Of a stretch of DNA of 36,148 nucleotides, positions 1 through 36,148 are shown piece after piece (the stretch's first letter is position 1; each line of letters starts with the position of its first letter). The notes under the pieces were generated by a model. That model saw only the letters and a program-made list of their open reading frames with translations, did not search any database and was not told the DNA's origin. A program made the translations under genes and the position numbers. This stretch comes from Trichosphaerium sp. ATCC 40318. Taxonomy: Eukaryota > Protista > Tubulinea. Where the stretch lies: positions 1 through 36,148 of the forward strand of contig JALMLS010000113.1 of assembly GCA_038496445.1 (NCBI GenBank), written 5' to 3'.

Positions 1-50
1 TAGAAGGCTTACTACTATCCACAGCTATGTAACACGGTTGATTTCTCCAG

Positions 51-452
51 CCAGATTTTTTACAAAGCATACTTCAGAAAGTTGCGAGGAATACTAATCA
101 CGTGACTGTATTACATGCTAAAGCTGAACGATGCGAACAATATACTATCACAGCTTCAACAAGGGGTATAACGTACAAAACCTCATACCAACCCAAAAGC
201 AATGTAATACGCCACCATAGGTTGCCAGCTGTAAAGGTATGAAATATGTAAATAATTTTGGTATGGGTTTTTATATTGCGAGGGTTTGAGACGGAGACAT
301 AACTTTTACCGCTTGAGGTGAGGCTGCTTCCATGCAGATCACATTTACCAAATGCTTCATTTACAATTTCTATCAGAAGTGTAAATCCAGACTGGGCCAT
401 ATACTGGAATTTTTCTAAAATTCTGAAAACTGTGTTACACTGCCATCTGTAA
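51..452 (+). CDS. Putative 3' exons of a host gene of unknown function, hit by the retrotransposon near its stop codon
   Basis: Three phase-compatible GT-AG introns (173-220, 237-282, 318-376) join exons into PDFLQSILQKVARN...LPAVKGLRRRHNFYRLRSVNPDWAIYWNFSKILKTVLHCH. With the LTR the frame ends L* at 452; with the element removed it would end QRWRV* at 7164. No recognisable domain. Confidence 0.35.
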
Positions 453-545
453 TATCCAGATCAAACGTAAGTCGTAATTGTAGAAATATTCTGTTTATTA
501 AGTGCATTTATAATATAAGTCAACCTAAGGTACGAGGATATCACA
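448..545 (-). repeat. 3' LTR (98 bp)
   Basis: Identical by eye to 7045-7142. Ends TGTAATATCC...GGATATCACA form a 9/10 terminal inverted repeat. Confidence 0.97.
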
Positions 546-555
546 CTCCCTCACT
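546..555 (-). promoter_or_regulatory. Polypurine tract (PPT)
   Basis: Minus strand reads AGTGAGGGAG immediately before the TG of the 3' LTR. Confidence 0.8.
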
Positions 556-777
556 GAATCAAACGCATCCGTCAATGTGAAAAGTCAAATAAGCATTGAA
601 ATGGTAGTGGAGATTCACATAAGTCGTAAGGCAGGAAATAAAAATAATACTCGTAAACTTAGGTTTTTGCTTGGGAACATGAGGCTTACTTAGTCAAGGA
701 CGAACCGTAATCCAGTACGATTGGCCAAGGTTGCTCATTTAAACGTCTGTTTTGCAGTAGCGACTGTCGCGTCCTAT

Positions 778-3700
778 CTACTGGAACCACTGCCCTTTTA
801 GGTAGCCCTTATTATGAGCGTGACAGTACCCGTCTAGTGGAGTCCTACGCTCTTCTGCAATGCAGGGCGTTTTACGTGACTCACCAGTAGCAAGTGTTAC
901 GGTGTTAATAAGTTTTGACGCGAGCTCAACGGCAAATTGCGTATCAAATTCATCTGCAAGTTTACGAACGTACGCAATCAATCCTTTACCTGTTTTCGCA
1001 GCAATCTTGAGCTCTTTCAAAAATTTCTTTTGACGTGATGAACGTGGGATAAAGCCGGCAGCACTGTCTCCTAGAATACCCATGAGCTGTTGATGGTAGA
1101 CTGTAATCCGTTTTTTGTTAAGTAAGTCGTTGTCATAATAATCTTCCATTGCGCTTGCTGTTGATTGTAGGATGTGTTGTAATTCTCGGAATCCCAGTTC
1201 CTTCTTAGTACGTCTGAAATATTGTCGTCCCAAAGTTCCTTGAGGTTCACTTGATGCTGGAATAGGAATAGGAGGTGTATCTTGTATATTTTCTAAAATT
1301 TCTTTGTCTTGATTGTTATCATCTGTTGAAATGTCATTCTTTCGTTTGTGATATCGTCTTAGTCGATCTACATTGTATACTTTTTCATCAATATCGCCAT
1401 TTGAATAAGCCAGTTGATAATCCAAGCCTTTGTTGAGGACCTTGATGACTTTGAATGGTCCTTCCCACATGTGTACAAATTTATGCGTGTATCCATATTC
1501 TATCTTTCGTTTTCGTAGTAAGAGTACGTAATCGCCAACCGCATATATTTCTTTTCTTCTTCGTTGGTTATATCTTTTAGACTGTCGTAAATAAGCATTT
1601 GAACGAGCTTCTTCAGCCAATGATCGTGATCGCTTTAAAGCCAAGGAGACTTTTCGAGTCCATGAGTCAAGTGTATGATCACCTTGTCTTGGTAGGCAAT
1701 CCATTGCTTGGTCTAGGGGAGTAGTAGCGTGATGACCAAAAACTAAATAATAGGGTGATTGTTTCAATTCAGAGTGTTGTGTTGTATTATACGCAAAGAC
1801 GCATGATTGAACATATTGGTCCCAATCAGTTTGATAGTCAGTAATAAACATTTTTATCATTTGTATTAAAGTATGATTAAATCTCTCAACTAACCCATTC
1901 GCTTGAGGGTGATATGCTACAGTTGTACGTTTATCAACATTGCATAGGTCACAAAGCTCTTCTACAATGCCTTCAAATTCTCCTCCTTGATCACTAATAA
2001 CAATAGAGGGAGCACCGTATATACACACAACATTTTCAAATAAGGCACGAGCCACAGTTTTAGACTTTTTATCTGGTAGGCATACAGCTATGGCATAGCG
2101 TGTATAATAGTCAGTGATGGTTAGAATCCATCGGTTTTGGTTGTTAATTGTACGTGTTAATGGACCAACCAAGTCCATAGAAATAGTTTGGAACGGAAAC
2201 GTTGCTTCAATTGTTTGCATTGGAGCACCTGGCGGTAATCTCCTAGAGGTCTTGCCAGTTTGGCATTTTTCACAAGTCCGAATGTGTTGTTCAATATCAC
2301 GTTTTAAACCGGCCCAATAGTATTTTAATTTAACATTATTATATGTTCTTGTAACGCCCAAGTGACCAGCAGTGGCTGAATCATGGTGGGCAGATATGAT
2401 CTCGCTTTGCATACTTGAAGGTACTACAATAACAGTCTTCATTGTTTGTTCTTCATGTGGTAGTGGAGTACGCTTTCGACAAAGGATACCACTCTCATCT
2501 AAAAACATACCTTTGGTAGCAGCGATGATTTTTTTAATATTTTTGTAGTTTTTAAACGCTTTTGGAGCTTGAATAAAGTAAATATATTCCAACAGTTGTT
2601 TGTCAAGTCGTTGTAAATAAAATAAACGTAAACGGGGTTGCTTTGGGATTTTACAAGTGTTCACATATGCTGGAAAGAATTGAGAATTTCGAGGGTGTAA
2701 AATAGGAGTGAAATTGTGCATAAAACCCACAGGGTGTACTATGCCATTGATATTGACATAATTTACAGCAACAGGACGTATGGGATGTCTTGACAGAGCA
2801 TCTGAGTCAGAGTTTAAAATACCTTTACGATGAATAATAGTAAAGTCAAATTCAGAAAGGTAAATAGACCAACGGATCATTTTTGAATCCGGGTGAGATG
2901 TTCGTTTAAATTTTAACAGTGCAATGTGATCTGTGTAAATTTTAAAAGGTTTGTACAACAGGTAGACGCGAAATTTCTTACAAGCAGCTACTACTGCTAA
3001 TGCTTCCAGCAAATGGGTATGATAGCGTTGCTCATGAATATTTAAAGCACGTGAATAATAAGCTATGACTCTTTCATTACCGAAATCATCTTTTTGTACT
3101 AGAGTAGCACCTATACCAATATTACACGCATCAGTGTGTAACTCAAACGGCTTCTCAAAGTTAGGATATGCTAAACAAGGGGCAGAAGTTAACGCTTGTT
3201 TAATATCTTTAAAAGCTTTAGCTTGGTGAGGTCCCCAGAAGAAGTCTACACCTTTTTTTAATAGTGCTCTCAGAGGCGATGCTGCAGCAGATAACATTCG
3301 AACAAAACGTGAATAGTAAGTGGCCATACCTAGGAAGGAACGAACACCAGAAACATCAGAGGGAGCGTTCATTTTAACAATGGCTTCAATTTTATCAGGG
3401 TGAGGTCTTATGCCGTCTTCAGAGACCAAAAACCCCAAGTACTCAACTTCGTGTAAAAAGAAAGAACATTTTTTGGTTTTAGTTTAATTTTGTGTTGTCG
3501 CACACGTTCAAGAACTAATTTCAAACTATAAATATGTTCCTCAAAAGTTTTTGAAAAGACGATAATGTCGTCAATATATACAAGGCAATGTTGCCAATTT
3601 AAACCAGAAAGAACTAGGTTTACGTACCTTTGCCAAGTTGCAGGTGCATTGGATACACCCATGGGCATTACAACCCATTCGTAGAGTCCAGATTTGTCGA

Positions 3701-6700
3701 TAAAGGCTGTTTTCTCAATGGAGTTTCTTGCTATCTTTAGCTGATGAAACCCACTGGTAGCATCCATTATTGAGAAATAGACTGAGCCTATGAGAGCGTC
3801 TAATGCATCATCTACCCTTGGGAGTGGGTATACATCACGCTTTGTCACTGAGTTCAAAGACCTATAATCTATACAAAATCGTAAAGTGCCATCTTTCTTT
3901 TTAACAATTACAATAGGTGCCGCCCAAGGCGACTTAGATGGTCGAATTAAACCATGGCGAGTAAACTTTTTAATAAAATCTTTGATAAATTCGTGATAGT
4001 GAGGAGGAAAACGTCTTGGAGGTTGATGTAGTGGTTTAGCATTGCCAGTATCAATTTCAAATTTGACGGCAGTATCATTCACCTCAGTAATCTCATCTGA
4101 GAATTCAGTTTCAAAGAAACAAAGCAGATTAAAAAGGATTTTTCTTTGTTCATCATCAACTTGTGCTTTTTCTAATTGTTTTGAAAATAATTTGTGTATA
4201 CGTTTTGCAACTTGTAAAGAAGGTTTAAAGTCTTTAAAAAATTTGATAGCTTCCTTGATGTGTTCACGTGTTTTTTCAAAATCAGCATTTGACGCATTAG
4301 TTTTTACACGTATGACATCTTCACGGCTATCAACACTAATAGCATGTTTTGTTGATGTAACAGGTTCAAAAATGGAAACAATTTCATTAGCATTTAGAGT
4401 AATGTAAGAAGGACTAGCGTTAACAACCTCATATAATAAGCGACCATCTGCTTCTTGCATAGTGAGTGTATGAGATCCGCTTAAACCTTTGTGTTTTTTT
4501 AGAAATTGTATGGTGGCTTGATTTATGCCTTGTGAACCATGACGAAAATGTTTTGCTTTTACTTCTAGAATAGCGGGAGAAAAAGGAGGTATTGTAACAT
4601 CTTTTGTAAGACGACATAAACTAGAGCGTAGTTGTGTTTCAGGAGGAAGTTCATCCACTAAAGGGATATGTTGACCATTTGGTAAAGAAAATAGTTTTTT
4701 CGAAATGTTTATAGAGGCTCCAGTCTGAGCTAAAAAGTCACGGCCCAATAACATTGGTTCTGATAAGTTCTTTGCTATTAATGGCGAGAATTTTGTTTTA
4801 AAAATTGGAAATTCAAATTGTAATGGTTGTTTTGTATAACCAATAAGAGGTAAGGGCTTACCGTTGGCAGCCATTGAGTTTAGCTTGTATGGTTTGTAGG
4901 TTCTCAGTCCTATGTCATGTGCAGCCTTTAAACTAATTAGGGTGTGTGAAGCACCGCTATCTACTAAAGCAAGGATTGATTTTCCATTAATACGAACGAC
5001 AACATAAGCTGAAAAAGTTTTATCTAAACTAGTTTGGTTTACAGTGTTACTGTTGGCATTTGGCGCTGGAAATTGGCTTGCCATTGGATACGAGAAATAA
5101 GGAGGCAGCACATGCATCTGAGTCGAGGGTAGAGGTTGAGTATTCAAAGGAGATTGTGCTGGAGCACTAGGAGAAGGTACTGTAGATACGGGGGAAGGAC
5201 CAGTTGGCATTGACATGTTTGACGGAGGTTGTTGATACTGTACTGATTGATAGTGAGGCCAATAACTTGGCATCGGTGTTCCTGGTTGTTGTACAACCGG
5301 TTGAGGCGTTGGTGTTGAAGCGTTGGTTCTCACTGTTGTTTTGTTTAACATACATTTTTCTTCTTTGTGACGTCCCCATTTCGCGTGATGATTACACCAA
5401 ATCCACCTGCCTTCATTCGGTTTTTGGGTTTTATCTAATAAGCGCTTCTCCCATTCTTCCTTTGTATATTTCTGGGTTCTTGGAGTCGTCTTTGAAGGTG
5501 TGGAAGTATTCTTTATAGTTGCCTTCTTTGTAGTTTTCTTGTATCGTTCGATTCTTTTTGCCTTCAATTCTTCTTTTTCTGCTATCTGTAATAATTCGGT
5601 GACATTGTTGTCCGTAGGTTCTCCTTGATTGATAACAGCGGTTCGTAAAGAGTCTTTCATCTTTGCCAATAATTCGTCATAAAATCCTTTTCCGTGAGGA
5701 TTGACTCCAGCGTGTTTAGCCAATAGCATCTTTTCTTGATAATAATCGTTGAAAGAAATATCTTCTCCTTGAGAGAAATCTCGGTAATTTCTCATGACTT
5801 CATCGTAATCGTACTTTCCTTCAAACTCTGTAATGATGTGATCCAACAGCGCTTGCGGGTGTGGTAATTCAGCTACTCCGTTATAGTTGTTCTCATACCA
5901 TTTTTCAGCTGTGCCCTTTAACTTGTTAATCATAAAACTTGATAATGCCGAATCTGAAATATTTGTACTGGCGTTGTATTGTTGTAGTTGATGTCCGAAT
6001 AACCTAACACGGCTTGGAGTACCGTCAAAAGGTTTTACAATGTCTTGTACCACGTTTTGAGCGTTGAATAAAGGCAAGAGAACGGAGAGGAGAGATATGA
6101 GCTGTCCTTGCGCTGATGCATCAGGATCAAAATTTTGAAATGTCGGAGGAGGTTTCGAAAGAGAAATTCTAGCTGGCTTGTATGTTGATGGTGGTATTGT
6201 AGCTGTACCACCAGTACTTGGTTTATTTGGTGGTGGTGGAGGAGTTTTATCAGATGTTGGAGTTGTTGTAGGAAGTGATATAGTCTCGTCTTTGGTATTG
6301 TCTTCTAAAATATCATATATTTCTTCTTTTAGTTTGTCGGCGATCTCTTCAGCAGCTACAGAAACAGCGAGGCCAATGACTTCTTCAACGTGTTTGCTAA
6401 TGTCGCTAATCTGTAGTGGTATGTCCAGCTTCTTTAATTGTTCCTGAATACTTTGTTTGATACGCTCTTGCGTTTCGGTAGAAATGGCCAAATTTTCGAT
6501 TTGGGTGTTGAGTTGGGATTGATCCGTAATAACTCGCAAAGTTCTGTCGTTGTAAGGTCTAGGCATTGCTGTCGTTTGGGTAGTTGGGACAGGAATATAT
6601 GGAGAGCCAGGAGTTTGTAATGAGATTCTCGTAGTAGGCGTCTGGTATGGCGTGGATGATCGGTGTAATGGTATACTGCGAGCAGGTGTTGCTGGTGCCA

Positions 6701-6779
6701 ATCTTTCGCGTAAAAACCCTTCCAACGAATTAAAGCGTGATTCGAGTTGTTTTAAACGATCTTCAGTGTTTTGAGACAT
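778..6779 (-). CDS. gag-pol: Gag-Pol polyprotein, broken by one frameshift in an A6 run at 3469-3474
   Basis: ORF 3408-6779 has Gag with a CNHH-x5-H-x4-C knuckle, protease LVDSGASH, and RT motifs SPWAAPIVIVKKKDG, LRFCIDYR, MPMGV and YIDD. ORF 778-3438 has RNase H (TDAC, E, TDH, D), integrase H-x6-H/CEKC, SMDLVGP, SDQGGEF, NGLVERFN and GPF. One extra A restores KPKKCSFFLHEVEYLGFLVS. Confidence 0.97.
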
Positions 6780-7025
6780 TTTTTTTTTAAAAGAGAAATA
6801 GAATATTCGTTTGTTAATTTGGACAGGTACGTAGCTGTAATAGAGGGCTTTATCTCCAGCCCACTAGGATTTTGGCCTTTTTAAGCAATCCTTTGCTTTA
6901 CAACACGTGTTTTAATGTTTTATCGCCTGTTTGCTATATATCCCTCTCCGCCACCAATATGAGCGTGTAACGTGAAGGAAAAATATTATGCGTCGAACCG
7001 GCGGAGAATATTAGCGTAAGTTAAA

Positions 7026-7043
7026 TCCAGGTCGTGTCGTCCA
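7026..7043 (-). promoter_or_regulatory. Primer-binding site (PBS) candidate
   Basis: Minus strand TGGACGACACGACCTGGA starts 1 nt after the 5' LTR. TGG is complementary to tRNA CCA. The primer tRNA is not identified. Confidence 0.75.
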
Positions 7044-7044
7044 C

Positions 7045-7142
7045 TGTAATATCCAGATCAAACGTAAGTCGTAATTGTAGAAATATTCTGTTTATTAAGT
7101 GCATTTATAATATAAGTCAACCTAAGGTACGAGGATATCACA
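7045..7142 (-). repeat. 5' LTR (98 bp)
   Basis: Identical to 448-545. Contains minus-strand TATAAAT (7103-7109) and AATAAA (7091-7096). Confidence 0.97.
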
Positions 7143-7669
7143 CCATCAAAGATGGCGCGTTTAATGAAAATGACGGGACATAAAGTAAAGCGCATTAAGA
7201 GCGCAGCTTCCACTTGAAGGTTCTTTACAAAACCAACACACGGAGTTATTGATATCCCGGACAAATGGAAACGGAAACATATGCGAATAGTTGTACATGA
7301 GATGGGTAATGACATTTGCCACAATACAACTGCACCTTGGAACATACAGGGTGCTTGAGTTGGTTTTGACTAAAAAATGAAGTAAAAATACTATTGCTTT
7401 CACTGTGTTTTTGTGATCTGGGTAGAGTACTAAGCTAAATGTTGTTTGTAGTTTGACAGTACAGTTTTTCAAATATTGTTCACGTGATATGTACATCATG
7501 TTCTTAAGAAATGTTTTAGAACCTTTCAATACGACGAGCAACCACTTTCTAATACTAGGTAAGAAGCTGGGAATGAAGCTAGCGAATGAAAGGTAGTATT
7601 ACTATTCCACTTGAATTGTCTTTGGAAAACTGCCGTGTGCACTTTTTGAACATGACTATTCCAGTCAGC

Positions 7670-10600
7670 ATGACAAGAGGTAACCACTCTTTCAAACATT
7701 TGTACTTACATTTTGAAGGTCTTGGAATATTGCTGGTACTATCACTATTCTGCAGTGCTTATTGCGCTAGCACCTATGATCAACTCAACTCTTTGATCTT
7801 TAAAAACAAAGGTACTGCTACCCGTTTTGAACAACTTTTATTAAAACGTCGTACGTCCTTCAATAACCGTTCTGAAAGGTCGTGTTGACAATACAGATGT
7901 CTTTTTTCATAAAACGAAGTGTGGCGGTTACGTAGAACCTCTAAACGTAACAAAAGCGCGTTATTCATGGGATTTACGAGGTGACTACCCATTTTTGTTC
8001 AAACAAACCGGCGAGCCATCAAAATGTAACGCTTCTGCTCCAATAAACTTCAGAAATCTTCCTGGCATGGTAAGAAGGTATTACAGAGGCTAATAACTAA
8101 ATCACGTGCTCGTAGGACTACAAAGCGATTATTCCTGATACAGCTTCGGATGCACTCTGCCAAAAAGCTTGTTGTGCCGATGTACAGTGTCGTGCATGGG
8201 TTTTCGAGTAAGAAAACTGACAGTCTTTCCTTTCTAACCCTCTGTTAGCAAAGCGGCGCCAGGAGATTTTATGAGCTGTACAAAGGTATTACTGTTGTAT
8301 CGAAACAAAATATCTTTGTAATTAAAACCGTTTAGGGGCAACCTTGCTGTTATCTTAAAAACGGCGTTCCTGAAGGCAAATCTGACTCTTGTTGCTCTTC
8401 TGGTGTTGTTTCCAGACTTGATGGTACTACTCCACCTTCTGGCATGCGTAGTGCTGTACCACTAGGCGGATTTGGTGCAGGTTCTTTCGAAATTCGAACG
8501 GATGGTGAGTACTTTAGTCAATGTCTTGAACTTATTAACGCTGAAAAGGCGGTTTTTACGAATGGACTATTCAAAATCAATCTCCTGGAGGAGCTGCCAA
8601 ATATGGAGTTGTTCCAGATGCTACTCTAGGGTCCGTGTAACGCGTTTTTCAAGTCTCTACACAATCTTACTTTTTTCTTGCTTCAGACTTTGGACACCGG
8701 CTTATACAAGGTTGCTTCGTACTAAACCACCTCAAAACCTACCCGGTGTACAAGCACTTGAATACAGCGGCGCATGGCCTGTCGCTAAGCTGTCAGTCAT
8801 TGATAATTTTCCAATCGATGCTTCAGTTTATGCACATCCGGAGTTCCAGCTGGGAAGCATCGAAGGATCTGCAACCCCTGGAGTTTTCTTTACTGTGGCT
8901 TTATCTAATCCAACAAAAGGTAACAATAATGCAGAATATTACACGCGACAATAATCGTTTTGTTGTCTTGTATCGATCGCGACTCACACTTTTTTGGATA
9001 GAGCCTCAAGAAGTTGGGTTCCTACTTAACTTGCCACTGTCATATGAAGTTGATGTTCTCCGATATAGTGTAGCTAATACAACTGTTAGTGCCCTTAATC
9101 TTGCTGATTGCGCTTCGGTTTGCTCATTGAACGCTTCTTGCGCTTCTTGGAGTTTTGATAAAAGCTGCTATCATCACCAAGATGTCCCACTAAACGTCTA
9201 CAAACTTGGTGCCTACTCAGGTGTTGTGGGATCATGGACCAAATCAAGCTCGGACGGATTAACCCTTACAAGAAAAGGAACAAACCCAGCTGCTGGAACA
9301 GCCTCACTCAAAGCCTTTGGAGACCTTGGCGCCCTAAGCGTTGGATACGCTTCATCAAATTCTTTGCCTGATATTTTCGAAACTTTCAAGAAATATGGAG
9401 ACATATCTTCAATGCCTGAAATGTCTTATGCTTCTTATGGTGCAGCTAGTGTTAAAGGAACACTTAAACCTGGGGAAAACGCAACAATGACAATAGCATT
9501 CGCATGGTAAGGTTTTTTTTCTTTAACTAAAGTACGAACTTAATATCTATTAAGGCACTTTCCATACCGTGATCAGATGGGCGAAACTCTTGGTAATTTC
9601 TATAGAAATTTGTACTCCGACTCAACAGATGTTGTTACAAAAATGATTAGTAGAGTGTCAACAACAGTAGACGAGATAGTGGCTGTTAACAACCTTTTCT
9701 ACACAAACTCTTGGCCAGAATTTCTTCAAGATATTATGATGAACAGTGTAAGCCATTCTCGAACTGCCATGTATTTAGGTGATGGTAGAGTACGCCAATG
9801 GGAAGCGTATGATTGTGTAGGCAAGTACCGTAGACACTTTTAACTGTTCTAAAACGAAATTAGATGTAGACAGTGTACACAACGACTACCAGCGAATGCT
9901 TCCTTACATGACATTTTGGCCTCAATCTCCGCAGAGTAAAATGAGAGGTTGGGCGAAATACCAATTACCTTCAGGCATGATTCAAGAAACATTGGCTCCT
10001 GGGTGTCAAGAAAAACCTAGCAAAATGGATGAAGCTCGTGGAAGAACTATGGCAGATGTTACCTCCTTGTTCGTCGTTGAAGCTCTTCAGATATATGAGT
10101 GGACAGGAGACGAAGTGTTCTTAAATGATATGAAGGATCATGTTATAGCAGCTGCTAATTGGCAAATGGATGTAACAAAGAAGTATGGAATACCTTATAG
10201 ACTGATATGCACATACGACATTGTCAAACTACAAGAGTACGTTTCCTTAAACAAGAAACTGTTTTGTTTTGTACCCAGTTTTTCCGAAACTTACTTTGTT
10301 TTCTTAGTCACGATTTTGCATCATTTACTGCTTTTGTACATTTGTTATCGATGAGAGCTTGTTCTAAGATTGGGAAAATTATTGGAAATAGTAGTTTGGA
10401 AAGTGCGTGTAATGAAAGCTTCAATAGAGGAGTTGAAGGTACCACAAAAAATCGTGAGGGGCTTTATTAATTTGTTTCCCAGCAATAAACAAATATCTTT
10501 GGAATGGCAAGTACTTCCGTGCTTGGAATGATGGGCCTAATGTAATGGCCGACACACTTTACGGACAAGTGTGGGCGTATACCTTGGGTTTGGGAGAGCT

Positions 10601-11541
10601 TGTAGATGCAACACGGCTAAAGTACGTGCTCTATATTTAAAAGCCCGTTTATAATGAATACTAGAATGCAATTAAAAGCCGAAGAAGAGTATAATGATTC
10701 TGATTTTGGTCTTTCTGTAACATCTCCAGGCGATACTAACTCTTCTGCTATTGGTATTGATATTACTGAAAAACAAATAAGCTGTGGTGGATCAATGGCT
10801 CATACAATATGGGGAGGAGGCTCACCAGATTGGTAAACGAAAAAGAGGCTTAAGTTTATTTTTCTAACTGGCAATGTCTAGGTCTGTCTTGAATATATGG
10901 CTTGGTAACGATGTAACATATAGTATGTCGCAGGCTGAAAAGTCTCTTAATTATTGGAGGGATGGTATTCATGACCAATGGAATATACACGCATTGCTTT
11001 CTGATAACGATAAATCTTGGGGAGACCAAGCTGGATATCCTTACATTTCAAGCCATTATGGCTTTCACATGGTTCTTGTACGTACAAAAGTGCCTTTCTT
11101 ATTTGTGAATAATTTATGTCACGTGCTCATACAAAGACTTTGTACTTCTTTGGTTACTTTTTTTTTTTCAAAAAACAAAACTTACATCAAACAAAATTAT
11201 TTTCTCCTTTCTCAGCCATAATCACGTGGGTTTTTTGTTCTTTAATCCGCCTTTACTTGTGTTTAATGTTGTTTGTTTGTTAGTGGCATATCCCTCTTGC
11301 ATTATCTGGTCAGTACTATTCTGTTCCCGAGAGTGTATTATCGTTTAAACCACAACTTCAAGCGCCATACACGCTGCCAGTATATTTACCTGGAGTACTT
11401 GCATTTATTAAAAAAGATAGCTCTCAATATACATTCGGTGTTGTCATTGGAAGCATTGAAGTAGATACACTATCTATTGATAATCATGCGTACAAAACCA
11501 AAGTATCTCTTAAAAAAGGTGAATCAATAGTTTGGAGTTAG
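7670..11541 (+). CDS. Secreted glycoside hydrolase, GH116/GBA2-like, with PAN/apple-like Cys modules (multi-exon)
   Basis: Spliced N-terminus [20 protein letters not shown] is signal-peptide-like. [16 protein letters not shown]...CCYLK and [16 protein letters not shown] are PAN-like. [17 protein letters not shown] (GBA2_N), [45 protein letters not shown] and SHYGFHM match GH116-type proteins. Stop TAG at 11539-11541. Confidence 0.85.
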
Positions 11542-11832
11542 ATCAAAACTGTAAAGTTGCTATATTCAATAAACTACGTATTGTACCCACTCAGGTTACG
11601 TTTCTTAGGTGATACACTTAGCGAAGTCGTCTAAGACACTGAAAAGGTGAGCTCCTGGGAAGGGAATTAAAGCTAAGCCAATCAAAACCAATGTTTTGAC
11701 GAATGATGTTGTTGAAGCTATGAGAAACAGCAGTAGCACCAAATCTAAACCCACATCTCAACAACGCTGAATATAAAAGAGTGGCCACTGTACGGTATGG
11801 TAAAGCTAGGTCGTTTTATTATGTTGTTTGCA

Positions 11833-12691
11833 CTACCATCTATCTTCTCTCCAAGTTATTCCTAGCGCCTCAACAGCGTCTTTGGTGACACGAGTTGCGT
11901 TACATGCATAAATAGATTTAAGTGATTTTAAGTGCACTAAACAATCATTCGTAATGTTCTTGCAATTGTACAATTGAAGATGTTCAAGCTTGACAAGGTA
12001 CTTCATACCTGAGTCGTAATCTTATCACAATCCAGAGTTCAAGTTTTTTGAGATTGGTCACGTGCTTTAAACCCGCATCTGTGATGTCGTTACAGACATC
12101 CAAGCTCAAGTTTTTGATGTTTTTCAAAGGTACAAAATCATCGTCTAAGACATTTGTAGCAAATAGAAACTGCACATTGTCAACTTGTTCAAGCCATTCA
12201 TCAACCTCTAATCTGAGATCTTCTTTATCTTTTTCATGGATACAACCAGTAACACGGCAGTCATACATGGCTACAGTATGTACTGATTTTAGAGGCTCAA
12301 GCGACATCTCACCACTATTTGGATAGTACAAGTTAACTGAGTGAACTGGGGATGTCCGTTTACTAAAGCAAGAAGACCAGCCTTTGTAAATGTTACATAA
12401 CCTAGATTTATGGTGTGAACACCTTTAAGACAAGCCAAGTCATTTGTAGAAAGTTCTAATCCTGCGTCAAATTGTATAATTGTGTTTCTCAATAAAGGAC
12501 TGTCTTGGAGAAAAGCACAATCTGACGGTTGTTTCAACTTTAGCCAAAAGAAACCAATATTTTGCCTAATAATGTTGTTGAAGCGATGTGAAACAGCAAG
12601 CACGAATGAGGCACTTCGTAAGTAGTAGGCGCCGTAGAATAAGCGTTAGTATCTTGTTCGGTACTCGTTCAATAACTTCATCTTGTGACAT
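11833..12691 (-). pseudogene. Intronless F-box + leucine-rich-repeat gene with several frameshifts (pseudogene or consensus errors)
   Basis: F-box-like IERVPNKILTLILRRL...VSHRFNNII and AMN1/FBXL-type LRRs (LSLDVCNDITDAGLKHV, LQLYNCKNITNDCLVHL) are spread over different frames. Five single-base additions give a 287-aa ORF. Confidence 0.75.
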
Positions 12692-12856
12692 TACTATTTG
12701 TCGTTCTGTTGCCAGTTGTGTTGCTATGTAAATGTTGATTCTTTAAACGTAAAAATATTAATAACACGTGCAAAGAAAACCGGTTGTACCTTTAATCTAC
12801 TGTCTAACGCGTTGGTAGTGTCAACACAACAAGACAATTGCATTCAACGAAAATTC

Positions 12857-13153
12857 AATATTTATTAAATTTAGATTGCACACTCAGTTAACTGAGTTGA
12901 AAAAACTCCCGACGAGGGTCTCGATCCCTCGACCGTACGGTTAAGAGCCGTACGCTCTACCAACTGAGCTAGCCGGGACTTGTCGATGGGTTTGAGTAAC
13001 GTTTGTTGGGATTCTATAAAATCTAAACCTGTCAATAATTAGTTTTAGAGTAGTACGCACAAACACCATAAACGTTCCAGTAGTTTTCCAAAACGTACAC
13101 TTTATACATACGGTGCTACATTGAAAGTTGTTAATTATTGGCACATCAGAAAA
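12857..13153 (-). repeat. Left arm of a 297-bp inverted repeat containing tRNA-Lys
   Basis: Reverse complement of 15856-16152, with 3 mismatches found by eye. Confidence 0.95.
12906..12978 (-). tRNA. trnK-CUU: tRNA-Lys(CTT)
   Basis: 73 nt. Acceptor TCCCGGC/GTCGGGA + G73, D-arm GCTC/GAGC, anticodon arm TACGG-CT CTT AA-CCGTA, T-arm GAGGG-ATCGAGA-CCCTC, followed by a T6 Pol III terminator. Confidence 0.95.
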
Positions 13154-13968
13154 GCATGACACAACTTGCTGCTTTTCCTGTTTAACTTATTTTCTTGTTT
13201 AGGCGTATGTGTTACTTTTGTAGATGAATGTACCATGAGCCAAGTACTACAAATAGGAGCTACTTAACTTAGGTGACAACGTAAAGGCCATTACGAATGT
13301 GCAATTTTGTTTTTACATTGTGCTATAGTTCAAGAAGACTCTGGCTCTCGATTGAAAGTCTGGCGAATTACCCCTACTCCGCAACCCTGTGTCACAGGTA
13401 TGAATAAAATACCTACGCAACCCATACCAAGAGAAACTCAGTGATAGTAGTAGCTACCATTAAAAACACAACAAGTTACTTTGTCTTTTTAAAGCGAAGA
13501 TTTGAACAAACTTTTCATGCATGAATGAATATGTTATTGCACGTGTACAAACACCACAACGTCCCTTGAAAAACTTGTATTATTGTTGAGTACAATAAAT
13601 AGTCTTTGTTTTGTTATGAAAATACAGCCATATTTAGGCGGTTCATTTGGCATACTTCAAGGGAACGGAAGCAGGTACTAATCCTCTTTTTTTTTTCCCC
13701 AACAAATGTGGTTCAACACCTAATATAGAGCGAACTTGTAGTGAATTGGATGTTTCAAAACACGTTTAAATTGCTTAGCTTAAATTTGTAGTTCATTTTC
13801 TTTTGAAAGCAGACAAGAACTGATACAGATATGGTGCCAAACACGAACAACATTTTTTAGAGTAGACTCATAAGGATAAGGACTATGGCCCTTTTATTTA
13901 GCGCATCTCCGAACACAAGACTACAATTTGAAATGAAGGCTAATAATGAGTTTATTAAGATAACGAAC

Positions 13969-14521
13969 TTAACATTGTGGTAAGATAGTGACACCCTTGG
14001 TACATGGGTCGTAAGCTAGAATAGGAACAGGAGCATAGCTATTTAAAATCGTTAAAAGAAAACAACTGAAGGAAAGGTAAGTACCCAGAAGATCCAAAGT
14101 AGAAGCTAATAGTCATCGGCTGTGAGGCACACAGATACCCTTTGAGGTCAAAGTACAAGTCTCCACAAACGTTTGTTTGGGTGCCACGCGTAGATACCCA
14201 TTTACACGTTTGCGTTTGGCACCCAAGAGTGCAACGCAATTTGCTTGCTATGGATGAGTTAGAAATCTAATATTTTACTTGGAAAAAGTTGATTGTACCC
14301 TGTGGCGCCTGAATAGGACCCAAACTGTTGTTGCCTTTTACATCAACAGTAACTATTAAGTGTTCTTTCGTAATTAGTATCTTCAGGACAGTGCAGAAGT
14401 AGGCTGCATTGTAACGTGATACCAAGTTTTTAGGTCTCAATTCGTATCTTAGAAAGTGACAAGCACCTCCACCATATCCGGGCTGGGATGGGCTGATTTG
14501 TTGCTGTTCTCCGTATTGCAT
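13969..14521 (-). CDS. Small Cys-containing hypothetical protein (~150 aa, 3 exons)
   Basis: Two phase-compatible introns join MQYGEQQQ...GNNSLGPIQAPQ / ASKLRCTLGC...FYFGSSG / YAPVPILAYDPCTKGVTILPQC*. Confidence 0.7.
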
Positions 14522-15855
14522 GTTGATGAGTTGTTGTTGATGAGTATTTGAGTTACAAATGAAGATACCGAACATAGATTGTTAAGTTGTGTGTACTGGT
14601 AACTTTTCCTTTTAGTCTACCTTTGATGATTAGTTGACAGGCTGCTCGCTTTTATAGTCTTGGCAATACATTGAACAACACGTTGTATATAGTTTTAGGG
14701 AGCATTGTCTTTGGGTAGTATTTAGTTTTTGCTCGAATATTAGTAAAAGCTAATCTCCAAAAACGCTGTAGGAACAGTGTGCAGGTTTATTACTTCAAAT
14801 CCCTTTTTGTGTTAGAAATCACTTCAAGCGATAAGTGAAAACAATGTATACAATAAAAAATTTTCGCTACATGACAGTGAGATTGAATGATTACTAATAC
14901 TACGTTCCCAAAATTGTTTCTGGATTAGTTTTTTTTGGCTGTCACTATTCAATAAAGACCATTTTAAAGTAATAACAACTTTCCACTCTAACAAGAATAG
15001 AAATGTCATATGAAAACGTATTTTCTACGCACTAGGCGAGAGGTAAAGCTGTTATCTGTTCTTGAAGTTTTGACAACAGAAAACTAGAAAAATATGATGA
15101 CTGTCATTTTTCCGCTAATAGTACACGTGGGTGCATAAAGTTAGGCACTTGTTAGAAGACAGCAGAATATGATTTTTAAAGCCATACAAACTATTCTACA
15201 AGTCTTTCTAGGCGCACTAGTGCATACATGTACGATTCAAATGGAATTAAATGACGGCTGGCACCTAAGTCATCTGTTGTACTCGGTTTTAGGACATTGT
15301 TTCCCCAAGCAGTGGAATAAATACGTGGCTTGATATGAGATAAATGAGGTTGTGACTGCTATTTATTTATTGTCTGTGTCATTCAAGTTAGAAGGGTTTT
15401 TGCCTACTATTACAGTATCCTTACGCGGTGGTAAGAGAAAGTCATGTGTTTGCATCATGACTGTGCTGGCTAACTAAATAAATGTAAGTTACTAAATATG
15501 CGAAAAAACCAAGAAACGATACTGCTTCATTTATCTCATTTTTTAAGCAGGTTATTTTGGTCGCACCGTTGTTTTAATAACATCTCTATTTAGCCGACAA
15601 TTAACCGAAGAATTGCTATAACTGGTTAAGCCGAGACCTTGACCACGACCACATCTATGCATATATGTGTAATTTTTGATGGCAGGGAATCTGTTGTTCA
15701 CAGTTACTACGCTTTGAACTTTGTCACATTAGTTCATAAACTTACAGTGTTGGCGGCTTGTTTTGGCCATGGTAATATAAGATATCCGTTATTGTTCATT
15801 TGTGCGAACAAAAGCATGTTACTCAACATTTCATAGAGATTTTTATGGAGCGTTA

Positions 15856-16152
15856 TTTTCTGATGTGCCAATATTTAACAACTTTCAATGTAGCACCGTG
15901 TGTATAAAGTGTACGTTTTGGAAAACTACTGGAACGTTTATGGTGTTTGTGCGTACTACTCTAAAACTAATTATTGACAGGTTTAGATTTTATAGAATCC
16001 CAACAAACGTTACTCAAACCCATCGACAAGTCCCGGCTAGCTCAGTTGGTAGAGCGTACGGCTCTTAACCGTACGGTCGAGGGATCGAGACCCTCGTCGG
16101 GAGTTTTTTCAACTCAGTTAACTGAGTGTGCAATCTAAATTTGATAAATATT
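15856..16152 (+). repeat. Right arm of the 297-bp inverted repeat containing tRNA-Lys
   Basis: Reverse complement of 12857-13153. Confidence 0.95.
16031..16103 (+). tRNA. trnK-CUU: tRNA-Lys(CTT)
   Basis: Identical to the minus-strand copy. TTTTTT terminator at 16104-16109. Confidence 0.95.
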
Positions 16153-16320
16153 TAAATACAACTTAATTTCTCATGAAATAACTTAAAAAGTATATTAGTA
16201 TACTTACAAGTTATGTTTGTAGCTTGCTACGACGACTTTATCATTGGCTGTTGCATAACACAAGTAGCACTAAACTGCAGAATAACTTTTTGCTTTTTCT
16301 CTTATCAAACGATTCATAAA

Positions 16321-19300
16321 TTAATTTTGTGTAAATTCTATTAACAAACCACAAGTATCACTATTAGTTTCCACAGATGCCATGTGTCTTAATGTTTCAA
16401 GGTTCATTTTGCCACTGACAACTAAATTATTTTTGTTTTGATATCTCTTTATCAAATCATAAAAGCAAAAAGCCTCATCAACGTCAATGACCTAAATATA
16501 AGTCAATTAACTTTATACCTCAAAAAACGATTGAGCATTTGATTACCTGTTTAGCGGATACCTTAGATTGACATTTGATTACTGTTTGTTTTAAAAGTAA
16601 AAAAATTGGTGCTAAAACTTCAGTAACTGGTGCAACCATCAACGCTCTGTTAATATCACAACAAGTGTCATTCAAAAATTGCTATAAAAGAAACAATAAG
16701 TAATGTACTCAACAAAAAGCAGAACACTGCGCCAACAAAGGCGCTTGAGGTAAAAATATGGAAAAAGAAGGAAATTTGTTTCTCTAAGCTTCAATCAGCC
16801 TGCCATAGGAAGCTTTCAAGCAATCAACGTACATGTATTAATTCTTCCTTCATAGCACCTGAAATGAGCGAAACAAAACCCTGTAGATGTTATCAACAAA
16901 ACGAGATTTACGCAAAAAAAACAAGAAAAAAACAAGATTAACGTACTGAAAGCGCTTCACATGTCACATTAGATATGACATCTAACTTTGGTGTATAACT
17001 TTTAAGAAAACCCAAGCAGTATAAATACATGTGCAACTTATCTATAAGATTGCAAACAACGTCATTAAGTATTTTTACTTGACGCTCATCCAAAAACTCC
17101 GTCTTGCCATCAATATCTGCATCTATCGTAACAACAAGCATCGACTGTTGGAACACTTGAAAAACAAGTTGTAAGCTAGATATCAATTCTGTCTATACAA
17201 CACGCACCATTATGATATGATTTGCAGAATTGTTTTGCTTCACTCCTTACAATATTGAATCGAACTTTGTTCGATACATTTGTTCCAAATAACTTTAAGT
17301 TGTGATTTAACTGAAGAAATAGCTGGTATCTATCAAAGTTCCCACCTGGAACATGATGTAACGTATATTTTGTTTTAGAAGTATCTGCTGGACAACCAAG
17401 AGCATCACCGATTGGTGTCTATGAGAAAGTAAGCTAAGAAAGTTGCGAAAGAGTTTTGATTTAGTACCGGTATGAATAGGTCAGAAGTTGTTTGCATGAA
17501 CTTTCCAATAGCACTTCCATTTGTTTTCTTATTAGCTGTCACGACCACAGCGTACACCTAAAATATATAAGCACAAACACAAAGAGGGTAACCGTACAAT
17601 ATCACGAAAATCATCAGTTTTCTCAAGCAATGTTGAAACATACTTTGTTGTATTAAAAAGCCTATAAAACGTCAGCACATCAACATTGTGACAGTTCATT
17701 ATAATGTACCACTCTTCCACAATATACAATTTATAACCTTTTAATACTTCCCCTTCGGATTCAATATCTATTAATCCTTCTTTTGCATACTGACGGTATC
17801 TTCCTAAACGGAATCAGTTTATACTTTCAAAAAAAAATTAGAAAAAAATGTACTTGGTTCACAAATGACAATACGCTGCCCTTGTGCTATACCCCTATGC
17901 TTTAATTTATCTACAGTTAACTCTATTCATATAATTTAGAGTACATATGACAAAAGGAATATTAACACACCTTTAATAAACGTTGCAGCAAGGTCAAGAT
18001 TTGTAACATAATATCCAATCTCGCCTGAAAACAACTCATCAATTCCAAACTCTTGGACAAACGCAAGTAGTCTAAAATAAGCGTGTTATTAATACCAACA
18101 ACTATGGAAATGTGATATGAATACACATACGTTCTGAGTGACTGTATCTTCGCCTTTAAAGTGACATAAATCAAGATATCCAAAAAATCATCAGCGGAAA
18201 CGACTTCTTTTCCTGAGACTTGGCGTGCTTCTCTAATAATTTCTTTTGCGGCTTTTAGTACACACTCCCTATATGATCCGTTAGCTATATATTTTAATGT
18301 TACAACAAGTATAAATATGCGATAAAATGAGCTACATACAATATCTTCGTTGGCGTGTGACAAAATGTCATTCTTCTTAACTTTGATATTGCAGCCAGGT
18401 AAGGCGCATAGTCATCTGAACAAAACTCTTCTTTTATATCTAATTGAGCTTGCGTAATATCTGCGAATGACTGACACTTCTTAAGAAGTATAGTATCCTC
18501 TTCCTGGCACTCAACTTGCCTTGTACATTTGAAATACAACTTTGGATATAAATGTGATTCAAGACAAATCTAAACAACATTACAATCCGAAACTACGCTA
18601 TACTCAGTACCTTAAACTGCAGTTTCGTTATTCCTTTTGGTGGAGAACCCGTAAGACGTATTATATTTACACTTAAGACTTCAAGGAAGTCCTTGACCTT
18701 CATATCTGTAAAAGAGTCAACTTGGTTTTGAAAATAATAAAAGAGGATGTTTGCATTACCTGTGTACGGATAAGTTGTGAAAAACTTTGTCACGTGGAAA
18801 CCAACACCATCTGGTGTTTCGTCATTCAAATGCGTTTTAATAGCGCGTATTATCTCATCAGTGTGATTCAAAGCGTACTGCCTGAAAAGCAATTGTAAGT
18901 ACTTACAATGACTGATTTCTAATTAACGATATTCATGTACGTACACCTTTTGTACAATATTGGTACTTTGCATGCGCACCACATCTGGTGAGGGGTCTTC
19001 TAAAAATACAAAACCAAGCTTTTCAATATCAGAATCTAAGTTTGCACTAAGTACGATCAAAAACAAAAAAAAATTTGTTGACTTACCTTCATTTATAGCC
19101 ATTTGACGGTTCAAGTCATCAACACGCTTCTGATATGATTTGATACTTTCTTCAGAAAACACTCCAGCCATAAAGACTTCGACATAGTCATCGGGAACAT
19201 CAACACGTACTCTAGTTTTGAATATGTCAAATACCACGTGCTTGAAATAGTTTTATTTGACGTACAAGGCTTCAAGTCCTCGTATAGCGTCTTTAATACG

Positions 19301-19603
19301 TTTATTCTTTTCTAGTTCTAGTTTAATAAGCTCTTGAGTATGTTGGCGCTGCAAGGCATCGTGCAGTATCGCTTTGCGTCTATATTTGTTACAAGCGACA
19401 TAATTTTGAGGACATACTCAGCTGTACTAAGTCCAGAGGGTGTTGTCTGGCGAGGGGAGTTGATTCTGTCAATGTCTAGTTCTAGCGCTTTTATAATTTG
19501 TTGCCCGTTCAGTAGTAACATAATATAGCGTTAGTGATTATTTTGACATCGTTTTGTACTGATTAAATTCTTTTTTAGCATCTTGTACAGACAATCGCCT
19601 CAT
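16321..19603 (-). CDS. VPS9-domain (Rab5-family GEF) protein with a C-terminal STB6-like region (multi-exon; start could be 19521)
   Basis: VPS9 motifs PYLAAISKL...TP, SADDFLDILIYVTLKA and GEIGYYVTNLDLAATFI are spliced in frame to VICEP...LKGYKLYIVEEW...TPIG...HVPGGN...LNHNLKLFG and a final IKRYQNKNNLVVSGKMNLETLRHM. Confidence 0.8.
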
Positions 19604-19750
19604 TACCACTTGGAAACGCGCCTGGTTATCATTACACGCTAAGGCAATGGTCCTGTAGAGTTGCGAACAAGTAATGTGAACATAACGCGCGCTTAACGCA
19701 TTTTGTTAGCGCATGTAGCACGCCACGCTCAGGATAAATTACAAACACCA

Positions 19751-21904
19751 ATGTCCTTACAATTACAGTTTAACGTGGGTAAAAAGTTATGCATAGCAGA
19801 CATTGATGTTGACGAGCCAGGAAGTACAGAAACACTCCAAAAGTTCTTCCTAGACGAAGATGTGCCAGTTTACCTTCACAATTCAATTCTGTCGTCTGTT
19901 CATTCGCTACAACAAGAAGAGCGTAGATATCAAGTCGAAGAGTCTTGTGCTGGTATTTAAACTACAAGTAAAGTTTTTTGATTGTTTCTAAACGCCTATT
20001 CTACTTAGTGACATCTCAAATACAAATTGTTGAGCACGCTAGATTGTTGGCGCACTCATACCAACTTCATGACGCGAATTATGCCACTGTCGACCCCAAA
20101 CTCGAAGCAAAGGTACCTACGCCACTACCACACGCGCAATAGTTTATACAAGCATCGTATTTTATTTATTTGAAAACTGGTGCTTACTTTTCATCTACAG
20201 GCGGCATTTGCAGAAGCATACGCAGCGCTAATGAGCAATAAAGAAACTAGGCGCGTTTTATTGCAAGTTGAAGAGCAATACGCACTAGATATGCGTAAAT
20301 TAATTGATAAAGAGCGCGATTCTCTTGCTTGCCTTCAAGACAAGTACGTGTCATTTGCCCACATCTCATCGCTGTTAAAGTTATTTTGACGTTTGCGCTG
20401 ATGACGTTTTACGTCACGTGTCATCAAAGGCTTGTGAGGGTTTTATTGTTTGTTTGAAGGTGCCACCTTTTTTTGGCTAACTTTTTTCTAGTCAGCGTGT
20501 GGAAATGGAATCACTGATACAAACGCATTCTCCTCAAGATATTATTGCAGATGTTGTTGATAAGCACGTGTATGAAATGAATAATACGGAACAAACATGG
20601 AAAGTAGAGATATTACAAGCAAAGGAAAGACAAAAACTTGATTATCAAGAGTTTGTTTGTGGCATGTACAGAAACAGTGATAAAAAAGGTGCATTGAAAC
20701 CAAGTATGTATGCAGTAGTATTTACTTTATAAATCTAGAATTAAGTATCGCTGAGAATGTCAAAAAGGATCATCAAGCACAACTAAAGCAAGACAGGTAA
20801 TTTTGTTTGAATTTCTATTCTTGTCTTGTTTGGTAATTGTCTTACCTTTTTTCAAGCGCTGAGGCTGGTGATATGTCTCATGAAAGATACGAAACATTTA
20901 CTGTGTACTTGGGATCACAATTAAAGACACCTTATAATATTCAATTGGGTAATGGCAAGATTCAAAGATTTTGCGCGTCAAAAACTTCAAATGCTAAGCC
21001 AAGCGTTAAGAAACAAATTAAACTATACTCAACAGCATTATCTGGAGTTGTATTAATGGTAGATGAAAAACTTTCTTTCACTTCAGCTGCATCCAAAGGT
21101 ACTTTGAGATGAGAAAAAAAAATTATTAATTTCTTTGTTTATAGAATTTATGAGTGCGTGCAATAGCACTACAGAGTTTCACTTTGATGATGTTCAAGCT
21201 CAACTCGAAACCGCCAAAAAGAAAGCTGCTGGAGCAAAATTATGTACAGGTGCGGGAAGATAAAAGCTCTTGTTTTCTGAACATCAGTTTTTTTATTCTT
21301 TTCTTCTACTAAAAAAAATATCTAATTCCTTCCTTTAAAAGGCGATTTCGTGGTTACTAAGCATTCAAACTTATCCCATGTTCATGTTGTATTCCACATG
21401 GTGGTCGAGCAAGGCACCAGTACGTGTGACAAGTTTTTTACGCGTAGAAACGGAAAAATTTAAAGTATTCGATTTTTAGTTATCTTAAAACGCTACCATT
21501 CACTCCATATTCTAATGATTACTATAGCACGTTCAATGGATGGTATTCTAAGCGGTCTTCGTAACATTTTAAGCGTTGCTGCACAATACGATATTTGCAA
21601 GCTCACAATCCCTGTATTTTTTGTTCAACCCGAATTCAAGCATCTGTATTCTACACAAATCTTAATTTCACGAGCAGAAGAAACTATAAAATCGCTAAGA
21701 CAGTTTTTGATACAAAATTCTCGAATAGAGATACCACTAAGGACAATACAACTGATTCATCCAATGTATTCTAATCAATTTGAGCGTGTACGCGAGTTGT
21801 TAAAGACAACATTTAATAAAAATCCTGTAATGTACTCCATTGTTCTATTTAATGCGTTAACTACGTAACTCCAGCGTATTGAGGCGGTTTATGCAAAAAA
21901 CTGA
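19751..21904 (+). CDS. FERRY3: C12orf4 / FERRY3 (DUF2362) homolog (multi-exon)
   Basis: Family motifs FAEAYAALM, ETFTVYLGSQLK, LYSTALSGVVLMVD, TEFHFDD, GDFVVTKHSNLSHVHVVFH and GLRNILSVAAQYDICKLTIP, recognised from memory of the family. Confidence 0.85.
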
Positions 21905-22033
21905 ATGGTGTGACTTACCAGTTTTTGTGCCTAAACATCACAATACACAGGGTTCTACCTTTGATAAAGCTAACGCCGACGCACCATAGCGTTCATATCA
22001 AAACCAGATAACAAAAACGCCGTAAAACCCAAT

Positions 22034-23491
22034 ATGGCCAATAATCACGCAGTGGTCGTAGATCTCCTCGATAAAGAAGTGTCCGTAACCCGCCATTCAG
22101 CATCGGCGTAATACTTTTTTTGTAGGGCAGTTTGGTATGATGATCAAAAACGCTACTTCAGAGGCACTGTCACAGATTTTAACGAAAGAGAGAAAGCTTT
22201 TGAGTACGTAACAGCCCAGCAAAGAACTTTCTATAAAACTTGAATCTTGACGCCCATTGCGCTCATCTAGTGATAACAGTGTCCCACAATTATGTTCTTA
22301 ACAAAAACTGCTTTCATTGCTTGAAAAAAGATGCAAATGCACCATTTTGTTTTCTATGTATTCAACGCCGCTGTTGTAATTCAATTTGATCAGTATTCAC
22401 TATAAAACGTAATCGCGGTAAAACGTTACAATTTTCCCTCCAACTGAACCGCTTTACCCTTTAATATTCATACTGACTTCTTTATAGAGTGGAATTTAAC
22501 AATGGAGACAGCGAGCTTATTGTCTTCAAAGAAACCGATCATACAACGAGTGAAAGCAATACAGAGAGGTACAAAAAAAACCAAAGCCACCAAAATGAGA
22601 AAAATTAAAATATGGATAAAATTGCGTTTTGAAAAAAAAATTCCTGCTTTCACGACCTTCCAACGCGGCACGTGCAGCGTTCTACTCTGTGCCATAATTT
22701 TTGTATTTTAACTAGCCACGAGTTGAAAATTTACTGGATAATGTAGGTGGTGTTTCGTCACTGAACTCCCTCCAGAACGTCCAGGAGAATCTACAAATTC
22801 TGCAACTTCTGTTACAGAATCAGGAGAGCTTCCAAAATCAGCAGAGTCAGGTTCTTCACTAGCTATTACACAACCACCAATACCTACAGCAACAGGCCCA
22901 AAACCAACACCTGCAGCACCAGTGCCTGGGCGTATAGCTACAGTAACAGCACCAGCGCCTACACCAACACCTACACCTGCGCCAATACCTGTAGCTGTAG
23001 CGCCTAAACCGGAACAAGTTGCTACAGCACCAGCTGCGCAAACACCTACGCCAGCGACAGTGACAGCACCTGCACCTGCACCTGCACCAACACCTTCACC
23101 TGCACCTACAACAAATGCGCCTGTAGAGCAACCCAAGCCTTCAGAACCAGCGCCTTCTACAACATCTTCTTTTACACCAATTGCAGGTCCTACATCTACG
23201 AATACACCGGCGCCAGCACCAGCACCGACACCGGCACCTGCATCAGTACCTACGCCTATGACAGTAGATACACAGACGTCAGCGTACGATGATCAACCAA
23301 GGAAGAAACGAAAGGTTGAGGCTTTATTACAAGCAGCTAAAGAAGCTGAAGAGCTAGATAAAAATGTAGATAATAGCACAGCTCCACCACCAGCAAAGAA
23401 ACAAAAAATTGGTACACCTGACTCAGAAACACCAGAAAAGATGGAAACTGATGAAAACGGTACAAGTGCTGTTGCTGCAGTGGCGAATTAA
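22034..23491 (+). CDS. Tudor-like domain protein with a Pro/Ala/Thr-rich linker and NLS motifs (4 exons)
   Basis: Spliced N-terminus LLDKEVAVWYDDQKRYFRGTVTDFNEREKAFEVEFNNGDSELI resembles a Tudor fold. APAPTP low-complexity tract, then PRKKRKV (23297-23317) and PPAKKQK. Confidence 0.75.
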
Positions 23492-24091
23492 ACCAAAAAA
23501 AAAAACTAAAAAGGAAAAAGGGTTTTGCAAACAGACGTTGTTTGAAAGACAGTAGTAAAACCCGTTTGATAATCTTGTAATTGCTGTGGGATACGTTTTA
23601 CGCTTCGTTACCATAAATTAAGCAGTTTTTTTTATTTTCGTCGTAAACACTCGCAAGTGCTTGCTGACACTGGACTGACGCACTTGGCGTGCAAGCAGCC
23701 TGTTATAAATAAAATCGTTGTTGTAAATGCGGATTTGGAGTTTCTTAATAAGTGACTAGCACTGACAGTAGTGGAGCGAGCAGTTCTACAAGATCTGTAC
23801 GGAAAATAACCGCATACGAAAACTCAACGCGAATCATCCAGATACACATACTACAAACCGCAGCCAAGAACCCAAGACTAAATGTACTCGCGTATTTCAA
23901 TACGCTTTTAACTCTACAACGCAGTAACGTTGCTTTTCTCACATTTACTGCGTTTCCCTTTAGTGTAATGGTCATTGGTGTTGCCGGTGGTGCGTACAAC
24001 TAATTTCGGGATTATCGGGTTGCATGAGCTAAAATACGTTTATTATTATTTTACAATAGGAGTGCTGTAATCTCAGCGAATGATTCTTGTT

Positions 24092-25519
24092 TTACTTACT
24101 CAGATACAGCTTTAGCGAGTTACGAGAATACCACTTTTTCCCACTCTGCTTTACTCCATTTTTCATCATGTAAGTCTCTTTAGGCTCGCCAGAAAGTGTC
24201 CACTCTCTATGTATTCCGTCTTCCTTATCATTCTTCATAGTACACATCATCTTCATTTGGCCGTTACTGTACCATTCAAGGTACTCTCCTTCTTTCTTAC
24301 CGCCTTTCATTTTCTTCAGAACGGCTAACTGACCATCAGAAAACCACGTTTTGTGTTCACCTTCTTCCTTCCCATCGACCATTGTACATTGAATACAATC
24401 CATACCGTTATCATGCCACTCCTTATAAGCGCCATGGGCTTTACCTTCTTTCATGACTGTAATTGACTTTTTAGCTCCGTTTGGAAAAAATCTGAAACAC
24501 TCTCCATGTTCGAGTCCATTTTTCATCTCTTTCGTCAAAGCTAGCTGACCATTTTTATGCCATTCTTTGTACAGACCTTCTTTTACGCCTTTTTTCTTGT
24601 AATAAGAAACAGTTGACACACCACGATCATCATATTTCATAAACAAACCATCTTCTTCATCATCAACCATATTACATTCAATAAAAAGTGTTCCATTCTT
24701 ATGCCATTCTCTCCATTTTCCTTGAGCTTTACCATCCTTCATAGTACATTGAAGTCTTATTTGGTTATTATCATGCCAAGATATATACTCTCCATCCTCT
24801 CTACCATTATTAACAATCCTGTGAACTTTTGGGTTTCCGTTTTTATACCAAGTTTTATGTTCTCCTTTTATTCTTCCTTTCTTCATTTGTTTTAATGTTT
24901 TTATCAATCCGTTTCCATAAAACTGTTTTGACTCACCTTCCTCTTTACCTTCCGTCATAAAATACGTTGCCTTTGGAAAACCATTCTCATAGTACTCTTT
25001 ACAAGCACCTTCCTTTTCTCCATTGTTCATGGTACACTCTGAAGAGATCTGACCATTCTCATACCACTCCTTACACTCGCCATGTCTCCTTCCACCTTTC
25101 ATGTTGATGCTGTACTGTAATTTACCACTCCTATACCAGCGCTTTTTCTCGCCGTCTTTCAGGCCAAAATCCTTTGTACACTCTTTTTTCAATACACCAG
25201 TATCGTACCACTCTGAAACTTTTCCGTCGTACTGACCGCATTTTTTCCATCCGGTAAAAGATAACTGTCCGTTCACGTGCCAGTGTTTACATAGTCCATT
25301 TTCACGTTCGCTTTTTGCGATTTGGCCGTTTGGAAACCAAGATAGCCATAATCCTGTACGGTTCAGACGTTCATCAAAGTGAGTGCGTAAAGCAGCCTTT
25401 TTTGAGAGGGTATGAAGCTTTTTAAAAGATTCAGCGTTGTATTGCGAAATTTCGCGTAGAATGTCGCTTGGTAGGTCGCATACGGTTAAAGAAAAACTTG
25501 TATGATTTTCGTTGTTCAT
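24092..25519 (-). CDS. Intronless F-box-like + MORN-variant (YwqK-like) repeat protein, 475 aa
   Basis: First ATG is at 25519. VCDLPSDILREISQY is F-box-like, followed by many tandem 24-aa repeats of the type G.KEG...EWY.NGQ. Confidence 0.9.
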   Translation of the reverse strand: MNNENHTSFSLTVCDLPSDILREISQYNAESFKKLHTLSKKAALRTHFDERLNRTGLWLSWFPNGQIAKSERENGLCKHWHVNGQLSFTGWKKCGQYDGKVSEWYDTGVLKKECTKDFGLKDGEKKRWYRSGKLQYSINMKGGRRHGECKEWYENGQISSECTMNNGEKEGACKEYYENGFPKATYFMTEGKEEGESKQFYGNGLIKTLKQMKKGRIKGEHKTWYKNGNPKVHRIVNNGREDGEYISWHDNNQIRLQCTMKDGKAQGKWREWHKNGTLFIECNMVDDEEDGLFMKYDDRGVSTVSYYKKKGVKEGLYKEWHKNGQLALTKEMKNGLEHGECFRFFPNGAKKSITVMKEGKAHGAYKEWHDNGMDCIQCTMVDGKEEGEHKTWFSDGQLAVLKKMKGGKKEGEYLEWYSNGQMKMMCTMKNDKEDGIHREWTLSGEPKETYMMKNGVKQSGKKWYSRNSLKLYLSK

Positions 25520-25746
25520 TTCGCTGTTATTTTTGGTTATAAGCTCACGTGTCTTAAAACAAAACAACTTTTGGATATTCACCAAATTGTAAATTATAGT
25601 TATGGTAGTCAAATGGAAGATAGTAGCTATGATTGATATGGATTCAGCGTCAAGGAACCATAAATCATATTTAAGACCGTCTGTAAAAGCGGTCTTTTTT
25701 GTGCTCAAATAGTTCTCTGTTGCTCATTTTTGGTGTAAGTACGCAC

Positions 25747-25813
25747 AAAAGTGAGTGAGGATACATCAACCGTGCGGTCGAGAGCCATGCGCTCAACCAA
25801 CTGAGTTAGAAGC
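25747..25813 (-). repeat. tRNA-Lys-derived 67-nt element (pseudogene or SINE-like), left copy
   Basis: 34/42 identity to the tRNA-Lys D and anticodon arms, degenerate T-arm, no acceptor stem, ends in TTTT. 59/67 identical to the copy at 28437-28503. Confidence 0.85.
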
Positions 25814-26033
25814 AAAAAAGTACAAGCAATAAGAAATGTTGGCTCAACTTTTGAGCTTTCATTGGTTTGTGGTTCATTGTTTATTTGCCCATGAGAGATC
25901 AGTTGGAGTGCTTAAGCTCTTGTTTACTGTTGATGTTGGTGAAGTACTTGCGGCTGGAAGCCGTGCACTTTTCACAAAATGTGAGATGTACACTTAGTTT
26001 CTTTTTAGTTAACGGTTGCTTGTCACGTGACAC

Positions 26034-28108
26034 ATGATTGTAGCAACGGCATTTGCACTAGTCATTGCAATTTTTATTGTAGTGTTCTTACGCGTGTATG
26101 GTAGTAAGCTAAAGGGCTATCTAAAAGTTATGTTTGCCTATACTGGGATACCAAGACAGCCAGACGCGGAAACGTTCCCTTGGAAGTTTGGCTATAGTCC
26201 TAAAGCGTACGAAATAGTTTAAACGATAAAATAACGACAAAAGTTCATTAATAGAGGTGTAGGCCTGTTAAGCGTATTACTGAGTGGCCAACAACCACAG
26301 ATGGTAAAATCCACAAATTGGCAGTTCTGTCTCTTAACCCTTTACACGGTTCTTCGTTTATTGGCGTTAGCGACAGTAACACTATTAAGCAGCTTATAAG
26401 AGATAACATACCAAAAAATATGATAAACTACGAAACAGTGCGTTCATCTTTATTGAAAAAATCGTTCTACCTCCGTATCTGTTTTGTCACGTGCGGAATT
26501 ACAAATATTCCGGTCTTTTAAAGAAAAAGTATTTCTTGAGCTAAGCATTTAGCTGTACTACAGGCAATCGAACGGAGAAAACGTCATGAACAAAGAAATT
26601 GTTGCAGTAGATTGTTTTTTATTTTTTTCTCGAAAAATTGGCTTTTAATGTTGTGTTTAGATTGGTGAAATATTTGGAGATGGCCTTGTATCTATGCAAA
26701 CAGGCGATATCTGGAAAACACGTAGAAGACTGTTAACGCCTGCCTTTCATTTTCAGTCATTAAAAGCGATGATTCCTATGATTTCAGAGATATCAAAAAA
26801 GGGTTTAGATGACCTTGAAAAGAAGATAAAAGATAAGCCAAACGGAAAATATGATACTCCATCAAAGAAAGAAACACCTTTCATAACAATGCGTATCATA
26901 ATTGCTGTGATATTTGGTGGCGATTTTGATCACGTGTGGTTTGCTAATCACTTTCGTAAACTGATTGAAGCGATTCGTACACATTTTCTCTATAAGTTTG
27001 CCTTCGCTGGGCTCTATGAATACAAGTACGAGAACCTGATTTCTCTTCAAAGTTACTCCAAGTACAAGCCTACTGATTGTCGTTTAGACTGTTTAAACAA
27101 CTCAAAGCTGAACTTCTTGATAAGTTACATGCTGCTATAGATGACAGACGTAAGCGTATTAAGGAAGGAAACCCTTGTGATGACTTGATAACTCTGATGT
27201 TGTTGGCACAGCCTGATAATCCAGATATTCTTACAGATGCTACAATAGCGAATGAAGCTCTGCTATTCTTCTTTGCAGGGCATGATACAGTATGTAATTA
27301 AGCGGAATTGGTTTGTTATTAAAATACAGTTTTAGACATCTGTTACACTTGCTTGGGCACTGTACGTGATGTCAAGATATCCAGAAGTTCAAGAAAAACT
27401 AAGACAAGAGGCGAACGATCTGCTAAGTACATACAATTCCAGTAATAACAATGAACTAAATGAACGACTAAGGTGACGGTGAAACAATATCAACAAAGCA
27501 ACAACTTCATGAGTTCAAGTACACCAAAGCATTCATCAAGTACGTTCTCTTTAAAAACAACTAGAATCTAATTAAATCCAAAGGGAGACTCTAAGAATGT
27601 ATCCACCTGTTCCTGAGATACCACGTGCTCTAGCAAAAGATACAACGTTTGATGATATAACACTAAAAGCAGGTCAACCTGTAATGCTCAATTTTTTTTT
27701 TGTGATGCGTGACCCAGAACTATGGTATGTGTAACACTCTAAGATAGGTATTAAGCCATTTTGTAGGAAAAAGCCAAATACTTTTAATCCAGATAGATTC
27801 TTGTCTGTGGTAACGAACCCTTTTTCTTGGATCCCTTTCAGTGCTGGTCCAAGAAACTGTATTGGTCAGAACCTTGCAATGACAGAGCTCATTATCGTGA
27901 TTAGCAGTATTGTGAGGCGTTTTAAAATCACAAAGCCACCAGGTAAGCGTTCAATGTGAACTTAGAAATAAGGTTAGTTGTATTGTCTTTGATGATTTTA
28001 TTTGTAGACCAGAATGAAGATCCATCTGATATTAGGGCCACGTATCATGGAGGGTTTCTTAATGAGCCAAATCCAGATCTCACAATAATATTAGAATCTC
28101 TCAAATAA
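26034..28108 (+). CDS. Cytochrome P450 (CYP4-clan-like), multi-exon
   Basis: N-terminal membrane anchor, WKTRRRLLTPAFHF, I-helix FFFAGHDT, ETLR, PDRF and the heme motif PFSAGPRNCIG. Stop at 28106-28108. Confidence 0.95.
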
Positions 28109-28281
28109 CAAACAGTGTAATACTATTCATAGAAACTAATGTTCTTCAAAAATGAGGTAAAAATATACGCTAATTCTTAGCGTAGCTTTGTGTTACTGGG
28201 TAGCAACCGTTGGGTTTCAATGTCAATGGTTTTCGCCGGAAAGAGTTCAAAATTTTGATAAAACTATGTCGTGTACACAAA

Positions 28282-28536
28282 GGAATTGACCCAGATTATC
28301 AAGAAAAAGATGATCGCTAATCCCATTTTTCAGTCCGTCGTTAACATAAATACAAGCAAAGATGTGATTATCGAAATCTCGGCGTACTACTTTAACTCAT
28401 TTTAGAGAGGTGCGGGAACTTAAATTAATTTTATTTGCTTCAAGCTCAGTTGGTTGAGCGCATGGCTCTCAACTGTGCAGTTGATGTATCCACACTCACT
28501 TTTGGAATTGACCCTGATTATCGACAAAAAAGATGA
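28282..28536 (+). repeat. ~32-bp imperfect direct repeat (28282-28313 and 28504-28536)
   Basis: GGAATTGACCCAGATTATCAAG-AAAAAGATGA versus GGAATTGACCCTGATTATCGACAAAAAAGATGA. Confidence 0.85.
28437..28503 (+). repeat. tRNA-Lys-derived 67-nt element, right copy
   Basis: AGCTCAGTTGGTTGAGCGCATGGCTCTCAACTGTGCAGTTGA matches tRNA-Lys at 34/42. The anticodon position reads CTC. Ends in TTTT. Confidence 0.85.
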
Positions 28537-28701
28537 AATTAGAATGAAATTTCACGTAAATCTCTATTATTACTACTCACATAAGGTTGGAAAATATATC
28601 TAAATACCCAGGGCGACTTTTTTTTCCGGACAAAAAGAGATGATTTTCAGCATCCTTAATTTTTACTTCAAGCACCACGTGGTACAAATAAAACAGCTTA
28701 A

Positions 28702-29468
28702 TCACAATTTTGTCTCGTTTTTTACATGCTCATTTACAATATATTCCAATCCCATACGTTTGTCTTCATCATCAGTATCGACTTCCATTGACTCATCAAA
28801 CCCTAATACTTCATTTGATATTGCCTCTTCTCTATTCAATGGCGGTACATTAGGCACCAGTTTGGTAGTTTTCTGTATCATTCTGTATGATGGAAGAGAT
28901 TTAGCTCTCCGGACAGTATTTTGTTGAGCATTTTGGTATTGTTCGTTATGAGAAAGGAAAACGTCTTTGTTTTTTTTTAAGTGGTAAAGTGATTTCAGTG
29001 GTGCTTCTGTTGCTGCCTGTAACAAGAGACTTTTGATGATGTATTCGTCCATGTGGATTACCAGCAAGAGATAGATTAGGTTCAAAAGTTTTACAATCTC
29101 TGTACATCCCAAGAAAAGCATCGATTTCAACAAGACGATTCTGTCGTTTTTCGCTACCTAAAAAAAAAAATCTTGTAAGAATATTCTGATTTGTACGTTT
29201 TCTATTCTTATAGCTACCTTCTTTTTCATTGTTTGGTATCCATACTGAAGCTACCGGTACATCATCTAATGGTTTTTGAAGATTATTGTCTGTAACCTGA
29301 ACACGTGTTTTTAGGAATTCGTATGAGCATACATCAGTTTTTGGAAGTTTTTGTAAATTTGGGTTTTACCTTTTTATCTAGTTTGAAGTGGCCAAGCAAC
29401 CTAGTCATCGAATTACATCTCCTACGCTTTCTAGCATTATGATTTTGCTCGTTCTTGGATGGTTCCAT
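28702..29468 (-). CDS. Hypothetical protein (multi-exon, possible frame break in an A-run near 28970-28978)
   Basis: MEPSKNEQNHNARKRRRCNS... spliced through GT-AG introns towards ORF 28702-29133. Basic NLS-like stretch, no recognised domain. Confidence 0.45.
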
Positions 29469-30818
29469 TAGAGGCGTTGCTCGGATAAAATTTTTTACCT
29501 ATATTACGTCATTCTGAAGAAATCACATGTTAAGATCGGTTTACCCTATCAAAACTCCTTGAGAAATTTAGAGATTTTTTACAGTTACTAATCCTCCTTT
29601 ACGGAAGTTTAAACCGATTACTGGTGCAAGTGTGATCTTTTTACTTTTTGAGTTGAGGTTTGCAGGTTGTGTTGGCAAGGGGTCAATGATAGGAGTATTC
29701 GGAGGCTGCAAAAAGGTATTTTTTAAGATACCAGAATACTGTTGTGATAATTCACCATCAGTAATTCTTAGAGCAAAGGCGATATTGTACGCAGCTTTTG
29801 TATTTTGCACCAAATAGAAGGGGTGCGCTTGTGCACGTTAAAATAAAAAGATATGGCAGGTTTTTTAGTTTGCGGCACATTTAGTTCACCCGGATGTCAT
29901 TATATGAGCGGAAGAATAATACCTCCGCTGGAATTGCAAATCTTTTAGGTAATTTCAGGTATAGCATATAAGTCAATGCTATGGCAATTACGTTATACTA
30001 AATGCACAAGAAACAGACTAAATGCAACAAAAGTTGTTTTTACTACATTGTCAGCACGTGTTCATTCATTTTATCCTTTGGCTCGTGAATTACACTTGAG
30101 ATATCTAAGAACGAACCAAAACTCCGCCCCACGTGCATGATATGACGTACTTACTCTAGTAAACCAAAACGTTACGTAAGTTTTCAAGAATTTGAAACAA
30201 ACCAACTTTGTTGTTTTAAAAAGCCGCAGGAAGTCCATTAAATCCGTTATGTGAAAGAGACAGCTCAATTGTTGCAGAGTGGGTCTCAAAGTTATGAATA
30301 TCCCACAACAGAGGTGCCGAAACCTTAGTTGGGATGATCCCTACAACCAACAGCTTCCAGCCAAGGAAAAAGCTCCAGACAAGTGTAAAGTTTGCCGCAA
30401 ATCGATGGTAGTACCGTGTAATCGCGTGTGGTACTAATTAAAATAGGTATCGTTTCATAAATCAAGTACACAGTATAGATGGCATTATAAATGTGAGGAT
30501 AGCGTATGTAAATACCGGGAGACACTTATTTCGCCTTCTGCCTTTATGCGAAAAATAAAAGGGACATGCGCCTTTAAAGGCAAGTTCCACTACATGGCTG
30601 GCACGGCAGATACAGTACGTTATCTTTACCTGCTTTTTTACGCCTTACAAGTTTATTTCAGATGAACTGTAAGAAATGTTCATACACCGAGTCGTATTAA
30701 ACAACTTAACGCGTTGTCTGTACTAATATGTAATAAAACCAATTTGCCATTTTAGTAAACTGGTTTTTGTTTAAGTACCACAGTGACGCGTGAGCCAATA
30801 CACAACATCACTCGTGAG

Positions 30819-32222
30819 ATGGCTAGTACTCAAACTACCCTACAGGCAAAGCTTGATAGGCTCAAAGACGCAACTGCAAAGTTAGGTACATAGCGATATG
30901 TTTATTGTTTCCCCACGCACAACGGTGTTATTAAGGAGTTATAACGCTATGATAGCGCAAAATGTACCAAATGATCCAAACAGCGCATTTATATTCGCTG
31001 CGCTCAAAGGAGAGCTTAATACAATAAATGAACTCCTAAAAGACGTTAACACAAATGTCAACGCAAAAGATGAAGAGTCAATGACAGCGCTTCATTGGGC
31101 AGCTGCTTATAACGAGCCAAGGGTTGTAGACGCTTTGCTGAATGACAAACGTGTTGATCCTAATGTGCCTAACAAAAGGCAAAATACGCCATTACATCAA
31201 GCTGCGATGTACGGTAAGTAATCAACCCAATTCTTTTAGTCGTTTTAATGACATGTTGTCAAAACAAGGTTCTGCGTTGTCAGCTGAGCGTCTACTAAAG
31301 GATTCACGCGTGAAGATAGATGCATGCAACGAATGGGGTGAAACTCCGCTTTTTCTGGTACGAGCGCCAAAAATGGTAGCAACGTCTAACATAACTCTAG
31401 GCTGCAAACGGTGCTAACAAAGAGGTTTGTGACCTAAACCCTTTAAAAAACCCTGGAACGTTACGCATTCTAAACTGCTCAATAGGTCATGTTGTCTCTT
31501 CTCAAAGGTGGTGCCGACTACAAGATAAAAGATAAATGGAATAGAACACCATCAGAGGCTGCTAAGGAACACGGAGAAACGGAAATAAGCGAAGTAATAA
31601 AATCTTTTATTGCCGGAACCTATGTAGCCAAAGATGAAAGTAAAACTCAGCCGGTACCAAAGAAATCCGGTGTAAAAGGTAGAAGAGAATCTTAAGCAAA
31701 ATGATGGAAGCACCATTAAGTACAGAGAAGTTCTTGGGGTGGCTCAAAGAAGATGACATTGATATCTTGGGATGCGATATGTACAAGTGGACGGCACTTC
31801 ATAAACTTGCTTCGTGGAACAAGTCACAATGTATAGAAGCAATGCTAAGCGACCCTCGTGTTGGTGAAGAGAATATTTCAAAGAAAGGTCAAGGAGGTGA
31901 CACTCCTTTACATTGTGCTATTGAGATGCATGCGTCTGCTTCTGTGGATGTTTTACTAAAAGACGAGAGGGTCAAAAAAAATATTAATGCTCTAAATGAT
32001 AAAGGTCTCACTCCTGCTGATGTGGCTGTTAATTCAGGTAATGCTTCAGCGCTGAGTATTTTAAAGGATCTTGGCGCTGTTTGTGGCAGTAGCGGAGGTA
32101 CAGAAAAAGAATCTCACCTTCCTGAGCATTATGGAAAGACTGAGAAGCGCGCTGTCAAGAAATTAAATACAAATAAGTTTGCGGCTCTTGCAAAGGCAAT
32201 GGGTAAACCAGCTCCAAAATAA
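30819..32222 (+). CDS. Ankyrin-repeat protein (multi-exon)
   Basis: MTALHWAA, NTPLHQAA, GETPLFL, WTALHKLA, GDTPLHCA and GLTPADVA repeats. A ~30-nt intron near 31654-31682 joins the last two ORFs in frame (TQP|KRILSKMMEAPL). Confidence 0.9.
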
Positions 32223-32515
32223 ACTATTTCCATTAACAATTGTGTACGCTAGGCTTTAAATACAAGGTTTTTTAGACACCTTGGCTAGCAAAGTTTGTTG
32301 GTACTAGACTTAACCGGTTTTCTAAGACCGCCCTATTTTAAATATTAGCTCTTCTTCAAGAGCTTGAATAGTGATAGCTGCTATCTGGTTGAATCGTGTA
32401 TTTGTAAATAGTTTTGGTCACGTGGGTACATAAGTCAGTTGTTTGACAGCGTTTTGACACTTGTTGATTTAACTTAACAAAAGATTACGGTTTAACCAAC
32501 ATCAGCTGTTACAAT

Positions 32516-35500
32516 ATGGATAAACTTTGCTCAGTACGAACGAAGGATGGCAGACTGCTGGAGATCAAAGAGTGCTCTATTCGTGTAGATATATGGGGTT
32601 TTCTCGCAAAAACAACCGTTCAGGTCTTTTACAACCGTTTTACCAACTTTGTCACCTGAAGAACCTAAATACCTATCTAGATGACTTTTTTTAATCGTGG
32701 AGACACTGAGGAAGAGGCAGAATTGAATTTCCCCTTAAACGAAGGTGAGGATACAAACCAAAAAATTCGCCAAACGAATCCAAACTTTTTCCTCGTTTCT
32801 TCACCTCTTAAGTGAATGAGATTATCAATATGGCTACTCGAATACTGAGAGTTTAATCTAGGTTCTACAGTTTGCGGTTACGCTTTAGATGTAAACGGTG
32901 TCATGGTAGACGGCGTAAGTGGTTGTTTGTTCGAATAAAAAAGTTAGTGTCTTGAAATGCTTACTTTACTACATAGGTTGTAGTCCCTAAAGATCAAACT
33001 AGAGCTGCTTTTGAAACCTCAGAAAGGACTAACAATAATACTTGTGGTATGGTTGAACACGTGCGAGGAAACGTGTACAAAACACGTATCTACCCAGTTC
33101 CTAAAAAGTAAGATAAAACCAAGAAAGCTTAAAACCTGACAACAAAAAAGGGGTTCTCGAGCTGTTAGACTTGTATTCTCTTCGCCTTTGAAGGTCCAAG
33201 AAAAACAAAGACAAGAAAAAGCAACTAAGGAACTTGAGTACAACTTCCCTCTTCAATTTGTTGAAAGGATTCCTTCTTATTCCGTTCTAGCGAATGTGAG
33301 TGCTTACACTATGCATGTTTTACCACTAATTGACTCGTTTAGGTGTCCAGTGACTGTGGCATTAAACCAACTAAGTTTAGTTGTAATGGCAAGCCAGTAA
33401 CCTTCTCGAAAGGTCATCAGGTACATTGTAGTGAACATACAAGATATGTCTGTTCTCTTATTAACGAGCTACAAAGGGTCATTCAGGTCATTTTGAGCAA
33501 AAAGATATATCTGCAAATTGCAGTATAATCATACGTGCTACAACAGATGAACCTCTACTATTGGTTGAAAAAGACAGTAAAACAAGTACTGTTTTTTTTT
33601 CGTTGATGGACATTGTTTCTGAACAAAAAACCAGTAAGCCAAGGTACCGTGAAGATAGTCTGCGTTTACAACGTTAACTGATGCTTTTTTGTAGAATTGG
33701 TTCAGTTGTGAATCACTTGCTTGTTCTTTGGGATGCTTCGCTTAGCCAGCAGAATAGCAAGTGTTTGGAATCATTGAAAAGAATATGTTCGCCACTTGGC
33801 AAAGTGGTTGTCGACATAATACCGTTTCGCAATGAACCAGATGCAATGACTTCGTTTGATGTGTCTCATAGCACTTCCGAAATGGAGAACTTCCTGAACA
33901 ACATTGTATACGATGGAGGTAAGTCACGTGACCTAGTAACGATTCTCACTTAGTATCTAGCCAGCGCTTTCTATAATCTACACGCGAGAGCATTGAACAA
34001 GAGTGGTACAGCCTATAAGGCTTGTCTTCTGTTTACGAACGGATTCGCAACAATAGGTACTGCGTTTGCAAATAAGCGTATTTTAAAGCACAAAAGGTCC
34101 TCTTGAGCTTGGAAGTACCGAGTTACGTGTATTCTCATTCTCTCATGATAAAGAAGTAAATCATGATGGTTTGAGGAAGATATCTAAAGCTTCTGGTGGC
34201 GTATACACCAATTTGAAGGCAAACACAAGATTATGTAGTTTGCACTTATACTAATGTTTGTCTTTAGTCATCTGTGAACTTTTCTTCTCTTGCTGCGTCT
34301 ATTCTCAATGTCCAGAACCAATTTTCTTTGTTGCGTATTGAAAGAGGTGATAATTGCGTTACCGATGTGTACCCCAAGCGAAAAGAGGCTGTCAGTCAAG
34401 ACCAGACTGTCATGGTTGTAGGAAAACTGAGCGCTAGCACCAATCTGAAGCTTTGTACAGCTTATTTGTTTGTACCACTACTAACCCTTCGTAGGCTATG
34501 GCTATACCAGTGAATCCATTGCCCATGAGTTTAAAGTAGATGTCAAGGGAGTGAAACGAGGCAGATTTCTTGGAAGGCTATGGGCTCAAAAGAGAATCTC
34601 AGGTTTGTAACAAATTACTAATGTCTCCAGCTTACATTTTTAGATATCCAAGAAGATGCCAATAATAACGAGCGCCTTGCGAAAGAAATGATAAGTTTAA
34701 GTACTATGTATGGAATCGTTACGCCAAAGACATCTATGCTGGTACTTGAGTCAGTTATGCAATACGTCAAGTACGAAATACCACCTCAAAGATGTTACCC
34801 GGTAAGAAATTTCTTACACGTGCTTAATTTACTTAACTGTTAGATATGAGAGCAACTTATTTTGCAATAATGAACGCCCAAATTAAGGATAAAAAGGATG
34901 AAAAAGAAGAGCGGATTCAGTACGTCTTATCTCTTTGGAATAGAAGAGTCGGTATGTAAAAATACTCAAAGGTTCTTTGTTTATTCACTAAAACATTAGC
35001 TTGGTGGGGTGAGAGTGGTGGAAATGTTTCATTGGCTCAGCACCATTTAGATTACAATATTGAACTAGAGACTAAGCATTCATGCGTTCGTACGTAAATC
35101 TATCAACAAGCCAAACCTTAACACTTCGTTAAACAAGATGATTTTACCAATGTTCCTCAAATCTTGCGTATGCCTGAAGACCAACCTTCAGTGATGGCTG
35201 CAGAAATTAAACAAGATGAATATGATCCTGAATTATTGGTAGCCATGGGTATTAATCAATCAGACATAACAGAAATCTTCAGTGTACAAAAAATATTCTT
35301 CCCCAATAATAACAAATTTCGACAGATGTTTGATAAAGATGGGGATGATGAGCTCACCAAAGGCGATATACATTCTTTAATGAGTGGATTGGGAGAAGCT
35401 CTTAGTTCTGCAGAGGTATGAAAGTACTGATTCTTGAAACAACTAACTTTTAAGGCTGCTGAGCTAGCACAAGGTCTCAATGCCCTTAAAACGAAACATC

Positions 35501-36148
35501 TGAAAAAACAAAGAGATACAAGTCCAAGTAGTAGGAGTTTGTCAAGAAGGGAAAATTGAATCGCATTTATCAACCACTAGTGCTACAAAGAAAAGTAGCA
35601 GAACAATACAATGACATTGAAACGTCAATTTCTGCTTTGCCTTCTAGTACTTCATCCGAAGTTGTTGATCGTAGTCTGGCAGCCTATATGATACCTCTAT
35701 CAGCATCTGAGGAACCACAACGTGAATTCTCACGTAAACGAATAAGGGGAAGACCGCTTAAGAAAAAGGCGGAAAAGAGATCCGTACCACAAGAAGTCCA
35801 ACCAATTACCACGTCAGATACCAATACAGTCGAAAAACGTACAACATGCCTTTTTAGTAATGATATTTACTTTTTATTCTTATTATAGGTAAGGCAATGA
35901 GTGTTAAAGCAGGAGATGTTATTGTCGTAAACGGAAAAGAAATAACTATTCAAAAAGTACGAAGATCTCGCCCTGGTAAGCATGGACCAGCGAAGGTTGC
36001 TGTTGTAGGTACGTAATGTTTCTACTATTTTCATTTCGTGCTATTGAATCGTGTTTATTCAAATCACGTGATGGATTTTCGTAGGCATAGATTCGTCCGG
36101 AAAAAAAGTAGAACAGTTAAAAAGGAGTAATGATAGCTTCAACATTAA
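32516..36148 (+). CDS. VIT + vWA-like + EF-hand + eIF5A-like multidomain protein (3'-partial)
   Basis: VIT: [33 protein letters not shown]...GNVYKTRIYP. vWA-like: LVLWDASLS, YDG, LLFTNG. Then RLWAQKRI, GIVTPKTSMLVLE and WNRRVAWW, an EF-hand FDKDGDDELTKGDI, and SRPGKHGPAKVAVVGID. Confidence 0.85.

Follow-up and report, generated by a model that had tools for sequence, protein, structure and literature searches.

Tandem eIF5A N-terminal (hypusine-loop) modules in a predicted large VIT–DUF2135 scaffold protein of the amoeba Trichosphaerium sp.

The closest described relative of the domain reported here is found in eIF5A, a stand-alone factor of ~17 kDa. Its hypusine has been called the most specific of known protein modifications, confined to one residue in one protein family, and decades of labelling in other eukaryotes have yielded no hypusinated protein besides eIF5A (PMC9117371). 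The contacts of deoxyhypusine synthase (DHS) with eIF5A are made by the N-domain, at its three-stranded sheet and loop, and do not extend to the C-domain (PMC10042821), and minimal substrates have been delimited to aa 30-90 for DHS and aa 20-90 for DOHH (PMC9117371). The amoebal locus described here shares with eIF5A/aIF5A (PF21485 plus PF01287) the N-domain signature, the G-K-H-G-x-x-K loop and the G-x-D-x-x-x-G-K-K strand. However, it does not encode a stand-alone factor: the OB domain is missing, the N-domain occurs as a tandem pair inside a predicted large VIT...DUF2135 protein, P or I stands in place of H53, and identity to the host eIF5A is ~37%.

Departures from the canonical eIF5A design have been described before, each differing from the present gene in its own way. 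HEX-1 of the Woronin body in filamentous fungi is a duplicate of the eIF5A gene with a non-translational role; it keeps both eIF5A domains, has lost the hypusine site and self-assembles, whereas here the N-domain alone is retained and the hypusine site is intact. Nmd3, the 60S export adaptor, carries an eIF5A-like SH3/KOW module as part of a bigger protein and places it in the ribosomal E site, beside the L1 stalk (PMC6795138). The protein around that module is unrelated to ours. To our knowledge, the Nmd3 domain was recognised by structure and not by the sequence signature found here, and no hypusine loop has been reported for it. Bacterial EF-P/EfpL (PF08207) belong to the same KOW-like fold class, and the tip of their loop carries a basic residue that is modified, but these three-domain factors have a PGKG-type loop and other modification systems, and eIF5A models score clearly better on our sequence. 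The putative scaffold recalls VIT-vWA proteins (ITIH, PARP4, VWA5A) and DUF2135 proteins of the E. coli YfaP type in its VIT-like N-terminus, MIDAS-like DxSxS pattern and candidate C-terminal DUF2135, but none of these families is known to contain an eIF5A module. A literature search for DUF2135 together with VIT gave no result. Finally, a database protein of 417 aa (P0003) has three tandem eIF5A-like units with GKHG kept in each; its units look like more complete copies of eIF5A, no foreign scaffold accompanies them, and the protein may have arisen by genuine fusion or by reading tandem genes as one.

The window, by which we mean the whole stretch of 36,148 nucleotides analysed here, is C317:1-36148 in a 70.3-Mb assembly of 642 contigs, and the gene of interest is broken by the contig end. 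Its first eIF5A-like exon, exon 1a, occupies 35889-36008 on the forward strand and translates as ...KAMSVKAGD...SRPGKHGPAKVAVV, with the hypusine-type loop SRPGKHGPAK, in which G-K-H-G is followed by a lysine five residues past the acceptor lysine; the loop Lys of GKHG is codon 35978-35980. Module 1 is interrupted by a GT-AG intron of 76 nt at 36009-36084 (+; GTACGT...TCGTAG), supported by the RNA joint C416 6288->6365 (cut +4) in runs X1 and X3, and it resumes in exon 1b at 36085 (+), which reads (G)IDSSGKKVEQ... and is truncated by the contig end at 36148; exon 1b is seen both in sequence and in RNA on C416, a contig whose positions were converted to window positions by an offset of 29716.

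All protein searches were made exon by exon. Exon 1a alone, 39 aa long, matched PF21485 IF5A-like_N with 27.4 bits (E 3.1e-6), just above the cut-off of 27.1, and module 1 reached 28.6 bits in the scan of the amoeba's own genome. The NCBIfam IF-5A models NF003076 (E 5.1e-7) and TIGR00037 (E 3.6e-5) also matched exon 1a, as did PDB entries, 22 of the 25 matches listed being aIF5A/eIF5A (best E 1e-3), whereas the match to EFP_N (PF08207) was far weaker than that to IF5A-like_N (E 0.012). A custom HMM trained on 45 full-length eIF5As and run on the locus, translated in six frames and divided into 1,512 pieces, placed exon 1a first (25.1 bits, E 9e-7, model positions 25-64), with exon 1b a weak but colinear match at positions 63-92. 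The short exons 1b, 2a and 2b, each searched alone, gave no match in PDB or Pfam. The same HMM found nothing credible in the locus past model position 92, and the eIF5A C-terminal OB-fold domain PF01287, absent from the locus, occurs genome-wide only on contigs C8 and C4. The module is not part of an eIF5A of the usual stand-alone size (~130-175 aa), its exons being spliced on to further 3' coding exons. Thus, the proposal of the initial annotation that this end of the window holds an eIF5A N-domain with its modifiable lysine loop is borne out by Pfam, NCBIfam, PDB and HMM alike, and by the lead of the eIF5A models over EFP_N, and we regard it as confirmed that an N-terminal domain of eIF5A type, with its hypusine loop, is encoded by 35889-36008 together with 36085-36148.

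The rest of the gene can be read from two other contigs that carry ~98% copies of the region: C416, where the copy starts at base 1, and C142, where it lies on the minus strand. Past the point at which the window ends, both go on to a linker rich in K/R/S and a further module, then to an acidic stretch, TPR-like exons, DUF2135 and a stop, which on C416 lies near 8598; with this continuation, and with the 3' splicing seen in RNA, the earlier suggestion that the module belongs to a much larger gene holds. The candidate module 2 is formed by exons 2a and 2b (C416 6713-6775 and 6818-6920), with the loop AKAGKHGIRK followed by ...GTDVVTGKKV.... Exon 2a (E 0.085, loop positions 41-59) comes second among the 1,512 pieces by the eIF5A HMM, and exon 2b follows it in colinear order in the model; the assignment, weak on its own, draws on the motif pattern, this colinearity and the position beside module 1. 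By an alignment made by eye the two modules are only ~36% alike, and both keep G-K-H-G and K55. Compared with eIF5A, H53 is replaced by P in module 1 and by I in module 2, where A54 is in addition replaced by R. K/R-rich linkers border the modules. The module-1 exons are identical across all three copies, and the module-2 exons are the same in C416 and C142. Further downstream, the TPR-like region matches TPR_19 (E 1e-3), and the TPR and DUF2135 exons match the paralogues described below (tblastn E 1e-8 to 1e-13). The DUF2135 (PF09906) exon of the gene itself is a weak match (18.3 bits, E 0.2), and the DUF2135 exons match the DUF2135 regions of paralogues with E 5e-12; most paralogues exceed the DUF2135 cut-off, which the closest two, on C74 and C44, barely reach.

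Contigs from public RNA runs, X1 and X3 of one study and X2 of another, were mapped to C416:2700-8650. Of the 15 RNA joints listed, almost every one is GT..AG, which indicates that spliced RNA is present in these runs. A single contig of 460 nt (X1 record 6) holds exon 1a, exon 1b, the linker, exon 2a and exon 2b together, with introns of 76 nt, 41 nt and 40 nt in order and an exon 2a of 61-63 nt, and a shorter X3 contig shows the module joints as well. For the passage from exon 2a to exon 2b, the record coordinates imply a 42-nt skip that is readable only as a GC-AG intron (L004:6776-6817). The 460-nt contig includes the last ~45 nt of exon 1a (40-45 nt across runs) with the GKHG codons unspliced. 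A GTAAG at 35976, inside the loop codons, had been named as a possible splice donor that would remove the motif; the RNA contigs seen read through it, and the donor is unused in them. Both modules therefore sit in one mature RNA and in one open frame. When the phases of the RNA-supported introns and of three predicted introns are followed along C416, a single frame runs uninterrupted from the EF-hand exon to the stop. Two of the RNA-supported introns, L004:5564-5605 and 7369-7413, look coding in lists of open reading frames because their lengths are multiples of 3 and they contain no stop.

Upstream of the modules, the exons of the same predicted gene lie at 32516-35415 (+) and are VIT-like, vWA-like and EF-hand-like, with introns of 39-118 nt, seven of which are backed by RNA joints. 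The VIT call comes from exon 32977-33108, which scores 18.4 bits against PF08487 (E 0.0026), under the cut-off of 26.5; the gene is absent from the list of genome-scan VIT matches, in which the paralogues on C74 and C44 appear as weak matches, and its upstream exons are colinear with these two paralogues (tblastn E 1e-7 to 3e-14). The vWA-like region follows the pattern DxSxS...DGG...T(N/D)G, present here as DxSxS...DGG...TNG, and neither the gene's exons nor the one paralogue tested matched Pfam, NCBIfam or PDB there; the VWA_3 profile matches other VIT genes only. A single EF-hand-like loop, DKDGDDELTKGD, is encoded at 35326-35415, with D and not E at position 12, and scores 16.6-17 bits against EF-hand_6/7, for which the cut-offs are 25-30. 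Of the labels given earlier to this half, VIT thus stands on a sub-threshold match plus paralogue colinearity, whereas vWA and EF-hand do not go beyond motif-level or sub-threshold likeness. A basic, Ser-rich linker exon follows at 35455-35838 (+), open over 129 codons in C416 and frameshifted in the window copy; it is entered from the EF-hand exon by the RNA joint C416 5693->5733, from which the contig continues to C416 5813, and it had no match among 5.8 billion proteins.

We consider it likely that the eIF5A modules and the VIT, vWA-like and EF-hand-like exons form one fused protein, in which the joins of the modules to the VIT half and to the TPR/DUF2135 half are predicted ones. The upstream join would be made by a 50-nt intron at 35839-35888 (+; GTACAA...TTATAG) between the linker exon and exon 1a, in phase 1 on both sides. 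In a splice PWM derived from 16 RNA-supported introns, its donor scores 6.4 (top 4% of GT sites) and its acceptor 5.5 (top 8% of AG sites), values typical of the 16 introns themselves; the exons on either side have 41-42% GC and the intron 22%, and GTACAA-type donors are RNA-supported twice elsewhere in the gene. The open 129-codon linker exon of C416 has an estimated chance of ~1e-4 at its base composition. VIT and DUF2135 lie on one strand, 3.3-6.6 kb apart, at at least 11 loci of the genome, the N-half and the C-half are ~200 nt apart in compact paralogues, and both halves of the present gene are colinear with the paralogues on C74 and C44. We also examined a long alternative intron, from a donor at C416 5808 or 5811 to an acceptor at 6172, by which the indels in the linker exon would be spliced out of sight, and rejected it: its donors are poor (-5.6 and 0.6), one contig reads through, and the exon in C416 is open over its 129 codons.

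Two alternatives concern the integrity of the gene. If the 50-nt intron were retained, the upstream frame would end at TAG 35886-35888, 8 nt before an in-frame ATG at 35897 in the opening part of exon 1a, so that a VIT/vWA-like/EF-hand gene could end there and a separate gene with two IF5A-N modules, TPR and DUF2135 could begin. Indels in the linker exon of two of the three copies would fit such a division, as would the RNA, for no contig from X1-X3 covers C416 5813-6244, a span that includes the predicted intron, and the two halves are thus unbridged. However, 8 nt leave no room for a gene boundary, with a 3' end and a promoter; the 50 nt ahead of exon 1a resemble an intron; VIT and DUF2135 are kept as a unit in at least 11 paralogues; and we know of no operons or trans-splicing in Amoebozoa. 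We therefore hold two genes to be rather improbable. The second alternative, that the locus, or at the least its copy in the window, is a pseudogene or an allele in decay whose intact loops are leftovers, takes its support from the frameshifts. The window copy is short of 1 nt at 34786; further on, a net deficit of 4 nt (1 nt at 35537, 3 nt at 35552) ends its frame at TGA 35557-35559. In the linker exon of C142, a +1/-1 pair at the positions that correspond to window 35710 and 35746 encloses a stop. The phase-compatible frame that the initial annotation had traced from the WNRRV exon (~34950) accordingly holds in C416 and fails at that TGA in the window copy. A plain homopolymer error does not account for the change at 35537. 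However, most of the many 1-nt indels among the copies fall in short same-base runs and several are intronic, a pattern that looks like long-read consensus error; the 34786 gap and the C142 pair fall within short homopolymer runs and could be errors of the assembly. Moreover, the gene is transcribed and correctly spliced, the C416 frame is unbroken between the EF-hand exon and the final stop, module exons are unchanged between copies, and the modules, old to judge from their ~36% likeness by eye, are still open. Decay is thus very improbable, and we retain the single fused gene as our reading. As a separate observation, the window copy is mosaic, resembling C142 up to ~34550 and C416 from ~35565.

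The genome also contains the separate canonical eIF5A that the initial annotation had advised looking for, and in fact two such genes, on C8 and C4, each with an N- and a C-domain. The C4 eIF5A exon is 100% identical to an MMETSP0405 peptide assigned to taxon 498012, Trichosphaerium sp. ATCC 40318 (Amoebozoa, Discosea). DHS is present at C213:82080-83268 and C218:85375-86429 with the same exon pattern, and these two loci are probably haplotigs of one gene. The host eIF5A loops read SRPGKHGHAK (C4) and STPGKHGHAK (C8), so that PGKHGHAK is common to both, and the loop of module 1 differs from that of the host solely by H53 -> P. Among 60 retrieved eIF5As, 54 carry one different, common loop form, and SRPGKHG occurs in a single one, the amoeba's own. 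This 7-mer is shared by module 1 and the C4 eIF5A, which are 37% identical over 38 positions. The PGKHG form had been taken to resemble archaeal aIF5A, a resemblance that loses its meaning here: since both host eIF5As have PGKHG and SRPGKHG is found on C4, the source points to a host eIF5A and not to archaea, and the module looks to have been copied from the amoeba's own eIF5A. Both host eIF5As (L009:1501-1854, C4; L008:1402-1701 minus strand, C8) are unusually divergent, the C4 protein being ~40% identical to other eukaryotic eIF5As.

Within the genome, PF21485 has no match outside the present locus, in its three copies, and the eIF5A genes on C8 and C4. None of the 13 paralogue loci carries a GKHG module, and the one GKHG found among them lies inside a VIT domain. 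A search for orthologues with the 39-aa exon against 1.84 billion representatives, of low sensitivity with a query of this kind, gave four matches, among them no orthologue and no protein predicted from the amoeba itself: P0001 and P0002 are low-complexity or Cys-repeat false matches, P0004 looks like an aIF5A-type fragment, and P0003 is the triple eIF5A protein introduced above. A search of the Atlas without PF01287 clusters returned only short EFP_N/IF5A_N fragments (score 0.87).

As the best explanation of these observations, to which we give a probability of roughly 0.45, we propose that tandem IF5A-N modules in a large VIT...DUF2135 scaffold are recognised by DHS and have their loop lysines modified. 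The protein would be laid out as VIT, vWA-like region, EF-hand-like loop, basic linker, two IF5A-N modules, acidic stretch, TPR-like region and DUF2135, with the modules as internal coding exons of one large protein, inserted in the variable centre of a scaffold family. Each module would correspond, by eye, to human eIF5A residues ~30-85. The protein is predicted to be cytosolic, because no signal peptide is seen by eye at its predicted N-terminus, and would there meet cytosolic DHS. We favour recognition by DHS because the modules span residues ~30-85 and keep G49-K50-H51-G52 and K55; that two modules as dissimilar as these both keep the loop suggests constraint on the loop itself. Both loop lysines would then become (deoxy)hypusinated, and the scaffold would gain eIF5A-like cationic probes for RNA or ribosome binding. 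Taken by itself, the step that the modules are actually hypusinated seems to us somewhat doubtful, and it is unlikely, if well worth considering, that this scaffold of a free-living amoeba, ~150 kDa by rough estimate, is a genuine second DHS substrate hypusinated on two lysines.

The same anatomy could also serve without modification. The modules would then be basic KOW/SH3-like binders of RNA, of the ribosomal E site/L1 stalk or of proteins, with the GKHG turn retained for the fold or for RNA contact. Nmd3 offers a precedent, its eIF5A-like domain sitting in the E site as part of a larger protein (PMC6795138); paralogues have RGG runs and a WH2 motif at the same place; K/R-rich linkers flank the modules; and hypusine has so far been found in eIF5A alone (PMC9117371). 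However, the retention of both G-K-H-G and K55 in such diverged modules goes beyond what a β-turn needs, and the modules cover nearly the whole minimal DHS substrate, which leaves the unmodified binder a possible but unlikely reading. In another version, the modules would be pseudo-substrate adaptors that sequester or recruit DHS and/or DOHH. Binding to DHS needs only the N-domain surface and the loop (PMC10042821), and a tandem pair would raise avidity for the DHS tetramer; a decoy, however, would more plausibly lose its acceptor lysine, which both modules retain, so that we consider an adaptor role improbable. Our preferred reading therefore remains that of modules modified by DHS.

The gene is real and expressed, and its domain combination is unusual. 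Whether or not its lysines are modified, a core translation factor domain has been shuffled into a family with a highly variable central region, and the gene offers a natural test case for the status of eIF5A as the sole hypusinated protein. If the modules are hypusinated, the rule of hypusine in one protein only would be broken, the eIF5A N-domain would be a transferable hypusination tag, and hypusine would have a role outside translation elongation; if they are not, the gene would show that DHS/DOHH have needs beyond the loop and the fold.

The scaffold family is expanded in this genome, and its central region, from the vWA-like part to the TPR part, varies between paralogues. For example, the paralogue on C44 (L022:3920-4900, 5154-5384) combines RGG repeats with a WH2 motif (Pfam E 4.6e-5) and an FH1-like run rich in proline, that on C87 (L025) a long RGG run, and that on C74 (L024:2389-4588) actin-like fragments with a weak Pfam match. 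To judge by these comparisons, the eIF5A modules occupy the region that took up different modules in other paralogues.

Several neighbours of the gene were also noted. On C416, ~1 kb past the gene's stop, an insertion of 7.5 kb relative to C142 (~9512-17074; L006:1-7074) is a retroelement of the Ty3/gypsy type, whose ORFs measure 609, 410 and 797 aa. It has Pfam matches to RVT_1, dUTPase, RT_RNaseH, Integrase_H2C2 and rve, and it represents a presence/absence difference between haplotigs. In the window, an ankyrin-repeat gene lies directly upstream of the gene (30759-32219) and a cytochrome-P450-like gene further upstream (26661-27956), both recognised by eye from their translations. On C142 (L005, reverse strand), an intronless ORF of 470 aa, of F-box/LRR type by eye, lies downstream of the gene.
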